Positions 1 to 9,275 of a stretch of DNA of 9,275 bases are shown in pieces. Below the pieces are notes generated by a model. That model was not told the DNA's origin, did not search any database, and was given only the letters and a program-made list of their open reading frames with translations. Numbering within the stretch: the stretch's first letter is position 1; the number at the start of each line of letters is the position of its first letter. The stretch lies in IMG/VR virus record IMGVR_UViG_2671181100_000005; one strand, written 5' to 3'. A program made the translations under genes and the position numbers. This DNA is from a virus (taxonomy: Duplodnaviria; Heunggongvirae; Uroviricota; Caudoviricetes).

Positions 1-90
1 GGTCATGGCCTCCATAGTGATGGCGGGTCCTCCTTGTGGGGTGCCCTGCCACGGGGCGGGAGCATCGCGGAAAAAGGCTAGTTTTTGCAT
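1..90 (-). CDS. 5' end of an unidentified ORF running off the left edge
   Basis: Minus-strand frame is open from ATG at 90..88 (MQKLAFFRDAPAPWQGTPQGGPAITMEAMT...) to position 1. An alternative ATG at 15..13 is preceded by AAGGAGGA. No similarity to lambda gpA N-terminus by eye. Confidence 0.2.
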   Translation of the reverse strand, partial: MQKLAFFRDAPAPWQGTPQGGPAITMEAMT

Positions 91-251
91 TTTTATTCGT
101 CATCACCACCAATGCAATATATTGATATGACTTGATGTTTTATTTTTCGGTGTCGATTTCGATTGTTTTTTGTTCATCACTGACGCATAACGCCCACCAG
201 CGCAACGCTGAAAGCCAGTCAGTAAACTGGCTTCGGTCATTGTGCACTACG

Positions 252-794
252 TTACTTGTCTTTATCCGGCTGAAACTTATCAGGCACATTTCCGGTAGTT
301 TCCATCAGATAATCGGACAGCATTCGCGGGATGTTTTCATCAAGTTTTGTGCATGCGTTACAGGCTCTGACAACTTCTTTTTTCAGGCCATCCAGCATGG
401 CGGGGGTCATCTGTGGGAAGCTCCTTTGCATAGTAAGCGGCAGGCTGCCCATGATTGAAGAAATCTGACTCGCCAGTTTTGAAAGCGCATATATACAAAA
501 TTCCGTACTAATCACATCGCCGCGTTCGCGCTCGTTTTTAAGCTCCTGCGCCTCCGCCTGCGCTGTCAGCAATCTGATCCTGACTCGCAAAAGCTCATCA
601 TTATCAATCTCGCCTTTGTCGTCTGTAATCTGGTTAATTGCATTGCTAACCCGATTGTCTATTACGCTGGCAACATCATAAAACGCCTCGCGGCCTTTAC
701 GTTCAACGGGAGTCACTCCCCACTTGTCGAACGCTGTCGCACTTACACGGCAGCTTTGCGCCATGTTTTTTTTGTTCATCAGGTGCGATTTCAT
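252..794 (-). CDS. Terminase small subunit, lambda Nu1-like
   Basis: ORF-track protein matches my recollection of lambda Nu1 across the length, e.g. LLTAQAEAQELKNERERGDVISTEFCIYALSKLASQISSIMGSLPLTMQRSFP versus Nu1 LTRAQADAQELKNARDSAEVVETAFCTFVLSRIAGEIASILDGLPLSVQRRFP, and C-terminal LDENIPRMLSDYLMETTG versus LDELIPGLLSEYIEQSG. Start chosen at ATG 794..792 (GGGGA 6 nt upstream); ATG at 779 is an alternative. Lies directly downstream of the cos site, as in lambda. Confidence 0.85.
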   Translation of the reverse strand: MKSHLMNKKNMAQSCRVSATAFDKWGVTPVERKGREAFYDVASVIDNRVSNAINQITDDKGEIDNDELLRVRIRLLTAQAEAQELKNERERGDVISTEFCIYALSKLASQISSIMGSLPLTMQRSFPQMTPAMLDGLKKEVVRACNACTKLDENIPRMLSDYLMETTGNVPDKFQPDKDK

Positions 795-799
795 CAATA

Positions 800-990
800 T
801 CCCCACTTAAGTAATGTTTCAGGTTGGTGTATTGGCTTTATCTTTTCCTTTTTATTCATAGAGATAGAGCGAACAACAAAACCACCACCAGCACCCGAAA
901 AAGGCTCATAAATAGCGAAAACCCGCGAGGTCGCCGCCCCGTAGCCTACCGGATCGCCGGAAAGGACCCGCCAGCCAGAACGGGCCCTAA
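800..990 (-). other. Lambda-type cos site: cosN 12-nt cohesive end at 928..939 (complement), cosQ-like at about 945..985, divergent cosB-like at about 800..927
   Basis: Reverse complement of 907..940 reads GGGCGGCGACCTCGCGGGTTTTCGCTATTTATGA, identical to the first 34 nt of lambda as I remember them, then diverges. Reverse complement of 941..973 reads GGCGGGTCCTTTCCGGCGATCCGGTAGGCTACG, close to the lambda right end (GACGGGTCCTTTCCGGTGATCCGACAGGTTACG). Confidence 0.75.
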
Positions 991-995
991 TTTCA

Positions 996-1379
996 TCAAC
1001 CAATCAACTTATAGCGACCATCCCGTGCATTGCGACGTACACGCTCAATCTTGAGGCATAGCGCCGCATCTGGCTTTTTTGGGACAGGTACGCGGCAATA
1101 TTCAGAAGCTCGAGGAATATTGTTTATCCAGTCGATCACTTCACTTAAATACCAGGCCTTACGCCCTTCCGTAACCTGTACGCGTTCGGGGAACTCTCCG
1201 CGAGCCTCAAGGTTTAGCAATGTGCGACGGCTAAGGGTAGTAAGTTCCATCACCTGATTCATATCAACAAGGCGTTCACTTAAACGCATTTTGTCAGCAA
1301 TAGCCTTTAATTCCTCTACTGCTGGATCCGGATACATCATTTCGGCAATTGGCTTAAGGTCATTGTAATGATTCTGCAT
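996..1379 (-). CDS. AlpA-family HTH DNA-binding protein, second copy, with N- and C-terminal extensions
   Basis: Core MELTTLSRRTLLNLEARGEFPERVQVTEGRKAWYLSEVIDWINN resembles Phage_AlpA-type HTH proteins. ATG at 1379 is preceded by AAGGGGGA. Starts 11 nt after the D-like gene stop and ends next to cosQ. Confidence 0.7.
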   Translation of the reverse strand: MQNHYNDLKPIAEMMYPDPAVEELKAIADKMRLSERLVDMNQVMELTTLSRRTLLNLEARGEFPERVQVTEGRKAWYLSEVIDWINNIPRASEYCRVPVPKKPDAALCLKIERVRRNARDGRYKLIG

Positions 1380-1390
1380 TGTATCCCCCT

Positions 1391-1732
1391 TTACACACGA
1401 GCCAGCGGCTGAACAGAAATACCTGAGCCAACAAACGCGGCAACCTTTGCCGACAGTTCTTTTACAGACTCAGGCCAGTTCAGAGCATCAACATTTAAAA
1501 CACCTGTCTTATAAACCTGTGCCTGTGTTTTTTTCGCTGTGTCGATTTGTACAGCGGAAACATAAACCGCTTTGCCTGCGCTCGTTCCATCCCATACCAC
1601 TAGCGCACCAGTTGCATCTTCCTGCATCAGTGGCGTAAACGCAGGTATTACCCCTTTATTGGCTGAAAATATCCCCAGCGTAGTAACCAGTGCTTCAGTG
1701 CCAGACATGAGTTCAGTGTAATGAGTAGCCAT
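1391..1732 (-). CDS. Head decoration protein, lambda gpD-like
   Basis: PAFTPLMQEDATGALVVWDGTSAGKAVYVSAV and YKTGVLNVDALNWPESVKELSAKVAAFVGSGISV parallel lambda gpD [32 protein letters not shown] and [35 protein letters not shown] (from memory). 113 aa versus 110 aa for gpD. RBS GGGGGAG precedes the ATG. Confidence 0.85.
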   Translation of the reverse strand: MATHYTELMSGTEALVTTLGIFSANKGVIPAFTPLMQEDATGALVVWDGTSAGKAVYVSAVQIDTAKKTQAQVYKTGVLNVDALNWPESVKELSAKVAAFVGSGISVQPLARV

Positions 1733-1741
1733 TGCTCCCCC

Positions 1742-2788
1742 TTAGCCAATGCGAACGGTAACAAAACGATTGATGCGGGCCGGTATTGGCTGTGGTGCTG
1801 AATGTGTCTGCACATATTCAATAGCCGGATCACCAGGCACAATATAGTTTTTCGGTGCAAGTTCGGCTTTAGTCAGCCCCATCCGGATTAGCTCCGGATC
1901 CTGAATACCGCCATAAGCGACAATCCCCTGAAGAGCCGTATTGCCAAGCACCATCAAATCAGGATCAAGGAAATATTTTTCAGTTCCGTCCTCGTCGGTA
2001 TAACGCCCGCTGTAAACAACAATCGCAACATCGCCCATATACCCTTTAAAACTCACCGAATCACCAAGGTCTTTAAGGGCCGTTTCCAGTTCGGAATTAG
2101 AACCACGACGAGTATCCAGAGCCTCTTTTATCGCCCTGAATGAACGGTATTTCTTCCATACATTACCGCCCATAATGATAATATTAGTGACGCCCTCACT
2201 AAATTCTGCGTAGCTCTCAATATCATCATTTGGATCAAAAGCTTCTTTATCCTTACCTGACCACTCAGCACCGCCAGACTGAGTGATGATATTTTGTGGT
2301 TTAATATTCCAGTCCAGCTCATAACGTTCAATACCATCGCCCTCAATGATATTTTTCCCCGTTGTGATTGCCTGAACGGCAAGCCATTCAATACGTGCAC
2401 GAATAGCTTTAGCCTGATTTACAATCGCCTGTTTAACTTTAATATTACGCGCTCCAAAAGCATTGTATTGCTCAGGTGATACACCAGCAGGGCGCACAGC
2501 TAACTTATTTGGATCAATGCTGCTTTTCGGTTTCATATAGCCAGGGCGAATTGTTTTTGATTCGTATCCCTCATCTCGTGAAACTTTACTGCCCACCATA
2601 GGAGAGCAAAACGCCGCGATCGGGATATTTGGATCGTCGATCGTATCAAGAATAATGTCTCTCGATTCAAACATTACCGAGCGAGTGAAAAACAAACTGG
2701 TAAACAACGCATTTAATTTTTTTTGCACATCTTCAGCATTAGCCACCTGCACAAGCTGTGTAGGCGAATATAAGTCAACCATACTCAT
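1742..2788 (-). CDS. Major capsid protein, lambda gpE family
   Basis: Long collinear similarity to lambda gpE as I recall it: NIITQSGGAEWSGKDKEAFDPNDDIESYA, DTRRGSNSELETALKDLGDSVSFKGYMGDVAIVVYSG, MVLGNT, PGDPAIEY. Start set at the MSM motif (ATG 2788, or 2782 with AAAGAGG 6 nt upstream), like lambda E's MSM start. The longer track ORF (start 2869) is probably an upstream extension. Confidence 0.9.
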   Translation of the reverse strand: MSMVDLYSPTQLVQVANAEDVQKKLNALFTSLFFTRSVMFESRDIILDTIDDPNIPIAAFCSPMVGSKVSRDEGYESKTIRPGYMKPKSSIDPNKLAVRPAGVSPEQYNAFGARNIKVKQAIVNQAKAIRARIEWLAVQAITTGKNIIEGDGIERYELDWNIKPQNIITQSGGAEWSGKDKEAFDPNDDIESYAEFSEGVTNIIIMGGNVWKKYRSFRAIKEALDTRRGSNSELETALKDLGDSVSFKGYMGDVAIVVYSGRYTDEDGTEKYFLDPDLMVLGNTALQGIVAYGGIQDPELIRMGLTKAELAPKNYIVPGDPAIEYVQTHSAPQPIPARINRFVTVRIG

Positions 2789-2953
2789 CCTCTTTACATT
2801 CATTACAAATAATTGTGAATATATTCTATTACCGATGTCTGCTATGCGAATACATGCAACCAAGTGCAATGTTGTATAAAATATGCCGTGACAACTTCAG
2901 TGCTGATAATTCGTGTTAATGTATTTACTTCCTTTGGTCGGGATTTATGTAGC

Positions 2954-2993
2954 ATGCCGGAAAATCTATTTTTTTCCGGCATCTTTTTGTTTG
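2954..2993 (+). terminator. Perfect 11-bp inverted repeat stem-loop followed by a T-tract (candidate intrinsic terminator, plus-strand orientation)
   Basis: ATGCCGGAAAA (2954..2964), 7-nt loop, TTTTCCGGCAT (2972..2982), then CTTTTTGTTTG. Lies just downstream of the ssb stop on the opposite strand; on the minus strand the U-tract is absent, so the orientation and role are uncertain. Confidence 0.4.
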
Positions 2994-2999
2994 CAGAAT

Positions 3000-3422
3000 T
3001 TAAAACGGTATATTATCGCCGTACGGATCATCATTCCCCGACTGTTGTTTTGCCCTGTTCAGTGCGTCAGTGGCCTGCCCCTGCTGGCCTTTTTTGCCGC
3101 CCGGTCGCGCTGTTCGCGCACTGATCACGCTGTCTGCGATAACCTGCCAGCCCTGCCGCGTTTCGCCGTTCTGGCCTGTCCACTGGCTTACCTGCATGTT
3201 ACCCGCCACGCTCACCAGTTCGCCTTTGTGGTGTTTTGCCAGTGCGTCGGCCTGTCTGCCAAACGCCAGGACGGATAACCACATCATCGCCGTTCCGTCA
3301 TCTGCCTGGCTGCACGGAAGGGGGACCGCCATACTAGCCATCGCCATTTGTGTACCCTTGCTGGTGGTCTTTAACTGCGGATCAGCCACCAGCCGTCCGT
3401 AAGCCGCTATCTGTGCTGTCAT
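3000..3422 (-). CDS. ssb: Single-stranded DNA-binding protein (SSB)
   Basis: OB-fold-like N-terminal region (YGRLVADPQL..., WLSVLAFGRQADALAKHHKGELVSVAGNMQVSQWTGQNGETRQGWQVIADSV) parallels E. coli SSB. Gly/Gln-rich linker and acidic C-terminal tail ...DDPYGDNIPF match the SSB signature ...DDDIPF. Start ATG overlaps the upstream ORF stop (ATGA). Confidence 0.85.
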   Translation of the reverse strand: MTAQIAAYGRLVADPQLKTTSKGTQMAMASMAVPLPCSQADDGTAMMWLSVLAFGRQADALAKHHKGELVSVAGNMQVSQWTGQNGETRQGWQVIADSVISARTARPGGKKGQQGQATDALNRAKQQSGNDDPYGDNIPF

Positions 3423-3664
3423 GCTGTCTGCTCTCCGGTTTTAACGTTGATGGTTGTCACCTGTTCCGCTTCGGCAATCTCCCGTTCTGTCAGCGTGGCA
3501 AAGTTTGCAGCTGCCGTTGTCATGAATGCGCTAATCAGTTCGGGATGTGCTTTCGCATATCCTTCCCCGGCGTTGCGGTCGATGATTTTTATCGACACCC
3601 TTAACCAGTGTTCCGTCAAATCAAGGGCGTGCGATTGTGATTTTTTTATGTGCTTCGCTGTCAT
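3419..3664 (-). CDS. Hypothetical protein (81 aa), translationally coupled to ssb
   Basis: ORF stop overlaps the ssb start in an ATGA arrangement. RBS is weak (GAGA) and there is no recognisable motif. The competing plus-strand ORF in the same region looks non-protein-like. Confidence 0.4.
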   Translation of the reverse strand: MTAKHIKKSQSHALDLTEHWLRVSIKIIDRNAGEGYAKAHPELISAFMTTAAANFATLTEREIAEAEQVTTINVKTGEQTA

Positions 3665-3708
3665 AGGCTTTATCTCACAGCAGTAAATTAAAATTTTTGC
3701 GTTTTAAC

Positions 3709-3905
3709 CCTTCACCTGTTCACCTTTTGATATTTTATCTTTTAATTCATAATGTTAAGGGGTGAACAGTTTCACAAAAACTATTCACCAACTGTTCACC
3801 ACTGTTCACNNNNNNNNNNNNNNNNNNNNNNNNNNNNNNNNNNNNNNNNNNNNNNNNNNNNNNNNNNNNNNNNNNNNNNNNNNNNNGTGAACAGTGGTGA
3901 ACAGT
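3709..3905. repeat. Iteron array of octamer TGTTCACC / GGTGAACA (P4 ori/crr-type), candidate replication origin
   Basis: Exact octamers at 3717..3724 and 3793..3800 (TGTTCACC) and 3761..3768 and 3896..3903 (GGTGAACA). Gap-truncated copies at 3803..3809 and 3887..3893, plus degenerate copies (3709..3716, 3783..3789). Sits immediately downstream of the primase-helicase gene. Confidence 0.6.
3810..3886. other. Run of 77 N (unresolved or masked sequence) inside the iteron region
   Basis: Directly visible in the sequence. Flanked by a perfect 19-nt inverted repeat (3791..3809 ACTGTTCACCACTGTTCAC; 3887..3905 GTGAACAGTGGTGAACAGT). Confidence 0.95.
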
Positions 3906-3917
3906 TATTCCATAAGT

Positions 3918-5735
3918 TTAATTTTTGCTATCGTCATTAGTGACCGATACACATGATGGCATCCAGTCTTCTGATTCCTCCGTCAGTGTCACGTTTGAAC
4001 GCAAACCGTGCTTCGTTTTCCGTTTCATATACTCCCTGCCATATTCCGCCATTGCCCCCGGCATATCTTTACCGAAGCGCGTCAGTGTTACAGGTTTACC
4101 AAACCCATGTGCCTTCATATAAGCCAGATAGGCATGATAGAGATACCTGCGCGGGCTGAATGGCACAATTTCAGCATTACCCACTAACAGGCCATCACAC
4201 ATTACCGACGCCATGAGATAGCCGCAGAAGTCCACCAGCGAATCACCTTCACGCTTTATCGCGAGTGCTTCTTCTGATTTCTGCTGCTCATATAAAAGGC
4301 GTCTGGCTTCGTCCTGGTCAGCAAACCGTGTAAGCAGATGACGAATCACTACCGCCAGCTCACCTTCTATTTTTTCCGCCAGCATTGAATCGCGTTCGTT
4401 CTCCGGTACAACTTCCGAAAAATTGAATATCACCCGACGTCGCGAGATCCCCCCACTGCGGTCACTGAATGACATAGCGTTATTGTTAACCGCCAGCACT
4501 ACTGCCGGGATACGCGTTGAATATGGGGCTTTATGTTTTGGGTCGATTGCCACCTTGTCACCGCCTGTAATAGCCTTAATTCCCGCCCCATCACCAGCGT
4601 AGCGGGTCATATCCGGCATGATAATCAGCGAAAAGCCAACCACTAACGCGCGTTCCCTTGCATCTTCCAGCGCCTTCATGCTCGCTGATACTGTATTAGC
4701 CTTACCCGCCAGCATGGTGCAAATCTCCGCCATCACGCTTTTACCACTTCCCCCTGGACCTGTTACCTCAATGAATAACTGCCAGTCGTACCGGTTCGCC
4801 AGCACCATGAATAATGCAGCCAGTACGCGATCCGCCTTGCGGTCATTCTCAGCCACCGAACGGCGTAACCACTTCCAGAAATTCGGCGCATGTGTTGCCA
4901 GCGTTTCCCCCTCTGCTGGTGGGCTGAAAGGTAATTCACTGGCAATTAACAACCAGTCGTTTTTGTTATGCTCCCGAAAATTACCTGTTCTGGTATCAAA
5001 TACCCCGTTACTGAATCCAATCAGGTTACGGGCTGTATTCCCCATAACAGGCAAACTTAACTTCATGGTATCGACCGCCGATTTAATGGCGTTCTGCGAA
5101 TAGCTGATCTCCGCATCAATGAAAATCTGTGCCATAGCTCGCTGTAATTCTTTATCCTGTACTGGCTCCCATACAACGCCGTTGTAATGGTGAACAGTGT
5201 CAGAGTCAGCATGAATCGCCAGTTCACCGCCATAATGTGCCAGGAGAACTTCGCCGCGTTGACTTGCTCCCATCTGGTTAAGCGCCAGTGATGAAGCGTT
5301 ATCGTCTTTTACCCGCTCTTTTTTCTTTACAGGCAGTTCAACTACCTTTTTCTTTTCCGCCTGCTCTGCCCGTTCACGTTCCAGATATTCGCGCCAGTTC
5401 TCCCGTTTCTGGCTGTGCATTCCTTCAGGGTAATAATCAGCATCCCTGACACCTGCCGCTGCCAGTTTCTGCCCGATGGTATTAACAAGCCCCGGACGCA
5501 ATAACCCCGCCTGGTAGAGACGCACGCGATAGCGTCCGTCCGGTACGATTTGCAGGTTGTCCAGTTCGGCAAGTTGTTGCTCTCCAAGCCAGACAGGTGG
5601 CACGTTATCGCCAGCCAGTCGCCCGTCCTGTTCCTGCCACTGCTTCGCATGTGCCCACGCATCACTACCCGCAAAAATGATGACTTCCGTCATTTTGTCA
5701 CGCGGCTGGTGTTTTAAATTTGGCGCTTTTTTCAT
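3918..5735 (-). CDS. Replication protein: primase-like N-terminal region fused to an SF3 (D5 / P4 alpha-type) helicase
   Basis: Walker A motif VTGPGGSGKS with a downstream hydrophobic-acidic Walker B-like stretch. Size and position match a satellite pri/alpha gene, followed by its iterons. Start set at ATG 5735, which overlaps the upstream ORF stop (ATGA); the track ORF starts 15 nt further upstream at 5750. Confidence 0.88.
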   Translation of the reverse strand: MKKAPNLKHQPRDKMTEVIIFAGSDAWAHAKQWQEQDGRLAGDNVPPVWLGEQQLAELDNLQIVPDGRYRVRLYQAGLLRPGLVNTIGQKLAAAGVRDADYYPEGMHSQKRENWREYLERERAEQAEKKKVVELPVKKKERVKDDNASSLALNQMGASQRGEVLLAHYGGELAIHADSDTVHHYNGVVWEPVQDKELQRAMAQIFIDAEISYSQNAIKSAVDTMKLSLPVMGNTARNLIGFSNGVFDTRTGNFREHNKNDWLLIASELPFSPPAEGETLATHAPNFWKWLRRSVAENDRKADRVLAALFMVLANRYDWQLFIEVTGPGGSGKSVMAEICTMLAGKANTVSASMKALEDARERALVVGFSLIIMPDMTRYAGDGAGIKAITGGDKVAIDPKHKAPYSTRIPAVVLAVNNNAMSFSDRSGGISRRRVIFNFSEVVPENERDSMLAEKIEGELAVVIRHLLTRFADQDEARRLLYEQQKSEEALAIKREGDSLVDFCGYLMASVMCDGLLVGNAEIVPFSPRRYLYHAYLAYMKAHGFGKPVTLTRFGKDMPGAMAEYGREYMKRKTKHGLRSNVTLTEESEDWMPSCVSVTNDDSKN

Positions 5736-6031
5736 TTCTGCTCTCTCCACGCGGCAATCATGTTTTTCAGTTCCTGTAGTTTTTTATCCACATCCACACG
5801 TGACACATGGTTATTTCTGGAAGTCGGGATTTCCCGCCGGAATCTGCAAATAAAGATCTCCACGTTCAGCGAACTAAGAAATGAATAGCCATCACGGATA
5901 AAATACACACGGTCAAACATCAGTTCTTTTACCGTTACTCTATTACCGTTCTTATCCAGATAAATAGCGCCGGGGATAATTTGGGGGTGTGCATAACCGC
6001 TGGCAGTCAAGCCAGATAAATACGTTCTCAT
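5732..6031 (-). CDS. Hypothetical protein (99 aa), coupled to the primase gene
   Basis: Stop overlaps the primase start (ATGA). GGGGA lies about 9 nt upstream of its ATG. No recognisable motif. Confidence 0.55.
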   Translation of the reverse strand: MRTYLSGLTASGYAHPQIIPGAIYLDKNGNRVTVKELMFDRVYFIRDGYSFLSSLNVEIFICRFRREIPTSRNNHVSRVDVDKKLQELKNMIAAWREQK

Positions 6032-6037
6032 GATTAT

Positions 6038-6358
6038 TTATCCCCGATTTGAATCAGTATTCGCTTTCTTTATAGCATTTAATGCATCTGTGGCATTTTT
6101 AATGGTGCACCGTAACGAAATATCAAAATGTCCAAGCATTGCCAGTAACAAACCGATATTACCCATATCAATGCGCATGGCCTTTTCGTCATAGTCCTCA
6201 TTTTCTGACGCATGCCACATCAGGCTACCAATTGACGCAACAGCCATTGATATATTGTCAGTAGCCCCATCCGCAGCGGAATAAACCTTTTTAGCAATAT
6301 CATGCTCACAGTTAAAATGCGGATTAATCAGGTACTGGTAATTTGACATATCAGGCAT
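6038..6358 (-). CDS. Hypothetical protein (106 aa)
   Basis: ATG at 6358 overlaps the stop of the upstream 67-aa ORF (ATGCCTGA). RBS AGGGGG is present. Stop lies 6 nt before the next ORF. No recognisable motif. Confidence 0.55.
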   Translation of the reverse strand: MPDMSNYQYLINPHFNCEHDIAKKVYSAADGATDNISMAVASIGSLMWHASENEDYDEKAMRIDMGNIGLLLAMLGHFDISLRCTIKNATDALNAIKKANTDSNRG

Positions 6359-6554
6359 GGCACACCCCCTGACGAATACGGGCGGCGAATACCATCACGC
6401 AGCCAGCCGGGGATTGCTGGCGTGCTTCCTGTTCGCTGGTGGCCACGATGTGAATCACGCGCGGTTGTGCGGTGCTCAGGGCGATAAAACGCCAGATGTA
6501 TTTATTCAGGTTGTACGAGTCCCGCCCTTGCGGGTGTATGGTATGATTTCTCAT
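6351..6554 (-). CDS. Hypothetical protein (67 aa), first gene of the minus-strand operon leading into the primase
   Basis: This is the last 67 codons of the 348-aa track ORF, starting at ATG 6554 with GAGG 5 nt upstream. The upstream part of that ORF is low-complexity and antisense to a better plus-strand gene. Confidence 0.45.
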   Translation of the reverse strand: MRNHTIHPQGRDSYNLNKYIWRFIALSTAQPRVIHIVATSEQEARQQSPAGCVMVFAARIRQGVCHA

Positions 6555-6697
6555 AGCTGCCTCGATAATCTTGCTATCGTTGGTGGTTAGAAGCCCCGTT
6601 ACTGCTCCTACAGTGCGGGGTTTCGTCGTTTCTGCACCTTGCATTAACAAGGTGTAAGCAACTTTATTTATAGGTGGCTTACATGTCAATGCTTTTA

Positions 6698-6729
6698 TGT
6701 AAGACTTTTTATGTGTATATTGTCTTACA
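6698..6729. promoter_or_regulatory. 8-bp inverted repeat (TGTAAGAC ... GTCTTACA) in the divergent promoter region; candidate operator
   Basis: TGTAAGAC at 6698..6705 and GTCTTACA at 6722..6729, 16 bp apart, overlapping a TATATT -10-like hexamer (6716..6721) about 30 bp upstream of the 6751 start. Confidence 0.35.
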
Positions 6730-6750
6730 CTTTCATTGAGAGGATTACAG

Positions 6751-7056
6751 ATGGCTACAGGTTCAAAAAACGCAAAATCACAATCACTGACAGCTCGGAT
6801 CCCGCATGATGTTATTGAAGGCATGGAATCCGTAAAACTGGACGGTGAAAGCAACGCCGGATTCATAGTAACCGCCATGCGCGGTGAAATCGCCCGCCGC
6901 CAGGCAGAAGGAAGCGGAGAAAACCTCCTGGTTTCTTCGCTCGATGCCCTAGCGCAGGTGGAAAAAATCGGAGTCAAAGCCGCCGAGGAGATCGGGCAAC
7001 TCGTCACCGTCGCGCGTGAAGAACTCCAGCGACGCAAGGTCAAAGAGCAGGAATAG
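6751..7056 (+). CDS. Small DNA-binding-like protein, possible ribbon-helix-helix regulator (101 aa)
   Basis: ATG at 6751 with GAGAGGA 7 nt upstream. N-terminal SLTARIPHDVIEGMESV resembles RHH (CopG/Arc-like) beta-strand-helix starts; the C-terminus is predicted helical and charged. Divergent from the minus-strand operon. Confidence 0.5.
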   Translation: MATGSKNAKSQSLTARIPHDVIEGMESVKLDGESNAGFIVTAMRGEIARRQAEGSGENLLVSSLDALAQVEKIGVKAAEEIGQLVTVAREELQRRKVKEQE

Positions 7057-7113
7057 CCACTATCAGCGCCATAGTTTGAGGAACGCAGGCGCATTGCTTT
7101 ACAGGACAGCACC

Positions 7114-7293
7114 ATGAGCGACACAGAATCAACCAAAACACCATCACCAACTCGTAAGAGACGACGCAAAAATATAGCGCATGAACATGAATCAGAAAGA
7201 TTCGCACCTTGTTCGTTTGCTCTTGAGAAATTCCTTAAAGAGCACAGGAAAAAGCTCTCGTTGCAAACCTTGGAACGAACCAAATCTGACTGA
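7114..7293 (+). CDS. Small basic protein (59 aa), hypothetical
   Basis: Hand-translated ORF MSDTESTKTPSPTRKRRRKNIAHEHESERFAPCSFALEKFLKEHRKKLSLQTLERTKSD, below the track's 60-aa cutoff. AGGA lies 7 nt upstream. Followed by a strong terminator hairpin. Confidence 0.35.
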   Translation: MSDTESTKTPSPTRKRRRKNIAHEHESERFAPCSFALEKFLKEHRKKLSLQTLERTKSD

Positions 7294-7358
7294 TCACATT
7301 GCCCACCAGCCGCAAATGTGGCATTGTTGGTGATGCGTTCAAGTTTAGTGTGTATCCA

Positions 7359-7386
7359 TTGGCGACCGCCCCCGGTCGCCTTTGTT
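7359..7386 (+). terminator. Rho-independent terminator (plus strand), between convergent genes
   Basis: GGCGACCG (7359..7366), loop CCCC, CGGTCGCC (7371..7378), then TTTGTTTT. Confidence 0.6.
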
Positions 7387-7407
7387 TTATATGTCATATG
7401 CTCCCCT

Positions 7408-7617
7408 TTACGCTGCCTTACCTGAATTAATGCGATCCCGGCTTTTAACCCATTCCATAACCTCGGACAGCAGCCAACCTACAGAACGCCCACCAAGATT
7501 ACGGCGAGACGGAAAGCTCCCTTTTTTCTCCAGTTCGTAGCGTGTAGTGCGACACACTCCAGTTAACTTACGACATTCATCCTCACGGATTACGCGATCT
7601 TCATTTATTTCACGCAT
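7408..7617 (-). CDS. alpA: AlpA-family phage regulatory protein (transcriptional activator / excision regulator)
   Basis: RVIREDECRKLTGVCRTTRYELEKKGSFPSRRNLGGRSVGWLLSEVMEWV is a typical AlpA HTH. Start set at the internal Met (MREINED..., 70 aa, the usual AlpA size). The track ORF extends to 7704 through an AT-rich stretch that looks more like promoter than coding sequence. Confidence 0.8.
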   Translation of the reverse strand: MREINEDRVIREDECRKLTGVCRTTRYELEKKGSFPSRRNLGGRSVGWLLSEVMEWVKSRDRINSGKAA

Positions 7618-7997
7618 ACAAAAACCTACATAAAAATTACGTATATAAACTTTTCTCTTAGCTGTAGATATATGAGATCGGATATTACTTAGATTCTTTT
7701 TCACCTATTAAATTAAAAACACAACCATGCTAAAGGCTTTGTTCGCTAAGGTTCGTAGAAGCTCGTTAGTGTTTAAAATCGTGTCACGAGTTTTTAAGCG
7801 ACGCAACAAAAAATGTCGTCATTTGGCATGACACCTGAATTACCTCATTAAAAACAAATAGATAAACCATCAGATGTTGGAACAATCAAGAAACAGAGAA
7901 TAAGAACTCAGAAGAAGACATTTCAATTTTTTTCGATAGTTGACACATATAAAGAGAAGATATTTGCAGATATTCCCCGATATTCTAAGATCTATTC

Positions 7998-8030
7998 ACG
8001 GCTGTAATCTCTTAAAGAAAAAACAGCCGT
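7998..8030 (-). terminator. Hairpin just downstream of the integrase stop (weak terminator candidate)
   Basis: ACGGCTGT (7998..8005) and ACAGCCGT (8023..8030) form an 8-bp stem with a 17-nt A/T-rich loop. There is no clear U-tract after the stem on the minus strand. Confidence 0.25.
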
Positions 8031-8036
8031 AATTTG

Positions 8037-9275
8037 TCAAGAATTTTGGGGGTAAATTCGCGGGGTCATAACAACGATTTTTTCATCATTGTTCTGGAGA
8101 AGCTCGAGACGGTCTACCCATAGATTAAGAGCATCACGTTTTGCATCAAGGTAGCGGGAGTGGTTATAGACTCGTTGCATCCCTGGCATCTGGTGGGCTG
8201 TAAGCTGCTCGACAATATGCGGATCCACGCCTAAATCGTTCAGCATGGTTGTAAATGTGTGCCGGATATCGTGTAACGTCCAGGGGGCTTGATTAATTCG
8301 TCTGTGCGCTGTTCTTCCGTACTCTGCTACCGAAGATTGTCCTTTCAGTTCACCAAGCAATAAGCCTGTGTGTCTGTTCTGCTCCACCAGTTGCGTGACG
8401 AACGGCAAAATGCTTTCCGGTATTGGCCTGAATATGGCGACCTTCGTTTTGCTGTGCTCCTTCGGTACTGTCCAGAGCATTTCTTTAAAATCCCACTCCT
8501 GCACCTCAGAGCGCCTTAGCTCAGTGGTACGGCATCCAAAAACAATCAGGAGGCGAATTAGGGCGCTGTAGTATGGCGGGAATATTTTGTCATCCAGGGC
8601 GCGGAGTAATTCCCCAAGCTCCTTATTTGTTAGTACGCGCTCGCTCACTTCTGCTTTTTTTCCCACATCACCGACAACCATATCATCAAGAACGTTGCTG
8701 ATTGCGTATCGTCGTTTTCGGCAGTACTTAAGCGCCTGTTTGCATACCTGTAGCAAAAATCCGGCAGATACTGGGCTTCGCTTTGCCATCTGGTCAAAAC
8801 ATGCCAACCAGTGCCGTAGCTCGCATTTTTCCAACGGCAAAGCGCCAATCTGGCTGATTATGTGTTTATTGATCCGGCTTTTCAGTGATTCGTAGTCAGT
8901 GCGCTTTTCCTTTGCATACGATTCAAGCCAGTAAGTGAGCGCTTCCTTAACTGTCACGGGGGCTAACGCATCCTGTACAGCACGATTAAGCTCATAGCGC
9001 GGATTTTTCCCCTCAGCCAGCCAGGCGCGACACTGTGCTGCTTTTTCCCTGGCTGCTTTCAGACTCAGATCGGGATAATTGCCCAGTCTCAGACGTTCCG
9101 GTGATACCTGCCTACCAGTTCCGGCCCTGTAAGTGAAATACCAGGTTAACAGGCCGCTGGTGGAATGTCTTACGCTAAGATTGCCACCGTCATTAAAAAA
9201 GGCGTTTTTTGTGGTTGGTGATCCGCTTAATTTTCGTAAAAGAGTGTCGCTAAGTCTATGAATTGCGCTGCTCAT
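8037..9275 (-). CDS. int: Tyrosine recombinase / integrase, P4-type
   Basis: N-terminal arm-type region (NDGGNLSVRHSTSGLLTWYFTYRAGTGRQ... YPDLSLKAAREKA) is typical of P4-family integrases. C-terminal catalytic motifs HDIRHTFTTMLNDLG and RVYNHSRY are present. The ATG sits exactly at the window edge (9275). Confidence 0.92.
   Translation of the reverse strand: MSSAIHRLSDTLLRKLSGSPTTKNAFFNDGGNLSVRHSTSGLLTWYFTYRAGTGRQVSPERLRLGNYPDLSLKAAREKAAQCRAWLAEGKNPRYELNRAVQDALAPVTVKEALTYWLESYAKEKRTDYESLKSRINKHIISQIGALPLEKCELRHWLACFDQMAKRSPVSAGFLLQVCKQALKYCRKRRYAISNVLDDMVVGDVGKKAEVSERVLTNKELGELLRALDDKIFPPYYSALIRLLIVFGCRTTELRRSEVQEWDFKEMLWTVPKEHSKTKVAIFRPIPESILPFVTQLVEQNRHTGLLLGELKGQSSVAEYGRTAHRRINQAPWTLHDIRHTFTTMLNDLGVDPHIVEQLTAHQMPGMQRVYNHSRYLDAKRDALNLWVDRLELLQNNDEKIVVMTPRIYPQNS

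What the first reader, a model, noticed from the sequence alone, without database searches (positions are those of the whole stretch)
1..9275. Mosaic satellite: P4-type integration/replication module joined to a lambda-type cos/Nu1/E/D module
The right half carries a P4-family integrase, AlpA, a primase-helicase and TGTTCACC iterons. The left half carries a lambda-like cos site, a Nu1-like small terminase and E-like and D-like capsid genes, but in a non-lambda order (E, D, HTH gene, cos, Nu1) and with no gpA, W, B, C or Nu3 between them. That pattern fits a satellite that keeps only the determinants of packaging specificity and capsid shell while taking the remaining functions from a lambdoid helper. 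Whether this exact arrangement has been described I cannot tell from the sequence alone.
Basis: partly seen in the sequence, partly recalled or inferred. Interest (0 to 1): 0.7.

Follow-up and report, generated by a model that had tools for sequence, protein, structure and literature searches.

The report
Known E. coli phage satellite (PICI)
This is an ordinary member of a described family of small E. coli chromosomal islands (PICIs) that ride lambda-like phages; its only open point is that it carries its own full-length small terminase instead of the studied Rpp adaptor protein.

Summary
The window is about 90% of a 10.5-kb island between clpS and cspD of E. coli, bounded by the 11-bp repeat ATGATAGTTAT. 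It has no large terminase, portal, protease or tail genes.

This is not a newly seen P4/lambda mosaic. It is the standard layout of Gram-negative cos-type phage-inducible chromosomal islands (Fillol-Salom 2018; de Sousa 2023). The published EcCIIHE3034 uses the same att site, a 97% identical int-alpA end and the same gene order, including a 180-aa small terminase after cos. The studied EcCICFT073 has RppA in that slot.

What differs here:
- The E/D genes are a second lineage, 54% identical in protein to the reference islands.
- An AlpA-type gene replaces a 137-aa protein before cos.
- There is one cos site instead of two.

The small terminase (TerS) has an N15-like DNA-binding domain facing an N15-like R3 site, joined to a C-terminal half found only in these islands. 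All four late genes are under purifying selection.

The likely mechanism is inferred, not shown: the island's TerS binds the island's cosB and recruits a lambdoid helper's large terminase.

Verdict: new member of a known kind, modest interest.

The parts
252..794 (-). Island small terminase (TerS, Nu1 family), 180 aa. N15-type winged-HTH DNA-binding domain, short linker, and a C-terminal half specific to these islands that keeps the ...LDENIP..LSDYL end motif.
   Evidence: Pfam Phage_Nu1 1.2e-21 over the C-terminal half only; PHROG_57 1.9e-50 full length. 35-37% identical to lambda Nu1, 46% to N15 gp1, 82% to the EcCIIHE3034 TerS. No similarity to RppA. dN/dS 0.18-0.20. AF2 model shows a wHTH plus long helices, pLDDT 74.
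796..972 (-). cos site. cosQ at about 969-959; 12-nt cohesive end GGGCGGCGACCT at 939-928; lambda-identical flank to 906. cosB: R3-equivalent GGTGGTGGTTTTGTTGTT at 889-872, an A/T-rich spacer, an inverted R2-like CAATACACCAACC at 833-821, and a degenerate R1-like site at 808-796.
   Evidence: Direct reading against lambda, EcCIIHE3034, EcCICFT073 and N15. The cosB block is conserved in all five islands with this TerS type and absent from islands with Rpp or a lambda-type Nu1. This island has a single cos. The R2-like and R1-like assignments are my inference.
996..1379 (-). Second AlpA-family HTH protein, 127 aa, in the slot between D and cos. Function unknown; probably a DNA-binding regulator.
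   Evidence: Pfam Phage_AlpA 1.4e-8; PHROG_2790 1.8e-48. PDB 8c3t AlpA-family protein 1.6e-10. 32% identical to the island's other AlpA. Unrelated to the 137-aa protein in the same slot of EcCICFT073 and EcCIIHE3034. dN/dS 0.06-0.17.
1391..1732 (-). Head-decoration protein homologue (lambda D family), 113 aa.
   Evidence: Pfam HDPD 2.3e-15; PHROG_49. 39% identical to lambda D and 54% to the D of the reference PICIs. dN/dS 0.06-0.10.
1742..2782 (-). Major capsid protein homologue (lambda E family), 346 aa.
   Evidence: Pfam Phage_cap_E 6.3e-41; PHROG_29 4e-91. 42% identical to lambda E and 54-55% to the EcCIIHE3034 and EcCICFT073 MCPs. dN/dS 0.06-0.08.
3000..3422 (-). Single-stranded DNA-binding protein, 140 aa.
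   Evidence: Pfam SSB 1.7e-15. Same position in the reference PICIs.
3419..3664 (-). Conserved 81-aa protein of unknown function (PHROG_1231).
   Evidence: Annotated in the identical genome.
3716..3905 (.). Replication origin: CTGTTCACC iterons in both orientations in AT-rich DNA, immediately 3' of the primase gene. Includes the N mask at 3810-3886.
   Evidence: Nine perfect copies in the unmasked homologue against 0.12 expected for the whole locus. The position matches the functional ori of Gram-negative PICIs.
3918..5735 (-). Primase-helicase (Pri-Rep), D5_N/DUF5906/Pox_D5 type, P4-family primase C-terminal domain.
5732..6031 (-). DUF4222 protein, conserved just upstream of the replication gene in these islands.
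6038..6358 (-). 106-aa protein of unknown function (PHROG_15327).
6351..6554 (-). Icd-like host cell-division inhibitor homologue, 67 aa.
   Evidence: NCBIfam NF033153 5.3e-20. Annotation.
6751..7056 (+). YlcI/YnfO-family protein; the only gene on the plus strand.
   Evidence: NCBIfam NF041551 4.7e-20. Annotation.
7408..7617 (-). AlpA regulator. RefSeq protein accession identical to that of EcCIIHE3034.
   Evidence: Pfam 3.8e-16. WP_001206975.1 appears in both annotations.
8037..9275 (-). Tyrosine integrase, 412 aa. The att core ATGATAGTTAT lies outside the window, about 175 bp to the right of its end and about 980 bp to the left of its start.
   Evidence: Pfam. att repeats at L001 11009-11019 and 21483-21493 against 0.01 expected. 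Same att core as published for EcCIIHE3034.

Best explanation
The window is most of a Gram-negative, cos-type phage-inducible chromosomal island (PICI) of E. coli. It is integrated at the cspD-clpS att site used by the published EcCIIHE3034.

**Identity (shown).** The island is 10.5 kb, flanked by att repeats, and has the five PICI core modules and no other virion genes.

**Life cycle (inferred from characterised relatives).**
1. A lambdoid helper phage triggers AlpA-driven expression of the leftward operon.
2. The integrase excises the island.
3. The Pri-Rep protein, with SSB, replicates it from the CTGTTCACC iteron origin into concatemers.

**Packaging (inferred from anatomy).**
1. The island's own full-length TerS binds the island-specific cosB through its N15-type winged-HTH domain. 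The R3-equivalent GGTGGTGGTT sits at bp 51-60 from the nick.
2. Its Nu1-like C-terminal domain recruits the helper's large terminase.
3. The large terminase nicks the lambda-identical cosN and uses cosQ to terminate.
4. This directs packaging to island DNA and competes with the helper's own TerS for TerL.
5. Unlike Rpp-type islands, it should not need the helper's TerS.
6. Four 10.5-kb units (42 kb) fit a lambda-size head.

**Capsid genes.** The E/D pair and the second AlpA-type protein are maintained by selection, but their role is not known. The most likely role is modifying or interfering with helper capsid assembly.
For: **Identity**
- 100% identity to E. coli chromosomes; 81 of 5426 complete genomes carry at least 80% of the window.
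- The island is bounded by the 11-bp repeat ATGATAGTTAT, which is the att core published for EcCIIHE3034.
- EcCIIHE3034 has the same gene order with a 180-aa TerS after cos. Nucleotide identity is 97% for the int-alpA end and 86% for TerS plus cos.
- All five PICI core components of de Sousa 2023 are present.
- No TerL, portal, protease or tail genes.

**Packaging logic**
- cosQ and cosN match lambda.
- cosB type co-varies with the specificity protein across islands. This TerS type goes with the GGTGGTGG...ACACCAACC cosB in 5 of 5 islands. A lambda-type Nu1 goes with lambda R sites. Rpp goes with a third cosB.
- The TerS DNA-binding domain is about 65% identical to that of N15 gp1 (my count from the alignment). 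Its R3-equivalent matches the N15 R3 position and 8 of 10 bases.
- The C-terminal end motif LDExIP..L..Y is shared with lambda and N15.
- Rpp lacks this C-terminal part and needs the phage TerS.

**Selection and helper type**
- dN/dS is 0.06-0.20 for MCP, D, HTH and TerS.
- The same E/D/HTH module (95% nt) occurs in a PICI embedded in the E gene of a lambda-like prophage.
- Helper-dependent induction, replication and cos packaging were shown experimentally for the relative EcCICFT073.
Against: - Nothing about this island has been tested experimentally, and no helper has been identified.
- The C-terminal half of its TerS is under 60% identical to any phage TerS in the INPHARED collection. For comparison, the whole protein is 35-46% identical to lambda Nu1 and N15 gp1. 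Small differences are known to change TerS-TerL pairing (lambda versus phage 21; background knowledge). Binding to a lambda-type TerL is therefore unproven.
- In a helper-embedded relative, the island TerS keeps the helper's DNA-binding domain but has a different C-terminal half. This does not fit a simple model of new DNA specificity with the same TerL contact.
- The fold search gave only weak, non-significant MerR-type wHTH matches.
- In EcCICFT073, deleting the E or D homologue did not restore phage plaque formation, and PICI capsid genes are reported as not required for helper-assisted transfer.
Confidence: 0.8

Rival explanations
1. The island is a PICI, but its TerS does not act as an autonomous small terminase. 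Like Rpp, it works by co-assembling with the helper's TerS through the conserved central self-association region. It poisons phage cos recognition and borrows the helper TerS subunits to reach TerL.
For: The best-conserved stretch between island and phage TerS is the central RL..AQA.AQELKN...FC...LS...PL..QR.FP region, not the extreme C-terminus. The C-terminal half is a lineage confined to these islands, under 60% identical to any catalogued phage TerS. Rpp-type relatives use hetero-complexes with the phage TerS.
Against: A full-length C-terminal domain with the LDExIP..L..Y end is kept under purifying selection. Rpp proteins, which rely on the phage TerS, have lost that part.
Confidence: 0.25
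2. The island builds its own, possibly smaller, capsid shell from its E and D proteins. It uses the helper's portal, protease/scaffold and tails, making it an intermediate between classical PICIs and capsid-forming PICIs.
For: E and D are full length and under strong purifying selection (dN/dS 0.06-0.10). They form lineages distinct from phage E and D, at 42% and 39% identity. In other islands the slot after D holds a protein weakly similar to the C-terminal end of the head protease/scaffold family.
Against: In EcCICFT073, deleting the capsid or decoration gene did not restore phage plaque formation, and the island was packaged in full-size heads. PICI capsid genes are reported as not required for transfer. 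This island has no portal, protease or scaffold gene.
Confidence: 0.12
3. It is a decaying remnant of a lambdoid prophage, or a P4-like satellite, and not a PICI.
For: It has lambda-family cos, Nu1, E and D genes, and its integrase and primase belong to families also found in P4.
Against: The same compact architecture recurs at four or more different att sites. All genes are intact and under purifying selection. The TerS, E and D genes are 35-46% identical to phage versions and so are not recent remnants. No sid, psu, delta or epsilon gene was found, and cos is lambda-type.
Confidence: 0.03

Closest known systems
EcCIIHE3034 (E. coli IHE3034; Fillol-Salom et al. 2018, Table S1)
   Same: Same att core and site (cspD-clpS). 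The int-alpA end is 97% identical in nucleotides, and AlpA has the same protein accession. Same gene order, and the same TerS/cosB type (82% aa, 86% nt).
   Different: E and D are only 54% identical in protein. The primase is a different allele. The slot before cos holds a 137-aa protein instead of an AlpA-type HTH. EcCIIHE3034 has a second, inverted cos after terS, whereas this island has one cos.
EcCICFT073 (prototype Gram-negative cos PICI; RppA mechanism, Fillol-Salom 2018 and 2019)
   Same: Overall architecture: int, alpA, Icd-like, DUF4222, primase, ori, SSB, E, D, X, cos, specificity gene, 93-94-aa gene. cosQ and cosN are lambda-like and cosB is not lambda-like.
   Different: The slot after cos holds RppA (144 aa, no TerL-binding tail, needs the phage TerS) instead of a 180-aa full-length TerS; the two show no detectable similarity. 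cosB differs and the att site differs (ycfD-phoQ).
Helper-embedded PICI, 11capE type (Williams lab 2023); example L008
   Same: Same E/D/AlpA-HTH module at 95% nucleotide identity, and a single cos.
   Different: It is integrated in the E gene of a lambda-like prophage. Its TerS has a lambda-identical N-terminal 105 aa and a lambda-type cosB, but a different cohesive-end sequence.
Phage N15 terminase small subunit gp1 and cosB-N15
   Same: Closest phage TerS at 46% overall and about 65% in the DNA-binding domain. An R3-like GGT(T/G)GT(T/G)GTT element sits at the same distance from the nick.
   Different: N15 is a complete phage with a TerL next to gp1. Its cohesive end differs (GGGCGGCGTCCG). 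The C-terminal half of gp1 is lambda-like, unlike the island's.
SaPI1/SaPI2-type TerS strategy (Gram-positive pac PICIs)
   Same: In concept, a satellite-encoded TerS replaces the phage TerS on the phage TerL to redirect packaging (described).
   Different: Those systems use pac/headful packaging and an unrelated TerS family, with a separate Ppi interference protein. Here the system is cos-based.
Satellite phage P4 and P4-like elements
   Same: Integrase family with an Arm-DNA-bind_3 domain, an AlpA-type regulator, a P4-family primase C-terminal domain, and dependence on a helper's virion genes.
   Different: No sid, psu, delta or epsilon. cos is lambda-type and not P2-type. The island carries E, D and TerS homologues that P4 lacks.
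Capsid-forming PICIs (cf-PICIs, e.g. EcCIEDL933)
   Same: PICI-type int, alpA and primase modules, plus satellite-encoded capsid and TerS genes.
   Different: cf-PICIs also encode HNH, TerL, portal, protease and head-tail connectors. None of these is present here.

Membership tests
Gram-negative PICI (Fillol-Salom 2018; de Sousa 2023 SatelliteFinder model) | Integrase at one end; island of about 8-15 kb flanked by att direct repeats at a specific chromosomal site | tested here: met
   int at 8037-9275. The 11-bp repeats ATGATAGTTAT lie 10,485 bp apart, between clpS and cspD. This is the same att core as the published EcCIIHE3034.
Gram-negative PICI (Fillol-Salom 2018; de Sousa 2023 SatelliteFinder model) | AlpA, MerR or Stl-type regulator next to the integrase | tested here: met
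   AlpA at 7408-7617, Pfam 3.8e-16.
Gram-negative PICI (Fillol-Salom 2018; de Sousa 2023 SatelliteFinder model) | Primase-replicase gene followed by an iteron origin | tested here: met
   D5/P4-type primase at 3918-5735. CTGTTCACC iterons lie immediately 3' of it. Origin function itself was not tested.
Gram-negative PICI (Fillol-Salom 2018; de Sousa 2023 SatelliteFinder model) | Capsid-morphogenesis homologue and/or small terminase downstream of the replicon | tested here: met
   E, D and Nu1-family genes.
Gram-negative PICI (Fillol-Salom 2018; de Sousa 2023 SatelliteFinder model) | Absence of the other phage structural, TerL and lysis genes ('forbidden' components) | tested here: met
   The full island annotation and ORF list show none.
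Gram-negative PICI (Fillol-Salom 2018; de Sousa 2023 SatelliteFinder model) | Induction by a helper phage, high-frequency helper-mediated transfer, and interference with the helper | not testable with these tools
   Shown only for relatives such as EcCICFT073.
Rpp-type cos PICI (RppA/B/C mechanism) | Rpp protein (139-154 aa; wHTH plus dimerisation domain; no TerL-binding tail) encoded just after cos1 | tested here: not met
   The slot holds a 180-aa Nu1-family protein with no BLASTP similarity to RppA and 16% identity in alignment.
Lambda-type terminase small subunit (Nu1 family) | N-terminal winged-HTH DNA-binding domain | tested here: inconclusive
   The sequence aligns with the Nu1 and N15 gp1 DNA-binding domains. 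The AF2 model gives an a1-a2-hairpin-a3 topology. However, Pfam Nu1 matches only residues 68-151, phmmer finds no PDB Nu1 or Rpp hit, and Foldseek hits to MerR-type wHTH proteins have E of 0.18 or worse.
Lambda-type terminase small subunit (Nu1 family) | Central self-association region and a C-terminal TerL-binding region of about 40 aa | tested here: met
   Homology is continuous to the end of Nu1, with the LDExIP..L..Y motif conserved. Actual binding to TerL was not tested.
Lambda-type terminase small subunit (Nu1 family) | Gene located immediately downstream of cosN-cosB, with cognate R sites | tested here: met
   The ATG lies 146 bp from the nick. The R3-equivalent sits at bp 51-68 and is conserved with this TerS type only.
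P4-like satellite | sid, psu, delta and epsilon genes together with the alpha primase; P2-type cos | tested here: not met
   No such families were hit among the island proteins in Pfam, PHROGs or NCBIfam. cos is lambda-type.
Capsid-forming PICI (cf-PICI) | Own HNH, TerL, portal, protease and head-tail connector genes | tested here: not met
   Absent from the complete island.

The most novel reading that the evidence does not exclude
In E. coli the commonest packaging module of cos-type PICIs may not be the studied Rpp adaptor. It may be a complete, satellite-specific small terminase assembled from exchangeable parts. N15-like or lambda/phi80-like DNA-binding heads, each matched to its own cosB, are joined to C-terminal halves found only in these islands. 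If so, these TerS proteins would capture the helper's large terminase directly, would make the island independent of the helper's TerS, and would form a combinatorial specificity system among co-resident islands. The strongly conserved E/D pair would have a still undiscovered role.
Probability: 0.4. Interest if true: 0.5.

Novelty: new member of a known kind. Interest (0 to 1): 0.3.

Why it matters
As an element it is ordinary. It adds one more allele combination to a catalogued family of E. coli phage satellites.

The useful points are comparative:
- **Prevalence.** The TerS-plus-cosB module seen here is in about 14% of complete E. coli genomes (763-793 of 5426). The RppA/B module is in about 2%; RppC-type islands were not counted. 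Yet in the papers I could search, only the Rpp route has been dissected.
- **Testable pairing.** A cos-type satellite TerS with an N15-like head and a private C-terminal half offers a direct way to test how satellites compete for a helper's large terminase.
- **Open question.** The strong purifying selection on the island E and D genes sharpens the question of what these genes are for. They were found dispensable in the one system tested.

Tried and rejected
- **Small complete prophage.** Rejected. The flanks show only a 94-aa ORF before the att repeat and clpS.
- **Rpp homologue.** Neither the post-cos gene nor the pre-cos HTH is one. The HTH has no PDB hit to Rpp and is unrelated to the CFT073 slot protein.
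- **P4-like or cf-PICI membership.** The defining genes are absent.
- **PDB sequence search with TerS.** No Nu1 or Rpp match.
- **AF2 plus Foldseek.** Only weak MerR-type wHTH hits, so I do not rely on them.
- **Phage source for the C-terminal half of TerS, to name a helper.** The 194-aa proteins sharing that half turned out to be PICI-encoded as well. No phage in the INPHARED collection reaches 60% identity. The helper stays unidentified.
- **Rfam scans** (gathering threshold on the whole window; permissive on 6300-8100). No RNA family, including no C4-type RNA near the Icd-like gene.
- **PADLOC.** No defence genes.
- **Promoter and terminator scan.** Counts were at or below chance and were not used.
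- **Literature searches for EcCIIHE3034 and for other island names.** No functional study of the TerS-type islands turned up. The library lacks most subscription-journal papers, so absence is not proof.
- **Technical note.** An early scripting attempt failed because loci are stored several per file.

Full report
**1. What is in the window**

Six-frame ORFs and profile searches show that all genes but one lie on the minus strand. In order of transcription they are:

| Feature | Window coordinates |
|---|---|
| Tyrosine integrase with an Arm-DNA-bind_3 domain | 8037-9275 |
| AlpA regulator | 7408-7617 |
| YlcI/YnfO gene (divergent, plus strand) | 6751-7056 |
| Icd-like gene | 6351-6554 |
| 106-aa protein | 6038-6358 |
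| DUF4222 protein | 5732-6031 |
| D5/P4-type primase-helicase | 3918-5735 |
| AT-rich iteron region | 3716-3905 |
| 81-aa protein | 3419-3664 |
| SSB | 3000-3422 |
| Lambda-E-family major capsid protein | 1742-2782 |
| Lambda-D-family decoration protein | 1391-1732 |
| 127-aa AlpA-family HTH protein | 996-1379 |
| cos site | 972-796 |
| 180-aa Nu1-family small terminase (TerS) | 252-794 |

- The nonamer CTGTTCACC occurs 5 times in the window against 0.06 expected.
- Window 3810-3886 is an N mask. In the otherwise identical genome the masked stretch is 111 nt, and the origin there holds 9 perfect copies in both orientations within 225 bp.
- From the nick, 34 of 34 bp match lambda (GGGCGGCGACCTCGCGGGTTTTCGCTATTTATGA). 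cosQ is nearly identical to lambda's. Beyond that point the sequence is unrelated to lambda cosB.

**2. Boundaries**

- The window is 100% identical to several complete E. coli chromosomes, apart from the masked stretch. 81 of 5426 complete genomes carry at least 80% of it.
- In strain CFS3313 the island lies between clpS and yljB/cspD. To the left of the window there is only a 94-aa ORF.
- The 11-mer ATGATAGTTAT occurs exactly twice in the 33-kb locus, 10,485 bp apart and bracketing the island, against 0.01 expected.
- There is no large terminase, portal, protease, scaffold, tail or lysis gene.

**3. It is a known kind of element**

- Fillol-Salom et al. 2018 (PMC6092414) defined Gram-negative PICIs. 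Their Table S1 lists EcCIIHE3034: 10.5 kb, att core ATGATAGTTAT, site cspD-clpS.
- I fetched that island. It has the same order: int, AlpA (the same RefSeq protein), YlcI/YnfO, Icd-like, DUF4222, primase, SSB, capsid, decoration, one small gene, a 180-aa 'terminase small subunit', and a 93-aa gene.
- de Sousa et al. 2023 give integrase, regulator, primase-replicase, capsid-morphogenesis gene and small terminase as the five PICI core components. This island has all five.
- The prototype EcCICFT073 has the same architecture, except that the gene after cos is RppA (144 aa).
- The listed EcCIATCC25922 carries the TerS version. So does an O55:H7 CB9615 island at the ycfD-phoQ site, which the table lists for EcCIRM12579.

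The 'P4 module joined to lambda module' is thus the standard PICI layout and not a new fusion. P4's defining genes are absent.

**4. How this copy differs from the published ones**

Segment-wise BLAST against EcCIIHE3034 gave the following:

| Segment | Identity to EcCIIHE3034 |
|---|---|
| int, alpA and att end | 97% nt |
| SSB region | 89% nt |
| TerS plus cos | 86% nt (82% aa) |
| E and D | about 65% nt (54% aa; 42% and 39% to lambda E and D) |
| Primase | almost no alignment |

- The gene between D and cos is an AlpA-family HTH. PDB 8c3t matches at 1.6e-10, and it is 32% identical to the island's other AlpA. It is unrelated to the 137-aa protein in that slot in EcCICFT073 and EcCIIHE3034.
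- This E/D/HTH module is itself common. It is found in 395 of 5426 genomes at 80% coverage or more.
- One of those copies is a PICI embedded in the E gene of a lambda-like prophage. That is the 'helper-embedded' configuration described by Williams and colleagues.
- The reference islands have two inverted cos sites flanking the specificity gene (cos1 and cos2). This island has one.

**5. The small terminase and its site**

- The protein aligns with lambda Nu1 over its whole length at 35-37% identity. It shows no similarity to RppA.
- Its closest phage relative is N15 gp1, at 46%.
- By my count from the alignment, the first 50 residues (the winged-HTH DNA-binding domain) are about 65% identical to N15 gp1.
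- The element at the R3-equivalent position, bp 51-60 from the nick, reads GGTGGTGGTT. N15 has GGTTGTTGTT at bp 50-59. Murialdo and Feiss note that N15 cosB consists of an R3 only and that distance from cosN is critical.
- Across seven islands, cosB type follows the specificity protein:
  - All five with this TerS type share the GGTGGTGG...TCTATCT.TATGAAT...CAATACACCAACC block, whatever lies upstream.
  - An island with a lambda-type Nu1 (Pfam 6e-84) has lambda R3, R2 and R1.
  - An island with a lambda/phi80-like head has R sites of that architecture.
  - EcCICFT073, with Rpp, has a third sequence.
- This co-variation is the main evidence that the protein recognises the adjacent site.
- The C-terminal half keeps the Nu1 self-association region and the terminal LDExIP..L..Y motif. 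Otherwise it is a lineage found only in PICIs:
  - No phage in the INPHARED collection reaches 60% identity.
  - The 194-aa proteins that share it are encoded on other PICIs.
- An AF2 model (pLDDT 74) shows a helix-helix-hairpin-helix head followed by four long helices. Foldseek found only weak MerR-type wHTH matches, and phmmer found no PDB Nu1 or Rpp hit. The fold evidence is therefore inconclusive, and I rely on the alignments.

**6. Selection**

Nei-Gojobori estimates against homologues 80-99% identical gave these dN/dS values:

| Gene | dN/dS |
|---|---|
| Capsid gene (E family) | 0.06-0.08 |
| Decoration gene (D family) | 0.06-0.10 |
| HTH gene | 0.06-0.17 |
| TerS | 0.18-0.20 |

These are working genes, not prophage debris. 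That contrasts with the experimental finding in EcCICFT073. There, deleting the capsid or decoration homologue did not restore lambda plaque formation, and the island was packaged in full-size heads. PICI capsid genes are also reported as not required for helper-assisted transfer. Their role remains open.

**7. Most likely mechanism**

*Shown:* identity, boundaries, gene content, and site/protein co-variation.

*Inferred from characterised relatives:*
1. A lambdoid helper induces AlpA-dependent expression.
2. The integrase excises the island.
3. Pri-Rep and SSB replicate it from the iteron origin into concatemers.

*Inferred from anatomy:*
1. The island TerS binds the island cosB and brings the helper TerL to the lambda-identical cosN. 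This diverts packaging to the island and competes with the phage TerS.
2. Four units (41.9 kb, 86% of lambda) fit lambda's known packaging window. This agrees with the cos-skipping proposed for EcCICFT073.

The main rival is that the protein acts through mixed oligomers with the phage TerS, as Rpp does. The private C-terminal lineage favours that rival. So does the helper-embedded island, whose TerS keeps the helper's DNA-binding head but not its C-terminal half. Against it, a full C-terminal domain is retained here, whereas Rpp proteins have lost theirs.

**8. Novelty and score**

- The family, the architecture, the att site and the presence of terS homologues in some E. coli PICIs are all published. 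This copy is a new allele combination.
- A rough survey found this TerS-plus-cosB module in 763-793 of 5426 complete E. coli genomes. The RppA/B module was in 97-110. RppC-type islands were not counted.
- In the searchable literature I found no functional study of the TerS route. That library omits most subscription-journal papers.

Noticed in passing
window 3810-3886: A run of 77 N masks part of the replication origin. In the otherwise identical genome the stretch is 111 nt and contains three further complete CTGTTCACC iterons plus parts of two that straddle the mask edges (L001 15810-15920).
   Followed up: yes
window 889-872 versus L002 17607-17619 (EcCICFT073 cos1): At the R3-equivalent distance from the nick, TerS-type islands have GGTGGTGGTGG. 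The Rpp-type island has ACACCACCACCAC, which is the same triplet repeat in reverse complement. This suggests related recognition elements used in opposite orientation.
   Followed up: partly
proteins P0101-P0105, P0119, P0120 (loci L010-L018): Some 194-aa PICI TerS proteins join a lambda/phi80-like DNA-binding head and long linker to a C-terminal half nearly identical to this window's TerS or to the EcCIIHE3034 type. The crossover lies in the conserved AQA.AQELKN stretch. The cosB of the one island of this type that I read (L010, encoding P0101) is lambda-like (R3, R2, R1).
   Followed up: partly
L015/L017 versus L016/L018, about 5780-6805: The 1-kb cassette cos1-terS-cos2, bounded by inverted cos repeats of about 54 bp at 91% identity, occurs in both orientations at 99% identity in otherwise collinear islands at the phoQ site. 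In one form terS points against the E-D genes.
   Followed up: partly
L016 6690-6815 (cos2): The second, inverted cos of these islands is followed by a lambda-like R3 (…CCGTTCTTCTTC…), while cos1 carries the island-specific cosB. This may bear on the published open question of why some PICIs have two cos sites.
   Followed up: no
L008 7204-8000 and L019 5194-5990: In a PICI embedded in the E gene of a lambda-like prophage, the first 105 or so residues of the island TerS are virtually identical (one substitution) to the prophage's own Nu1, but the C-terminal 80 residues differ. The island's cohesive-end sequence (GGGCGTCAGGCG) also differs from the prophage's lambda-type GGGCGGCGACCT.
   Followed up: partly
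L002 17084-17497 (EcCICFT073 slot between D and cos): The 137-aa protein in this slot weakly matches the C-terminal end of the head-maturation protease family (PHROG_53, 1e-8). That is the Nu3/scaffold-like end. In the window the slot holds an AlpA-type HTH instead.
   Followed up: no
L007 15529-16929; L010 1922-3328: Islands with the same late module use a RepA/AAA_25 helicase in place of the D5-type primase. The replicon is therefore an exchangeable module in this family.
   Followed up: no
window 6351-7397 (minus strand): A 348-aa mechanical ORF overlaps the Icd-like gene and runs antisense to the YlcI/YnfO gene. It has no annotation in RefSeq, its sequence looks low-complexity, and it is probably not a gene.
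   Followed up: no
window 252-905 versus L002 17585-18094, surveyed in E. coli genomes: The TerS-plus-cosB module occurs in 763-793 of 5426 complete E. coli genomes, including ATCC 25922, Nissle, O55:H7 and O157:H7. The RppA/B module occurs in 97-110. RppC-type islands were not counted.
   Followed up: partly

What the first reader, a model, noticed from the sequence alone, without database searches (positions are those of the whole stretch)
1..794. Nu1-like small terminase with no lambda-like large terminase gene following it
In lambda, Nu1 is immediately followed by gene A. Here the Nu1 homolog ends at 252, and the only minus-strand ORF in 1..251 that could follow it (1..90, running off the edge) does not begin like gpA. 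The Nu1-like C-terminal end, the part that contacts gpA in lambda, is similar to lambda's. That suggests the protein recruits a helper large terminase rather than an island-encoded one.
Basis: partly seen in the sequence, partly recalled or inferred. Interest (0 to 1): 0.65.

Follow-up and report, generated by a model that had tools for sequence, protein, structure and literature searches.

The report
Satellite island's own small terminase
This is the small-terminase gene and packaging site of a known type of E. coli phage satellite (a PICI of the EcCIIHE3034 family), which has no large terminase of its own and must borrow a lambda-type one from a helper phage, so the finding is real but ordinary.

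Summary
Window 252-794 (minus strand) encodes a full-length Nu1-family small terminase (TerS). A lambda-identical cosQ-cosN lies just upstream. No large terminase (TerL) follows it or occurs anywhere in the island. The ORF running off the left edge is a conserved 94-aa gene of unknown function, followed by chromosomal clpS.

The window is the interior of a phage-inducible chromosomal island (PICI) between cspD and clpS. This is the att site of EcCIIHE3034 and EcCI18098, which Fillol-Salom et al. 2018 already reported as TerS-encoding. SatelliteFinder treats terS as a PICI core component and uses terL to define the separate cf-PICI class.

New detail from this work:
- The TerS is not an Rpp.
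- Its DNA-binding domain is N15-gp1-like and covaries with a private cosB element.
- Its C-terminal half was found only in PICIs and is at most 52% identical to any phage Nu1.
- A cos region 140/140 nt identical to the window's, with a 91%-identical TerS, sits in a PICI embedded in a prophage whose gpA is 99.7% lambda. Four more embedded islands (TerS 83-91%) also sit in lambda-gpA prophages.

Use of a helper lambda-type TerL is therefore well supported. Direct TerS-gpA contact remains inferred. This is a new member of a known kind, of low to moderate interest.

The parts
252..794 (-). terS: Nu1-family small terminase of the island, 180 aa (alternative GTG start at 806). N15-gp1-like winged-HTH domain at about aa 1-60, a conserved central helix, and a PICI-specific C-terminal half with the tail ETTGNVPDKFQPDKDK.
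   Evidence: Pfam PF07471 E 1.2e-21. phrog_57 full length, E 2.8e-50. tblastn N15 gp1 45.7%, lambda Nu1 35.2%. RefSeq annotates it 'terminase small subunit'. dN/dS 0.20 against the IHE3034 copy. AlphaFold2 secondary structure beta-alpha-alpha-beta-beta-alpha, then long helices.
869..890 (-). Candidate cosB / R3-equivalent site, TGGTGGTGGTTTTGTTGTTCGC, at bp 50-71 from the cos left end. Proposed binding site of the island TerS.
   Evidence: Conserved 17-20/22 in islands with the N15-like TerS domain, even where cosN differs. Only 4-5/22 in islands and phages with the lambda/21-like domain, and 2/22 in the Rpp-type EcCICFT073. The position corresponds to R3 as defined in PMC9026076.
915..939 (-). 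cosN. An exact 25-nt match to the lambda left end GGGCGGCGACCTCGCGGGTTTTCGC; the 12-nt cohesive end is 928-939.
   Evidence: One exact match in the locus against 0.00 expected from shuffles. 34/34 identical to lambda bp 1-34.
963..969 (-). cosQ, GGGTCCT, 30 nt upstream of the cohesive-end start, the same spacing as in lambda.
   Evidence: Read from the sequence and aligned with the helper and lambda-type cos. The lambda coordinates of cosQ come from my own knowledge.
1..90 (-). 5' end of the conserved last gene of the island (94 aa from the RefSeq start, which lies 12 nt left of the window). It is not a terminase.
   Evidence: No Pfam family. phrog_1561, function unknown. 71% identical to the terminal gene of EcCICFT073.
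996..1379 (-). Second AlpA-family winged-HTH gene (127 aa), between the decoration gene and cos.
   Evidence: Pfam Phage_AlpA 1.4e-8. PDB 8c3t AlpA-family regulator 1.6e-10. phrog_2790. No similarity to RppA. The same 346/113/127-aa module sits upstream of terS in helper-embedded PICIs.
1391..1732 (-). Lambda gpD-like head decoration protein homologue (113 aa).
   Evidence: Pfam HDPD 2.3e-15. phrog_49.
1742..2782 (-). Lambda gpE-like major capsid protein homologue (346 aa from the RefSeq start; the ORF is open to 2869).
   Evidence: Pfam Phage_cap_E 6.3e-41. phrog_29 8e-89. 55% identical to EcCICFT073 c1499.
3000..3422 (-). Single-strand DNA-binding protein.
   Evidence: Pfam SSB 1.7e-15.
3665..3917 (.). 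Probable island replication origin: AACTGTTCACC iterons downstream of the primase gene, partly hidden by the N run at 3810-3886.
   Evidence: An ori downstream of pri-rep is the PICI rule in PMC6092414.
3918..5750 (-). D5-type primase/helicase (pri-rep).
   Evidence: Pfam D5_N, DUF5906, Pox_D5.
7408..7617 (-). alpA, the PICI activator (RefSeq start).
   Evidence: Pfam Phage_AlpA 4.8e-16. Annotation.
8037..9275 (-). Tyrosine integrase (412 aa) specific for the cspD-clpS att site.
   Evidence: Pfam Phage_integrase and Arm-DNA-bind_3. Context. The att core ATGATAGTTAT listed for EcCIIHE3034 is present next to clpS.

Best explanation
The gene is the small terminase (TerS) of a phage-inducible chromosomal island of the EcCIIHE3034 type, paired with the island's own cos site.

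**Proposed mechanism**
1. A lambda-like helper phage induces the island, which excises and replicates using its own integrase, AlpA, primase and origin.
2. TerS binds through its N15-gp1-like winged-HTH domain to the private cosB element at window 869-890. That element sits at the R3 position next to a cosQ-cosN that is base-for-base lambda's.
3. Through its Nu1-homologous C-terminal half, TerS engages the helper's lambda-type large terminase (gpA).
4. gpA nicks cosN and packages island DNA into heads built from helper proteins, possibly modified by the island's gpE- and gpD-like proteins.

**Shown here**
- Homology of the protein to Nu1-family small terminases.
- The anatomy of the cos site.
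- The absence of any TerL in the island.
- Covariation between the TerS DNA-binding domain and cosB.
- Purifying selection on the gene.
- Physical embedding of near-identical modules in prophages with lambda gpA.

**Inferred**
- TerS binding to cosB.
- A direct TerS-gpA contact.
- Packaging of the island, and any interference with the helper.
For: - **Full-length Nu1-family TerS.** Supported. It keeps the region that in lambda binds gpA. The known Rpp proteins lack that region, which is why they need the helper's TerS (PMC6739421; PMC9026076).
- **No TerL.** None is present in the island or as a remnant.
- **A clean split among 80 IMG/VR loci.** All 38 with a TerS at least 49% identical to the window's carry island genes and no TerL. 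Of the other 42, 39 have a TerL immediately adjacent, and the 3 exceptions are truncated contigs. Assembly contexts agree.
- **cos anatomy.** cosQ and cosN are identical to lambda's, 34/34. cosB is private and covaries with the TerS domain type. The element persists at 17/22 in a Scandinavium island whose cosN is only 23/34 identical.
- **Selection.** dN/dS is 0.20 overall and 0.19 in aa 131-180. The gene is present in 762 of 5426 complete E. coli genomes.
- **Natural helper-satellite pairs.** Five helper-embedded islands with TerS 83-91% identical sit in prophages whose gpA is 99-100% identical to lambda. In one, the helper's Nu1 is 98% lambda. In another, the island's cos region is 140/140 identical to the window's.
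- **C-terminal motif.** LDENIPxMLSDY matches lambda 8/12 and the phage-21-like type 3/12.
Against: - No experiment exists on this protein.
- The related islands EcCIIHE3034 and EcCI18098 were not transferred after mitomycin C induction of their resident prophages (PMC6092414). No helper has been demonstrated.
- The region corresponding to lambda's gpA-binding part is only 12-16/41 identical to lambda Nu1, even in islands embedded in lambda-terminase prophages. That is as far as lambda is from a phage-21-like TerS.
- A second island C-terminal variant (VADNLPxILADY) matches lambda only 3/12, yet it also sits in lambda-gpA prophages.
- Some islands combine this C-terminal half with a helper-identical DNA-binding domain and a helper-type cosB. 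The C-terminal half must therefore do something beyond giving private DNA specificity.
- Embedding shows association with lambda-type terminase. It does not show a direct TerS-gpA contact.
Confidence: 0.6

Rival explanations
1. Rpp-like action. The island TerS does not bind TerL itself. It forms mixed oligomers with the helper's Nu1, and these both retarget the helper terminase to the island's cosB and poison packaging of the phage.
For: - The most conserved stretch between island and phage TerS proteins is the central helix: R72, R74, L75, A78, A80, A82, E84, L85 and N87 are invariant. The self-association region is 46-56% identical to phage Nu1.
- In the sister island EcCICFT073, the gene in the same slot (RppA) works exactly this way (PMC6739421). 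The flanking genes are conserved.
- The C-terminal 41 residues are not close to the embedding helper's Nu1.
Against: - The protein keeps a selected, full-length Nu1-type C-terminus, which Rpp proteins lack (PMC9026076).
- It has no detectable sequence similarity to RppA and no direct PDB hit to RppC.
- Rpp contacts the TerS DNA-binding domain. Here that domain is only 39% identical to lambda's.
Confidence: 0.2
2. Mainly an interference or decoy protein. The PICI-specific C-terminal half sequesters helper TerL or TerS so that phage packaging is blocked. Island packaging itself relies on the lambda-type cosQ-cosN and the helper's own terminase.
For: - Chimeric relatives carry a helper-identical DNA-binding domain (96-100% over aa 1-99) and a helper-type cosB, yet keep the island C-terminal half. 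In those islands the protein is not needed for private DNA recognition.
- Interference with the helper is a general PICI trait (PMC6739421).
Against: - In the window's class, cosB lacks the lambda R sites. Helper Nu1 should therefore not initiate there efficiently.
- The private cosB element is conserved together with the TerS domain across genera, as expected for a working recognition pair.
Confidence: 0.1
3. A decaying remnant of a lambdoid or N15-like prophage head-gene region, with no present function.
For: - Truncated lambdoid terminase regions are common in E. coli.
- The island carries only fragments of a head module: homologues of gpE, gpD and Nu1.
Against: - The ORF is intact in 762 genomes, with dN/dS 0.20.
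- The order cos-terS-terminal gene is constant at several att sites and in several genera.
- The island has a complete int-alpA-pri-ori backbone.
Confidence: 0.03

Closest known systems
EcCIIHE3034 and EcCI18098, TerS-encoding E. coli PICIs (Fillol-Salom et al. 2018, ISME J, PMC6092414)
   Same: - Same att site (cspD-clpS, core ATGATAGTTAT) and same 412-aa integrase type.
- Same gene order: int-alpA-pri-ssb-capsid-decoration-x-cos-terS-terminal gene.
- TerS 84% identical; the cosB element is shared.
   Different: - The gene between the decoration gene and cos is an AlpA-like 127-aa protein here, against an unrelated 137-aa protein in IHE3034.
- The capsid region is only about 65% identical at DNA level.
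- IHE3034 has a second, inverted cos copy downstream of terS; the window has none.
- The paper reports that terS is present but does not study it.
Rpp (RppA/B/C) of EcCICFT073-type PICIs (Fillol-Salom et al. 2019, PMC6739421; Murialdo & Feiss 2022, PMC9026076)
   Same: - Same slot in a syntenic island, next to a cos with lambda-type cosQ-cosN and a private cosB.
- Same task: redirecting a lambda-type helper terminase to island DNA.
- A related winged-HTH fold. A profile of Nu1-family proteins hits RppC weakly, E 0.007.
   Different: - No pairwise sequence similarity.
- Rpp is 144-153 aa and lacks the Nu1 C-terminal part, so it needs helper TerS. This protein is a full-length Nu1 homologue.
- cosB differs: ACCACCACC in EcCICFT073 against GGTGGTGGT here.
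Lambda Nu1 and N15 gp1 (phage small terminases, Pfam PF07471)
   Same: - Homologous over the whole length.
- The gene lies directly downstream of cos.
- The DNA-binding domain is most like N15 gp1 (26/48), and cosB shares a GGT/TGT-rich core with N15 at the R3 position.
   Different: - It is not followed or overlapped by a TerL gene.
- The C-terminal half is at most 52% identical to any phage Nu1 in 50,697 phage records and carries a 12-13-aa extension.
SaPI TerS (pac-type SaPIs; Ubeda et al. 2007, as cited in PMC6739421)
   Same: - Same logic: a satellite-encoded TerS pairs with the helper's TerL to package the satellite's own DNA.
   Different: - SaPI TerS belongs to a headful (pac) system and works together with Ppi. 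This one is a cos system of the lambda type.
- Homology between the two was not tested here.
Helper-embedded PICIs (Williams laboratory, 2023, PMC10111431)
   Same: - The same late module (capsid 346 aa, decoration 113 aa, AlpA-like 127 aa, Nu1-like TerS) occurs in islands inserted in genes A, B or E of lambdoid prophages.
   Different: - The window's island sits in the chromosome, with an integrase only 37-42% identical.
- The model element 11capE of that paper lacks terS.
cf-PICIs (capsid-forming PICIs; bioRxiv 10.1101/2022.09.08.507074)
   Same: - A satellite that carries its own capsid-related and terS genes.
   Different: - cf-PICIs also encode TerL, portal, protease, head-tail connectors and HNH. 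None of these is present here.

Membership tests
Nu1-family phage small terminase (Pfam PF07471 / phrog_57) | Significant match to the family profile | tested here: met
   PF07471 77.5 bits against a cutoff of 30, over the C-terminal half of the profile. phrog_57 over aa 1-173, E 2.8e-50.
Nu1-family phage small terminase (Pfam PF07471 / phrog_57) | N-terminal winged-HTH DNA-binding domain | tested here: inconclusive
   Sequence aligns with the DNA-binding domains of N15 gp1 (26/48) and lambda Nu1 (23/59). The AlphaFold2 model shows a beta-alpha-alpha-beta-beta-alpha pattern. Foldseek against the PDB gave no significant hit, best E 0.96.
Nu1-family phage small terminase (Pfam PF07471 / phrog_57) | Gene lies directly downstream of a cos site, with cosB between cosN and the gene | tested here: met
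   cosQ at 963-969, cosN at 915-939, TerS start at 794.
Nu1-family phage small terminase (Pfam PF07471 / phrog_57) | Followed or overlapped by the cognate large terminase gene (gpA) | tested here: not met
   No TerL in the island or its flanks. The same holds for all 38 close relatives in IMG/VR, whereas phage-borne relatives have an adjacent TerL.
Nu1-family phage small terminase (Pfam PF07471 / phrog_57) | Binds the large terminase and cosB | not testable with these tools
   Needs two-hybrid, pull-down and EMSA experiments.
Gram-negative PICI (Fillol-Salom 2018; SatelliteFinder model, PMC10085698) | int, alpA-type regulator, pri-rep with adjacent ori, all co-oriented; size about 10 kb | tested here: met
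   The island measures about 10.4 kb, from the att core next to clpS to the integrase.
Gram-negative PICI (Fillol-Salom 2018; SatelliteFinder model, PMC10085698) | Own att site; no lysis, tail, portal or TerL genes; capsid homologue and terS allowed | tested here: met
   The cspD-clpS site is the one listed for EcCIIHE3034. Gene content.
Gram-negative PICI (Fillol-Salom 2018; SatelliteFinder model, PMC10085698) | Induced and transferred at high frequency by a helper phage | not testable with these tools
   The relatives EcCIIHE3034 and EcCI18098 were not mobilised by their resident prophages (PMC6092414).
Rpp (redirecting phage packaging) proteins | Sequence relationship to RppA/B/C | tested here: not met
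   No BLASTP alignment with RppA at E up to 100. No phmmer hit to RppC chains in the PDB.
Rpp (redirecting phage packaging) proteins | Short protein (144-153 aa) lacking the Nu1 C-terminal TerL-binding part | tested here: not met
   180 aa, with profile matches through the Nu1 C-terminus. RppA matches phrog_57 only at aa 7-47.
cf-PICI | Encodes TerL, portal, protease and head-tail connectors | tested here: not met
   None present.

The most novel reading that the evidence does not exclude
The C-terminal half of this TerS (about aa 85-180, with the conserved tail ETTGNVPxK) was found only in PICIs here and is at most 52% identical to any phage Nu1. It recombines freely with different DNA-binding domain and cosB cassettes: N15-like with a private cosB, or helper-identical with the helper's cosB. 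It may be a satellite-specific module that captures lambda-type TerL in competition with, or in preference to, the helper's own Nu1. That would make it a cos-system counterpart of the SaPI TerS-plus-Ppi strategy, folded into one protein and distinct from Rpp.
Probability: 0.25. Interest if true: 0.5.

Novelty: new member of a known kind. Interest (0 to 1): 0.3.

Why it matters
It matters little as a discovery. A terS gene without terL is part of the definition of a PICI, and this island family was catalogued in 2018.

It has some value as a lead. How cos-type, TerS-encoding PICIs of enterobacteria are packaged has not been worked out in the papers I could search; only the Rpp route has. These islands are common: this terS is in 14% of complete E. 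coli genomes, including O157:H7 strains.

The analysis gives a concrete, testable picture:
- a candidate helper terminase (lambda gpA);
- a candidate recognition site (window 869-890);
- a simple experiment that separates 'true TerS' from 'Rpp-like': does a helper lacking nu1 still mobilise the island?

Tried and rejected
- **Locating EcCICFT073.** I guessed coordinates, and two 50-kb fetches hit a lambdoid prophage and plain chromosome before the island was found.
- **Is the protein an Rpp?** No. There is no similarity to RppA or to RppC chains. The neighbouring 127-aa HTH protein is an AlpA-family member, not an Rpp.
- **A hidden or decayed TerL in the island?** No.
- **Structure route.** The AlphaFold2 model had pLDDT 73.6 and pTM 0.31. 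Foldseek against the PDB gave nothing significant. The PDB profile hits are trivial, because lambda Nu1 was in the profile.
- **Reaching the helper terminase of the Scandinavium and Buttiauxella embedded islands.** Both genome-contig scans found nothing. The last large protein search, with the interrupted gpA fragment, did not return that genome. The two truncated gpA proteins I followed up turned out to be decayed prophages, not embedded islands. The question was answered instead with E. coli composites in IMG/VR.
- **NCBIfam.** It has no model for the TerS or the neighbouring genes.
- **Not attempted.** Genome-wide co-occurrence of island TerS variants with prophage TerL types; the search tool lists too few rows per query.
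Full report
**1. What is in the window**

Every substantial gene lies on the minus strand except one. Pfam, PHROG and the RefSeq annotation of an identical genome (E. coli CFS3313, NZ_CP026939.2, 100% identity over window 1-1400) give this order:
- tyrosine integrase (8037-9275)
- AlpA regulator (7408-7617)
- a YlcI/YnfO gene on the plus strand
- an Icd-like gene
- DUF4222 protein (5732-6031)
- D5-type primase (3918-5750)
- an 81-aa gene
- SSB (3000-3422)
- a lambda gpE-like capsid protein (1742-2782)
- a gpD-like decoration protein (1391-1732)
- a second AlpA-family HTH protein of 127 aa (996-1379)
- a cos site
- the Nu1-like gene (252-794)

About 790 bp beyond it lie clpS and clpA. On the other side of the integrase lies cspD. 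No other gene in the roughly 10.4-kb element is phage-like.

**2. Check of the observation**

The Nu1 call is solid.
- PF07471 scores 77.5 bits against a cutoff of 30.
- phrog_57 'terminase small subunit' matches aa 1-173 at E 2.8e-50.
- tblastn against 50,697 phage records aligns aa 5-163 to N15 gp1 (45.7%, E 6e-42) and aa 6-176 to lambda Nu1 (35.2%, E 1e-24).

No TerL follows.
- The downstream ORF has no Pfam family, belongs to phrog_1561 (function unknown), and is 71% identical to the terminal gene of EcCICFT073.
- tblastn with the first 130 residues of lambda gpA and N15 gp2 against the island and its flanks finds nothing better than E 1.6.

The 25-mer GGGCGGCGACCTCGCGGGTTTTCGC occurs exactly once, at 915-939 on the minus strand, against 0.00 matches expected from shuffles. 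cosQ (GGGTCCT, 963-969) sits at lambda's spacing.

**3. What it is**

The element is a phage-inducible chromosomal island (PICI). The supplement of Fillol-Salom et al. 2018 (PMC6092414) lists EcCIIHE3034 (NC_017628.1, 920272-930825, att ATGATAGTTAT, cspD-clpS) and EcCI18098 at this site. The text says these two islands 'encode TerS' and were not mobilised by their resident prophages.

I fetched EcCIIHE3034. It has the same layout, and its 180-aa TerS is 84% identical to the window's. The att core is present next to clpS in the window's genome.

EcCICFT073, the model island, is syntenic. Its capsid protein is 55% identical and its terminal gene 71% identical. In place of TerS it carries RppA, which shows no sequence similarity to the window protein.

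SatelliteFinder (PMC10085698) names the small terminase as a PICI core component and uses terL to define the separate cf-PICI class. The gene is also common: it is found at 80% or more coverage in 762 of 5426 complete E. coli genomes, always annotated 'terminase small subunit'.

**4. Anatomy of the packaging module**

Counting from the cohesive-end start, window bp 1-34 equal lambda's 34/34. From about bp 35 the sequence departs from lambda, from N15 and from EcCICFT073.

At bp 50-71 (window 869-890) lies TGGTGGTGGTTTTGTTGTTCGC. This is the position Murialdo & Feiss (PMC9026076) assign to R3, the TerS or Rpp binding site.

The element covaries with the TerS DNA-binding domain.
- Islands whose TerS has the N15-like domain keep it: the window, IHE3034, nine IMG/VR islands, and a Scandinavium island.
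- It is 17/22 identical in Scandinavium even though cosN there is only 23/34 identical.
- Islands whose TerS has a lambda/21-like domain instead carry a phage-type cosB, 4/22 identical to the window's and nearly identical to that of phage PhiR5_1.

This covariation is the best computational evidence that the island TerS reads the adjacent cosB.

**5. The protein is modular**

An alignment of the family shows three parts:
- a variable DNA-binding domain;
- a central helix almost invariant across phages and islands (RxRLxxAxAxAxELxN);
- a C-terminal half that is constant among islands.

One clade of 194 aa (for example P0101) is 96-100% identical to the CFT073 prophage TerS over aa 1-99 and 100% identical to the window's protein over the last 41 aligned residues.

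The island-type C-terminal half is at most 52% identical to any phage Nu1. It carries a conserved 12-13-residue extension (ETTGNVPxK...) and is under purifying selection, with dN/dS 0.19 for aa 131-180.

Every context I examined for five subclades, and for relatives from Enterobacter or Citrobacter, Buttiauxella and Scandinavium, is a PICI without TerL.

Among 80 IMG/VR loci the split is clean:
- All 38 with a TerS at least 49% identical to the window's carry island genes and no TerL. Twelve of them include at least 9 kb of downstream sequence.
- Of the other 42 (at most 43% identical, plus one partial 51% match), 39 have a TerL immediately adjacent. The three exceptions are truncated contigs.

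**6. Which TerL?**

Several IMG/VR contigs proved to be helper-embedded PICIs of the kind described in PMC10111431. They carry this TerS family inside lambdoid prophages. Joining overlapping loci from the same contigs gives five pairs.

| Contig (loci) | Helper terminase | Island |
|---|---|---|
| UViG_2563366819_000003 (L196/L065) | Nu1 C-terminus 97% lambda; gpA 99.7% lambda | Inserted in the portal gene; TerS 90.6% identical to the window's; 140-nt cos region identical to the window's at every base |
| UViG_2541047794_000002 (L171/L050) | Nu1 98.3% lambda; gpA 99.4% lambda | Inserted at about codon 85 of gene E; TerS 83% |
| UViG_2617271340_000010 (L125/L045) | gpA C-terminus 100% lambda | TerS 86%, on the same continuous locus as the gpA end |
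| UViG_3300029613_000327 (L155/L041) | gpA 99.4% lambda | TerS 90.6% |
| UViG_2563366954_000002 (L159/L052) | gpA 99.4% lambda | TerS 83% |

A caveat applies. The island's C-terminus is not a copy of the embedding helper's Nu1 C-terminus: it shares 12-16 of 41 residues. The window/L065 variant does keep the motif LDENIPxMLSDY, against lambda LDELIPGLLSEY (8/12) and 3/12 for a phage-21-like TerS.

Lambda-type cosQ-cosN is present in 4109 of 5426 complete E. coli genomes. Potential helpers are everywhere.

**7. Mechanism and rivals**

The best-supported model is a true satellite TerS. It reads a private cosB and hands lambda-type helper TerL to a lambda-identical cosN (confidence 0.6).

The main rival (0.2) is an Rpp-like mode through mixed oligomers with helper Nu1, which the conserved central helix would allow.

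A decoy or interference role (0.1) is suggested by the chimeras that combine a helper-identical DNA-binding domain and cosB with the island C-terminal half.

Decay of a prophage remnant (0.03) is contradicted by the evidence for selection, the gene's prevalence and the constant synteny.

One experiment separates the first two models: does a helper lacking nu1 still mobilise the island?

**8. Novelty**

The kind is known, and this island is a mosaic relative of a published one. I did not find the following in the papers I could search:
- the description of the TerS as modular;
- the covariation between the DNA-binding domain and cosB;
- the identification of lambda-type gpA as the associated helper terminase.

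These are incremental. I score interest at 0.3.

Noticed in passing
L005 9985-10040 and 10838-10893; L004 32529-32605 and 33263-33339; L011/L012 7784-7905 and 8686-8807 (not in the window): In EcCIIHE3034, EcCICFT073 and the P0120-type islands, the terS (or rppA) gene is flanked by inverted cos-containing repeats of 56-122 nt. In L012 the terS segment is inverted relative to the rest of the operon, while L011 and L013 encode the identical TerS in the co-oriented state. This suggests an invertible cos-terS cassette and may explain the 'two cos sites' of EcCICFT073. The window has a single cos and no such repeat.
   Followed up: partly
window 928-939 compared with L050, L048, L049, L052 (about 200 nt upstream of terS in each): Islands that share the same cosB element and TerS family differ in the 12-nt cohesive end: GGGCGGCGACCT (the window and lambda), GGGCGGAAGGCG, and GGGCGTCAGGCG. 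Some of these are embedded in prophages whose own cosN is lambda's. Whether lambda gpA cuts these variants is unknown.
   Followed up: no
window 881-889 compared with L004 (EcCICFT073 cos, bp 55-63 from the left end): The Rpp-type cosB core ACCACCACC is the reverse complement of the GGTGGTGGT at bp 51-59 of the TerS-type cosB, at nearly the same distance from cosN. This may be coincidence, or the same motif read in the opposite orientation.
   Followed up: no
proteins P0101, P0103, P0105, P0119, P0120; loci L008-L013, L016-L023: There are chimeric island TerS proteins of 194 aa. The N-terminal 99 residues are 96-100% identical to a resident-type lambdoid prophage TerS, paired with a phage-type cosB. 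The C-terminal half is identical to the window's. The P0103-type islands lack the capsid and decoration genes and carry a ProQ-like gene instead, but keep terS and the terminal 94-96-aa gene.
   Followed up: partly
window 3810-3886 and surroundings (L001 15720-15945): The window contains a 77-nt run of N. After the run, window coordinates are 34 nt lower than the corresponding positions in L001, so the run stands for a 111-nt stretch of the genome. That stretch lies in an AT-rich region downstream of the primase gene with direct and inverted AACTGTTCACC iterons, which is probably the island's replication origin.
   Followed up: partly
window 996-1379 (minus strand): A second AlpA-family winged-HTH gene (127 aa) sits between the decoration gene and cos. 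In IHE3034 and CFT073 this slot holds an unrelated 137-aa protein with a weak match to the C-terminal part of head maturation protease/scaffold (phrog_53, E 9e-9). The 127-aa version travels with the capsid/decoration/terS module in helper-embedded PICIs of several genera. Its role is unknown; it might be a late regulator or a packaging accessory.
   Followed up: partly
window 1-15 and L001 11974-12015 (minus strand): The terminal conserved gene begins in a run of ATGACC hexamers, ATGGAGGCC(ATGACC)x4 GAGACC, which gives several in-frame ATG starts and a possible slippage tract. The EcCICFT073 homologue starts directly at MTEAE.
   Followed up: no
window 24-111: This stretch is 79% identical, in opposite orientation, to a segment of EcCIIHE3034 lying between ssb and the capsid operon (L005 7527-7613). 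It may be a repeated regulatory element.
   Followed up: no
window 1391-2782: The island keeps homologues of lambda gpE and gpD without a portal, protease or scaffold. In EcCICFT073 the equivalent genes (c1499, c1500) were dispensable for transfer and for interference (PMC6092414). Their function in this island family is still open.
   Followed up: no
L027 3-644 and 809-2041: In Buttiauxella selenatireducens, a PICI with a related TerS (P0121) is inserted inside the helper prophage's large terminase gene A, after about codon 330. The helper's TerL can therefore only be made after the satellite excises.
   Followed up: partly

What the first reader, a model, noticed from the sequence alone, without database searches (positions are those of the whole stretch)
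800..990. cos site with a lambda-identical cosN and first 34 nt, but a divergent cosB
The cohesive end and the next 22 nt match lambda exactly (as I remember it), and the cosQ-like side is also close, yet the cosB stretch towards the Nu1-like gene diverges. A shared cosN would let a lambdoid helper terminase cut the site, while a private cosB, read by the element's own Nu1-like protein, would give packaging specificity to the island. This is a plausible packaging-redirection mechanism.
Basis: partly seen in the sequence, partly recalled or inferred. Interest (0 to 1): 0.75.

Follow-up and report, generated by a model that had tools for sequence, protein, structure and literature searches.

The report
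Satellite cos site with private cosB
This is the DNA-packaging site of a 10-kb E. coli phage satellite (a PICI): its cutting site is copied letter for letter from lambda-like phages, while the adjacent recognition site appears to be read by the satellite's own small terminase, a variant of a known hijacking strategy.

Summary
On the minus strand, the 12-nt cohesive end (928-939) and the next 22 nt are identical to lambda. The cosQ heptamer sits at lambda's distance. Similarity collapses after +34.

The window is a 10.24-kb phage-inducible chromosomal island with integrase, AlpA, primase, SSB, gpE-like and gpD-like head genes, cos and a full-length Nu1-family small terminase (TerS). It has no large terminase (TerL), portal, tail or lysis genes.

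The "divergent cosB" is an organised cosB in lambda register. It has an R3-like element at +50..+63 and an inverted R2-like element at +106..+119, with a different R sequence derived from the N15 type.

In 71 distinct modules, the TerS recognition-helix type matches the R-sequence type without exception. The island type was never followed by TerL. TerS is under purifying selection.

The general principle was published for EcCICFT073 (Rpp, 2018/2019). What differs here is a complete TerS in place of Rpp, which predicts independence from the helper's TerS. I rate it a new variant of a known kind, of moderate interest.

The parts
963..969 (-). cosQ heptamer GGGTCCT, at -30..-24 from the nick as in lambda
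   Evidence: Ungapped alignment with the lambda right end. It is conserved in all related islands.
906..971 (-). Lambda-like block from -32 to +34. It holds cosQ, the spacer, cosN and the 22 nt after the cohesive end. -4..+34 is identical to lambda.
   Evidence: This is the only part that matches sequenced phages.
928..939 (-). The 12-nt cohesive-end sequence GGGCGGCGACCT, the core of cosN
   Evidence: It is a single copy in the island.
877..890 (-). R3-like element TGGTGGTGGTTTTG at +50..+63, the position of lambda R3 (+50..65). It matches N15's mapped R3 at 9/12 with a 1-nt offset.
   Evidence: It is invariant or nearly so in 67 distinct island modules. It agrees in type with the TerS helix. 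R3 positions come from PMC9026076.
854..866 (-). Position equivalent to the lambda/21 IHF site I1 (+74..+86), in an A/T-rich spacer. The IHF consensus is not met.
   Evidence: The phage 21 record annotates I1 at 74..86. No WATCAANNNNTTR match with 2 or fewer mismatches lies between R3 and R2.
821..834 (+). R2-like element, inverted relative to R3. It reads AGGTTGGTGTATTG on the + strand and lies at +106..+119, the position of lambda/21 R2 (+107..122).
   Evidence: ACACCAACCTGAA is invariant in 67 modules.
795..807 (-). Possible R1 (AGTGGGGATATTG, +133..+145), overlapping the ribosome-binding site of the TerS gene. In the Nissle/O157 variants it is an exact 11-nt inverted copy of R2.
   Evidence: Its status is uncertain because the SD/start region overlaps.
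252..794 (-). Island small terminase, 180 aa, Nu1 family. It has an N15-like winged-helix DNA-binding domain with its own recognition helix (SATAFDKW) and a lambda-like C-terminal region followed by a 13-aa extension. The start was chosen as in RefSeq; alternative starts are at 806 (GTG) and 779 (ATG).
   Evidence: Pfam PF07471 at 77.5 bits against a cut-off of 30. phrog_57 over residues 1-173, E=3e-50. BLASTP to lambda Nu1, E=2e-33. 45.7% identity to N15 gp1. dN/dS 0.18.
996..1379 (-). 127-aa protein with an AlpA-type winged helix, ending 57 nt upstream of the nick. Its role is unknown. It is not Rpp.
1391..1732 (-). Homologue of the lambda gpD head decoration protein. Context: it belongs to the late module that travels with cos and TerS.
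   Evidence: The module is shared at 95-97% identity with other islands.
1742..2782 (-). Homologue of the lambda gpE major capsid protein (context, same late module)

Best explanation
The site is the cos of a Gram-negative PICI, a satellite of lambda-like phages. I propose it is a three-part site with divided loyalties.

- cosQ and cosN are the subsites acted on by the large terminase. They are kept identical to those of lambdoid helpers, so a borrowed TerL (gpA-type) can nick the DNA 12 nt apart and terminate packaging.
- cosB is the anchoring subsite. It has the usual layout (R3, an A/T-rich spacer, inverted R2, perhaps R1) in the lambda register, but a different R sequence: GGTGGTGGT / GGTTGGTGT.
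- The island's own full-length Nu1-family TerS, encoded directly downstream, binds these R elements with its N-terminal winged helix. It recruits the helper's TerL through its C-terminal region.

The result would be island concatemers, not helper DNA, being loaded into helper-derived procapsids.

Shown here: the sequence anatomy, the homologies, the absence of a TerL gene, the agreement between DNA-binding-domain type and R type, purifying selection, and restriction of this module to satellites.

Inferred: binding of the island TerS to R3/R2, its interaction with helper TerL, the actual nick positions, and exclusion of helper DNA.
For: 1. Anatomy. +1..+34 is identical to lambda, cosQ is in place, and the alignment is gap-free from -32 to about +70. 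The R3-like and inverted R2-like elements sit at lambda/21 coordinates. In the Nissle island, R2 and R1 form an exact 11-nt inverted pair that occurs only there in 24.7 kb.

2. The island lacks TerL, portal, tail and lysis genes. It has all five PICI core components and is bounded by 25-nt direct repeats 10,242 bp apart.

3. TerS is a full-length Nu1 homologue.

4. Agreement of types. All 68 distinct modules with helix ATAFDKW carry GGTGGTGGTTTT and ACACCAACCTGAA. All 3 modules with the N15-type helix VQAFDKW carry GGTTGTTGTTTAAT and ATACAACAACCT. This set was collected by protein similarity, not by the cos sequence.

5. Satellite-only distribution. TerL follows TerS in 0 of 99 and 0 of 33 island-type modules. 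It does follow TerS in the two complete N15-type prophage modules; the third, L045, is a remnant with a truncated TerS. No sequenced phage has this cosB or a TerS above 46% identity.

6. Selection. dN/dS is 0.18 overall and 0.09 in the DNA-binding domain. Variable columns make up 13% of the DNA-binding domain but 70% of the C-terminal 40 aa. That pattern fits a fixed DNA specificity with a partner-adapting tail.

7. Modularity. Other cohesive-end variants (GGGCGGAAGGCG, GGGCGTCAGGCG) occur with phage-type cosB plus TerL, and also with island-type cosB without TerL.

8. Islands with a cos 99-100% identical to this one lie on the same contigs as prophages encoding lambda Nu1/gpA (L144, L077) or an N15-type TerS with a 21-like TerL (L090).

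9. Precedent. In EcCICFT073, cos1 with lambda-like cosQ/cosN and a foreign cosB is read by RppA, encoded at the same position downstream of cos (PMC6739421).
Against: - There is no experimental evidence for nicking, binding or transfer of this island.
- The island R sequence differs from the N15 type by only 1-3 bases (9/12 in R3). N15 terminase packages lambda DNA despite different R3 sequences (PMC9026076). Cross-recognition by an N15-type helper TerS, and so incomplete privacy, cannot be excluded.
- No IHF consensus lies between R3 and R2.
- R1 overlaps the ribosome-binding site and may not be a binding site.
- The 67 island-type sequences are closely related, so conservation of R3/R2 is only weakly discriminating. 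Most of the cos region is conserved.
- The type agreement rests on two types only, which amounts to one evolutionary switch.
- In two contigs the co-resident prophage has a different cohesive-end core from the island (L077; contig 2923302340_000009).
- TerS tail type did not track cohesive-end type.
- Which TerL is used remains unknown.
Confidence: 0.7

Rival explanations
1. cosB is not private. It belongs to the N15-like specificity group and is read by the TerS of an N15-type lambdoid helper. Such prophages exist in Escherichia. The island TerS would then be redundant, or would act mainly to compete with or poison the helper's terminase.
For: - Island R3 matches N15 R3 at 9/12, and R2 matches the N15-type R2 at 12/14.
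- The island DNA-binding domain is 56% identical to that of N15 gp1.
- Prophages with N15-type TerS and cosB are real, and one lies beside such an island (L090).
- N15 terminase is known to accept lambda cos (PMC9026076).
Against: - The two base changes in R3 and the two changes at the start of the recognition helix (V to A, Q to T) are fixed together in 68/68 versus 3/3 modules.
- The DNA-binding domain is the most strongly constrained part of the protein.
- Islands with this cos also sit beside prophages with pure lambda Nu1 and cosB (L144, L077), which could not read it.
Confidence: 0.15
2. The TerS-like protein works like Rpp. It forms a hetero-oligomer with the helper TerS, re-targets that complex to the island cosB, and still depends on the helper TerS to bring in TerL.
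For: - The gene sits exactly where rppA sits in EcCICFT073-type islands, directly downstream of cos.
- RppA shares the DNA-binding domain of the same family, phrog_57.
- The central oligomerisation region is well conserved with phage Nu1, so mixed oligomers are conceivable.
Against: - Unlike Rpp, which is 30-40 residues shorter and lacks the TerL-binding end (PMC9026076), this protein aligns with Nu1 to its last residues, including LDExIPxxLSxY. It therefore has what it needs to bind TerL itself.
- It has no detectable similarity to RppA, and no match to the deposited RppC chains.
- TerS-type islands have one cos; Rpp-type islands have two.
Confidence: 0.1
3. The region is a decaying fragment of a lambdoid prophage, a leftover cos and nu1 with no present function.
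For: cos followed by nu1 is the left end of any lambda-like genome. One related module is truncated or frameshifted (L103, 156 aa), and a few others start later.
Against: - The module is present at 80% coverage or more in 762 of 5,426 complete E. coli genomes.
- The ORF is intact at 180 aa in almost all variants, and dN/dS is 0.18.
- It always lies in the same place within complete PICIs bounded by att repeats.
- There is no trace of gene A downstream.
Confidence: 0.03

Closest known systems
EcCICFT073 cos1 / RppA system (Fillol-Salom et al. 2018, PMC6092414; 2019, PMC6739421; analysed by Murialdo and Feiss 2022, PMC9026076)
   Same: - It is the same kind of element with the same gene order: int, alpA, primase, SSB, gpE-like, gpD-like, one small ORF, cos, specificity gene, small ORF.
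- cos has lambda-identical +1..+34 and cosQ, with a foreign cosB.
- The specificity gene lies directly downstream of cos.
   Different: - The specificity protein here is a complete 180-aa Nu1 homologue, not the 144-aa Rpp. There is no BLAST similarity, and only the DNA-binding domain family is shared.
- cosB is longer (about 110 nt against about 65) and has R3 plus an inverted R2, not a single R3-PICI.
- There is one cos instead of two.
- The predicted consequence is that helper TerS is not needed.
cosB/TerS specificity pairs of lambdoid phages: lambda, phi80, 21 and N15 (Feiss laboratory, summarised in PMC9026076)
   Same: - The cos layout and register are the same: R3 at about +50..65 and an inverted R2 at about +107..122.
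- The TerS family is the same.
- Specificity resides in the recognition helix and the R sequence.
   Different: - The R sequence (GGTGGTGGT / GGTTGGTGT) and the helix (SATAFDKW) match none of the four. The closest is N15 (GGTTGTTGT, SVQAFDKW).
- No IHF consensus was found.
- The pair is carried by a satellite without TerL, not by a phage.
pac-type SaPIs with their own small terminase TerS-S (Ubeda et al. 2007, as cited in PMC6739421 and PMC6092414)
   Same: A satellite-encoded TerS homologue recognises the satellite's own packaging site and works with the helper's TerL.
   Different: - SaPIs use headful (pac) packaging, with no shared nicking site.
- They are Gram-positive and their TerS family is unrelated.
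- They need a second protein (Ppi) to block the helper TerS.
Satellites that simply carry the helper's cos: P4, and cos-type SaPIs such as SaPIbov5 (PMC5052747, PMC8569155)
   Same: The satellite carries a cos that the helper terminase can cut.
   Different: Those satellites copy the whole helper cos and encode no terminase subunit. Here only cosQ and cosN are helper-like.

Membership tests
Lambda-type cos site (cosQ-cosN-cosB) | 12-nt cohesive-end sequence with the conserved flanks at the nick sites | tested here: met
   -4..+34 is identical to lambda. Actual nicking was not tested.
Lambda-type cos site (cosQ-cosN-cosB) | cosQ heptamer GGGTCCT about 24-30 nt upstream of the nick | tested here: met
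   Window 963-969, the same distance as in lambda.
Lambda-type cos site (cosQ-cosN-cosB) | cosB with R3, then an IHF site, then inverted R2 (and R1), at fixed distance from cosN | tested here: inconclusive
   R3-like and inverted R2-like elements lie at the right coordinates. There is no IHF consensus with 2 or fewer mismatches. R1 overlaps the RBS.
Lambda packaging specificity (lambda R sequences) | R elements of the lambda sequence (CGTTTCCGTTCTTCTT type) | tested here: not met
   8/16 identity at R3 and 6/16 at R2.
Nu1-family small terminase (Pfam PF07471, phrog_57) | Profile match above the curated threshold and a full-length alignment to lambda Nu1 | tested here: met
   77.5 bits against a cut-off of 30. 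phrog_57 E=2.8e-50 over residues 1-173. BLASTP E=2e-33 over residues 6-166.
Nu1-family small terminase (Pfam PF07471, phrog_57) | Binding to cosB R elements and to the N-terminus of TerL | not testable with these tools
   Supported only indirectly: by the agreement of helix type with R type and by conservation of the C-terminal motif.
Gram-negative PICI (Fillol-Salom 2018; SatelliteFinder core set, PMC10085698) | Integrase, AlpA regulator, primase/replicase, capsid-morphogenesis gene and small terminase, all in one orientation; about 10 kb; no lysis, tail or TerL genes | tested here: met
   There are 10,242 bp between the 25-nt direct repeats.
Gram-negative PICI (Fillol-Salom 2018; SatelliteFinder core set, PMC10085698) | Induction, replication and high-frequency transfer by a helper phage | not testable with these tools
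   The only indirect support is that related late modules sit beside lambdoid prophages.
Rpp-type packaging redirection | An Rpp homologue (RppA/B/C) downstream of cos | tested here: not met
   No BLASTP alignment to RppA. No match to the RppC chains in the PDB search.
Rpp-type packaging redirection | R3-PICI core ACCACCACC at +55..+63, and a second, inverted cos | tested here: not met
   The reverse complement, GGTGGTGGT, lies at +51..+59 instead. The island has a single cos.
Capsid-forming PICI (cf-PICI) | Own TerL, portal, protease, HNH and head-tail connectors | tested here: not met
   None of these genes is in the island.

The most novel reading that the evidence does not exclude
The island TerS and cosB form a packaging-specificity class found only in satellites. 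It was derived from an N15-type phage pair by a matched two-residue and two-base switch. It would make hijacking independent of the helper's small terminase. Because the C-terminal tail and the cosN core are exchangeable modules, the same DNA-recognition unit could be plugged onto the large terminases of several lambdoid lineages. Rpp would then be a truncated descendant of such a satellite TerS, at the same locus.
Probability: 0.4. Interest if true: 0.6.

Novelty: new variant of a known kind. Interest (0 to 1): 0.5.

Why it matters
About one complete E. coli genome in seven carries this cos+TerS module (762 of 5,426), including Nissle 1917 and O157:H7. It is therefore a major route by which lambda-like phages could move satellites and their cargo.

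The only E. coli PICI packaging mechanism studied so far (Rpp) needs the helper's small terminase. A satellite with a complete TerS predicts a different dependency and a different way for helpers to escape.

The matched change in recognition helix (VQ to AT) and R sequence (GGTTGTTGT to GGTGGTGGT / GGTTGGTGT) is a compact natural experiment on how TerS reads cosB. That question has been hard to address in vitro for lambda.

It also suggests design rules for cosmid-like or PICI-based delivery vectors: keep cosQ/cosN and swap cosB together with the TerS DNA-binding domain.

Tried and rejected
- **Simple lambda cos copy.** Rejected, because identity falls to chance after about +70 and the lambda R elements are absent.
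- **Rpp system.** Rejected, because there is no similarity to RppA or RppC.
- **The 127-aa ORF upstream of cos as Rpp.** It is an AlpA-family protein with no similarity to the 137-aa ORF at that position in EcCICFT073.
- **A remnant of gene A downstream of TerS.** The 45-aa ORF there has no similarity to TerL N-termini.
- **IHF site.** No consensus match with 2 or fewer mismatches lies between R3 and R2.
- **Genome-collection scan with the single protein.** It found nothing. The scan with an alignment returned only N15-like prophage TerS at 29-46% identity, not island relatives.
- **TerS C-terminal tail tracking the cohesive-end type.** It does not.
- **Co-resident prophage always sharing the island's cohesive end.** True for L144 and L090. 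False for L077 and for contig 2923302340_000009.
- **Identifying the helper prophage in the host genome of the best match.** Not possible, because the search tool lists one place per record.
- **Structure prediction.** Not run. Full-length homology to lambda Nu1 already places the N-terminal domain, and the tool's input rules would have needed an expensive database search first.

Full report
**1. The observation**

I fetched the ends of lambda (NC_001416) and aligned them without gaps to the minus strand of the window.

- The cohesive-end 12-mer GGGCGGCGACCT is at 928-939. The exact match continues to +34 (window 906).
- To the left, 27 of the 32 bases before the nick match. The cosQ heptamer GGGTCCT lies at -30..-24 (window 963-969), the same distance as in lambda.
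- Beyond -32 and beyond +34 the match decays. Lambda's R3 position scores 8/16 and its R2 position 6/16.
- A sensitive BLAST of 700-1100 against 50,697 phage records finds only about -32..+41, in about a hundred lambdoid phages, and nothing for the cosB part.

The description is accurate and far beyond chance.

**2. What the surrounding DNA is**

The window is 99-100% identical to a segment found in 81 complete E. coli genomes. In strain CFS3313 it lies between clpS and cspD. It is bounded by a 25-nt direct repeat with 10,242 bp spacing.

All genes but one run on the minus strand:

- integrase (8037-9275) and AlpA (7408-7617);
- an Icd-like gene, a DUF4222 gene and a D5/P4-type primase;
- an iteron region and SSB;
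- a gpE-family capsid gene and a gpD-family decoration gene;
- a 127-aa AlpA-domain protein, then cos;
- a 180-aa gene that RefSeq annotates as "terminase small subunit".

There is no large terminase, portal, protease, tail or lysis gene. This is the full core set used to define Gram-negative PICIs (PMC6092414, PMC10085698).

EcCICFT073, the model element, has the same order. Its cos1 sits between a small ORF and the 144-aa RppA. RppA therefore occupies the place that the Nu1-like gene occupies here.

**3. The Nu1-like protein**

The protein aligns with lambda Nu1 from residue 6 to 166 (35% identity, E=2e-33). It aligns with phrog_57 over residues 1-173. Its closest phage relative is N15 gp1, at 45.7% identity.

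Pfam sees only the C-terminal two thirds because the N-terminal DNA-binding domain is of the N15 kind. It has no similarity to RppA and no match to the RppC chains in the PDB. RppA matches only the DNA-binding-domain part of phrog_57.

Unlike Rpp, which lacks the last 30-40 residues thought to bind TerL (PMC9026076), this protein keeps the C-terminal motif. It reads LDENIPRMLSDYL, against lambda's LDELIPGLLSEYI. It then adds 13 residues.

**4. cosB is organised, not merely divergent**

The island stays in lambda's register from -32 to about +70.

- At +50..+63 it has TGGTGGTGGTTTTG, where lambda and 21 have R3 (+50..65) (PMC9026076).
- At +106..+119 it has the inverted AGGTTGGTGTATTG, where they have R2 (+107..122).
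- At +133..+145 there is a weaker copy that overlaps the ribosome-binding site.
- In the Nissle 1917 and O157:H7 versions of the module, R2 and R1 are an exact 11-nt inverted pair, GTTGGTGTATT. It occurs nowhere else in 24.7 kb. This echoes lambda, where R2 and R1 are identical.
- An IHF consensus between R3 and R2 was not found.

The R sequence is a near relative of N15's mapped R3. GGTTGTTGTTTA in N15 compares with GGTGGTGGTTTT here: 9/12 identity with a one-base offset.

**5. Comparative tests**

*Agreement between protein type and site type.* I collected TerS relatives from IMG/VR by protein similarity, added loci found earlier, and obtained 71 distinct cos+TerS modules.

| Recognition helix | Modules | R3-type sequence | R2-type sequence |
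|---|---|---|---|
| ATAFDKW (island type) | 68 | GGTGGTGGTTTT | ACACCAACCTGAA |
| VQAFDKW (N15 type) | 3 | GGTTGTTGTTTAAT | ATACAACAACCT |

There are no exceptions. The two complete N15-type modules are ordinary prophages with a TerL right after TerS. None of the 33 island-type modules with enough downstream sequence has one. Nor do any of the 99 loci found by a cos/R3 pattern.

*Selection.* Among 49 intact genes (32 distinct proteins), dN/dS is 0.18. It is 0.09 in the DNA-binding domain. Only 13% of columns in the DNA-binding domain vary, against 70% in the last 40 residues.

*Modularity of the cohesive end.* Among islands with identical cosB, the cohesive-end core itself varies: GGGCGGCGACCT, GGGCGGAAGGCG, GGGCGTCAGGCG and others. 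The same variants occur in prophages with lambda-, 21- or N15-type cosB and a TerL.

*Co-resident prophages.* The late module (SSB to TerS, 95-97% identical) also occurs in satellites lying inside or beside lambdoid prophages on the same contig, as in the helper-embedded PICIs of PMC10111431. Two such prophages encode lambda Nu1/gpA with lambda cosB. One encodes an N15-type TerS with a 21-like TerL.

*Frequency.* 762 of 5,426 complete E. coli genomes hold the cos+TerS module at 80% coverage or more.

**6. Mechanism**

TerL-read subsites are shared with helpers. The TerS-read subsite and its reader are the satellite's own.

This combines two known satellite strategies, carrying helper cos (P4, cos-SaPIs) and encoding one's own TerS (pac-SaPIs). 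It is the full-length-TerS counterpart of the Rpp system.

What is inferred rather than shown is binding, the TerL partnership, the ends, and exclusivity. The main weakness is how close the R sequence is to the N15 type, together with the known tolerance of N15-type terminase. A helper with an N15-type TerS might also read this cosB. The rivals are listed with their tests.

**7. Novelty**

Two things were already published:

- PICI cos sites keep cosQ and cosN but replace cosB (PMC6092414, PMC6739421, PMC9026076).
- Many PICIs carry a terS homologue "responsible for redirecting packaging" (PMC10085698).

Four full-text searches turned up no description of the following:

- a cos-type PICI with a complete Nu1-family TerS;
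- its R3/R2 elements;
- the matched helix and R-sequence switch;
- its satellite-only distribution.

I therefore rate it a new variant of a known kind, of moderate interest.

Noticed in passing
window 881-889 (+51..+59), compared with L005:25612-25620 (+55..+63 of EcCICFT073 cos1): The island's R3 core GGTGGTGGT is the exact reverse complement of ACCACCACC. Murialdo and Feiss proposed ACCACCACC as the conserved Rpp-binding core (R3-PICI). The two lie at nearly the same distance from cosN but in opposite orientation. No explanation so far accounts for this.
   Followed up: partly
IMG/VR loci L047-L305 (for example L186, L188, L194, L169, L187); not in the window: The 12-nt cohesive-end core is polymorphic (GGGCGGCGACCT, GGGCGGAAGGCG, GGGCGTCAGGCG, GGGCGGCAGACG, GGGCGGCTGACG, GGGCGTCGACCT and others). 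It assorts independently of cosB type (lambda, 21, N15 or island) in both prophages and satellites. The flanks CGCGGGTTTTCGCTATTTATGA stay fixed.
   Followed up: partly
L005:26139-26308 (EcCICFT073 cos2) and L046:6005-6130 (strain 500010): Rpp-type islands carry a second, inverted cos whose cosB is of a phage type. It is 21-like in CFT073 and N15-like (GGTTGTTGTTTAAT / ATACAACAACCT) in strain 500010. TerS-type islands (this window, Nissle, O157) have a single cos.
   Followed up: partly
window 3810-3886: A run of 77 N replaces 111 bases present in the matching genomes. It lies in the iteron region (GTGAACAG / CTGTTCAC repeats at 3716-3904) between the primase and the next ORF, presumably the island's replication origin. 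As a result, coordinates in L001 are offset by 6000 below this point and by 6034 above it.
   Followed up: yes
window 996-1379 (minus strand), compared with L010:11559-11972 and L005:25083-25496: The slot just upstream of cos holds a second, longer AlpA-family protein here (127 aa, phrog_2790). In the Nissle, O157 and CFT073 islands it holds an unrelated 137-aa protein. That protein's residues 45-119 match the C-terminal end of head maturation protease/scaffold proteins (phrog_53), which hints at a scaffold-like function.
   Followed up: partly
window 252-296 (last 13-15 codons of TerS): The island TerS proteins extend about 13 residues beyond the end of phage Nu1 proteins (TTGNVPDKFQPDKDK here; TTGNVPEKLLQKKGE in Nissle/O157). 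The start of the extension, TTGNVP, is conserved. Its function is unknown.
   Followed up: no
window 166-179 and 768-781: An exact 14-nt direct repeat (TGATGAACAAAAAA on the minus strand) occurs at the internal ATG-AAC-AAA-AAA of the TerS gene. It occurs again 70 nt after the TerS stop, inside a 45-codon ORF with no similarity to TerL.
   Followed up: partly
L077, L090, L144 (IMG/VR contigs 2623620496_000002, 3300028982_000003 and one other): The SSB-capsid-decoration-AlpA-like-cos-TerS block of this window (232-3600) recurs at 95-97% identity in satellites with different integrase and replication modules. These lie 3-12 kb downstream of a prophage terminase gene, as in helper-embedded PICIs. 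The late module behaves as an exchangeable cassette.
   Followed up: partly
L001:5091-5115 and 15333-15357 (just outside the window on both sides): A 25-nt direct repeat (ATTAACTACACCATTRACTACACCG, 24/25 identical) bounds the 10.24-kb island between clpS and cspD. It is the probable att core.
   Followed up: yes

What the first reader, a model, noticed from the sequence alone, without database searches (positions are those of the whole stretch)
996..1379. Second AlpA-family HTH protein placed between the capsid genes and cos
A separate AlpA near int (7408..7617) is the expected excision/activation regulator. This second copy is longer (127 aa, with N- and C-terminal extensions), sits at the end of the E-D gene pair and abuts cosQ. 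From that position it could be a late-gene activator or a cos-binding packaging accessory. Its role cannot be read from the sequence.
Basis: inference. Interest (0 to 1): 0.55.

Follow-up and report, generated by a model that had tools for sequence, protein, structure and literature searches.

The report
Late-operon AlpA-like regulator of a phage satellite
A real, conserved 127-residue DNA-binding protein sits as the last gene of the capsid-gene operon of an E. coli phage satellite, just before the packaging (cos) site. It is most likely that operon's own transcription factor, not an excision or packaging protein, though nothing here shows it binding DNA.

Summary
Window 996-1379 (-) encodes a 127-aa protein with an AlpA-type winged helix (residues 36-89) and conserved N- and C-terminal extensions. 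It follows the gpE-like and gpD-like genes and stops 27 nt before a lambda-type cosQ/cosN. The window is a cos-type E. coli PICI between clpS and cspD.

The protein defines a narrow enterobacterial subfamily under purifying selection. It is always found as E-D-HTH-cosQ-cosN, in ordinary and helper-embedded PICIs. Its divergence follows E and D, not the integrase or the canonical AlpA. It occurs with or without an island TerS. A role as the island's excisionase, or as a TerS/cosB partner, is therefore unlikely.

The new lead is upstream of E. A hairpin is followed by 3-4 direct repeats TTRYAY at an exact 10-bp period (2879-2854). The last repeat starts 31 bp before an extended -10, and there is no conserved -35. 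This array was found in all 57 intact islands with the protein and in none of 80 EcCICFT073-type islands without it.

Best reading (about 0.45): the protein binds this array head-to-tail and activates its own E-D-HTH operon, functionally like P4 delta. Binding is inferred, not shown. Novelty: a new variant of a known kind. Interest: moderate.

The parts
996..1379 (-). HTH127: 127-aa AlpA-subfamily protein. It has N-terminal helices 8-15 and 19-33, a wHTH core at 36-89, a Pro-rich linker, and a basic C-terminal helix at 105-120.
1391..1732 (-). gpD-like head decoration gene, second gene of the operon
   Evidence: Pfam HDPD 2.3e-15, phrog_49. Always directly upstream of HTH127.
1742..2782 (-). 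gpE-like major capsid gene, first gene of the operon (346 aa from the ATG at 2782)
   Evidence: Pfam Phage_cap_E 6.3e-41. RefSeq start.
2854..2879 (-). Array of direct repeats at a 10-bp period: TTATAC-N4-TTGCAC-N4-TTGCAT, plus a degenerate TTCGCA at 2850-2845. Candidate binding site of HTH127.
   Evidence: Unique in the window with 0 expected in shuffles. Information content 1.65 bits in hexamer columns, 0.72 in spacers, about 0.5 in flanks across 14 diverse islands.
2823..2831 (-). -10 element TAGAAT. Most relatives have an extended -10, TGnTAGCAT. It starts exactly 31 bp after the start of the last TTGCAY unit.
   Evidence: Spacing is 31 bp in 15 of 16 variants and 30 in one.
2954..2982 (-). 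Hairpin (11-bp arms) that closes the upstream replication operon (pri-p81-ssb). Relatives have clean intrinsic terminators at this place.
   Evidence: Fold z -4.7. Relatives z -4.1 and -2.65 with U-tracts.
922..995 (-). Spacer, cosQ (969-959) and cosN (cohesive-end sequence 939-928). A GC hairpin at 987-960 overlaps cosQ.
807..921 (-). Island-type cosB (GGTGGTGGT / TTGTTGTT motifs, not lambda R sites)
   Evidence: Alignment A2.
252..794 (-). Nu1-family small terminase of the island. Its N-terminal DNA-binding part has diverged.
   Evidence: Pfam Phage_Nu1 1.2e-21, matching only profile positions 78-161. phrog_57 1.9e-50.
7408..7617 (-). Canonical PICI AlpA next to int (given for contrast)
   Evidence: Pfam 4.8e-16. 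59% identical to EcCICFT073 AlpA.

Best explanation
HTH127 is the dedicated transcription factor of the satellite's late (capsid) operon.

Shown: the window is a cos-packaged PICI. Its genes E, D and HTH127 form a compact unit, bracketed by a hairpin or terminator upstream and by cos (in relatives, a terminator and then cos) downstream. The unit is preceded by a promoter with an (extended) -10 and no conserved -35. Three to four TTRYAY hexamers sit at an exact 10-bp period, and the last one starts 31 bp before the -10.

Inferred: HTH127 monomers bind these hexamers head-to-tail through the AlpA/Xis-type winged helix. The extra N-terminal helices and the basic C-terminal helix would provide oligomerisation and/or RNA polymerase contact. 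The bound filament, ending near -38, would recruit RNA polymerase as in class-II activation.

Because the gene lies inside the operon it would activate, the circuit is a positive-feedback late switch. It would be primed by read-through from the AlpA-driven early/replication operon. In helper-embedded relatives it would be primed by helper late transcription.

In function, though not in ancestry, this resembles P4 delta inside the sid-delta-psu operon.
For: 1. AlpA-family wHTH by sequence and predicted fold. The closest structural relatives include proteins that bind arrays of direct repeats as head-to-tail oligomers and regulate transcription: BldC (PMC5859096), RdfS, whose extra N-terminal helix drives oligomerisation (PMC11963761), and D29 Gp36 (PMC12266134). 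PrtN-like activators appear among the viral fold hits.

2. The repeat array looks like a phylogenetic footprint. Hexamers are conserved while spacers and flanks vary, down to relatives with 51% protein identity.

3. The distance to the -10 is rigid and in helical phase, whether there are 3 or 4 units. The -10 is weak and there is no conserved -35. EcCICFT073-type islands, by contrast, have a near-consensus TATAAT.

4. Co-occurrence. The array with E-D-HTH127 is found in 57 of 57 intact IMG/VR hits. In EcCICFT073-type islands there is no array and no HTH127, 0 of 80 each.

5. The array does not follow the integration-zone regulator. It is kept with four different regulators: window-type AlpA, IAI39-type AlpA (44-50% identical), a non-AlpA Xis-like protein in Buttiauxella, and an HTH_17 protein in L190. 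It is absent from CFT073, whose AlpA is 59% identical to the window's.

6. The array is unique in the island. No copy lies near cos, upstream of alpA, or in the adjacent prophage DNA sampled.
Against: - No binding data exist.
- The array, E, D and HTH127 are inherited as one module, so their co-occurrence is not independent evidence.
- EcCICFT073-type late promoters carry the same heptamer ATTGCAY as an inverted repeat, although they lack HTH127. This could point to a shared, unidentified binder.
- Host response regulators of the OmpR/PhoB type also bind 10-bp direct repeats. Lambda CII binds TTGC-N6-TTGC (my own knowledge).
- An activator encoded in its own target operon needs a separate trigger.
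- The strong ribosome-binding site behind two capsid genes suggests abundant protein, which is unusual for a pure regulator.
- The sign of regulation (activation or autorepression) is inferred only from promoter geometry.
Confidence: 0.45

Rival explanations
1. Packaging accessory at cos. HTH127 would bind island DNA near cosQ/cosN, or bind terminase or the island-made capsid protein, and favour packaging of the satellite. This would be a functional analogue of gpFI, Rpp or SaPI Ppi.
For: - The gene always abuts cosQ-cosN.
- It occupies the place after the capsid genes where lambda has FI.
- The strong SD suggests an abundant protein.
- Its shape, a domain followed by a Pro-rich linker and a C-terminal helix, would suit an adaptor.
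Against: - The spacer between the stop codon and cosQ varies in length and sequence and often holds a terminator.
- No repeat array lies in or near cos.
- The same protein (95% identical) serves islands with island-type cosB plus terS and islands with lambda-type cosB without terS.
- TerS and Rpp assort independently of it.
- It has no profile similarity to RppA, the island TerS or FI. The fold similarity is generic to MerR-like wHTH proteins.
Confidence: 0.12
2. Helper-directed regulator. HTH127 would act in trans on helper-phage DNA. It would either switch on helper late genes, as P4 delta does, or repress helper genes as an interference function.
For: Satellites commonly encode such factors: P4 delta and epsilon, and SaPI Pti proteins (my own knowledge). 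The gene is expressed together with capsid-related genes, and its DNA-binding fold is established.
Against: No array of 3 or more TTRYAY units was found in the lambdoid prophage of CFT073 (49-kb locus), or in the prophage DNA flanking the helper-embedded relatives L008, L011 and L012. Matches to the pattern outside E-D-HTH islands fell in unrelated contigs; the one examined lay inside a coding region. The relatives sit in helpers with different tail modules, lambda-like and P2-like, so a common helper target is not obvious.
Confidence: 0.13
3. Second recombination directionality factor or excisionase, or an architectural protein for the island's attachment sites.
For: Pfam Phage_AlpA and phrog_2790 are annotated as 'excisionase and transcriptional regulator'. 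The best structural match is a solved excisionase (8c3t).
Against: - HTH127 divergence follows E and D, not Int. IAI39 has Int 41% and HTH 95% identity to the window. Buttiauxella has Int 21% and HTH 57%. The relatives use at least three integrase/att systems.
- EcCICFT073, which lacks the gene, excises and transfers with its canonical AlpA (PMC6092414).
Confidence: 0.05
4. The repeat array is bound by another factor, such as a host OmpR/PhoB-type regulator, helper CII or another island protein. HTH127 would then have an unrelated, still unknown role.
For: The core TTGC-N6-TTGC equals the lambda CII recognition repeat (my own knowledge). ATTGCAY also occurs, inverted, in EcCICFT073-type late promoters that lack HTH127.
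Against: Scandinavium, Buttiauxella and L190 arrays use TTATAC units or alternate them with TTGCAY, so TTGC-N6-TTGC is not kept. As I recall pRE, the distance to the -10 there (17 and 27 bp) differs from the 31 and 41 bp seen here. The array travels with a mobile module across many genera.
Confidence: 0.2

Closest known systems
Canonical PICI AlpA (EcCICFT073 AlpA; Fillol-Salom et al. 2018, PMC6092414)
   Same: Same Pfam family (Phage_AlpA) and same wHTH. Both are satellite-encoded, and AlpA is a transcription activator that stimulates its own promoter.
   Different: Only 32% identity, confined to the wHTH. HTH127 is twice as long, with conserved N- and C-terminal extensions. It lies in the late operon next to cos rather than next to int. 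It is absent from the EcCICFT073 lineage (0 of 80). Its divergence is uncoupled from Int and AlpA.
alpA_1 of EcCIMP1 (second AlpA of an E. coli PICI; PMC11773190)
   Same: A second AlpA-family gene at the far end of a PICI. The authors found it dispensable for excision and transfer and left its function open.
   Different: It is a 52-aa protein on the opposite strand, in an island without E or D genes. It shares 36% identity over 42 residues of the wHTH only. It is not the same subfamily.
P4 delta in the sid-delta-psu late operon
   Same: A satellite late operon that combines capsid-related genes with a transcription activator acting on that operon's own promoter. This is the proposed working analogy.
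   Different: Delta is a zinc-finger Ogr/Delta protein, and HTH127 has no such motif (2 Cys). Delta also transactivates helper late promoters, for which no evidence exists here. The analogy rests on my own knowledge of P4.
BldC / Xis / RdfS-type small wHTH proteins
   Different: No sequence relationship beyond the fold. These proteins have no C-terminal basic helix and no association with capsid genes.
Rpp (RppA/RppC) of cos PICIs (PMC6739421)
   Same: A PICI-encoded MerR-like wHTH protein of similar size encoded next to cos.
   Different: Rpp lies after cosB in the TerS position and has its wHTH at the N-terminus. hhalign probability to RppA is 0.2%. HTH127 occurs in islands with their own TerS and in islands with none.
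GIsul2 excisionase (PDB 8c3t)
   Different: It is a 57-73-aa single-domain excisionase of an integrative element and covers only residues 35-95 of HTH127.

Membership tests
Pfam Phage_AlpA (PF05930) / AlpA-family wHTH | Sequence match above the curated gathering score | tested here: met
   34.9 bits against a cut-off of 21, residues 36-85 covering profile positions 2-51 of 51.
Pfam Phage_AlpA (PF05930) / AlpA-family wHTH | Winged-helix fold of the Xis/MerR-like type | tested here: met
Pfam Phage_AlpA (PF05930) / AlpA-family wHTH | Small single-domain protein (about 50-90 aa) | tested here: not met
   127 aa. Of 943 relatives among 1.84 billion cluster representatives, only about 3-4 clusters share the extensions.
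PICI master regulator AlpA | Encoded directly downstream of int, at the head of the rightward operon | tested here: not met
   That position is held by 7408-7617. HTH127 is about 6 kb away, at the end of the late operon.
PICI master regulator AlpA | Present in essentially all E. coli PICIs of the type | tested here: not met
   Absent from 80 of 80 EcCICFT073-type islands.
PICI master regulator AlpA | Required for induction, excision and transfer, and helper-induced | not testable with these tools
   Needs genetics.
Recombination directionality factor of the island | Co-evolves with the cognate integrase and att sites and is encoded beside them | tested here: not met
   Int is 21-41% identical where HTH127 is 57-95% identical. 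[quoted passage not shown]
Rpp (redirecting phage packaging) | Sequence or profile similarity to RppA/B/C | tested here: not met
Rpp (redirecting phage packaging) | Gene located after cosB in the TerS position | tested here: not met
   The gene is upstream of cosQ. The TerS position is occupied by a Nu1-like gene.
Rpp (redirecting phage packaging) | Binds helper TerS and redirects cosB recognition | not testable with these tools
   Needs two-hybrid or biochemical assays.
Ogr/Delta late activators | Cys4 zinc-finger protein of the Ogr/Delta family | tested here: not met
   The sequence has two cysteines and no Ogr/Delta Pfam hit.
BldC-like head-to-tail direct-repeat binders | Xis/MerR-like wHTH without the MerR coiled coil | tested here: met
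BldC-like head-to-tail direct-repeat binders | Cognate promoter carries 2-4 phased direct repeats | tested here: inconclusive
   An array exists in front of its own operon. Which protein binds it was not determined.
Pyocin activator PrtN | Match to the PrtN family profile | tested here: not met
   The Pfam scan at E <= 0.1 listed only Phage_AlpA and HTH_17, so no other family matched. PrtN-annotated viral models match only at fold level.
Lambda gpFI | Sequence or profile similarity to FI | tested here: not met
   hhalign probability 0.09% against the FI of the IAI39 prophage.

The most novel reading that the evidence does not exclude
HTH127 could be a two-function satellite protein that acts like P4 delta or lambda gpFI. 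Besides switching on the satellite's own E-D operon, it would act outside it. It might transactivate or repress helper late genes. Alternatively, it might use the Pro-rich linker and C-terminal helix to tether satellite DNA, or terminase bound at the adjacent cos, to capsids containing the satellite's own E and D proteins. That would give the so far phenotype-less capsid genes of Gram-negative cos PICIs a role.
Probability: 0.12. Interest if true: 0.7.

Novelty: new variant of a known kind. Interest (0 to 1): 0.45.

Why it matters
Gram-negative PICIs are thought to be run by a single activator, AlpA. How their late genes (capsid-like genes, terS) are timed is unknown. The E- and D-like genes of EcCICFT073 have no known phenotype (PMC6092414).

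A second-tier regulator with a defined operator would turn a one-step model into an early-to-late cascade like those of phages and P4. It would give a concrete handle for asking when, and for what purpose, the satellite's capsid genes are expressed: a 26-bp array and a 127-aa protein. It would also supply a compact, portable activator-promoter pair for engineered PICI 'drones'.

The subfamily is common (about 7.5% of complete E. coli genomes) but is currently annotated only as a generic HTH regulator. One comparative study grouped all AlpA-family genes with the integration functions (PMC10111431).

Tried and rejected
1. Pseudomonas aeruginosa AlpA antiterminator. It shares the name only. It is a Q-like eight-helix protein with a C-terminal HTH and a ring in the RNA exit channel (PMC9371919).

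2. Homology with the gene in the same slot of EcCICFT073 (c1501). BLASTP finds no similarity. c1501 instead resembles the C-terminus of the head protease/scaffold, so the slot is not a 'regulator slot'.

3. Relationship to RppA, the island TerS or gpFI. None was found by profile comparison.

4. The array as replication iterons. The ori lies downstream of pri and has different iterons, CTGTTCACC.

5. The array as a sigma-54 promoter. The register is 10 bp rather than 11, and there is no GG at -24 (from the sequence and my own knowledge).

6. The array as the canonical AlpA site. No such array lies upstream of alpA, and the array persists with unrelated integration-zone regulators.

7. Co-variation between recognition-helix residues and hexamer type (TTGCAC versus TTATAC). 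This looked promising in Scandinavium, Buttiauxella and Cedecea. L190 mixes both hexamer types, so it is not usable as evidence.

8. A phage homologue. tblastn against 50,697 phage records found nothing.

9. Rfam. No RNA family is present in the window.

10. The first AF2 run, with 17 sequences, was too poor to use (pLDDT 49.6). A 94-sequence alignment fixed it. The afdb50 fold library was unavailable.

11. Looking for more divergent relatives with P0093 in IMG/VR found nothing.

Full report
**What the window is.** The 9275-bp window is 100% identical to a chromosomal island of E. coli CFS3313 that lies between clpS and cspD. Nearly all its genes are on the minus strand:
- int (8037-9275)
- the canonical alpA (7408-7617)
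- an Icd-like gene, a DUF4222 gene and a D5-type primase (3918-5750)
- an 81-aa gene and ssb (3000-3422)
- a gpE-like major capsid gene (1742-2782) and a gpD-like decoration gene (1391-1732)
- the 127-aa gene of the finding (996-1379)
- a lambda-type cos site
- a Nu1-family small terminase gene (252-794)

This is the layout of Gram-negative cos PICIs such as EcCICFT073 (PMC6092414, PMC6739421). EcCICFT073 shares the order E, D, X, cos, Y, small ORF.

**Checking the observation.**
- The ORF has an AlpA domain above Pfam's cut-off (34.9 bits against 21, residues 36-85). It matches phrog_2790 strongly (1.8e-48, residues 11-109) and the solved AlpA-family excisionase 8c3t (1.6e-10).
- It shares only 32% identity with the island's canonical AlpA, and only within the winged helix.
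- Its stop codon (998-996) is followed by cosQ (GGGTCCTTTCC, 969-959) and by the lambda cohesive-end sequence (GGGCGGCGACCT, 939-928).
- The gene occurs in 408 of 5426 complete E. coli genomes, at several chromosomal sites.
- Homologues, almost all exactly 127 aa, occur in Enterobacter, Citrobacter, Klebsiella, Pluralibacter, Salmonella, Trabulsiella, Kosakonia, Kluyvera, Superficieibacter, Cedecea, Scandinavium and Buttiauxella.
- dN/dS is far below 1 in the core (0.01-0.12) and also in both extensions (0.12-0.29 where dS is not saturated).

**How narrow the family is.** An exhaustive HMMER search of 1.84 billion cluster representatives found 943 AlpA-like relatives. Only 15 had E <= 1e-10. 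Only about three or four clusters matched beyond the wHTH core (P0001, P0130, P0131 and a fusion artefact, P0134). In these distant relatives the C-terminal motif L-x-L-K-x-E-R and the terminal L-x-G are kept. No phage record encodes the protein. It is therefore a specialised offshoot of the AlpA family, restricted to enterobacterial satellites.

**Structure.**
- With a 94-sequence alignment, AlphaFold2 gives a mean pLDDT of 77.9 and about 90 in the core.
- The model has helices at 8-15 and 19-33. The core is a short strand, helices 40-47 and 51-60, a two-stranded wing at 67-77 and a helix at 78-86. A Pro-rich linker of low confidence follows, then a basic amphipathic helix at 105-120 (pLDDT about 85).
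- Viral models annotated AlpA, excisionase and PrtN also match.
- The extensions have no informative structural match.

**Context across relatives.** The order E, D, HTH, cosQ, cosN holds in every intact relative examined, in two settings:
- Ordinary islands: the window, L009, L010 and L190.
- Helper-embedded PICIs inserted in a prophage capsid gene: IAI39, Cedecea, Kosakonia, Scandinavium and Buttiauxella.

What lies after cosN varies. Some relatives have an island-type cosB with a Nu1-like terS. Others have a lambda-type cosB with no terS and a TIR-domain gene instead (IAI39, Cedecea), or unrelated DNA (Kluyvera). In 80 EcCICFT073-type islands, the terS type found in this window and Rpp alternate behind cos, while slot X holds c1501 in 71 of them. 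HTH127 is never present. HTH127 is therefore not tied to a particular TerS, Rpp or cosB.

**It is not the island's excisionase.** Identity to the window proteins, island by island, shows that HTH127 travels with E and D and not with the integration module. IAI39 has Int 41%, AlpA 50%, E 98%, D 96% and HTH 95%. Buttiauxella has Int 21%, no AlpA, E 76%, D 67% and HTH 57%. A directionality factor should follow its integrase. EcCICFT073, which lacks the gene, excises and transfers with its canonical AlpA (PMC6092414).

**The new lead: a regulatory array in front of E.**
- *Layout in the window.* Between ssb and E there is first a hairpin (2982-2954, fold z -4.7). Relatives have clean intrinsic terminators at this place. 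Next comes a set of direct repeats at an exact 10-bp period, TTATAC-N4-TTGCAC-N4-TTGCAT (2879-2854), followed by a degenerate TTCGCA. The -10 element TAGAAT lies at 2828-2823.
- *Conservation.* Across 14 diverse islands the hexamer columns carry 1.65 bits, against 0.72 in the 4-bp spacers and about 0.5 in both flanks.
- *Spacing.* The number of units is 3 or 4. The distance from the start of the last unit to the start of the -10 is 31 bp in 15 of 16 variants and 30 in one. Most variants have an extended -10 (TGnTAGCAT-like) and none has a conserved -35.
- *Distant relatives.* The array persists in relatives with only 51-58% protein identity. Those relatives use or mix TTATAC and TTGCAY units.
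- *Uniqueness.* The array is unique in the window, with none in 50 shuffles. It is absent from the 49-kb CFT073 locus that includes a lambdoid prophage, and from the prophage DNA next to the helper-embedded relatives.
- *Exact-pattern scan of IMG/VR.* The scan returned 80 loci. All 57 with enough intact downstream sequence carried E-D-HTH127 at fixed offsets (E starts about 98-112 nt after the array). The exceptions were one island with an IS in D, one recombinant, and chance matches in unrelated contigs.
- *The contrast lineage.* None of 80 EcCICFT073-type islands has even two units in register upstream of E. Their late promoter has a near-consensus TATAAT instead.

**Interpretation.** Phased direct repeats ending near -38, a rigid distance to a weak or extended -10, and no -35 together describe an activator-dependent promoter.

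Small Xis/MerR-like winged helices are known to bind such arrays head-to-tail and to regulate transcription. BldC does so with 2-4 repeats (PMC5859096). D29 Gp36 is another case (PMC12266134). RdfS has an added N-terminal helix that drives oligomerisation (PMC11963761).

HTH127 is the only recognisable sequence-specific DNA-binding protein that is inherited with the array. The integration-zone regulator changes among four unrelated types while the array stays. CFT073, whose AlpA is 59% identical to the window's, has no array.

I therefore propose that HTH127 binds the array and activates its own E-D-HTH operon. This would be a positive-feedback late switch, primed by read-through from the AlpA-driven operon or, in helper-embedded islands, by helper late transcription. 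In function this parallels P4 delta in the sid-delta-psu operon (my own knowledge). There is no homology between the two.

**Caveats.**
- Binding is inferred, not shown.
- The array and the gene belong to one inherited module, so their co-occurrence is weak evidence.
- EcCICFT073-type late promoters contain the same heptamer ATTGCAY as an inverted repeat over the -35 and spacer. This may be coincidence, or it may point to a shared unknown binder.
- TTGC-N6-TTGC is also the lambda CII recognition repeat (my own knowledge). The divergent arrays do not keep it, and the spacing to the -10 differs from my recollection of pRE.
- Host OmpR/PhoB-type regulators cannot be excluded.
- The strong ribosome-binding site suggests abundant protein.

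I put the regulator model at about 0.45, a different binder with an unknown role for HTH127 at about 0.2, a helper-directed role at about 0.13, a packaging role at about 0.12, and a directionality-factor role at about 0.05.

**The position next to cos.** The E-D-HTH operon is simply the last transcription unit of the right arm of the packaged genome. In Cedecea, L190 and also EcCICFT073, a clean terminator separates the last gene from cosQ. The spacer between the stop codon and cosQ varies in length and sequence. Adjacency alone is therefore not evidence for cos binding.

**Comparison with the literature.** I found no paper in the searchable library that treats this late-zone AlpA paralogue. 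The helper-embedded PICI study grouped all Phage_AlpA and HTH_17 genes under 'Integration' (PMC10111431). EcCIMP1 has a second AlpA (alpA_1) of unknown function, but it is a 52-aa protein on the opposite strand and only distantly related (PMC11773190). The Pseudomonas 'AlpA' antiterminator is an unrelated Q-like protein (PMC9371919).

**Verdict.** The feature is real and conserved, and it belongs to the AlpA family by sequence and predicted fold. It differs from the canonical AlpA in architecture, genomic position and evolutionary linkage. It is most plausibly a second-tier regulator of the satellite's capsid operon, and it now has a specific, testable operator. I rate it a new variant of a known kind, of moderate interest (0.45).

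Noticed in passing
window 2823-2982 (- strand): A hairpin is followed by 3-4 TTRYAY direct repeats at a 10-bp period. The last repeat starts 31 bp before the -10, and there is no conserved -35. This is a conserved, apparently undescribed regulatory region in front of the PICI capsid operon.
   Followed up: yes
window about 3665-3917 (N-run about 3800-3880); L001 12664-12952: The window contains a masked run of N. In the identical RefSeq locus this stretch is the island's replication origin, with about 10 copies of the iteron CTGTTCACC/GGTGAACAG around an AT-rich core, just downstream of the primase gene.
   Followed up: partly
window 252-921 (- strand); L008 9385-9640; L004 6385-6640: The island TerS matches the Nu1 profile only over its C-terminal two thirds, so its DNA-binding end has diverged. 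The island's cosB has GGTGGTGGT/TTGTTGTT motifs. Relatives without terS carry a lambda-like cosB with R-site-like sequences. The satellites thus use two alternative packaging-specificity solutions on the same cosQ-cosN.
   Followed up: partly
L002 340-410 (EcCICFT073) and L192-L271: The late promoter of EcCICFT073-type islands has a near-consensus TATAAT. Over its -35 and spacer lies an inverted repeat, ATTGCAY-AAA-ATGCAAT. This is the same heptamer as the direct repeats of the window's array, in a different geometry. Unexplained.
   Followed up: partly
L002 2084-2497 (c1501 of EcCICFT073): The gene in the same slot in EcCICFT073 is unrelated to HTH127. It matches the C-terminal part of head-maturation protease/scaffold proteins (phrog_53, 1e-8), so it may be a Nu3-like scaffold remnant.
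   Followed up: no
L008 9983-11125; L006 6681-7829: Helper-embedded relatives (E. coli IAI39, Cedecea) carry a TIR-domain gene on the opposite strand immediately after cos. This is a likely anti-phage defence cargo, sitting where other islands have terS.
   Followed up: no
L008, L006, L003, L011, L012: Many relatives are helper-embedded PICIs inserted in the prophage major capsid gene E. The satellite's own intact E gene lies only a few kb from the truncated prophage E. L048 looks like a recombinant between the two E copies that deleted D, HTH127 and cos.
   Followed up: partly
window 6351-7397 (- strand): The longest mechanical ORF in this zone (348 aa) is not annotated in RefSeq. It overlaps the YlcI/YnfO-family gene on the + strand and the Icd-like gene, so it is probably spurious.
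   Followed up: no
L001 8704-8988 (just outside the window start); L002 3374-3655: A conserved 93-94-aa protein of unknown function (phrog_1561) follows terS or rpp in both island lineages. It is the last gene before attR.
   Followed up: no
L010 8963-9307 and 9300-9509: A common E. coli variant of the protein (114 aa; cluster P0063, seen on 275 contigs) starts later and has a divergent N-terminus, so the first helix is dispensable or replaceable. RefSeq also calls a 69-aa 'hypothetical protein' across the cos site of that island, which is probably an over-call.
   Followed up: partly

What the first reader, a model, noticed from the sequence alone, without database searches (positions are those of the whole stretch)
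1391..2788. Satellite-encoded complete major capsid (E-like) and decoration (D-like) proteins without adjacent portal, protease or scaffold genes
Both are full length (348 and 113 aa, versus about 341 and 110 for lambda E and D), tightly linked (9-nt spacer) and in reversed order relative to lambda (E before D). A capsid shell protein alone cannot assemble a head. If no portal or protease lies further left, this protein may co-assemble with helper components, possibly to build a different-sized capsid suited to a small genome.
Basis: partly seen in the sequence, partly recalled or inferred. Interest (0 to 1): 0.7.

Follow-up and report, generated by a model that had tools for sequence, protein, structure and literature searches.

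The report
Satellite island carrying its own lambda-type capsid genes
A 10.5-kb E. coli phage satellite (a PICI) carries intact, selection-maintained copies of lambda-like shell (E) and cement (D) proteins but no other head genes; this arrangement is real but already described for this family, and what the two genes do is still unknown.

Summary
On the minus strand lie a full-length lambda-E-type capsid gene (1742-2782/2788) and a lambda-D-type decoration gene (1391-1732), 9 nt apart, E before D. The whole island is 10,485 bp between cspD and clpS and has no portal, protease or scaffold gene. The feature is already known. EcCICFT073 carries the homologous pair c1499/c1500 (structure 3BQW), and the reference island EcCIIHE3034 sits at this same site. 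Capsid genes were reported in 21 of 29 reference Gram-negative PICIs. New here: these E/D pairs form a lineage found only in satellites (at least 52% identical to each other, at most 43% to any phage E). The order is always E then D, and dN/dS is 0.06-0.10. The same cassette (at least 98%) occurs in satellites inserted into gene E or B of prophages whose head genes are 97-99.6% phage lambda, so the helper is lambda-like. Sister islands add a C protease or a Nu3-like scaffold piece. I think the pair most likely builds a satellite-encoded shell on the helper's portal and scaffold. A smaller capsid is not favoured: four island copies fill a lambda-size head. The published negative knock-outs used islands already disrupted in that scaffold-like gene (c1501) or in c1499.

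The parts
1742..2788 (-). Satellite major capsid protein, lambda gpE family (E_sat). It is 348 aa from the ATG at 2788, more likely 346 aa from the ATG at 2782.
   Evidence: Pfam PF03864 4.8e-41. PHROG 29 'major head protein' 1.9e-89. 42% identical to lambda gpE and 55% to EcCICFT073 c1499. PDB 3BQW E=1e-121. AF2 model TM 0.76 to 3BQW and 0.74 to lambda gpE. dN/dS 0.07-0.095. Start-codon context.
1733..1741 (-). 9-nt E-D spacer GGGGGAGCA carrying the D ribosome-binding site. D is in the same reading frame as E.
   Evidence: Sequence read. The same spacing is seen in 80 of 80 IMG/VR relatives. A 463-aa in-frame E-D fusion exists in one database contig (P0005).
1391..1732 (-). Satellite head decoration protein, lambda gpD / phage 21 SHP family (D_sat), 113 aa.
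   Evidence: Pfam PF02924 2.3e-15. PHROG 49. 40% identical to lambda gpD and 54% to c1500. AF2 model pLDDT 82, TM 0.8-0.9 to SHP and gpD. The N-terminal arm and C-terminal tail are conserved among satellites and differ from lambda D. dN/dS 0.06-0.09.
996..1379 (-). Second AlpA-family HTH protein (127 aa), the third gene of the cassette.
   Evidence: Pfam Phage_AlpA 1.4e-8. PHROG 2790 1.8e-48. It follows D in 79 of 80 IMG/VR relatives. It is unrelated to the gene at this position in EcCICFT073.
895..970 (-). Lambda-type cos site: cosQ GGGTCCT (969-963) and the cosN 12-mer GGGCGGCGACCT (939-928). The downstream cosB region is unlike lambda's.
   Evidence: 68 of 76 bases identical to the lambda cos junction.
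252..806 (-). Small terminase subunit, Nu1 family. RefSeq starts it at 794.
   Evidence: Pfam Phage_Nu1 1.2e-21. PHROG 57 1.9e-50. 35% identical to lambda Nu1, 37% in the DNA-binding part and 44% in the part that binds gpA.
3000..3664 (-). Replication-zone genes just upstream of the capsid gene: SSB (3000-3422) and an 81-aa ORF (3419-3664).
   Evidence: Pfam SSB 1.7e-15. PHROG 1231. RefSeq annotation.
3690..3917 (.). Replication origin with many CTGTTCACC / GGTGAACAG iterons, partly masked by the window's run of N.
   Evidence: Compared with the unmasked copy in L001. PICI origins lie just 3' of pri (PMC6092414).
3918..5750 (-). Primase/helicase (D5_N, DUF5906, Pox_D5).
7408..7704 (-). AlpA regulator next to the integrase. 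RefSeq starts it at 7617.
   Evidence: Pfam Phage_AlpA 4.8e-16. Annotation.
8037..9275 (-). Tyrosine integrase, 99.8% identical to that of the reference island EcCIIHE3034.
   Evidence: The att repeat ATGATAGTTAT lies 184 bp beyond the window's right end and 992 bp beyond its left end.

Best explanation
The two genes are the capsid cassette of a 10.5-kb Gram-negative PICI-type satellite of lambda-like phages. The island has the EcCIIHE3034 backbone at the cspD-clpS site. Shown: both proteins are intact members of the gpE and gpD families. They belong to a lineage found only in satellites. They always travel as an E-then-D pair and are under strong purifying selection. The helper of this exact cassette has lambda's own head genes. 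Inferred: after induction, E_sat assembles on the helper's portal (gpB) with the helper's protease/scaffold (gpC/Nu3) into shells made largely or wholly of E_sat. D_sat, whose E-binding arm has diverged together with E_sat, cements them after expansion. The island's Nu1-like TerS binds its own cosB and recruits helper gpA to cut the lambda-type cosN, so island concatemers are packaged. These are probably four copies in a lambda-size T=7 head. On this reading the satellite supplies the two proteins needed in about 400 copies per head and takes the low-copy parts from the helper. The module is accessory rather than essential when the helper's own E and D are available.
For: Family membership and fold.
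No other head gene in the whole island.
Satellite-restricted lineage:
- No E in 50,697 deposited phage genomes is more than 42% identical.
- Database hits are bimodal, at least 52% versus at most 43% identical.
- Every context sampled for the 52%-and-above group is an int-alpA-pri satellite with E then D and no portal or TerL of its own. These are L003, L005-L009, L011-L021 and 80 IMG/VR loci.
dN/dS is 0.07-0.095 for E and 0.06-0.09 for D at unsaturated dS. That is as low as or lower than ssb and terS of the same islands.
The D_sat N-arm and C-tail are conserved within satellites and differ from lambda D. A cement protein that binds only expanded shells would be pointless unless E_sat lattices form.
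Sister islands add a lambda-C-like S49 protease/scaffold right after D (L013, L015, L016). Others add a 137-143-aa protein matching the C-terminal ~80 aa of such proteins (EcCICFT073 c1501 and L015). This marks the cassette as a head-assembly module.
Helper identity:
- The same cassette (E 99%, D 96%, AlpA2 99%, TerS 91%) sits inside gene B of a prophage whose A, W, B, C, Nu3, D, E and FII proteins are 97-99.6% lambda, with FI at 89%.
- In 32 IMG/VR loci it sits inside a helper E gene that is 90-100% identical to lambda gpE.
- cosQ and cosN are identical to lambda's, and the island has its own TerS and cosB.
Island sizes are 10.36-11.60 kb (n=32), so four copies make 41-46 kb.
Against: No experiment shows E_sat or D_sat in particles. 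In EcCICFT073, deleting c1499 or c1500 changed neither transfer nor lambda interference. An island with c1499 replaced by cat transferred at 1e5-1e6 per ml (PMC6092414). E_sat is therefore dispensable when the helper makes its own E.
E_sat is only 41-45% identical to the helper E beside it. Compatibility with the helper's Nu3 scaffold and portal is assumed, not shown.
The window's cassette has no scaffold-like gene.
Relatives of one subclade sit inside P2-like prophages, whose capsid and scaffold families are unrelated. This is hard to reconcile with dependence on a lambda-type scaffold if those prophages are the helpers.
Confidence: 0.45

Rival explanations
1. Spare copy or dosage supply. E_sat and D_sat mix with, or substitute for, the helper's gpE and gpD without giving particles any new property. 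They matter only when helper E is absent or limiting. Examples are relatives that physically split the helper's E gene, or defective prophages used as helpers.
For: Most IMG/VR occurrences of this exact cassette are in satellites inserted in the helper's E gene: 32 certain and up to 57 of 80. The authors of PMC10111431 proposed a backup role. The EcCICFT073 deletions had no phenotype.
Against: The same cassette is carried by satellites inserted in the portal gene, and these carry no spare portal gene. It is also carried by chromosomal islands such as this one. D is never interrupted yet is always carried. Only 42% identity to helper E makes mixed capsomers doubtful. A mere spare would be expected to stay close to the helper allele, yet no phage E is closer than 42%.
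Confidence: 0.22
2. Capsid-size redirection. E_sat, alone or as pentamers as proposed for SaPIbov5 Ccm, forces small heads that fit the island and exclude the helper genome.
For: SaPIbov5 Ccm is a precedent: a satellite homologue of the helper capsid protein that changes capsid size and shape (PMC8569155 abstract). PmCI172 makes small capsids and encodes a capsid homologue. The published EcCICFT073 tests were made with c1501, a Nu3-like gene, or c1499 itself disrupted, so an intact module was never examined.
Against: Packaged EcCICFT073 DNA was phage-sized. A T=4 head holds about 0.35 of the T=7 genome, as in P2/P4 and 80alpha/SaPI1 (established knowledge), which is roughly 17 kb for lambda. 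One island copy (10.4-11.6 kb) would underfill it and two would overfill it, whereas four copies give 85-96% of lambda's length (inference). No size-determining scaffold is encoded in this window.
Confidence: 0.15
3. Interference. E_sat and D_sat act mainly against the helper. They could poison helper capsomers, or they could take up portal and scaffold so that fewer helper heads form.
For: PICIs generally interfere with their helpers, and a divergent capsid homologue could be dominant-negative (general knowledge; PMC6092414).
Against: Deleting c1499 or c1500 did not relieve lambda interference. RppA (c1503) accounts for it. A poison subunit needs neither a co-evolving cement protein nor the protease/scaffold genes found in sister islands.
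Confidence: 0.1
4. Decaying remnants of helper late genes picked up by chance, with no function.
For: PICI late zones do capture prophage late genes (PMC10111431).
Against: dN/dS is 0.06-0.10. The pair is intact in 395 of 397 E. coli genomes that hold it. It is conserved across many enterobacterial genera. It forms a deep lineage separate from all phage E proteins.
Confidence: 0.02

Closest known systems
EcCICFT073 c1499 (capsid) / c1500 (head decoration), Gram-negative PICI (Fillol-Salom et al. 2018, PMC6092414; crystal structure PDB 3BQW)
   Same: Same element type, with int-alpA-pri-ori followed by late genes. The order is E then D with a 9-11-nt spacer and no portal or protease. The helpers are lambda and phage 80 type, and the island has lambda-like cosN. 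E is 55% and D 54% identical to the window's proteins, closer than either is to lambda.
   Different: A different cassette subtype. EcCICFT073 has a 68-aa ORF before E and a Nu3-C-terminus-like gene (c1501) after D. It uses RppA instead of a TerS. The window has an AlpA-like gene after D and its own Nu1-type TerS. The integration site also differs.
EcCIIHE3034, reference PICI at cspD-clpS (PMC6092414, supplementary table)
   Same: Same site and the same att repeat ATGATAGTTAT. Same size, 10.5 kb. The integrase is 99.8% identical, alpA is identical, and TerS is 84% identical.
   Different: Its E-D-c1501-like cassette is the EcCICFT073 type (E 95% to c1499). The window carries the other cassette type (E 55%, D 54%, with AlpA-like in place of c1501-like), and its primase is only 48% identical. 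The islands are mosaics with a swapped cassette.
Helper-embedded PICIs such as Eco567.11capE (PMC10111431)
   Same: The E-D-AlpA-like(-TerS) cassette is 91-92% identical in DNA to E-embedded E. coli elements (L018, L020). It is at least 98% identical in protein to 80 IMG/VR loci, most of them embedded in a lambda-type E or B gene.
   Different: This island is not embedded. Its integrase is only 37-42% identical to theirs and targets a chromosomal site.
SaPIbov5 Ccm (satellite homologue of the helper capsid protein)
   Same: A satellite-encoded homologue of the helper's major capsid protein in a cos-packaged island.
   Different: Ccm redirects capsid size and shape and has no partner decoration protein. 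Here no size change is documented, and the one tested relative gave phage-size DNA.
Capsid-forming PICIs (cf-PICIs)
   Same: Satellites that encode their own HK97-fold capsid protein and small terminase.
   Different: cf-PICIs also encode portal, protease, head-tail connectors and TerL and take only tails from the helper. This island lacks all of those. Sister islands with E-D-C protease look intermediate.
Phage lambda gpE / gpD (and phage 21 SHP)
   Same: Same families, lengths and folds. 74 positions are conserved in both the satellite and phage E groups.
   Different: Identity is only 40-42% and the gene order is reversed. 15 positions are fixed differently between the groups, clustered at residues 136-153 and 327-336. 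D has a shorter, different N-arm and a longer C-tail.

Membership tests
Gram-negative PICI (Fillol-Salom 2018) | Integrase at one end, flanked by a specific att repeat | tested here: met
   The integrase is at 8037-9275. ATGATAGTTAT flanks a 10,485-bp element at the published cspD-clpS site.
Gram-negative PICI (Fillol-Salom 2018) | alpA next to int, then a primase/replicase with an iteron origin just 3' of it, genes mostly co-oriented | tested here: met
   AlpA 4.8e-16. The primase has D5_N, DUF5906 and Pox_D5 domains. CTGTTCACC iterons lie downstream of it. All core genes are on the minus strand.
Gram-negative PICI (Fillol-Salom 2018) | Small size (about 10-15 kb), no lysis or tail genes, and a packaging device (cos and/or terS/rpp) | tested here: met
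   The island is 10.5 kb. It has a lambda-type cosQ/cosN plus a Nu1-like TerS. No tail or lysis genes are present.
Gram-negative PICI (Fillol-Salom 2018) | Induction, replication and high-frequency transfer by a helper phage | not testable with these tools
   This needs experiments. The near relative EcCIIHE3034 transferred poorly with its resident prophages.
Lambda gpE major capsid family (Pfam PF03864, HK97 fold) | Full-length match to the family profile and the HK97-type fold | tested here: met
   Pfam 4.8e-41 over positions 4-327 of 329. The model, of moderate confidence (pLDDT 66, pTM 0.73), has TM 0.76 to 3BQW and 0.74 to gpE.
Lambda gpE major capsid family (Pfam PF03864, HK97 fold) | Assembles into an icosahedral shell | not testable with these tools
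   No assembly data exist for any satellite E. 3BQW is a structural-genomics entry for the isolated protein; I found no paper describing it.
Lambda gpD / SHP decoration family (Pfam PF02924) | Family profile match and gpD fold | tested here: met
   Pfam 2.3e-15. The model has pLDDT 82, TM 0.8-0.9 and rmsd 1.3 A to SHP and gpD.
Lambda gpD / SHP decoration family (Pfam PF02924) | Trimer binding at threefold sites of the expanded shell through the N-terminal arm | not testable with these tools
   The N-arm is conserved among satellites but differs from lambda's. The binding partner is inferred.
Capsid-forming PICI (cf-PICI) | Own portal, protease, head-tail connectors and large terminase in addition to the capsid protein | tested here: not met
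   None of these is present in the complete island.
Helper-embedded PICI (HE-PICI) | Integrated inside a late gene of the helper prophage | tested here: not met
   The island is flanked by the chromosomal genes clpS and cspD. Only the cassette is shared with HE-PICIs.
Ccm-type capsid size redirection (SaPIbov5) | Satellite homologue of the helper's capsid protein | tested here: met
   42% identical to lambda gpE. Helpers of embedded relatives carry gpE that is 90-100% lambda.
Ccm-type capsid size redirection (SaPIbov5) | Production of small, satellite-sized capsids that depends on that homologue | not testable with these tools
   Literature on the 55%-identical relative reports phage-size DNA and no phenotype, but in islands disrupted in c1501 or c1499. 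Size arithmetic favours four copies per T=7 head.

The most novel reading that the evidence does not exclude
E_sat and D_sat, with a Nu3-like mini-scaffold or C protease in sister islands, form a satellite-owned shell module. The satellite would build its entire icosahedral shell itself on a stolen lambda portal and scaffold. That would be an evolutionary and functional halfway stage between classical PICIs, which take the whole capsid from the helper, and cf-PICIs, which take only tails. It might give particles with different size, stability or immunity to capsid-sensing defences. The published 'no phenotype' result would then be an artefact of markers placed in c1501 or c1499.
Probability: 0.3. 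Interest if true: 0.6.

Novelty: already known. Interest (0 to 1): 0.3.

Why it matters
Capsid genes are the commonest late genes in Gram-negative PICIs, yet since 2018 nobody has found what they do. This window adds no new kind of element, but the comparison sharpens the question in four ways.
- The E/D pair is an old, selection-maintained lineage found only in satellites, not a recent pick-up from a helper.
- Its natural helper carries essentially phage lambda's head genes, so the standard lambda toolbox (E and D amber mutants, in vitro assembly) can test it directly.
- Sister islands extend the module with scaffold or protease genes.
- The one published negative test was done on islands already disrupted in the module.
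If the satellite does make its own shell, it would fill the gap between satellites that steal whole capsids and those that steal only tails.

Tried and rejected
- The genome-contig scan with the E alignment returned only 4 loci. Contexts therefore came from the look-up of encoding contigs and IMG/VR.
- The IMG/VR scan kept only the 80 best loci, all at least 98% identical. It says nothing about more distant members.
- My first att guess was a 15-bp repeat at L001 7091/17333. The published att ATGATAGTTAT at 7009/17483 replaced it. The 15-mers lie just inside both ends and may be integrase arm sites.
- Promoter and terminator scans around E and D were no better than shuffled sequence: 4 promoter-like sites against 5.5 expected. 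I draw no conclusion about a separate late promoter.
- Rfam found no RNA family in the island.
- c1501 shows no BLASTP similarity to lambda gpC itself. Its scaffold-like assignment rests on matches to other lambda-like S49 proteins and to PHROG 53 and is moderate evidence only.
- The 521-534-aa protein of the Salmonella satellites in P2-like prophages matched nothing informative.
- The idea that the pair is a spare for an interrupted helper gene was rejected as the general explanation. Portal-embedded and chromosomal islands carry the same pair.
- I could not map clade-specific residues onto inner or outer capsid surfaces, because no coordinates were available offline.
- The AF2 model of E is only of moderate confidence (pLDDT 66), so I used it only to assign the fold.
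Full report
**Observation.** The window is one phage satellite with nearly all genes on the minus strand.
- The E-like ORF (1742-2788, 348 aa from the first ATG) matches Pfam Phage_cap_E at 4.8e-41 over almost the whole profile.
- The D-like ORF (1391-1732, 113 aa) matches the lambda head-decoration family at 2.3e-15.
- Against phage lambda itself, E is 42% identical from end to end and D is 40% identical over 78 residues.
- The junction reads TAA GGGGGAGCA ATG, a 9-nt spacer that holds the D ribosome-binding site.
- E comes before D, the reverse of lambda.
- The likelier E start is the second ATG (2782, 346 aa), because the AAGAGG site abuts the first ATG. RefSeq and the protein databases use that start.

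**What the window is.** An identical copy lies in E. coli CFS3313 and several other complete genomes. In the window, from 9275 down to 1, the order is:
- integrase, alpA, an Icd-like gene and DUF4222;
- a D5-type primase and an iteron origin (partly hidden by the window's run of N);
- an 81-aa ORF and SSB;
- E, D and a second AlpA-like gene;
- a cos site and a Nu1-type small terminase.

One 94-aa ORF follows, 12 bp beyond the window's left end. The cos site shares 68 of 76 bases with lambda's. It includes cosQ GGGTCCT and an identical 12-base cosN, then diverges where lambda has cosB. The att repeat published for the reference island EcCIIHE3034, ATGATAGTTAT, flanks the element. That gives a length of 10,485 bp between cspD and clpS.

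**Relatives.**
- The window's E and D are closer to the pair in the model satellite EcCICFT073 (c1499 and c1500, 55% and 54% identical) than to lambda's. That pair is also arranged E then D, 11 nt apart.
- No E in 50,697 deposited phage genomes is more than 42% identical.
- In the large protein collection the hits split in two. One group is at least 52% identical and the other at most 43%. Clustering puts the window and c1499 in the first group and lambda in the second.
- I looked at the genomic context of every branch of the first group that I could reach. These came from Escherichia, Salmonella, Edwardsiella, Lelliottia, Cedecea, Kluyvera, Kosakonia and Superficieibacter, plus unnamed metagenome or read-assembly contigs. 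All are int-alpA-primase satellites of about 10-11.6 kb with E then D. None has its own portal or large terminase.
- About 7% of complete E. coli genomes (397 of 5,426) carry this subtype at 80% or more DNA identity.
- The published idea that PICI late genes are captured from helpers (PMC10111431) may hold in general. This pair, however, is an old lineage of its own.

**Mosaic structure.** The island shares its integrase (99.8%), att site, SSB (89%) and TerS (84%) with EcCIIHE3034. That island carries the EcCICFT073-type cassette: a 68-aa ORF, E, D and a 137-aa gene. The window instead carries E, D and an AlpA-like gene, 91-92% identical in DNA to the cassette of helper-embedded PICIs of E. 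coli. There are therefore at least two interchangeable cassette types.

**Helper.** In IMG/VR, 80 loci encode an E at least 98% identical to the window's.
- All 80 have E then D at the same spacing, and 79 have the AlpA-like gene.
- 32 are inserted at about codon 80 of a helper E gene that is 90-100% identical to lambda gpE (95% or more in nearly all).
- Another set is inserted at about codon 275 of the portal gene.
- In one such prophage the proteins A, W, B, C, Nu3, D, E and FII are 97-99.6% identical to lambda's, with FI at 89%.

Together with the lambda-type cosN and a TerS whose C-terminal part resembles Nu1, this identifies the helper as a lambda-type phage. In those cells the satellite's E coexists with a helper E that is only 41-42% identical.

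**Function is maintained.** Pairwise dN/dS at unsaturated divergence is 0.07-0.095 for E and 0.06-0.09 for D. That is as low as or lower than for ssb and terS in the same islands. Other observations:
- The E model is of moderate confidence. It matches the crystal structure of c1499 (PDB 3BQW) and lambda gpE.
- The D model matches phage 21 SHP and gpD at 1.3 A.
- 74 positions are conserved in both the satellite and phage E groups. 15 are fixed differently, clustered at residues 136-153 and 327-336.
- D_sat has an N-terminal arm and a C-terminal tail that are conserved among satellites and unlike lambda's. From established knowledge of lambda, the gpD arm clamps onto gpE of the expanded shell. 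A conserved, co-diverged cement protein therefore implies that E_sat lattices form and expand.
- Sister islands extend the module. Three carry a lambda-C-like S49 protease/scaffold right after D.
- EcCICFT073 and another island carry a short protein matching the C-terminal ~80 residues of such proteins. That is the region where lambda's scaffold Nu3 lies.

**What is already known.** Fillol-Salom et al. 2018 (PMC6092414) described c1499 and c1500 as a capsid and a head-decoration protein.
- They deleted each and saw no change in transfer or in lambda interference.
- They found only phage-sized packaged DNA.
- RppA (c1503) explains both the interference and the packaging redirection.
- PMC10111431 states that capsid genes occur in 21 of 29 reference Gram-negative PICIs and are the commonest late gene. 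It describes the embedded relatives.

The arrangement is therefore not new.

One caveat emerged. The deletions were made in an island marked c1501::tetA, and the other marked island had c1499 replaced by cat. The paper's supplement gives c1501 as 137 aa. That identifies it as the gene I find to be scaffold-like. The three-gene module was thus never tested intact. The data still show firmly that E_sat is dispensable for transfer when the helper makes its own E.

**Most likely mechanism.**
- Shown: the island has its own cos, TerS, E and D and nothing else for heads, and the helper is lambda-like.
- Inferred: E_sat assembles on the helper's portal with the helper's protease/scaffold. D_sat cements the expanded shell. 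Helper gpA, recruited by the island's TerS, packages island concatemers.

E and D are the two head proteins needed in about 400 copies each (established knowledge), so the satellite supplies the bulk components itself.

Size arithmetic does not favour a smaller head. Embedded relatives measure 10.36-11.60 kb (median 10.94 kb, n=32), and four copies give 41-46 kb, or 85-96% of lambda's genome. A T=4 head holds about 0.35 of the T=7 genome, judging from P2/P4 and 80alpha/SaPI1. One copy would underfill it and two would overfill it (inference).

I put 0.45 on the satellite-built-shell reading, 0.22 on a mere spare or dosage role, 0.15 on size redirection, 0.10 on interference and 0.02 on decay.

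One unexplained point remains. One subclade sits inside P2-like prophages, whose capsid and scaffold families are unrelated.

**Verdict.** The feature is already described for this family, so novelty is low and interest modest. The open question of what PICI capsid genes do is now directly testable with lambda amber mutants.

Noticed in passing
L003 2084-2497 (EcCICFT073 c1501); also L015 12652-13083: The gene after the decoration gene in EcCICFT073 (137 aa, c1501) matches the C-terminal ~80 aa of S49 protease/scaffold proteins of lambda-like prophages (blastp 7.7e-9; PHROG 53 1e-8). NCBI names it a head-tail (pre)connector protein. It was the insertion site of the tetA marker in the published knock-out experiments.
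   Followed up: partly
window 3690-3917 (the run of N covers about 3810-3885); L001 11700-11950: The run of N masks part of the replication origin. In the unmasked copy there are more than ten CTGTTCACC/GGTGAACAG iterons just downstream of the primase gene, and the stretch is 34 bp longer than in the window.
   Followed up: partly
window 895-970, minus strand: The cos site has cosQ and a 12-base cosN identical to phage lambda's but an unrelated cosB. It lies between the AlpA-like gene and the island's own Nu1-like TerS.
   Followed up: yes
L001 7091-7105 and 17333-17347 (outside the window on the left; beyond the integrase start on the right): A 15-bp direct repeat, ATTAACTACACCATT, lies just inside both att sites. 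The copies may be integrase arm-type binding sites.
   Followed up: no
protein P0005 (463 aa, one contig): An in-frame E-D fusion protein. The stop codon plus the 9-nt spacer keep D in frame with E, so a single stop-codon change fuses them. It could equally be a sequencing error.
   Followed up: no
protein P0146 (194 aa): A protein with both decoration (D) and Nu1 domains, 100% identical to the window's D over 73% of it. This points to a deletion that removed the AlpA-like gene and cos in some E. coli islands.
   Followed up: no
L011 and L012 (Salmonella): Satellites with an E-D pair (57% identical to the window's E) are inserted inside P2-like prophages, one in the tail-gene region and one near portal gene Q. 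Those prophages have capsid (gpN) and scaffold (gpO) families unrelated to lambda's. Each satellite also carries a 521-534-aa protein of unknown function.
   Followed up: partly
L013 11409-12752; L015 11418-12659; L016 2213-3433: Chromosomal satellites at the fis site carry E, D and then a lambda-C-like S49 protease (51-54% identical to gpC). This makes an E-D-C head module that still lacks a portal.
   Followed up: partly
L003 463-669; L009 9789-10001; L013 9774-10001; L014 9777-10001; L017 7885-8091: A conserved 68-79-aa ORF abuts the start of E in the EcCICFT073-type cassette (32-59% identical to the EcCICFT073 copy in the four loci compared). It is absent from the window's cassette type. 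No family match.
   Followed up: no
window 2954-2982: A perfect 11-bp-stem hairpin (ATGCCGGAAAA...TTTTCCGGCAT) lies between the ssb stop codon and the capsid gene. It has a T-run only on the plus strand, so it is not a canonical terminator for the minus-strand genes.
   Followed up: no
L001 4050-4077 (outside the island, between tRNA-Ser and clpA): A single Rfam CRISPR-DR4 repeat hit in the chromosome near the island.
   Followed up: no

What the first reader, a model, noticed from the sequence alone, without database searches (positions are those of the whole stretch)
3709..3905. P4-type TGTTCACC iterons downstream of the helicase gene, combined with lambda-type packaging
At least four exact and several partial copies of the octamer occur in both orientations within about 200 bp. 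From memory, the P4 ori and crr are built from this same octamer and are bound by the alpha protein. The replication protein here is therefore probably alpha-like in origin recognition, even though the packaging module is lambda-like.
Basis: partly seen in the sequence, partly recalled or inferred. Interest (0 to 1): 0.5.

Follow-up and report, generated by a model that had tools for sequence, protein, structure and literature searches.

The report
P4-type replication origin of an E. coli PICI
The repeated TGTTCACC octamers are real and most likely form the replication origin of a common E. coli phage satellite (a PICI), built from the same repeat and layout as the origin of satellite phage P4 and read by a P4-alpha-like helicase; it is a known kind of feature.

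Summary
Observation confirmed. Window 3709-3905 holds 4 exact TGTTCACC, 2 more cut by a 76-N masked run (3811-3886), and 2 degenerate copies; 0.32 exact copies are expected per window. An E. coli genome that matches the window apart from 1 mismatch shows 110 bp under the mask. The full origin there has 12 iterons (9 exact) in 229 bp.

Interpretation supported. The P4 record annotates TGTTCACC as its "ori type 1 repeat". The adjacent 605-aa protein is 50% identical to P4 alpha across helicase and C-terminal domain. It matches the solved alpha origin-binding domain (1KA8, E 1.4e-24). A Nu1-like terS, an exact lambda cosN and gpE/gpD-like genes are present.

The element is a catalogued Gram-negative PICI of the EcCICFT073 family, inserted at cspD-clpS. 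An origin 3' of pri-rep was published and tested for that family.

What I add:
- The origin is two inverted ~110-bp units. One is colinear with P4 ori1, the other with a P4 crr repeat.
- Across 84 loci the iteron sequence co-varies with a short segment of the C-terminal domain.
- The protein lacks alpha's zinc-ribbon/Toprim primase.

Verdict: a new member of a known kind, of modest interest.

The parts
3709..3810 (.). Distal origin unit (crr-like). Iterons: 3709 CCTTCACC(+), 3717(+), 3761(-), 3782 TATTCACC(+), 3793(+), 3803(+, last base masked).
   Evidence: Colinear with each P4 crr 120-bp repeat. It is an inverted repeat of the proximal unit (I1: 56 nt, 75% complementary).
3725..3760 (.). 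36-bp AT-rich spacer (83% AT) between convergent iterons. Candidate unwinding element.
   Evidence: The equivalent 35-bp spacer is present in P4 ori1 and crr. The unwinding role is inferred.
3811..3886 (.). Run of 76 N. In a relative with only 1 mismatch over the unmasked window, 110 bp lie here. They carry a 26-bp central region, iterons (-)(-degenerate)(-)(+), and the 35-bp, 80% AT spacer of the proximal unit.
   Evidence: All 25 sampled matches among 594 E. coli genomes span the stretch at near-full length.
3886..3905 (-). Last two iterons of the proximal (ori1-like) unit, 10 bp apart and 12-14 nt from the stop codon.
   Evidence: GGGTGAACAGTGGTGAACAG is identical to P4 ori 9309-9328.
3918..5735 (-). 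605-aa alpha-like initiator/helicase, called 'Pri-Rep' in the PICI literature. It has D5_N, an SF3 helicase (Walker A GPGGSGKS) and a C-terminal origin-binding domain.
   Evidence: Pfam D5_N, DUF5906 and Pox_D5. 50% identity to P4 alpha 320-771. Its 90%-identity cluster has 3078 member sequences.
3936..4253 (-). C-terminal origin-binding domain (aa 495-600), homologous to the solved P4 alpha winged-helix domain.
   Evidence: 1KA8 at E 1.4e-24. 49% identity to alpha in this domain.
3966..4034 (-). Segment aa 568-590 (EYMKRKTKHGLRSNVTL...), the putative wing. It co-varies with iteron sequence.
   Evidence: Assigning it to the beta-hairpin wing is an inference from winged-helix topology; my AF2 model of this domain failed.
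5361..5735 (-). N-terminal domain (aa 1-125). It is PICI-specific and stands in place of alpha's zinc ribbon and Toprim primase.
3000..3664 (-). Downstream co-oriented genes: an 81-aa hypothetical protein (3419-3664) and an SSB (3000-3422). Likely replication accessories.
   Evidence: Pfam SSB. Same order in EcCICFT073 and EcCIIHE3034. No terminator or promoter was found in the origin.
252..939 (-). Lambda-type packaging signals: exact cosN GGGCGGCGACCT (928-939) upstream of a Nu1-like terS (252-794).
1391..2782 (-). gpE-like major capsid protein (1742-2782) and gpD-like decoration protein (1391-1732).
   Evidence: Homologues c1499 and c1500 are described in EcCICFT073 (PMC6092414).
8037..9275 (-). 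Tyrosine integrase of the island. The att core ATGATAGTTAT flanks the island in L001 at 4710 and 15184, outside the window.
   Evidence: Same att core as EcCIIHE3034 and EcCI18098 in Table S1 of PMC6092414.

Best explanation
The cluster is the vegetative replication origin of a ~10.5-kb phage-inducible chromosomal island (PICI) inserted between cspD and clpS.

Layout. The origin consists of two inverted copies of a ~110-bp unit. Each unit has two direct iterons, a 35-36-bp AT-rich spacer, one inverted iteron and then three direct iterons. The iteron is (A/C)ACTGTTCACC.

Proposed mechanism:
1. After induction, the 605-aa protein encoded just upstream binds the iterons through its C-terminal winged-helix domain. 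This domain is a homologue of the P4 alpha origin-binding domain.
2. Adjacent sites lie about 10 bp apart, so several monomers sit on one face of the helix.
3. The SF3 helicase domains assemble and open an AT-rich spacer.
4. Replication starts, helped by the island's SSB.
5. Priming probably comes from the host or the helper phage, because the protein lacks alpha's zinc-ribbon/Toprim primase.

Relation to P4. P4 keeps one unit as ori1 and two units as crr, 4.5 kb apart. This island has an ori1-like and a crr-like unit side by side.

Shown here: the repeats, their layout, the homologies and the covariation. Inferred: binding, melting at the spacer, and the source of priming.
For: Non-random cluster.
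- 4 exact copies lie in 197 bp against 0.32 expected per window.
- A near-identical genome has 12 copies in 229 bp.

Same octamer and geometry as P4.
- The proximal half aligns with P4 ori1: three (-) sites about 10 bp apart, 21-22 bp, one (+) site, a 35-bp AT spacer, then two (-) sites 10 bp apart.
- The distal half aligns with each crr repeat.
- All five units align as one unit type.
- P4 crr also lies directly 3' of alpha.

Protein homology.
- 50% identity to alpha's helicase plus C-terminal domain.
- 1KA8 at E 1.4e-24.

Covariation across 84 loci (80 from the genome scan plus L001-L004).
- Nearly every locus has an iteron cluster within about 330 bp after the stop codon.
- At least 7 iteron types occur.
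- All 63 T[G/A]TTCACC loci whose C-terminal segment could be parsed have the segment K[RK]x[TS]KxG[ILM]. Other iteron types have other segments or indels.
- E. ruysiae L008 is 91% identical in the helicase and 85% in the C-terminal domain helices, but only 30% in aa 568-590. Its iteron is TGTCTACC.

Phylogenetic footprint. Over 11 loci from several enterobacterial genera, 88% of iteron columns are conserved against 51% elsewhere, and order and orientation are kept.

Experimental precedent. In EcCICFT073 the region 3' of pri-rep has the same two-unit layout with TGTCTACC. The pri-rep-ori fragment drove plasmid maintenance, and deleting rep or ori impaired it (PMC6092414).

No second cluster. 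The island has no other iteron cluster.
Against: - Nothing was tested experimentally on this allele.
- A third of the origin is masked in the window and was read from a near-identical genome.
- In P4, the site directly 3' of alpha (crr) is a cis-required element, not the initiation site. The exact start point here is therefore unknown.
- The 'wing' assignment rests on generic winged-helix topology, because the AF2 model of this domain was unusable (pLDDT 42).
- That alpha binds type I iterons is taken from the classical P4 literature (Ziegelin et al. 1993). I could not open that paper here.
- Many surveyed loci are related, so the 63-locus count overstates the number of independent events.
Confidence: 0.85

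Rival explanations
1. The cluster is only a crr-like cis-acting enhancer or copy-control (handcuffing) site. The true initiation site would lie elsewhere, for example inside the gene as in P4's second replicon.
For: P4 crr occupies the same position, directly 3' of alpha. An isolated TGTTCACC lies inside the gene at 5189.
Against: The half nearest the gene is colinear with P4 ori1, not only with crr. The island has no second cluster. The internal copy encodes T-V-H-H and is kept in relatives that use other iterons, so coding constraint explains it. In EcCICFT073, the rep gene plus this 3' region sufficed for plasmid maintenance (PMC6092414).
Confidence: 0.08
2. The repeats are mainly transcriptional operators through which the protein regulates read-through into the downstream 81-aa gene and SSB.
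For: The origin sits between co-oriented genes, with no terminator or promoter detected. Bound protein would therefore meet transcription.
Against: Twelve sites in two inverted units with AT-rich spacers are typical of an origin. The same design is P4's origin. A regulatory side effect is possible, but it does not explain the conservation of the layout across genera.
Confidence: 0.05
3. The cluster is a chance pattern, or a packaging or integration site (cos, pac or attP arm sites).
For: None beyond AT-richness.
Against: 0 of 200 shuffles reach the count. cosN is at 928-939. The att core is ATGATAGTTAT at the island ends. The motif tracks the replication protein, not the integrase or terminase.
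Confidence: 0.01

Closest known systems
Satellite phage P4 replicon (alpha protein with ori1 and crr)
   Same: - Identical type I iteron TGTTCACC, with the same CTG extension.
- Same ~110-bp unit: two iterons, a 35-bp AT-rich spacer, an inverted iteron, then more iterons.
- An iteron unit directly 3' of the initiator gene.
- SF3 helicase plus winged-helix origin-binding domain at about 50% identity.
   Different: - P4 has three units: ori1, plus two direct crr repeats 4.5 kb away. This island has two units, adjacent and inverted.
- Nothing like P4's three tandem type 2 decamers appeared in the repeat scan of the origin region.
- There is no talpha terminator and no Cnr homologue. The upstream gene is a DUF4222 protein with no similarity to Cnr.
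- The N-terminal 145 aa replace alpha's zinc-ribbon/Toprim primase.
- The morphogenesis genes are lambda-like, not sid/delta/psu.
Gram-negative PICI origin, EcCICFT073 / EcCIIHE3034 (Fillol-Salom et al. 2018, PMC6092414)
   Same: - Same gene order: int, HTH, Icd-like, DUF4222, pri-rep, origin, hypothetical, SSB, capsid, decoration, (terS).
- Same att site as EcCIIHE3034.
- Same two-unit origin layout 3' of pri-rep.
- N-terminal domain about 70% identical.
   Different: - The iteron is TGTCTACC in those elements against TGTTCACC here.
- The C-terminal domain is only 33% identical.
- The distal spacer of EcCICFT073 is GC-rich.
- The paper describes Pri-Rep as only distantly related to alpha. This allele shares P4's iteron and unit design.
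[quoted passage not shown]
   Same: The origin lies immediately 3' of the initiator-helicase gene, with iterons flanking an AT-rich stretch. The initiator is a self-loading SF3-type helicase. SaPI Pri-Rep 7OLA matches the helicase core at E 2.4e-10.
   Different: Different iteron sequences and a different DNA-binding domain. There is no detectable similarity outside the helicase core.

Membership tests
P4 alpha/ori-crr replicon | Multiple type I iterons TGTTCACC in both orientations | tested here: met
   9 exact and 3 degenerate copies; P4 has 11 exact.
P4 alpha/ori-crr replicon | Initiator with a C-terminal winged-helix origin-binding domain homologous to 1KA8 | tested here: met
   (E 1.4e-24, aa 502-598). 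(49% identity).
P4 alpha/ori-crr replicon | SF3 helicase domain with D5_N | tested here: met
   (51% identity; Walker A GPGGSGKS conserved).
P4 alpha/ori-crr replicon | N-terminal DnaG-type primase (zinc ribbon plus Toprim) | tested here: not met
   No Zn_Ribbon_Prim or Toprim Pfam hit, whereas alpha has both. No BLASTP match to alpha residues 1-319. The invariant AG and AG motifs (A22-G23, A76-G77) lie where I judge, by eye, the Toprim Glu and DxD would fall; this is not a tested alignment. The fold resemblance is only weak.
P4 alpha/ori-crr replicon | Bipartite origin: ori1 and crr about 4.5 kb apart, both required in cis | tested here: not met
   A single composite cluster and no second cluster in the island. 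Both unit types are present but adjacent.
P4 alpha/ori-crr replicon | Cnr copy-number regulator and sid/delta/psu hijacking genes | tested here: not met
P4 alpha/ori-crr replicon | The initiator actually binds the iterons and drives replication | not testable with these tools
   Needs EMSA or footprinting and a replication assay.
Gram-negative PICI (EcCICFT073 family) | Integrase, AlpA-type regulator and pri-rep, unidirectional, in an island of about 10 kb at a PICI-specific att site | tested here: met
   The att core ATGATAGTTAT flanks 10.5 kb between cspD and clpS, as listed for EcCIIHE3034.
Gram-negative PICI (EcCICFT073 family) | Origin immediately 3' of pri-rep: two iteron sets flanking an AT-rich region | tested here: met
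   Same layout in EcCICFT073. Description in PMC6092414.
Gram-negative PICI (EcCICFT073 family) | Capsid-type gene and/or terS, a helper cos site, and no tail or lysis genes | tested here: met
Gram-negative PICI (EcCICFT073 family) | Induction and high-frequency transfer by a helper phage | not testable with these tools
   Experimental property. Shown for EcCICFT073 with lambda and phi80 (PMC6092414).

The most novel reading that the evidence does not exclude
This PICI family and P4-type satellites use the same iteron and the same origin unit. The alpha proteins of resident or incoming P4-like elements and this PICI's initiator could therefore fire or titrate each other's origins, giving cross-talk or competition between satellites.

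More generally, the alpha/Pri-Rep family would be a natural set of at least 7 orthogonal initiator-iteron pairs. Their specificity would be set by a segment of about 10-15 residues (the putative wing), shuffled independently of three alternative N-terminal modules. Two of those modules lack a recognisable primase.
Probability: 0.3. Interest if true: 0.5.

Novelty: new member of a known kind. Interest (0 to 1): 0.3.

Why it matters
For annotation, this gives a precise and unannotated origin for an element found in 594 of 5426 complete E. coli genomes. It also shows that the 'DNA primase' label on its initiator is probably wrong for the N-terminal part.

For satellite biology, it shows that P4 and at least one PICI lineage share a replicon module: the same iteron, the same origin unit and about 50% identical helicase and origin-binding domains. 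The founding PICI paper treated the two proteins as only distantly related.

The covariation between iteron type and a short protein segment offers a ready-made experiment on how winged-helix initiators read DNA. It also offers a set of candidate orthogonal origin/initiator pairs.

None of this changes the basic picture. An iteron origin 3' of the initiator gene is what is expected in a PICI.

Tried and rejected
- AF2 model of the C-terminal domain (aa 490-605) with a shallow alignment: pLDDT 42, unusable. The 'wing' therefore remains an inference.
- P4 primary papers (Ziegelin 1993; Yeo 2002) are not held. Literature searches for the octamer, for crr, and for PICI iterons found no paper linking PICI iterons to P4's.
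- DUF4222 protein as a Cnr analogue: no similarity.
- Promoter and terminator scan of the origin: none found.
- Rfam scan of the window, for example for P4 CI/seqA-like RNAs: no hit.
- The internal TGTTCACC at 5189 as an 'ori2': rejected as a coding coincidence (T-V-H-H), also present in relatives with other iterons.
- My first alignment of the EcCICFT073 units used the wrong registers (last two rows). The layout was read directly from the sequence instead.

Full report
**1. The observation**

The window contains exact TGTTCACC at 3717 (+), 3761 (-), 3793 (+) and 3896 (-). One isolated copy lies at 5189 (-). Shuffles predict 0.32 copies per window, and none of 200 reached five.
- With one mismatch allowed, TATTCACC at 3782 appears, together with two copies cut by unknown bases at 3803 and 3886.
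- CCTTCACC at 3709 is a two-mismatch copy.

Megablast against complete E. coli genomes found many chromosomes with 100% identical flanks. In these the masked stretch is 110 bp, not 76. Outside the mask, the window differs from E. coli CFS3313 (locus L001, 5702-15010) at 1 of 9199 positions.

In L001 the cluster spans 229 bp (9410-9638). It has 9 exact copies, one with 1 mismatch and two with 2 mismatches, and the consensus is (A/C)ACTGTTCACC.

**2. What surrounds it**

The window is most of a ~10.5-kb island between clpS and cspD. On the minus strand it carries, in order:
- a tyrosine integrase;
- an HTH regulator;
- an Icd-like gene, a hypothetical gene and a DUF4222 gene;
- a 605-aa 'DNA primase family protein';
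- the iteron cluster;
- an 81-aa gene and an SSB;
- a gpE-like major capsid protein and a gpD-like decoration protein;
- an AlpA-type regulator;
- a Nu1-like small terminase.

An exact lambda cosN 12-mer lies at 928-939, just upstream of terS. The 11-bp core ATGATAGTTAT flanks the island.

That att core, the cspD-clpS site and the size match EcCIIHE3034 and EcCI18098 in Table S1 of Fillol-Salom et al. 2018 (PMC6092414). That paper reports:
- the EcCICFT073 pri-rep-ori segment supports plasmid maintenance, and deleting rep or ori impairs it;
- EcCICFT073 carries capsid and decoration genes and is mobilised by lambda and phi80.

The element and the kind of feature are therefore known.

**3. Comparison with P4**

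The P4 record (NC_001609) annotates 'ori type 1 repeats' in ori (9310-9413) and in crr (4291-4590). crr lies directly 3' of alpha. The exact repeat is TGTTCACC, with 11 copies in the genome.

The resemblance goes beyond the octamer.
- The half of the island's cluster nearest the gene aligns with P4 ori1 in the same order and spacing. There are three (-) sites about 10 bp apart, 21-22 bp, one (+) site, a 35-bp AT-rich spacer, and two (-) sites 10 bp apart. A 20-mer (GGGTGAACAGTGGTGAACAG) is identical.
- The far half aligns with each 120-bp crr repeat: two (+) sites, a 35-36-bp spacer, then a (-) site.
- The two halves are inverted repeats of each other beyond the iterons (56 nt, 75% complementary).
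- All five units (two from the island, P4 ori1, and the two crr repeats) align as one ~110-bp unit type.
- The spacers are 83% and 80% AT, against 47% for the island as a whole.

P4 has three units split between two sites 4.5 kb apart. This island has two, head to head.

**4. The protein**

The 605-aa protein is 50% identical to P4 alpha over alpha residues 320-771, which cover D5_N, the SF3 helicase and the C-terminal domain (E 5e-163). Residues 502-598 match PDB 1KA8, the solved alpha origin-binding domain, at E 1.4e-24. [quoted passage not shown]

The first ~145 residues do not match alpha's zinc ribbon and Toprim. They are instead about 70% identical to the N-terminus of EcCICFT073 Pri-Rep.
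- An AF2 model of aa 1-125 is confident (pLDDT 91.8).
- Foldseek finds nothing.
- The invariant motifs IIFAG and YQAG sit, by my reading, where a Toprim Glu and DxD would be.

I read this domain as at most a catalytically dead remnant. That reading is a hypothesis.

**5. Evidence that the repeats are read by the C-terminal domain**

EcCICFT073 and EcCIIHE3034 have the same two-unit layout 3' of pri-rep, but with TGTCTACC as the iteron. Their C-terminal domain is only 33% identical to the window's.

A scan of one genome per species returned 80 loci across Enterobacterales. Nearly every locus has an iteron cluster within about 330 bp after the stop codon. The iteron types are:
- T[G/A]TTCACC (P4, this island, Kluyvera, Raoultella, Klebsiella, Citrobacter, Pectobacterium, Pantoea, Xenorhabdus, Photorhabdus);
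- TGTCTACC/T;
- TCTCCACC/T (Yersinia, Rahnella, Erwinia);
- TGTCCGCC (Serratia);
- TGTCCACC;
- TATCTACC;
- TATCCACC.

The iteron type tracks the segment that follows 'EYGxxY' in the C-terminal domain.
- All 63 T[G/A]TTCACC loci whose segment could be parsed have a 9-residue stretch of the form K[RK]x[TS]KxG[ILM].
- The other iteron types have different sequences, or insertions of 1 or 5 residues.

The clearest natural experiment is E. ruysiae L008. Compared with the window protein it is 91% identical in the helicase and 85% in the helices of the C-terminal domain. In aa 568-590 it is only 30% identical, and its iteron is TGTCTACC.

In winged-helix proteins the segment after helix 3 is the beta-hairpin wing, which contacts DNA in RFX1 (PMC2777425). 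I could not confirm that assignment, because my model of this domain failed (pLDDT 42).

Among 11 loci with TGTTCACC iterons from several genera, 88% of iteron columns are conserved against 51% of other columns. Order and orientation are kept.

**6. Mechanism and rivals**

The best explanation is a theta-type origin.
1. The initiator binds the iterons through its C-terminal domain.
2. It assembles its SF3 helicase and opens an AT-rich spacer.
3. Priming comes from the host or helper, and the island's SSB assists.

The repeats, the layout, the homology and the covariation are shown. Binding, the melting site and the priming source are inferred.

Rivals:
- *A crr-like enhancer only.* This is weakened by the ori1-like half, by the absence of any second cluster, and by the EcCICFT073 result.
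- *The internal copy at 5189 as a second origin.* It encodes T-V-H-H and persists in relatives that use other iterons, so it is probably coincidental.
- *An operator role.* This is possible as a side effect, since no terminator or promoter lies in the origin.
- *Chance, cos or att explanations.* These are excluded.

**7. Novelty and score**

The 251-bp origin is present in 594 of 5426 complete E. coli genomes. The sampled matches span it at near-full length, and it is never annotated in them. The protein's 90%-identity cluster has 3078 members.

In the library I could search, no paper links PICI iterons to the P4 octamer. The 2018 paper calls Pri-Rep and alpha distantly related. I cannot see its Figure 2a, which lists iteron sequences and may include this allele.

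I rate this a new member of a known kind.
- the shared P4/PICI origin unit;
- the covariation between iteron and protein segment;
- the missing primase domain.

Interest: 0.3.

Noticed in passing
window 3811-3886: A run of 76 N sits in the middle of the origin. Genomes with identical flanks carry 110 bp there, including 4 iterons and an AT-rich spacer. The mask either changed the length or hides an assembly gap caused by the repeats.
   Followed up: yes
[not shown]
   Followed up: partly
loci L002, L005-L084 (junction 'LNQMGASQR'; window about 5250-5276): Three unrelated N-terminal modules are fused at the same junction to the same helicase/origin-binding core. They are the alpha-type zinc-ribbon/Toprim (~335-370 aa), this PICI type (~125-160 aa), and a third 'SDALFSCxYxWVNGH' type (~135-145 aa; Pectobacterium, Serratia, Yersinia). 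Module type is independent of iteron type.
   Followed up: partly
window 928-939 (-): An exact lambda cosN 12-mer, GGGCGGCGACCT, lies between the AlpA-like gene and the Nu1-like terS. This is the same relative position as cos and Nu1 in lambda.
   Followed up: partly
L001 4710-4720 and 15184-15194 (outside the window): The direct repeat ATGATAGTTAT flanks the island. It equals the att core published for the cspD-clpS PICIs EcCIIHE3034 and EcCI18098. The island is ~10.5 kb, and the window lacks its last ~1 kb on the terS side.
   Followed up: yes
L003 7160-7225 (EcCICFT073 origin, distal unit): In EcCICFT073 the spacer of the distal unit is GC-rich and holds a short palindrome (TTACTGGC...GCCAGTAA). 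In the window both spacers are AT-rich. The two units may not be functionally equivalent.
   Followed up: no
E. coli genome search: Some genomes hold up to 6 copies of this same origin (655 places in 594 genomes; 2 on plasmids). Several islands with one iteron specificity therefore coexist in a single cell.
   Followed up: no
LR881103.1 11711-11955 (phages collection): A 16.5-kb record deposited as 'Escherichia phage vB_KppS-Ant' (an induced prophage) carries a 75%-identical copy of the whole origin. It is probably a satellite rather than a phage.
   Followed up: no
window 6351-7397 (-): The mechanical ORF list shows a 348-aa ORF here. RefSeq instead annotates a small Icd-like gene (-) and a YlcI/YnfO gene (+) in this stretch. 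The long ORF has no Pfam hit and is probably not a gene.
   Followed up: no

What the first reader, a model, noticed from the sequence alone, without database searches (positions are those of the whole stretch)
3791..3905. 77-N gap sits at the centre of a perfect 19-nt inverted repeat
The flanks ACTGTTCACCACTGTTCAC and GTGAACAGTGGTGAACAGT are exact reverse complements, each made of iteron units. The unresolved segment is therefore probably the centre of a long palindrome or more iteron copies, which would explain an assembly failure. The content is unknown and could hide further origin structure.
Basis: seen in the sequence. Interest (0 to 1): 0.45.

Follow-up and report, generated by a model that had tools for sequence, protein, structure and literature searches.

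The report
Assembly gap inside a satellite replication origin
The run of 77 Ns is an ordinary short-read assembly gap that hides 111 bases of a well-known kind of replication origin, the P4-type repeat cluster just downstream of the replication gene of an E. coli phage satellite island; identical islands in hundreds of finished genomes show what is missing.

Summary
The N-run is at 3810-3886 (77 N). It is abutted by exact inverted repeats, which are 20 nt long in the window (3790-3809 / 3887-3906), not 19.

The window is 100% identical on both sides to E. coli CFS3313, where the gap holds 111 nt. Of 184 related occurrences, 155 have 111 nt and none has 77. A k-mer simulation puts contig ends exactly at both N-run edges only for k=21, because the real inverted repeat is 23 nt. 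So the N-run is a scaffolding gap of mis-estimated size, not masking and not a real variant.

The hidden 111 nt contain three perfect TGTTCACC iterons, one degenerate iteron and an 80% A+T spacer. The whole 287-nt intergenic region consists of two modules placed head to head, forming an imperfect palindrome of about 230 nt. Each module is collinear with the annotated phage P4 ori.

The region lies directly 3' of a P4 alpha-like SF3 helicase gene. The C-terminus of that protein matches the P4 origin-binding domain (PDB 1KA8, E=1e-24). This is the known layout of a PICI/P4-type satellite origin.

Interest is low.

The parts
3709..3809 (.). Left origin module, visible in the window. Iterons lie at 3709-3716 (CCTTCACC, degenerate, +), 3717-3724 (+), 3761-3768 (-), 3782-3789 (TATTCACC, +), 3793-3800 (+) and 3803-3810 (+, its last base lost in the Ns). 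Read on the minus strand, the order is 3 iterons, 1 inverted iteron, an A+T-rich spacer, then 2 iterons.
   Evidence: Iteron scan (L001 coordinate minus 1701 gives the window coordinate). Alignment A1 with P4 ori gives 66% identity, collinear. blastn hits the annotated P4 ori type 1 repeats with E=4e-6.
3725..3760 (.). A+T-rich spacer of the left module (83% A+T). It is the candidate DNA-unwinding region.
   Evidence: against 53% A+T for the locus as a whole. [quoted passage not shown]
3790..3809 (+). Left arm of the perfect inverted repeat that abuts the gap (20 nt in the window, 23 nt in resolved homologues).
   Evidence: It is the end of a unique-21-mer run in the simulation.
3810..3886 (.). 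The 77-N scaffolding gap. It stands in for 111 nt: CCTTGAAGCTCAATAAACAATCAAAAAGGTGAACAGTGAATAGTTTGGTGAACAGTTCATAAATAACTGTTCACCCTATAATATACTGATATAAAAGATATTTATGACAGG. That stretch comprises the palindrome axis, the right module's iteron triplet, its inverted iteron and its 80% A+T spacer.
   Evidence: 100% identical flanks in NZ_CP026939.2; 111 nt in nearly all homologues, none with 77; k=21 boundaries.
3887..3906 (+). Right arm of the perfect inverted repeat. It is the iteron pair of the right module (iterons at 3886-3893 and 3896-3903, minus orientation) and ends 14 nt before the stop codon of the replication gene.
3918..5735 (-). Pri-Rep / P4 alpha-like initiator gene (605 aa from the annotated start; the mechanical ORF runs to 5750). 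Domains: D5_N, an SF3 helicase P-loop (DUF5906) and a C-terminal Pox_D5 winged-helix origin-binding domain.
   Evidence: Pfam. PDB 1KA8, the P4 alpha origin-binding domain, E=1.4e-24 over aa 502-598. 50.4% identity to P4 alpha over aa 150-600. RefSeq annotation.
3000..3664 (-). Genes just downstream of the origin: an 81-aa protein of unknown function (3419-3664) and a single-stranded DNA-binding protein (3000-3422).
   Evidence: Pfam SSB E=1.7e-15; phrog_1231; annotation.

Best explanation
The N-run is a scaffolding gap made by a short-read de Bruijn-graph assembler working at, or equivalent to, k=21. A 23-nt perfect inverted repeat (AACTGTTCACCACTGTTCACCCT), built from two iterons in each orientation, collapses into one graph node. 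The flanking contigs therefore stop k-1 = 20 nt into the repeat. The short loop between the arms was dropped, and the scaffolder bridged the contigs with an estimated 77 Ns where 111 nt really lie.

What is hidden is most of the right half of the replication origin of a phage satellite island of the PICI / P4-like kind. The island carries integrase, AlpA, Icd-like, DUF4222, Pri-Rep, ori, SSB, lambda E/D-type capsid genes and a Nu1-type small terminase.

The origin is the whole 287-nt intergenic region 3' of the Pri-Rep gene. It consists of two modules placed head to head, each with 3 iterons, 1 inverted iteron, a spacer of about 35 nt at 80-83% A+T, and 2 iterons. Each module is collinear with the P4 ori.

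Inferred mechanism, by analogy with P4 alpha and with the tested EcCICFT073 pri-rep-ori. After helper-phage induction and excision, the C-terminal winged-helix domains of Pri-Rep bind the TGTTCACC iterons. The A+T-rich spacers melt. The SF3 helicase rings load themselves, and the symmetric layout would suit one ring per direction. Replication of the island then follows.

Shown here: the sequence anatomy, the homology to P4 ori and to the P4 origin-binding domain, conservation of the layout, and the fit to an assembly artefact. Inferred: binding, melting, helicase loading and the direction of replication.
For: Gap.
- The window equals NZ_CP026939.2 at 100% over 1-3809 and 3887-9275, with 111 nt in between.
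- All listed full-length E. coli matches imply 110-111 nt.
- Of 184 occurrences of the left-flank 31-mer in IMG/VR and metagenome contigs, 155 have 111 nt, 6 have 110 nt, 1 has 121 nt, none has 77 nt and none carries an N-run.
- In the 7 distinct contexts shown for the identical Pri-Rep protein, the spacing to the next gene is 287 nt.
- In the k-mer simulation on L001, unique-k-mer runs end at 5510 and restart at 5622, which are window 3809 and 3887, only for k=21. These are then the only breaks in 11 kb. For k of 25 or more there is no break.

Origin.
- Ten TGTTCACC sites (nine exact, one with a single mismatch) lie in the 287 nt. Only 2 other exact copies occur in 11 kb.
- Alignment A1 shows the left module (reverse complement), the right module and the P4 ori to be collinear, with 61-68% identity.
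- blastn hits the annotated 'ori type 1 repeat' features of P4.
- The Pri-Rep C-terminus matches 1KA8.
- Iteron columns are about 6 times less divergent than spacer columns among 67 variants.
- The same palindromic layout recurs downstream of the orthologous gene in Klebsiella, Citrobacter, Raoultella, Kluyvera, Enterobacter, Serratia and Symbiopectobacterium; only one such module was found in Proteus, and in E. ruysiae (L189) the iteron orientations do not fit the layout. The iteron cores there are lineage-specific.
- The literature places the origin of Gram-negative PICIs immediately 3' of pri-rep, as iteron sets flanking an AT-rich region, and shows this to be functional for EcCICFT073 (PMC6092414).
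Against: - The source assembly, its assembler and its gap annotation could not be found. There was no exact hit in genome contigs, and none of the loci fetched from IMG/VR and metagenomes carries the N-run. The k=21 story is therefore a fit, not a record.
- The simulation used only 11 kb, not the whole genome.
- No experiment on this Pri-Rep allele or this origin was found.
- The initiator lacks a recognisable primase domain in its first 150 aa, so the parallel with P4 alpha is incomplete.
- P4 needs two separated sites, ori and crr. Whether both modules here are needed, or which one fires, is unknown.
- The conservation statistic comes from related, non-independent sequences.
Confidence: 0.85

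Rival explanations
1. The Ns are deliberate or length-preserving masking, or the source strain really has a shorter 77-nt segment there.
For: The tool notes say that some public stretches are masked as N. The source record was not recovered.
Against: The true length is 111 nt in 155 of 162 resolved occurrences and never 77. It is also 110-111 nt in every listed E. coli genome. Both N-run edges coincide to the base with the k=21 unique-k-mer limits of a 23-nt inverted repeat, which arbitrary masking would not do. A 77-nt segment could not hold the module that is conserved in all relatives.
Confidence: 0.05
2. The gap hides a long perfect palindrome or a much larger iteron array that is inherently unclonable or unsequenceable.
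For: Perfect arms abut the gap. The region folds as one long hairpin.
Against: Hundreds of short- and long-read assemblies resolve the region as the same 111 nt. The palindrome is imperfect, with 56-nt arms 75% complementary and modules 68% alike. For k of 25 or more there is no ambiguity.
Confidence: 0.03
3. The iteron cluster is mainly a control element rather than the site where replication starts. It could be a crr-like enhancer, a copy-number or handcuffing site, or an operator for the downstream genes. The true start would then lie elsewhere in the island.
For: Its position directly 3' of the alpha-like gene is that of P4 crr, not P4 ori. The crr units align with the 3' half of the modules. 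The downstream genes on the same strand must be transcribed through or from this region.
Against: All clustered iterons of the island are here; elsewhere in 11 kb there are only two lone TGTTCACC copies. The modules are closer to P4 ori (61-66%) than to crr (49-58%). PICI origins map to exactly this position and are sufficient, together with pri-rep, in EcCICFT073. No promoter-like site was found.
Confidence: 0.08
4. The palindromic region encodes a structured RNA.
For: Strong hairpin potential. Sub-threshold Rfam hits to hairpin families.
Against: The Rfam hits are to plant and animal miRNA precursors, occur on both strands, and are far below the gathering scores (43 bits against 249). That is what any long inverted repeat gives. 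No promoter or terminator was found. Conservation falls on the 8-nt protein-site repeats, not on stem pairing, and the spacers vary freely.
Confidence: 0.02

Closest known systems
Phage P4 ori and crr with the alpha protein (GenBank X51522; origin-binding domain structure PDB 1KA8)
   Same: The octamer is identical: TGTTCACC, annotated in P4 as 'ori type 1 repeat'. Each island module is collinear with the P4 ori, with the same order and the same spacings (10, 11, 21-22, 43, 10 nt) of 3 iterons, 1 inverted iteron, an A+T-rich spacer and 2 iterons. The initiator shares 50% identity with alpha over its helicase and origin-binding parts, and matches 1KA8 at E=1.4e-24. Like crr, the cluster lies directly 3' of the initiator gene.
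   Different: P4 has one ori module, plus a separate crr made of two direct 120-bp repeats about 4.5 kb away. Here two ori-like modules are adjacent and inverted. The initiator is 605 aa, not 777, and its first 150 aa are unrelated to the primase part of alpha. The rest of the island is not P4-like: there is no sid, delta or psu, and instead it carries lambda E/D-type capsid genes, a Nu1-type TerS and SSB.
Replication origins of Gram-negative PICIs, e.g. EcCICFT073 (Fillol-Salom et al. 2018, PMC6092414)
   Same: The origin lies immediately 3' of pri-rep and consists of sets of iterons flanking an A+T-rich region. The island has int, alpA, pri-rep and terS and is transcribed in one direction.
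   Different: Whether this Pri-Rep allele and these iterons are among those drawn in that paper's Fig. 2a could not be checked, because figures are not held. Here there are two A+T-rich spacers in a head-to-head double module. The element also carries capsid and decoration genes.
Palindromic viral origins served by SF3 helicase initiators (SV40 large T antigen, papillomavirus E1)
   Same: An SF3 helicase with its own origin-binding domain, and inverted binding sites around A+T-rich DNA. This is recalled from general knowledge; the Pfam PPV_E1_C match is weak, E=2e-4.
   Different: There is no sequence relationship between the origins. Double-hexamer loading here is only an inference.
Scaffold gaps at short inverted repeats in de Bruijn-graph assemblies
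   Same: The contigs end k-1 bases into a repeat shared in both orientations, the small loop contig is dropped, and the gap is filled with an estimated number of Ns (simulation).
   Different: The assembler and the source record are unknown.

Membership tests
P4-type alpha-dependent origin | Clustered type I iterons TGTTCACC in both orientations | tested here: met
   Ten sites (nine exact, one with one mismatch) lie in the 287-nt intergenic region of the resolved homologue; six of them are visible in the window. The same octamer is annotated as 'ori type 1 repeat' in X51522.
P4-type alpha-dependent origin | Module architecture as in the P4 ori: 3 iterons, 1 inverted iteron, an A+T-rich spacer, 2 iterons | tested here: met
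   Alignment A1 is collinear for both island modules and the P4 ori. blastn E=4e-6 to the P4 ori.
P4-type alpha-dependent origin | A cognate initiator with an alpha-type C-terminal winged-helix origin-binding domain and an SF3 helicase | tested here: met
   1KA8 E=1.4e-24. Pfam D5_N, DUF5906 and Pox_D5. 50.4% identity to alpha.
P4-type alpha-dependent origin | Initiator carries the DnaG/Toprim-type primase domain of alpha | tested here: not met
   Residues 1-150 do not align with alpha, have no Pfam domain and hit only phrog_2850 'unknown function'.
P4-type alpha-dependent origin | Two separated cis sites, ori and crr, with crr made of two direct 120-bp repeats | tested here: not met
   There is one cluster only, made of two adjacent inverted modules. 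Elsewhere in 11 kb there are only two lone octamers.
P4-type alpha-dependent origin | Initiator binds the iterons and replication starts there | not testable with these tools
   Needs EMSA or footprinting and replication assays.
PICI replication origin (Gram-negative lineage) | Origin immediately 3' of the pri-rep gene | tested here: met
   The last iteron ends 14 nt from the Pri-Rep stop codon. Criterion taken from PMC6092414.
PICI replication origin (Gram-negative lineage) | Sets of iterons flanking an A+T-rich region | tested here: met
   The spacers are 83% and 80% A+T and lie between iteron sets.
PICI replication origin (Gram-negative lineage) | Host element has int, alpA, pri-rep and terS, is transcribed in one direction, and has no tail or lysis genes | tested here: met
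   Annotation of the identical island and Pfam. The element is about 9.6 kb and lies next to clpS.
PICI replication origin (Gram-negative lineage) | Helper-phage-induced excision, replication and packaging | not testable with these tools
   Experimental criterion. It was shown for EcCICFT073, not for this element.
Capsid-forming PICI (cf-PICI) | Full head module: HK97-type capsid, protease, portal, head-tail connectors | tested here: not met
   Only a lambda E-type capsid protein, a D-type decoration protein and a Nu1-type TerS were found, with no portal or protease. The identical Pri-Rep module does occur next to a ClpP-protease/capsid gene in other genomes.
Assembly (scaffolding) gap | N-run length differs from the true sequence length | tested here: met
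   77 N against 111 nt.
Assembly (scaffolding) gap | Gap edges coincide with the limits of unique k-mers at a repeat | tested here: met
   Exact at both edges for k=21 only.
Assembly (scaffolding) gap | Source record declares a gap (AGP or assembly_gap feature) | not testable with these tools
   Source record not found.

The most novel reading that the evidence does not exclude
The head-to-head pair of P4-ori-like modules is a fused equivalent of P4's separated ori and crr, and it loads two SF3 helicase rings in opposite directions. The same layout has been kept across Enterobacterales while the iteron core switched (TGTTCACC, TGTCTACC, TGTCCGCC, TGTCCACC, TGTGCACC, TCTCTACC), together with changes, including a 5-residue insertion, in the wing of the origin-binding domain. 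If so, this would be a natural recognition code that sets replication specificity and incompatibility among co-resident satellites.
Probability: 0.3. Interest if true: 0.4.

Novelty: already known. Interest (0 to 1): 0.15.

Why it matters
Practically, the gap can be filled with confidence from identical islands, and nothing exotic is hidden in it. It is also a clean example of a diagnostic signature. When an N-run is abutted by exact reverse-complement arms of length k-1, the gap is a de Bruijn-graph collapse at a short inverted repeat, and the number of Ns says nothing about the true length.

Biologically, it confirms that this very common E. coli satellite uses the P4 iteron with a P4 alpha-like origin-binding domain. 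The flanking sequence queried (window 3300-4400) matches 1589 of 5426 complete genomes at least in part, and 528 of them carry the region almost in full. The origin has a symmetric double-module form. This is of modest interest for understanding replication specificity and incompatibility among satellites that share a cell.

Tried and rejected
- The source contig was sought with the flanks plus a 77-nt gap in IMG/VR, and with the left-flank 31-mer in genome contigs, IMG/VR and metagenomes.
- An exact-protein look-up returned only finished contexts with the full 287-nt spacer.
- Rfam gave only sub-threshold miRNA-hairpin matches on both strands. These were rejected as a symptom of the palindrome.
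- The promoter and terminator scan found nothing in the region.
- A literature search for the octamer itself gave only unrelated primer sequences.
- The original P4 alpha/ori paper is not held, and a further P4 search was uninformative. The statements that alpha binds type I iterons and that ori and crr are both required therefore rest on the GenBank annotation, on the name of PDB 1KA8 and on my own knowledge.
- I looked for origin-binding-domain columns that separate iteron classes perfectly. None was strictly diagnostic across all sequences; only the wing segment shows a class-linked insertion.
- The 71-nt inverted repeat was rejected as N-on-N matching.

Full report
**1. Observation**

The window has one N-run, at 3810-3886 (77 N). 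The bases that abut it, 3791-3809 ACTGTTCACCACTGTTCAC and 3887-3905 GTGAACAGTGGTGAACAGT, are exact reverse complements. The match extends one base outward on each side, to 20 nt (3790-3809 / 3887-3906). Each arm is two copies of ACTGTTCAC(C) spaced 10 nt apart. TGTTCAC occurs 7 times in the window against 1.1 expected, with 0 of 200 shuffles reaching 7, and six of the seven lie in 3717-3903. The repeats are therefore real. The '71-nt, 92% complementary' arms come from N matched to N. The mechanical ORF 3752-3940 runs through the Ns.

**2. What lies in the gap**

The window is 100% identical to E. coli CFS3313 (NZ_CP026939.2, locus L001) over 1-3809 and over 3887-9275. In that genome the two flanks are separated by 111 nt, not 77: CCTTGAAGCTCAATAAACAATCAAAAAGGTGAACAGTGAATAGTTTGGTGAACAGTTCATAAATAACTGTTCACCCTATAATATACTGATATAAAAGATATTTATGACAGG.

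- The query (window 3300-4400) matches 1589 of 5426 complete E. coli genomes. 528 of them carry the region almost in full, and every full-length row listed implies 110-111 nt.
- The left-flank 31-mer occurs 184 times in 183 IMG/VR and metagenome contigs. The segment is 111 nt in 155 cases, 110 nt in 6 and 121 nt in 1. In 22 cases the right flank was not found within 400 nt. None has 77 nt and none has Ns.
- The identical Pri-Rep protein was found in 7 distinct genomic contexts, always with a 287-nt spacer to the next gene.

**3. Why the gap exists**

In the resolved sequence the perfect inverted repeat is 23 nt, AACTGTTCACCACTGTTCACCCT (L001 5491-5513 and 5619-5641). I listed, for several values of k, the runs of k-mers that are unique on both strands in L001.

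- For k=21, the runs are 1-5510, 5494-5638 and 5622-11135.
- L001 5510 is window 3809 and L001 5622 is window 3887, which are exactly the two edges of the N-run.
- For k=19 or k=23 the edges are 2 nt off.
- For k of 25 or more there is no break.
- At k=21 these are the only breaks in the 11 kb, which agrees with the single gap in the window.

The 20-nt arms seen in the window equal k-1. This is the signature of a de Bruijn-graph assembly in which an inverted repeat collapses into one node. The loop contig of about 145 nt is discarded, and a scaffolder then inserts an estimated number of Ns.

Length-preserving masking, or a genuine 77-nt allele, would explain neither the length nor the base-exact edges. 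The source record itself was not found, so the assembler is inferred.

**4. What the region is**

The gap lies in the 287-nt intergenic region (L001 5366-5652) directly 3' of a 605-aa gene on the minus strand (window 3918-5735).

That protein has the following features.
- Pfam D5_N (167-296), the SF3-helicase P-loop domain DUF5906 (330-438) and Pox_D5 (501-596).
- Residues 502-598 match PDB 1KA8, the origin-binding domain of phage P4 alpha, at E=1.4e-24.
- The protein is 50.4% identical to P4 alpha over residues 150-600.

The surrounding element lies next to clpS in CFS3313. It carries integrase, an AlpA-type regulator, an Icd-like protein, DUF4222, Pri-Rep, the intergenic region, an 81-aa protein, SSB, a lambda E-type capsid protein, a D-type decoration protein, a second AlpA-family protein and a Nu1-type small terminase. 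All the main genes are on one strand. This is the gene set of a phage satellite of the PICI kind.

**5. Anatomy of the resolved region**

TGTTCACC sites (+ and - give orientation; L001 coordinates):
- Left of the gap: +5418, -5462, +5483 (TATTCACC), +5494, +5504.
- Inside the gap: -5538, a degenerate copy near 5547, -5557, +5578.
- Right of the gap: -5621, -5631.
- A degenerate CCTTCACC sits at 5410.

Only two other exact copies exist in the 11 kb.

The octamer is the one annotated as 'ori type 1 repeat' in the P4 record X51522. A blastn search of the region hits that P4 ori (78.7% over 75 nt, E=4e-6).

Aligning the left half (reverse-complemented), the right half and the P4 ori shows that all three are collinear. 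Each has three iterons, one inverted iteron about 21 nt further on, an A+T-rich spacer that puts the next iteron 43 nt away, and then two iterons 10 nt apart. Pairwise identities are 61-68%. The P4 crr units align only over the 3' half, at 49-58%.

The origin is therefore two P4-ori-like modules placed head to head.
- The longest inverted repeat has 56-nt arms that are 75% complementary.
- L001 5400-5648 folds as one hairpin of -49.2 kcal/mol, z=-8.3 against shuffles. The loop is at about 5518-5531, which is 8-21 nt into the gap.
- The spacers are 83% and 80% A+T, against 53% for the locus.

The gap hides the axis, the right module's triplet, its inverted iteron and its spacer.

**6. Comparative support**

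Among 67 distinct variants of the region, iteron columns outside the search pattern are about six times less divergent than the other columns (0.008 against 0.048). Variable columns number 20 of 73 against 83 of 183 (Fisher p=0.011). This is descriptive only, because the sequences are related.

In 72 loci from other species that encode a relative of the protein, the repeats again lie just downstream of the gene.
- In Klebsiella, Citrobacter, Raoultella, Pluralibacter, Kluyvera ascorbata and Rahnella the octamer is TGTTCACC. In the first five, every copy in the locus lies in that 500 nt.
- Other lineages have variant cores: TGTCTACC (E. ruysiae, Kluyvera georgiana, Enterobacter hormaechei), TGTCCGCC or TGTCCACC (Serratia), TGTGCACC (Proteus) and TCTCTACC (Symbiopectobacterium).
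- Most of these variant-core lineages keep the layout [2]-spacer-[1 inverted]-[3] || [3]-[1 inverted]-spacer-[2]. In Proteus only one such module was found, and in E. ruysiae the orientations do not fit it.

A layout that is kept while the repeat sequence changes with the protein is what is expected of binding-site arrays for the C-terminal domain. In the alignment of those domains, the segment that aligns to window residues about 577-590 carries a 5-residue insertion in the TCTA, TCCG and TCCA classes. This is a lead, not a test.

**7. Mechanism**

Shown: the anatomy, the homology and the conservation described above.

Known from the literature:
- In Gram-negative PICIs the origin lies immediately 3' of pri-rep and has iteron sets flanking an AT-rich region. 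The EcCICFT073 pri-rep-ori segment drives plasmid maintenance (PMC6092414).
- P4 alpha has primase, SF3 helicase and a C-terminal winged-helix DNA-binding domain (PMC2777425).
- That alpha binds the type I iterons of ori and crr, and that both sites are needed, I take from my own knowledge of the P4 literature (Ziegelin et al. 1993; Flensburg and Calendar 1987; Yeo et al. 2002). It is consistent with the GenBank features.

Inferred: after induction and excision, Pri-Rep binds the iterons through its C-terminal domain. The A+T-rich spacers melt, the helicase loads itself and the island replicates. The symmetric double module would suit the loading of two rings facing opposite ways. SSB is encoded just downstream.

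Open point: the first 150 residues have no primase signature, so priming may depend on the host.

**8. Rivals**

- Masking or a true 77-nt allele is rejected on length and on the edges (section 3).
- A perfect or unclonable palindrome is rejected because hundreds of assemblies read the same imperfect 111 nt.
- A purely regulatory or crr-like role cannot be excluded by sequence. It is less likely, because this is the only iteron cluster, it is closer to ori than to crr, and it sits where PICI origins map.
- A structured RNA is rejected. The Rfam hits are far below threshold, are on both strands, and are to miRNA hairpins. There are no promoter or terminator matches. Conservation is on the octamers, not on stems.

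**9. Comparison, novelty and verdict**

The region works like, and is homologous to, the P4 ori with its alpha-type initiator. It also fits the published description of PICI origins.

It is not a copy of the P4 arrangement. There are two adjacent inverted modules instead of a separate ori and crr, and the initiator has no alpha-type primase domain. It is not a full capsid-forming PICI either, because it has no portal or protease.

The element is very common and is already annotated in public genomes. The gap itself is an artefact. Novelty: already known. Interest: low (0.15).

The least ordinary reading still open is that the symmetric double module is a fused ori plus crr, and that the lineage-specific iteron cores with matching wing changes form a natural specificity code.

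Noticed in passing
window 5286-5735 (minus strand), residues 1-150 of Pri-Rep: The N-terminal 150 residues have no Pfam domain, do not align with P4 alpha's primase part and hit only phrog_2850 'unknown function'. The public label 'DNA primase family protein' therefore rests on the helicase and origin-binding parts. Whether this protein primes at all is open.
   Followed up: partly
window 6351-7397 (minus) and about 6751-7056 (plus): A 348-aa ORF with no family hit is called as a gene in some assemblies (L260). RefSeq CFS3313 instead calls a 67-aa Icd-like gene (window 6351-6554, minus) and an opposite-strand YlcI/YnfO gene. AT skew flips to +0.3 to +0.4 at 6750-7200, which favours the plus-strand gene and suggests the long ORF is spurious.
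   Followed up: partly
L259, L261, L262 compared with L258, L260 and the window: The identical Pri-Rep, 81-aa protein and SSB module, with the same 287-nt origin spacer, is joined in other genomes to a ClpP-protease/HK97-type capsid gene and to a different integrase and regulators. In this window it is joined to lambda E/D-type capsid genes. The replication modules are exchanged between satellite types.
   Followed up: partly
L186-L234, the 450 nt downstream of the alpha-like gene: The iteron core differs by lineage: TGTTCACC, TGTCTACC, TGTCCGCC, TGTCCACC, TGTGCACC, TCTCTACC. In most of these lineages the palindromic double-module layout is kept. The origin-binding domains of the TCTA, TCCG and TCCA classes carry a 5-residue insertion in the segment aligned to window residues about 577-590.
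   Followed up: partly
L005 (IMGVR_UViG_2690316346_000015), about 3850-4400 and 9440-9990: One 9991-nt contig holds two copies of this origin region about 5.6 kb apart. They are 93% identical to each other. This suggests two related satellites in tandem sharing the same iteron type.
   Followed up: partly
window 996-1379 and 7408-7617 (both minus): The island carries two AlpA-family helix-turn-helix genes. One is next to the integrase and one lies between the decoration-protein gene and terS.
   Followed up: no
window 1 and 9275: The window ends exactly on the start codon of the integrase gene (8037-9275, minus). It begins 12 nt after the end of a neighbouring annotated gene. The window was therefore probably cut along gene calls of a predicted island, not at attachment sites.
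   Followed up: no
L001 5409-5637: Rfam's plant miRNA precursor model MIR821 matches on both strands at E=1e-6 and 1e-4, but at 43 bits and 34 bits against a gathering score of 249 bits. This is a false lead that any long imperfect palindrome will produce.
   Followed up: yes

What the first reader, a model, noticed from the sequence alone, without database searches (positions are those of the whole stretch)
5732..6554. Three translationally coupled small ORFs (67, 106 and 99 aa) leading into the primase gene
Overlapping stop-start junctions (ATGCCTGA, a 6-nt gap, ATGA) indicate a single operon ending in the replication gene. None of the three has a motif I can recognise. In P4 this position holds small helper-manipulation genes such as the anti-repressor epsilon, so these are candidates for derepression or interference functions.
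Basis: inference. Interest (0 to 1): 0.55.

Follow-up and report, generated by a model that had tools for sequence, protein, structure and literature searches.

The report
P4-style early operon of a satellite
The three small overlapping genes are real and lead the replication operon of a common E. coli phage satellite; the operon is built like phage P4's left operon, with a Kil/Icd-type toxic leader gene, a swappable orphan gene and an RgdR-type gene, so it is mostly ordinary apart from one odd long open frame.

Summary
On the minus strand, ORFs of 67, 106 and 99 aa (6554-6351, 6358-6038, 6031-5732) are joined by ATGCCTGA, a 6-nt gap and ATGA into the primase/helicase gene (5735-3918). RefSeq calls the same genes, and pN/pS is 0.22-0.41.

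The window is an EcCICFT073-type PICI satellite inserted between clpS and cspD.

- ORF1 belongs to the Icd/Kil family (NF033153, 71 bits; 37% identity to P1 Icd; P4 Kil matches the same model).
- ORF3 is an RgdR-family DUF4222 protein without the RGD motif.
- ORF2 is an orphan acidic, probably helical protein. It sits in a slot that holds at least seven unrelated small-gene families in sister islands. This is the position, with the same 8-nt overlap, of P4 epsilon, but there is no homology to epsilon.

ORF1 is also the end of a 348-codon frame that starts 10 nt after alpA and runs antisense through the divergent ylcI gene. The frame is stop-free in most sister islands, but its peptide is not conserved. 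P4's nested kil/eta has the same design, and there translation blocks Rho termination.

The claim that no motif is recognisable does not hold, and a derepression role is untested.

The parts
6351..6554 (-). ORF1, 67 aa: Icd/Kil-family small protein. It is the first ORF downstream of the internal promoter.
   Evidence: NF033153, 71.2 bits against a cut-off of 25. phrog_6196, E=1e-42. 37% identity to P1 Icd over 43 aa, E=6e-7. 92% identity to the EcCICFT073 copy. P4 Kil matches the same model, and hhalign gives E=3e-4. pN/pS 0.41.
6351..7397 (-). Eta-like long open frame of 348 codons that ends in ORF1. Its ATG lies 10 nt after the alpA stop (taaAGGGGAGcatATG), and it runs antisense through ylcI.
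   Evidence: The Icd frame has 0 stops between the alpA stop (or the ~340 nt upstream of ylcI in CFT073, where alpA was not in the locus) and the Icd ATG in 8 of 11 E. coli islands. The other two frames carry 1-12 stops per segment. The 600 nt upstream of the Icd ATG are also stop-free in E. ruysiae and Klebsiella loci. The peptide is not conserved, and substitutions show no codon periodicity (32/37/41). In the P4 control, the kil frame is open for 217 codons and starts at ATGATGATG over the vis stop.
6038..6358 (-). ORF2, 106 aa: orphan acidic (pI 5.1), probably all-helical protein in the variable slot, which is the position of P4 epsilon.
   Evidence: Only phrog_15327, of unknown function. 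15 hits among 1.84 billion representative proteins. No Pfam, NCBIfam, PADLOC or PDB hit. AlphaFold2 pLDDT 63.6, helical. Present (at least 80% of the gene matched) in 474 of 5426 E. coli genomes. pN/pS 0.22.
5732..6031 (-). ORF3, 99 aa: DUF4222 / RgdR-family small basic protein. Its stop overlaps the replicase start (ATGA).
   Evidence: PF13973, E=9e-17. 33% identity over the full length to CFT073 C1493, an RgdR orthologue. It occupies the same position in all 11 islands examined. It has PGA where RgdR has RGD. pN/pS 0.27.
3918..5735 (-). Pri-Rep replicase (D5_N, DUF5906 and Pox_D5 helicase domains).
   Evidence: Pfam hits. phrog_864, DNA primase, E=2e-192. RefSeq names it 'DNA primase family protein'.
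6661..6689 (-). Sigma-70-like promoter, TTGACA-17-TAAAGT. It gives a leader of about 100 nt before ORF1.
   Evidence: Found by the promoter scan. The -35 TTGACr and the -10 TAnAGT are conserved across diverged alleles.
6593..6621 (-). Conserved leader stem-loop about 40 nt upstream of the ORF1 start.
   Evidence: Three base pairs show compensatory changes. 93% of cells are paired, against 31-42% with slid partners. The leader fold has z=-3.55.
6563..6579 (-). Leader hairpin CGAUA-N7-UAUCG, abutting the GAGG Shine-Dalgarno sequence of ORF1.
   Evidence: The stems are invariant and the loop varies among 11 distinct sequences.
6653..6729 (.). Two TGTAAG-N19/20-CTTACA inverted repeats (6653-6683, over the -10 element; 6698-6729). 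They are candidate operators in the divergent promoter region.
   Evidence: Found by the repeat search. Other island alleles carry their own motif repeated three times at the same places.
6751..7056 (+). Divergent ylcI/ynfO-family gene, a candidate repressor, embedded antisense in the long frame.
   Evidence: NF041551, 71 bits. RefSeq CDS. A divergent small gene at this position in all 11 islands, 10 of them annotated YlcI/YnfO.
7408..7617 (-). alpA-family HTH gene, the probable true start of the operon.
   Evidence: PF05930, E=5e-16. RefSeq CDS. AlpA activates EcCICFT073 genes (PMC6092414).

Best explanation
The three ORFs are real genes. They form the promoter-proximal part of the early (regulation and replication) operon of an EcCICFT073-type phage-inducible chromosomal island (PICI). 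That operon is built like the left operon of satellite phage P4.

**ORF1 (67 aa)** is the counterpart of P4 kil and P1 icd.
- It is a small protein that is probably toxic or blocks cell division.
- It is the first gene translated from an internal promoter (-35 at 6689).
- It is nested at the end of a 348-codon frame that starts just after alpA.

**Proposed mechanism.** When a helper phage switches on AlpA, transcription from the alpA promoter crosses about 850 nt of DNA that is antisense to ylcI. Ribosomes translating the stop-free frame protect this RNA from Rho-dependent termination, as shown for P4 eta. Overlapping stops and starts then pass ribosomes on to the 106-aa gene, the DUF4222 gene and the replicase.

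**ORF2 (106 aa)** is one allele of a hypervariable slot equivalent to P4 epsilon. It most likely acts on a helper-phage or host protein.

**ORF3 (99 aa)** is an RgdR-family small basic protein that binds DNA non-specifically. It is made together with the replicase.

**Shown:** the ORFs, the junctions, the family matches, the synteny, the open frame and the purifying selection.

**Inferred:** coupling, protection from Rho, toxicity, and the roles of ORF2 and ORF3.
For: **Junctions and ribosome-binding sites.** These are read directly from the sequence.

**Family matches.** NF033153 for ORF1 and PF13973 for ORF3.

**Links to P1 and P4.**
- ORF1 is 37% identical to P1 Icd. P1 icd overlaps ant1 by 4 nt and is annotated as 'required for expression of ant'.
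- The P4 'cI ORF' carries the Icd-like domain (73.9 bits). Its last 65 codons are kil. kil overlaps epsilon by 8 nt.
- P4 eta starts at ATGATGATG, which overlaps the vis stop.
- PMC10111431, citing Forti et al. [quoted passage not shown]

**Conserved architecture.** In 11 E. coli islands the order is a divergent small gene (annotated YlcI/YnfO in 10 of the 11), then Icd-like, then 1-4 variable small ORFs, then DUF4222, then the replicase.

**Open frame.** The Icd frame has 0 stops between alpA and Icd, against 1-12 stops per segment in the other frames. The extension shows no amino-acid-level constraint.

**Other evidence.**
- pN/pS is 0.22-0.41 for the three ORFs.
- AlpA activates EcCICFT073 genes downstream of alpA.
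- The only C>G stretch of the operon RNA lies inside ORF1.
Against: - There are no expression data for this island. The promoter is a consensus match only, found at a frequency no higher than in shuffled sequence.
- Pairwise BLAST between ORF1 and P4 Kil finds nothing. The link rests on a shared HMM and a weak hhalign hit (probability 39%).
- P4's immunity RNAs (C4/CI and isrK/seqA) are absent here, so control must differ from P4.
- Within ylcI itself, the lack of antisense stops is not significant once the YlcI protein sequence is fixed (P=0.12-0.79).
- In F11 and ETEC1748, antirepressor genes separate alpA from ylcI and the frame is not open all the way. In STEC307 the Icd frame carries 4 stops inside ylcI and 15 between alpA and ylcI.
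- Structure predictions for ORF2 and ORF3 are of low confidence.
- No function has been tested for any of the three proteins.
Confidence: 0.6

Rival explanations
1. One reading: all three are helper-manipulation genes of the P4 epsilon type. They would derepress a helper prophage or interfere with helper growth.
For: - The 106-aa ORF occupies exactly the epsilon position, directly after the kil/Icd gene with an 8-nt overlap.
- That slot holds at least seven BLAST-unrelated families of small, mostly acidic proteins among 11 islands. This pattern is expected of genes that track diverse partners.
Against: - There is no similarity to epsilon. Pfam PF25738 does not hit, and hhalign gives E=0.4.
- ORF1 and ORF3 belong to other families: Icd/Kil and RgdR/DUF4222.
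- In EcCICFT073 the helper phage induces the island through alpA, not the reverse.
- tblastn finds no relative of the 106-aa or 99-aa proteins in 50,697 phage records.
Confidence: 0.2
2. ORF2 and ORF3 are replication accessory proteins of the Pri-Rep replicase, for example an origin-binding or helicase-loading factor. ORF1 is only a leader peptide.
For: - DUF4222 directly precedes the replicase in all 11 islands (ATGA start/stop overlap read in the window, a 4-nt overlap in the annotated coordinates of most others; 3-nt gap in IrN).
- RgdR binds DNA without sequence specificity.
- The 106-aa gene and the 'PGA' allele of DUF4222 travel together in 7 of 7 islands.
Against: - The identical DUF4222 protein (WP_001261502.1) precedes a D5-type primase in the window but a DUF927-type replicase in strain C 237-04.
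- DUF4222 also occurs in a lambdoid prophage next to excisionase, far from any replicase.
- RgdR and C1493 act in trans on the LEE island and on motility.
- The middle slot is too variable for a core replication factor.
Confidence: 0.15
3. The operon front is an abortive-infection or 'programmed cell death' module. A phage protein triggers the locus, and the Icd-like protein kills or arrests the cell to exclude the phage.
For: [quoted passage not shown] All six linked genes, including a primase, are needed.
- P4 kil is lethal when over-expressed.
Against: - Identity of the ECOR61 locus with this island type could not be checked.
- There is no PADLOC hit.
- The same phenotype is expected from ordinary satellite induction, since uncontrolled EcCICFT073 replication itself harms the cell.
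- This reading overlaps with the best explanation rather than excluding it.
Confidence: 0.25
4. There is no separate 67-aa gene. The only product is the 348-aa protein read from the ATG at 7397, and the short CDS is an annotation choice.
For: - The frame is open in 8 of 11 islands and in two other genera.
- Many database entries are 97-118 aa long.
- A strong SD plus ATG follows the alpA stop.
Against: - The GAGG-N5-ATG of the short form is invariant, and a conserved promoter lies only 100 nt upstream, inside the long frame.
- The extension is neither conserved nor codon-periodic.
- P4 makes both the nested forms.
- P1 Icd is a free-standing 73-aa protein.
Confidence: 0.15

Closest known systems
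Left operon of satellite phage P4 (vis - eta with nested kil - epsilon - orf151 - orf106 - alpha)
   Same: - An alpA-family gene comes first.
- It is followed at once by a long ORF whose last ~65 codons are an Icd-like 'kil' with its own SD and ATG.
- The next gene overlaps kil by 8 nt.
- Small ORFs then lead into a D5-type primase/helicase.
- In P4, translation of kil/eta prevents premature termination (PMC10111431, citing Forti et al. 1999).
   Different: - There is no C4/CI or isrK/seqA RNA here, whereas P4 scores 74.9 and 60.8 bits.
- The long frame has no Ash domain. Instead it runs antisense through a divergent ylcI gene.
- Epsilon, orf151 and orf106 (DUF5375) are replaced by an orphan 106-aa protein and a DUF4222 protein.
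- The late genes are capsid, decoration protein and TerS, not sid, delta and psu.
immI operon of phage P1 (c4 - icd - ant1/ant2)
   Same: A small Icd protein (37% identical over 43 aa) is the first ORF and overlaps the next gene. The P1 record annotates it as needed for downstream expression and as a cell-division inhibitor.
   Different: P1 icd is controlled by the C4 antisense RNA and leads to an antirepressor, not to a replicase. It is not nested in a long frame.
EcCICFT073, the model Gram-negative PICI of E. coli CFT073
   Same: - The gene order is the same: YlcI (divergent), Icd-like (92% identical), small ORFs, DUF4222 (C1493), primase, SSB, capsid and decoration protein.
- AlpA activates genes downstream of alpA.
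   Different: - CFT073 has four small ORFs in the middle slot, none related to the 106-aa protein.
- Its DUF4222 is only 33% identical and carries the RGD motif.
- It uses a different integration site.
RgdR (ECs1581) of cryptic prophage CP-933C / O-island 51 in E. coli O157:H7
   Same: It is a 99-aa DUF4222 protein encoded on a P4/PICI-like element. The N-terminal SGLTASG motif and the basic C-terminal helix are shared.
   Different: - Identity to the tested orthologue C1493 is about 33%.
- PGA replaces RGD at residues 20-22.
- Activation of the LEE type III secretion genes and repression of motility have not been tested for this allele.
ECOR61 prophage 'superinfection exclusion' locus (Silas et al., bioRxiv 10.1101/2023.04.06.535777)
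   Same: [quoted passage not shown] The Icd-like protein is needed for growth arrest.
   Different: Its trigger (phage orf24) and its exclusion role are known only for that locus.

Membership tests
Icd/Kil family (NCBIfam NF033153; P1 Icd, P4 Kil) | Match to the family HMM above its curated cut-off | tested here: met
   71.2 bits against a cut-off of 25, residues 19-62. P4 Kil scores 73.9 bits on the same model.
Icd/Kil family (NCBIfam NF033153; P1 Icd, P4 Kil) | Direct sequence similarity to a characterised member | tested here: met
   P1 Icd: 37% identity over 43 aa, E=6e-7. P4 Kil: found only by profile (hhalign E=3e-4, probability 39%). BLASTP finds nothing.
Icd/Kil family (NCBIfam NF033153; P1 Icd, P4 Kil) | First translated ORF of an early operon, with its stop overlapping the next gene's start | tested here: met
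   ATGCCTGA here. GTGCGTAA in P4. A 4-nt overlap in P1.
Icd/Kil family (NCBIfam NF033153; P1 Icd, P4 Kil) | Inhibits cell division or kills the cell when expressed | not testable with these tools
   Known for P1 Icd (record annotation), for P4 Kil and for the ECOR61 homologue. Not known for this protein.
P4-type nested kil/eta anti-termination design | The kil-like ORF is the end of a longer frame that begins at the stop of the alpA/vis homologue | tested here: met
   Frame 7397..6351 has its ATG 10 nt after the alpA stop, preceded by AGGGGAG. The frame is stop-free in 8 of 11 islands. P4 control.
P4-type nested kil/eta anti-termination design | Translation of the frame prevents Rho-dependent termination | not testable with these tools
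   There are only indirect signs. Openness is kept without sequence conservation, and one C>G stretch lies inside ORF1.
P4-type nested kil/eta anti-termination design | Immunity RNA (C4/CI) and its seqA target inside the frame | tested here: not met
   No C4 or isrK match at E up to 10. The P4 positive control is found at 74.9 and 60.8 bits.
RgdR / DUF4222 (Pfam PF13973) | Match to PF13973 above the gathering score | tested here: met
   60.9 bits against 27, residues 17-67.
RgdR / DUF4222 (Pfam PF13973) | RGD tripeptide at residues 20-22, which is important for T3S activation | tested here: not met
   PGA at residues 20-22.
RgdR / DUF4222 (Pfam PF13973) | Activates LEE1 / type III secretion and represses motility | not testable with these tools
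   Shown for ECs1581 and C1493 only.
P4 epsilon derepression protein (Pfam PF25738) | Sequence membership | tested here: not met
   PF25738 does not hit any of the three ORFs, whereas P4 epsilon scores 170 bits. hhalign of the 106-aa family against epsilon gives E=0.4.
P4 epsilon derepression protein (Pfam PF25738) | Gene position directly downstream of kil, overlapping its stop | tested here: met
   The 106-aa ORF shows the same 8-nt overlap geometry.
Gram-negative PICI (EcCICFT073 type) | int, alpA, pri-rep and a packaging/capsid module in one direction; about 10-15 kb; inserted at a specific chromosomal site | tested here: met
   The order is int, alpA-type HTH gene, Icd-like to primase, SSB, capsid, decoration protein, HTH gene and TerS, lying between cspD and clpS. 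The layout matches CFT073.
P4-like satellite | sid, delta and psu late genes, and CI RNA immunity | tested here: not met
   RefSeq lists capsid, decoration protein and TerS instead. There is no C4 RNA.

The most novel reading that the evidence does not exclude
EcCICFT073-type PICIs may keep P4's nested kil/eta anti-termination device but have turned 'eta' into a pure spacer ORF. In this reading, roughly 280 codons have only one selected property: they contain no stop codon. Ribosomes could then escort AlpA-driven transcripts through DNA that lies antisense to a divergent repressor-like gene (ylcI). That gene would replace P4's immunity RNA. Head-on transcription and translation across ylcI would at the same time silence it, which would give a commit switch. 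Within that operon, the slot after the Kil/Icd gene would be a swap site for helper-specific effectors, the 106-aa protein being one of them.
Probability: 0.35. Interest if true: 0.65.

Novelty: new variant of a known kind. Interest (0 to 1): 0.45.

Why it matters
About 30% of complete E. coli genomes carry this Icd-like operon front, yet how Gram-negative PICIs are kept silent and then switched on is not settled. PMC6092414 calls the existence of a repressor 'unclear'.

Reading the region as a P4-type kil/eta operon gives concrete, testable parts.
- A toxic leader gene whose translation gates replicase expression.
- A candidate repressor (YlcI) with allele-specific repeats in the divergent promoter region.
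- A variable slot that may hold helper-specific factors.
- An RgdR-family protein, a family already linked to virulence regulation in EHEC.

It also suggests that the 'Icd-like programmed cell death' locus of ECOR61 may simply be satellite induction.

Tried and rejected
**RNA searches**
- Rfam on the whole window and on 6480-6780 found no C4, isrK or other credible family.

**Searches in phage and genome collections**
- tblastn of the three proteins against 50,697 phage records gave one weak Icd hit and nothing for the 106-aa or 99-aa proteins.
- The genome-contig scan with the Icd alignment returned only 4 loci, because the search pattern was narrow.
- The search for homologous proteins returned only close relatives.

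**Searches in annotated libraries**
- PDB sequence search: nothing.
- PADLOC: nothing for any of the three ORFs.

**Structure**
- AlphaFold2 models were weak, with pLDDT 63.6 for the 106-aa protein and 48.9 for the 99-aa protein. Folds were therefore not used as evidence.
- Foldseek against viral structures gave no match below E=0.85.
- The afdb50 library was unavailable.

**Remote homology of the 106-aa family**
- hhalign against the 'HTGE' middle-slot family and against P4 epsilon found no relation.
- The similarity of the 106-aa protein to eukaryotic TPR repeat proteins was rejected as score inflation from repeats.

**Open-frame test**
- Synonymous-codon resampling of ylcI asked whether codon choice avoids antisense stops. 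It was not significant per gene. The argument for the open frame therefore rests on the non-ylcI segments and on the conserved frame offset.

**Literature**
- Forti et al. 1999 (PMC94026) is not held. It is cited through PMC10111431, and the P4 sequence was checked directly.


Full report
**What is there**

The window is 100% identical to E. coli chromosomes such as CFS3313. There it is a roughly 10-kb island between clpS and cspD. All genes but one are on the minus strand. In order they are:
- an integrase (9275-8037);
- an alpA-type HTH gene (7617-7408);
- a divergent ylcI/ynfO-family gene on the plus strand (6751-7056);
- the three ORFs of the finding;
- a D5-type primase/helicase (5735-3918);
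- a small ORF, SSB, a lambda-E-type major capsid protein, a head decoration protein, an HTH protein and TerS.

This is the layout of EcCICFT073, the model Gram-negative phage-inducible chromosomal island (PICI), which I found at the start of locus L003 (PMC6092414).

**Check of the observation**

The three ORFs and their junctions are exactly as described.
- 67 aa (6554-6351), stop/start overlap ATGCCTGA.
- 106 aa (6358-6038), then TAA, six bases, ATG.
- 99 aa (6031-5732), then ATGA into the primase.

Each start has a purine-rich Shine-Dalgarno (SD) ribosome-binding site 5-10 nt upstream. RefSeq calls the same CDSs.

The genes are conserved as genes.
- Pooled pN/pS is 0.41, 0.22 and 0.27.
- The Icd-like gene is in 1652 of 5426 complete E. 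coli genomes.
- The 106-aa gene is present in 474 of them, each match covering at least 80% of the gene; in CFS3292 the CDS is cut short by an IS1.

**ORF1 (67 aa)**

ORF1 is not motif-free. It matches NCBIfam NF033153, 'host cell division inhibitor Icd-like', at 71 bits against a cut-off of 25. It is 92% identical to the EcCICFT073 copy and 37% identical over 43 residues to phage P1 Icd.

In P1, icd is the first ORF of the immI operon and overlaps ant1 by 4 nt. The P1 record annotates it as a division inhibitor 'apparently required for expression of ant'.

The old 'cI ORF' of P4 (8584-8168) carries a Phage_ASH domain followed by the same Icd-like domain at 73.9 bits. Its last 65 codons, preceded by GGAGG, are P4 kil. 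hhalign of my Icd alignment against Kil gives E=3e-4, but BLASTP sees nothing.

**The long frame**

In the window, the ORF1 reading frame is open for 348 codons from an ATG at 7397. That ATG lies 10 nt after the alpA stop and is preceded by AGGGGAG. The frame crosses the 196-bp divergent promoter region, the whole of ylcI in antisense, and the 350 nt between ylcI and alpA.

In 8 of 11 E. coli islands, the Icd frame has no stop between the alpA stop (or, in CFT073, the ~340 nt upstream of ylcI) and the Icd ATG; these islands carry different ylcI and alpA alleles. The other two frames carry 1-12 stops per segment. The 600 nt upstream of the Icd ATG are also stop-free in E. ruysiae and Klebsiella loci.

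The peptide encoded by the extension is not conserved between alleles. Substitutions there show no codon periodicity in that frame (32/37/41). A 59-aa ORF on the opposite strand (7114-7293) does show third-position excess (11/9/19). What is kept, therefore, is openness and not sequence.

Inside ylcI itself, the absence of antisense stops is not significant once the YlcI protein is fixed. However, the frame offset between ylcI and icd is the same in 10 of 11 islands.

P4 shows what this design is for. Its kil frame is open for 217 codons and begins at ATGATGATG, which overlaps the vis stop. PMC10111431, citing Forti et al. [quoted passage not shown]

I infer the same anti-polarity role here. 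The only C>G stretch of the operon RNA lies inside ORF1, which is a weak hint of a Rho-binding site.

**What differs from P4**

P4's immunity RNAs are easily found in P4 (C4 at 74.9 bits, isrK at 60.8 bits) but are absent from the window. In their place the island has the following features.
- A divergent ylcI gene.
- A conserved sigma-70-like promoter (TTGACA-17-TAAAGT, 6689-6661).
- Two TGTAAG-N19/20-CTTACA inverted repeats, one over the -10 element. Other alleles carry their own thrice-repeated motif at the same places.
- A structured leader, consisting of a stem-loop at 6621-6593 with three compensatory pairs and an invariant-stem hairpin abutting the SD.

YlcI as repressor is an inference. 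Linkage alone could explain why the repeats vary together with the ylcI allele.

**ORF2 (106 aa)**

ORF2 has only a PHROG of unknown function. It has 15 relatives among 1.84 billion representative proteins. It has no Pfam, NCBIfam, PADLOC or PDB hit. The AlphaFold2 model is of low confidence and all-helical, with no fold match.

Among 11 islands, the slot between Icd-like and DUF4222 holds one to four small ORFs from at least seven BLAST-unrelated families, nearly all acidic. This is the position of P4 epsilon, the helper derepressor, with the same 8-nt overlap onto kil. There is no sequence relation to epsilon.

The 106-aa gene always travels with the 'PGA' allele of DUF4222 (7 of 7 islands), whatever the ylcI, alpA or replicase allele.

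**ORF3 (99 aa)**

ORF3 matches DUF4222. It is 33% identical along its whole length to CFT073 C1493, which Flockhart et al. showed to be a functional orthologue of RgdR. RgdR is the 99-aa regulator from CP-933C that activates LEE1, represses motility and binds DNA non-specifically.

The RGD tripeptide is PGA here. A DUF4222 gene directly precedes the replicase in every island examined (a 4-nt start/stop overlap in the annotated coordinates of most; a 3-nt gap in IrN). However, the identical protein precedes a D5-type primase in the window and a DUF927 replicase in another strain. This argues against a replicase-specific accessory role.

The published RgdR phenotypes are LEE1 up, motility down and Congo-red binding up. 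They resemble relief of H-NS silencing. That is my own inference and is untested.

**Verdict**

The element itself is common and its genes are annotated, so the finding as given is of moderate interest. The stop-free spacer frame running antisense through ylcI is the unusual part. I found no description of it in the papers I could search, but that search covers only open-access text.

Noticed in passing
window 6351-7397 (-); L003, L005, L007, L009-L015: The Icd reading frame stays stop-free for 160-375 codons (695 in the Klebsiella locus) upstream of the annotated 67-aa start, running antisense through ylcI up to the alpA stop. The other two frames carry 7-17 stops per 600 nt. The encoded peptide is not conserved.
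   Followed up: yes
window 6653-6683 and 6698-6729: Two TGTAAG-N19/20-CTTACA inverted repeats lie 45 bp apart in the divergent ylcI/icd promoter region. Sister islands with other ylcI alleles have their own thrice-repeated motif at the same places (for example GTGGGCCACACC in CFT073 and GTGGCTGACACC in IrN). These are candidate allele-specific operators.
   Followed up: partly
window 6593-6621 (-) and 6563-6579 (-): The leader of ORF1 contains a stem-loop with three compensatory base-pair changes across alleles, and a hairpin with invariant stems and a variable loop that abuts the Shine-Dalgarno sequence. No Rfam family matches either.
   Followed up: partly
window 7114-7293 (+): An unannotated 59-aa K/R/E-rich ORF lies downstream of ylcI on the plus strand. 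It shows third-codon-position excess of substitutions (11/9/19). CFT073 has an annotated 57-aa hypothetical gene at the same place (L003 243-416). It is followed by a terminator-like hairpin at 7361-7380.
   Followed up: partly
L002 = NZ_CP148328.1 (10,790-bp circular record): A 'plasmid' of strain Z1323HEC0475 carries the same int-alpA-ylcI-Icd-106-DUF4222-primase module (100% identical over 5600-6800), joined to a different late module (ClpP-capsid fusion, tail genes). It looks like an excised, circular satellite assembled as a replicon.
   Followed up: no
L012 3382-3681 versus window 5732-6031: The identical DUF4222 protein (WP_001261502.1) is followed by a DUF927-type replicase in strain C 237-04 and by a D5-type primase in the window. 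Modules are therefore exchanged right at the ATGA junction.
   Followed up: partly
L021 588-1285: In strain CFS3292 an IS1 sits between the 106-aa gene and the DUF4222 gene. The 106-aa CDS is shortened to 309 nt.
   Followed up: no
L016 4215-4643 and L017 3996-4361: Variants of ORF1 exist. In STEC307 an Ash domain is inserted between the MRNHT... N-terminus and the Icd core, giving an Ash-Icd fusion like P4 Eta (phrog_29966). In ETEC1748 a second, diverged Icd-like segment precedes the core.
   Followed up: partly
window about 3800-3890: A run of masked or unknown bases (translated as X) lies between the primase gene and the next small ORF. This is where PICI replication origins are reported to lie, so the origin could not be inspected.
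   Followed up: no
window 3918-5735 (-), residues 1-145 of the replicase: The N-terminal ~145 residues of the 'primase' match only phrog_2850 (unknown function). Pfam detects the D5_N and helicase parts, but no primase catalytic domain.
   Followed up: no

What the first reader, a model, noticed from the sequence alone, without database searches (positions are those of the whole stretch)
6555..7386. Divergent regulatory unit: RHH-like gene plus 59-aa basic ORF ending in a strong terminator
The plus-strand pair (6751..7056, 7114..7293) faces away from the small-ORF/primase operon. The shared intergenic region 6555..6750 is AT-rich and carries an 8-bp inverted repeat. That layout resembles a repressor/operator switch controlling replication-module expression.
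Basis: inference. Interest (0 to 1): 0.45.

Follow-up and report, generated by a model that had tools for sequence, protein, structure and literature searches.

The report
Candidate repressor switch of a phage satellite
This region of an E. coli phage satellite (a Gram-negative PICI) encodes a small Arc-like DNA-binding protein whose own binding sites sit on the promoter of the satellite's replication genes, which makes it a candidate for the repressor that published work on these satellites has not identified.

Summary
The window is a Gram-negative PICI-type satellite.

- **Repressor gene:** 6751-7056 (+) encodes a 101-aa YlcI/YnfO-family protein with a ribbon-helix-helix (Arc/Mnt-like) N-terminal domain.
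- **Operators:** the 8-bp inverted repeat is one of two. Four TGTAAG sites (6653-6729) bracket the -10 and start region of a strong leftward promoter for the Icd-like/primase operon, and the -10 of the rightward promoter of the RHH gene.
- **Key evidence:** in 184 related loci, 13 variants of the predicted DNA-reading beta-strand each go with one repeat sequence. All copies change together while positions and promoter elements stay fixed. The repeats do not follow primase, AlpA, Icd-like or the RHH C-terminal half.
- **Small gene:** the 59-aa basic ORF is real but optional (dN/dS 0.15-0.23; intact in 99 of 99 loci that have its motif).
- **Terminator:** it is conserved with compensatory stem changes.

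The same module is in the model PICI EcCICFT073, for which no repressor has been described. A covarying plus-strand terminator hairpin (6590-6637) also suggests an antisense RNA over the Icd-like ribosome-binding site. Binding, repression and the link to AlpA are inferred, not shown.

The parts
6751..7056 (+). Gene for a 101-aa YlcI/YnfO-family protein. Residues about 1-52 form an Arc/Mnt-like ribbon-helix-helix domain (predicted beta-strand residues 11-17, QSLTARI). Residues 59-100 form a long helix that is missing in the short 59-aa forms (EcCICFT073, L002, L003). Proposed satellite repressor.
   Evidence: NF041551 71.4 bits, phrog_6522 full length. AF2 pLDDT 81.8 and 86.4. hhalign to Arc and Mnt. 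dN/dS 0.07-0.33. SD GAGAGG 7 nt before the ATG.
6651..6659 (.). Operator site 1 (GGTGTAAGC). Overlaps the predicted start point of the leftward promoter.
   Evidence: conserved within the class, replaced concertedly between classes.
6677..6683 (.). Operator site 2 (GCTTACA), inverted relative to site 1. Abuts the -35 of the leftward promoter.
   Evidence: GGCTTACAT in 10 of 11 distinct class-1 upstream regions.
6697..6705 (.). Operator site 3 (ATGTAAGAC). Lies where a -35 of the rightward promoter would be.
6722..6730 (.). Operator site 4 (GTCTTACAC). Right arm of the 8-bp inverted repeat. Abuts the -10 and covers the likely start of the rightward promoter.
6661..6689 (-). Leftward promoter P_L for the Icd-like/primase operon: -35 TTGACA (6689-6684), 17-nt spacer, -10 TAAAGT (6666-6661). 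Expected start near 6654.
   Evidence: 10 of 12 consensus match. TTGACn-17/18-TAnnnT at 9-10 of 12 at the same position in 12 of 16 loci across repeat classes, plus L023 with TTGAAA at 8 of 12. GTCAA(G/T) nearly invariant.
6712..6721 (+). Rightward promoter P_R core: TGTG + TATATT (-10 at 6716-6721). No good -35.
   Evidence: TGTGTATA(A/C/T)T conserved across classes and genera. Only 8 of 12 by consensus scoring, so predicted, weaker than P_L.
7066..7092 (+). Hairpin GCGCC...GGCGC followed by ATTGCTTT, between the RHH stop and the small ORF. Possible attenuator or 3' stabiliser of the RHH message.
   Evidence: Present in all E. coli relatives, including L026, which lacks the small ORF. Not significant on its own in the window (z = -1.2).
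7114..7293 (+). Gene for a 59-aa basic protein (pI 10.0) with the invariant core ERFAPCxFxLExFLKE. An optional second gene of the rightward unit. Function unknown.
   Evidence: phrog_21027 E 5e-15. dN/dS 0.15-0.23 in frame for the window against the other alleles, 0.7-2.3 out of frame for the same pairs. Intact in 99 of 99 loci that have the motif, absent from 66 of 165. Four subfamilies share P-x-x-FAL(E/D)-x-F(L/M).
7291..7341 (+). Conserved block and stem-loop just after the small ORF's stop (TGATCACATTGCCCACCAGCCGCAAATGTGGCATTGTTGGTGATGC). Role unknown.
   Evidence: More conserved than the ORFs upstream of it. With the terminator it folds at z = -4.2.
7361..7390 (+). Intrinsic terminator of the rightward unit: GGCGACCG-cccc-CGGTCGCC + TTTGTTTTAT. 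It ends 18 nt before the stop codon of the convergent alpA. Read on the minus strand it has no U-tract.
   Evidence: Found in 93 of 98 loci with the small ORF, with at least five different stem sequences that keep pairing.
6590..6637 (+). Plus-strand hairpin (6590-6624) with a T-rich tail (6625-6637), just left of the operators. Intrinsic-terminator-like. Candidate 3' end of an antisense RNA covering the Icd-like leader and RBS.
   Evidence: Consensus fold -21.8 kcal/mol on the plus strand against -9.9 on the minus strand. 95.5% of cells paired against 86% in shuffles (0 of 500 reach it). Covariation 0.341 against 0.164 (0 of 500). Slid controls at most 0.11. Six pairs with double-sided changes.
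6539..6547 (+). Extended -10-like TGgTATGAT. It could start the candidate antisense RNA near 6554. Uncertain.
   Evidence: A TGnTATGAT or TATGCT motif is present in all 19 loci inspected, but it overlaps conserved His-Thr codons of the Icd-like gene.
6351..6554 (-). Icd-like gene (67 aa), first gene of the leftward operon that P_L would drive (then orf106, DUF4222, primase).
   Evidence: NF033153 71.2 bits; same order in relatives.
7408..7704 (-). alpA, convergent with the RHH unit. Its leftward transcripts meet no canonical terminator before running antisense through 7407-6751.
   Evidence: PF05930 E 4.8e-16. PGAP calls the 70-aa version. Only one weak minus-strand terminator-like site, at 6928-6916.

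Best explanation
**Core claim.** The region is the maintenance switch of a Gram-negative phage-inducible chromosomal island. The 101-aa YlcI/YnfO protein is an Arc/Mnt-type ribbon-helix-helix DNA-binding protein. It recognises four 7-9-bp sites at 6651-6730, with hexamer centres 25, 20 and 26 bp apart.
- Sites 1 and 2 bracket the -10 and cover the start point of the strong leftward promoter (TTGACA-17-TAAAGT). That promoter drives the Icd-like, orf106, DUF4222, primase replication operon. Occupancy would keep the satellite quiescent.
- Sites 3 and 4 bracket the -10 of the protein's own rightward promoter and would give autoregulation.

**Rest of the unit.** The rightward transcript passes a hairpin at 7066-7092. 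In about 60% of relatives it carries a small basic protein gene. It stops at a conserved intrinsic terminator (7361-7390) that shields the convergent alpA.

**Shown here by computation.** The genes are under purifying selection. The site layout and the promoter elements are conserved. Repeat sequence and RHH beta-strand are matched one to one. The terminators are conserved.

**Inferred.** Physical binding, and repression rather than activation.

**Escape route, lower confidence (about 0.35).** The helper phage switches on alpA. AlpA-dependent leftward transcription has no terminator in its path. It would run antisense across the RHH unit into the replication operon, bypassing P_L and interfering with repressor synthesis.

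**Second layer, about 0.4.** A roughly 85-nt plus-strand antisense RNA (about 6554-6637) would pair with the Icd-like ribosome-binding site.
For: 1. **Family and fold.** NF041551 71.4 bits. AF2 topology is extended segment, helix, helix. hhalign places residues 8-30 on Arc 5-27 (P 0.0024) and 12-25 on Mnt 7-20 (P 0.027), in one register. Weak Pfam hits of family members fall on PSK_trans_fac, CB_ParB_C, RHH_1, TacA1, Arc and NikA-like, which I know as RHH-type families.
2. **Site and promoter geometry.**
3. **Specificity covariation.** Seven classes were found by hand, and two predictions made before fetching were confirmed: E. coli P0021 has GTGTTTC sites and P0058 has GTGATT sites (note, result). 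An automated census of 184 loci gave 69 distinct upstream regions and 13 beta-strand peptides, each with a single site family. The only two peptides sharing a site differ at core-facing position 13.
4. **Footprint within classes.** The sites, GTCAAG and TGTGTATAnT are invariant while the spacers vary, across Xenorhabdus, Photorhabdus, Serratia and E. coli.
5. **Other proteins excluded.** Primase is 99-100% identical, AlpA 99-100%, Icd-like 84-92% and the RHH C-half 94% in loci with different repeat classes.
6. **Same module in EcCICFT073**. There, AlpA over-expression alone induces replication, and the authors state that the existence of a repressor is unclear (PMC6092414).
7. **Terminator** conserved with compensatory stems.
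8. **AlpA.** P. aeruginosa AlpA is a processive antiterminator (PMC7969949 and PMC9371919, abstracts).
Against: - No experiment shows binding or repression.
- Structure and sequence searches against the PDB gave no significant RHH hit. No single Pfam RHH model reaches its gathering score.
- The operator sites and the N-terminal codons lie within about 100 bp of each other. Part of the one-to-one association is therefore simple linkage. The argument rests on concerted change of all copies and on within-class footprints.
- The rightward promoter has no convincing -35.
- Site orientation differs between classes: inverted pairs in some, direct repeats in others. A single binding geometry must accommodate both.
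- MTTIRV and LTTVRV differ little at the predicted contact positions yet have different sites. Residues outside 12, 14 and 16 must contribute.
- EcCICFT073 carries the short form without the C-terminal helix and is still inducible. That helix is therefore not essential to the switch.
Confidence: 0.68

Rival explanations
1. The RHH protein binds the repeats but only autoregulates its own small operon (itself plus variable cargo such as the 59-aa protein). The replication operon would be controlled essentially by AlpA, and perhaps by the antisense RNA, not by this protein.
For: AlpA alone is sufficient for induction of EcCICFT073. The region downstream of the RHH gene is a variable cargo slot. 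A conserved plus-strand terminator suggests an RNA-level control of the Icd-like gene.
Against: Two of the four sites sit on the -10, spacer and start region of P_L, not on the RHH promoter. They are as conserved as the other two in every class. This layout is kept in genera where there is no cargo gene downstream.
Confidence: 0.15
2. The pair is a type II toxin-antitoxin module: an RHH antitoxin plus a small basic toxin that stabilises the island. The repeats would be the usual autoregulatory operator.
For: RHH antitoxins are common. The weak Pfam hits include the antitoxin families PSK_trans_fac and TacA1. The two genes are adjacent and co-oriented.
Against: - The small gene is absent from 66 of 165 loci and from all non-Escherichia relatives.
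- The genes are separated by a 57-nt spacer with a hairpin, not overlapping.
- Short-form RHH proteins that lack the whole C-terminal half, where an antitoxin would bind its toxin, still keep the small gene.
- The small protein has no hit in Pfam, NCBIfam or PADLOC.
Confidence: 0.05
3. The repeats are replication iterons or binding sites of another linked protein (primase/Rep, AlpA or Icd-like). The RHH association would be linkage only.
For: Satellites carry iterons near replication genes. The repeats are multi-copy and element-specific.
Against: Loci with primase 99-100% identical to the window's (L019, L020, L002), AlpA 99-100% identical (L002, L003) or Icd-like 84-92% identical (L029, L003, L026) carry different repeat classes. 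The sites coincide with promoter elements. In Gram-negative PICIs the mapped origin colocalises with the primase/SSB genes (PMC10111431).
Confidence: 0.03
4. The protein is a ParG/omega/pCXC100-ParB-type RHH centromere-binding or architectural protein. It would serve segregation or packaging of the excised element, with repeats as a centromere-like site.
For: The only structurally sensible Foldseek hit is the RHH ParB of pCXC100. Three family members weakly hit CB_ParB_C.
Against: No ParA-type partner gene is in the window or in relatives. There are only four sites, positioned exactly on two divergent promoters. The hits are far below significance (E 6.7; Pfam E 2.7e-4, below threshold).
Confidence: 0.05

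Closest known systems
Phage P22 immI region (Mnt and Arc RHH repressors, divergent Pmnt/Pant, sar antisense RNA)
   Same: A small RHH repressor whose beta-strand aligns in register with Arc and Mnt. Operators lie over divergent back-to-back promoters. There may also be a short antisense RNA over the ribosome-binding site of the first regulated gene.
   Different: There is one RHH gene, not two. There are four sites about 20-26 bp apart instead of a compact 21-bp operator. The regulated operon is a satellite replication module headed by an Icd-like gene, not an antirepressor. No sequence match reaches significance. The details of P22 immI are from my own knowledge, not from a tool.
Stl/Rpr master repressors of Gram-positive PICIs (SaPIs)
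   Same: Same position and logic: a gene next to the integration module, divergent from the replication operon, proposed to hold the island quiescent until a helper phage acts (PMC6092414).
   Different: I know Stl/Rpr as helix-turn-helix proteins, unrelated in sequence to this protein. Stl is co-oriented with int and is inactivated by binding helper-phage proteins. Here the gene is convergent with alpA and int, and induction is known to go through AlpA.
YlcI/YnfO family (NCBIfam NF041551)
   Same: The window protein is a clear member: 71.4 bits against a cutoff of 30, residues 9-50.
   Different: No paper I could search assigns the family a function. The 101-aa satellite form adds a 50-residue helical C-terminal half. 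tblastn found no counterpart in 50,697 phage records.
P1 immI (c4 antisense RNA - icd - ant) and P4 CI-RNA immunity
   Same: An Icd-like gene heads the regulated operon. There is a structured leader with a candidate regulatory RNA.
   Different: Rfam finds no C4, isrK or CI-type RNA here. The candidate RNA is a true antisense transcript with its own terminator, and a protein repressor is also present. The P1 and P4 details are partly and partly from my own knowledge.

Membership tests
YlcI/YnfO family (NF041551) | Score above the curated cutoff of the NCBIfam model | tested here: met
   71.4 bits against a cutoff of 30, E 4.7e-20, residues 9-50 on model positions 1-42 of 42. PGAP gives the identical gene this name.
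Ribbon-helix-helix (Arc/MetJ/CopG) superfamily | N-terminal beta-strand followed by two helices | tested here: met
   AF2 monomer models show an extended segment at about residues 6-17, helix 19-28 and helix 35-52/54, with pLDDT 86.4 for the domain. As a monomer the strand cannot form its sheet, so this is topology only.
Ribbon-helix-helix (Arc/MetJ/CopG) superfamily | Significant sequence or structure match to a known RHH family | tested here: inconclusive
   No Pfam RHH model reaches threshold for the window protein. Weak hits of relatives converge on PSK_trans_fac (24 of 31; best E 2.9e-4), CB_ParB_C, RHH_1, TacA1, Arc and NikA-like. hhalign to Arc P 0.0024 and to Mnt P 0.027. Foldseek and PDB profile searches gave nothing significant.
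Ribbon-helix-helix (Arc/MetJ/CopG) superfamily | Dimer with an antiparallel two-stranded sheet that reads the major groove of repeated operator subsites | not testable with these tools
   Indirect support only. Repeat sequence tracks the predicted beta-strand peptide in 184 loci. R16, which aligns with Arc R13, is invariant, while positions 12 and 14 differ between classes.
Transcriptional repressor with operators at divergent promoters | Binding sites overlap core promoter elements of the regulated promoters | tested here: met
   Sites 1 and 2 bracket the -10 and cover the start of TTGACA-17-TAAAGT. Sites 3 and 4 bracket the rightward -10. This is predicted geometry. The promoters have not been mapped.
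Transcriptional repressor with operators at divergent promoters | Protein binds the sites and lowers transcription | not testable with these tools
   Needs EMSA or footprinting and reporter assays.
PICI master repressor (Stl/Rpr type) | Located between the integration and replication modules, divergent from the replication operon | tested here: met
   Between alpA and the Icd-like/primase operon in the window, in EcCICFT073 and in all E. coli relatives inspected.
PICI master repressor (Stl/Rpr type) | Homology to Stl/Rpr (which I know as helix-turn-helix repressors) | tested here: not met
   No HTH or Stl-related family hit. The fold is RHH-like. So it is an analogue in position and logic, not a member.
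PICI master repressor (Stl/Rpr type) | Repression lifted by a helper-phage signal | not testable with these tools
   The literature shows that the helper activates alpA and that AlpA suffices for induction. The link to this protein is inferred.
Type II toxin-antitoxin module | Obligate co-occurrence of the antitoxin with a cognate toxin gene | tested here: not met
   The small gene is absent from 66 of 165 loci. It has no toxin-family hit.
Intrinsic (Rho-independent) terminator, 7361-7390 | G+C-rich stem-loop followed by a U-tract, conserved as a structure | tested here: met
   8-bp stem with 7 G-C pairs, then TTTGTTTTAT. z = -4.9. Present in 93 of 98 loci, with at least five stem sequences that keep pairing.
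cis-antisense regulatory RNA (sar/OOP type), 6554-6637 | Own promoter and own terminator on the strand opposite the target's ribosome-binding site | tested here: inconclusive
   Terminator hairpin: strand-specific structure with covariation. Promoter: a TGnTATGAT/TATGCT motif is present in all loci, but it is confounded by conserved His-Thr codons. No expression data.

The most novel reading that the evidence does not exclude
YlcI/YnfO-type RHH proteins are the previously unrecognised master repressors of Gram-negative PICIs and capsid-forming PICIs. They come in at least 13 beta-strand/operator specificity classes that are exchanged as cassettes, which would make them satellite 'immunity groups'. 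They would work together with a cis-antisense RNA on the Icd-like leader. The helper-induced AlpA would overcome them by driving convergent, terminator-free transcription through the repressor gene into the replication operon.
Probability: 0.4. Interest if true: 0.72.

Novelty: new member of a known kind. Interest (0 to 1): 0.58.

Why it matters
Gram-negative PICIs are widespread. DNA similar to this 1.15-kb stretch is in 1,614 of 5,426 complete E. coli genomes. These satellites move virulence and defence genes.

Their published regulatory model contains only an activator, AlpA. The founding paper states that the existence of a repressor is unclear, and calls it a mystery why Gram-positive and Gram-negative islands use different induction strategies (PMC6092414).

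A cognate repressor/operator pair sits in the model island EcCICFT073. Its two small genes carry locus tags (C_RS30120, C_RS30800) that are out of series with their neighbours, so they may be later additions to the annotation. That makes the question directly testable, with four consequences:
- It predicts what a knockout should do.
- It supplies a set of natural specificity classes for orthogonal RHH/operator pairs.
- It gives a functional hypothesis for the uncharacterised YlcI/YnfO family.
- It suggests how AlpA and convergent transcription could flip the switch.

Tried and rejected
- **Rfam**, permissive threshold: no regulatory RNA family anywhere near the region.
- **Foldseek** of the full-length and the N-domain models against the PDB: nothing significant.
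- **PDB profile searches:**
  - The full-length family profile gave only a marginal match of residues 45-86 to the Hef helix-hairpin-helix motif (E 0.006). I kept it as a side note because AF2 predicts a continuous helix there.
  - The N-domain and wider-family profiles gave nothing.
- **PADLOC:** no defence-system hit for either plus-strand protein or for the alternative cargo genes.
- **tblastn of the 101-aa protein against 50,697 phage records:** no match.
- **348-aa minus-strand ORF 6351-7397:** rejected as a real gene. It is the antisense shadow of two plus-strand genes that are under purifying selection in their own frames. PGAP annotates only its last 67 codons as the Icd-like gene.
- **17-nt inverted repeat inside the small ORF (7208-7254):** considered as the reason for the conserved core. 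Rejected because the core shows synonymous changes and protein-level conservation across four divergent subfamilies.
- **Iteron, AlpA-site and Icd-like-site readings of the repeats:** rejected.
- **Toxin-antitoxin reading:** rejected.
- **First structure job on alignment A3:** It was repeated as A4.
- **First census script:** had a regex off by one and returned nothing. It was corrected.
Full report
**What the window is**

The 9.3-kb window is a Gram-negative PICI-type phage satellite. On the minus strand it carries:
- a tyrosine integrase (8037-9275) and AlpA (7408-7704);
- an Icd-like gene (6351-6554), a 106-aa ORF and a DUF4222 gene;
- a D5/P4-type primase (3918-5750) and an SSB;
- lambda E- and D-like capsid and decoration genes, a second AlpA-like HTH gene and a small terminase.

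A copy identical over 6300-7450 lies between clpS and cspD in E. coli CFSAN061763. Similar DNA is present in 1,614 of 5,426 complete E. coli genomes, and 311 records hold a place covering at least 80% of the query.

**Check of the observation**

Both plus-strand ORFs, their divergent orientation, the 8-bp inverted repeat (6698-6705 / 6722-6729) and the terminator (7361-7380 plus TTTGTTTTAT) are all present.

Refinements:
- Only the promoter-proximal half of the intergenic region is AT-rich (GC 0.318 for 6641-6750).
- The terminator starts 68 nt after the small ORF's stop codon.
- The repeat is one of two. TGTAAGC 6653-6659 / GCTTACA 6677-6683 uses the same half-site, so four TGTAAG hexamers lie within 77 bp, out of eight in the whole window.

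**The 101-aa protein**

It is a clear YlcI/YnfO family member (NF041551, 71.4 bits). It occurs as a roughly 101-aa form across Enterobacterales: Escherichia, Salmonella, Citrobacter, Klebsiella, Enterobacter, Yersinia, Serratia, Erwinia, Pectobacterium, Xenorhabdus, Photorhabdus and Edwardsiella. It is under purifying selection (dN/dS 0.07-0.33).

Evidence for a ribbon-helix-helix fold:
- AlphaFold predicts an extended N-terminal segment, helix 19-28 and helix 35-52, which is RHH topology, followed by a long helix 59-100.
- A family profile aligns residues 8-30 to Arc 5-27 and residues 12-25 to Mnt 7-20. Both are in the same register, so R16-I17-P18 corresponds to Arc R13-W14-P15 (P 0.0024 and 0.027).
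- Weak Pfam hits of family members fall on PSK_trans_fac, CB_ParB_C, RHH_1, TacA1, Arc and NikA-like, all of which I know as RHH-type families.
- The only sensible Foldseek hit is the RHH ParB of pCXC100, at E 6.7.

No single test is significant by itself, so membership in the RHH superfamily is likely but formally inconclusive. The family is compact, with 93 representative clusters at 50% identity. tblastn against deposited phage genomes found no match at E 1e-3.

**Site and promoter geometry**

The consensus scan finds a strong leftward promoter: TTGACA (6689-6684), a 17-nt spacer, TAAAGT (6666-6661), matching 10 of 12 positions.
- Site 2 abuts its -35.
- Site 1 covers the expected start near 6654.

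TTGACn-17/18-TAnnnT at 9-10 of 12 is predicted at this position in 12 of 16 relatives, whatever their repeat sequence. A thirteenth, L023, has TTGAAA there at 8 of 12.

The rightward promoter has a conserved TGTGTATA(A/C/T)T. Its -10 in the window is 6716-6721, lying between sites 3 and 4, and it has a poor -35.

**The decisive comparative evidence**

*Conserved layout, changing sequence.* In relatives from other genera the layout is kept: site, about 17 nt, site, GTCAA(G/T), site, -10, site. The repeated sequence itself differs.

*Predictions made in advance.* I predicted, before fetching, that E. coli variants with the Xenorhabdus-type beta-strand (LTTVRV) would carry GTGTTTC sites. I also predicted that variants with other beta-strands, such as QISIRI, would carry repeat sequences of their own (note). 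Both held: QISIRI loci carry GTGATT sites, the same as in the Klebsiella locus with that beta-strand.

*Census.* An automated census of 184 loci gave 69 distinct upstream regions and 13 beta-strand peptides, each tied to a single repeat family:

| Beta-strand (residues 12-17) | Repeat family |
|---|---|
| SLTARI (the window) | GGCTTACAT |
| LTTVRV | GAAACACAC |
| QISIRI | GAATCACA(C/G) |
| QLNARF | GAATACCAT |
| MTTIRV | GTGA(G/T)ATA-type |
| TVAARV | GTTGAACAC |
| ALKARV (EcCICFT073) | GTGGCCCAC |

The only two peptides that share a site, LTTVRV and LFTVRV, differ at position 13. In the Arc register that position faces the protein core.

*Footprint.* Within a class, the four sites and the promoter elements are invariant while the spacers drift. 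This holds across Xenorhabdus, Photorhabdus, Serratia and E. coli.

*Other proteins excluded.* The repeats do not follow any other linked protein. Loci with different repeat classes have:
- primase 99-100% identical to the window's;
- AlpA 99-100% identical;
- Icd-like 84-92% identical;
- the RHH C-terminal half 94% identical.

*Linkage caveat.* Linkage between the sites and the nearby N-terminal codons contributes to the association. It cannot explain the concerted replacement of three or four copies, or the within-class footprints.

**The small ORF**

It is a real gene.
- Between the window allele and the others, dN/dS is 0.15-0.23 in frame, against 0.7-2.3 for the same pairs in the other two frames.
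- Indels are in frame.
- In a sample not chosen by gene calls, the ORF is intact in 99 of 99 loci that have its motif. Another 66 of 165 loci carry other content at that position.
- Four subfamilies with unrelated N-termini share P-x-x-FAL(E/D)-x-F(L/M).

It has no family, defence or toxin annotation, and it is confined to Escherichia. I treat it as optional cargo co-expressed with the repressor. Its function remains a guess.

**Terminators and other RNA features**

- The distal terminator is present in 93 of 98 such loci, with at least five stem sequences that preserve pairing. Read on the minus strand it lacks a U-tract. It therefore stops rightward transcription before alpA but should not stop alpA transcripts.
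- A hairpin at 7066-7092 follows the RHH stop in all E. coli relatives.
- A roughly 45-nt block after the small ORF is more conserved than the ORFs.
- Unexpectedly, the GC-rich hairpin at 6590-6624 is a plus-strand structure.
  - Its consensus energy is -21.8 kcal/mol on the plus strand against -9.9 on the minus strand.
  - It has many G-U pairs and a T-rich tail.
  - 95.5% of cells are paired against 86% in shuffles.
  - The covariation score is 0.341 against 0.164, with 0 of 500 shuffles reaching it. Slid controls reach at most 0.11.

That hairpin implies a rightward RNA ending near 6637. Such an RNA would be antisense to the Icd-like leader and ribosome-binding site. A TGnTATGAT motif (6539-6547) could start it, but it overlaps conserved codons.

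**Relation to what is known**

The model island EcCICFT073 has the same module, with a short 59-aa RHH form and a 57-aa small gene. The literature I could search describes only AlpA as regulator:
- It says that the existence of a repressor is unclear (PMC6092414).
- It calls the region a dynamic 'Bro zone' (PMC10111431).
- It lists YlcI/YnfO merely as an accessory 'prophage-associated protein' (PMC13612085).
- Further searches found no functional study.

The mechanism proposed here is a standard RHH repressor/operator switch, closest in logic to P22 immI and in position to SaPI Stl. I therefore rate it a new member of a known kind.

**How AlpA could fit (inferred)**

AlpA over-expression alone induces EcCICFT073. 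P. aeruginosa AlpA is a processive antiterminator (abstracts). alpA transcripts in this window face no canonical terminator before running antisense across the RHH unit into the replication operon. Convergent read-through would both bypass the repressed promoter and interfere with repressor synthesis.

**Verdict**

- Confidence in the core mechanism (cognate binding at four sites, repression of P_L, autoregulation) is about 0.68.
- The AlpA read-through and the antisense RNA are plausible additions, at about 0.35-0.4 each.

Noticed in passing
window 6590-6637 (+), with 6539-6547: A GC-rich hairpin with a T-rich tail is conserved as a plus-strand structure, with covariation, just left of the operators. 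It implies a rightward RNA antisense to the Icd-like leader and RBS, possibly started at a TGgTATGAT motif that overlaps the first Icd-like codons.
   Followed up: partly
window 7291-7341 (+): A roughly 45-nt block right after the small ORF's stop (TGATCACATTGCCCACCAGCCGCAAATGTGGCATTGT...) is more conserved than the ORFs upstream, even where a different small-protein subfamily sits there. It folds into a stem-loop ahead of the terminator, like a 3'-UTR small RNA. Some relatives duplicate the CCCACCAGC motif.
   Followed up: partly
window 6901-7053 (protein residues 51-101); L029 8474-8653: The C-terminal helical half of the RHH protein is cleanly deleted in short 59-aa forms (EcCICFT073, L002, L003), between the repeated RRQ/QRRK motifs. 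Those elements have direct rather than inverted repeats. Residues 45-86 also give a marginal match (E 0.006) to a helix-hairpin-helix motif of Hef, with an invariant Gly74.
   Followed up: partly
window 6351-7397 (-): A 348-aa open frame runs antisense through both plus-strand genes and the terminator. It looks like a shadow ORF. In some genomes PGAP extends Icd-like or 'ash family' (pseudo)genes into this region (L002, L003).
   Followed up: partly
window 3810-3886: A run of 77 N (masked or unassembled) lies just downstream of the primase gene, inside a low-GC stretch.
   Followed up: no
window 1-3000 compared with L001 5096-8302: The strain whose island is identical over 6300-7450 is annotated with a different late module (a ClpP-protease/major-capsid fusion). 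The window has lambda E/D-like capsid and decoration genes, as in L002 and EcCICFT073. This suggests mosaic exchange of modules between satellites. It was judged from annotation only.
   Followed up: no
window 6635-6654 (+): An 8-bp inverted repeat, CACCTTGC...GCAAGGTG, directly abuts operator site 1 and would form the 5' hairpin of the leftward transcript. A similar ACCTTGA...TCAAGGT is present in several other classes, but not in all.
   Followed up: no
window 7408-7704 (-): The longest alpA ORF is 98 aa from a GTG, but PGAP annotates a 70-aa protein in the identical copy. The Pfam AlpA domain covers residues 36-86 of the long form.
   Followed up: no
L020-L022 1537-2310 (-); L024 3430-4008 (-): In relatives, the first gene of the leftward operon is a 167-257-aa Phage_ASH protein instead of the 67-aa Icd-like protein. 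The slot between the RHH unit and alpA can hold a Bro-N gene or a 178-aa ORF, in line with the published 'dynamic Bro zone'.
   Followed up: no
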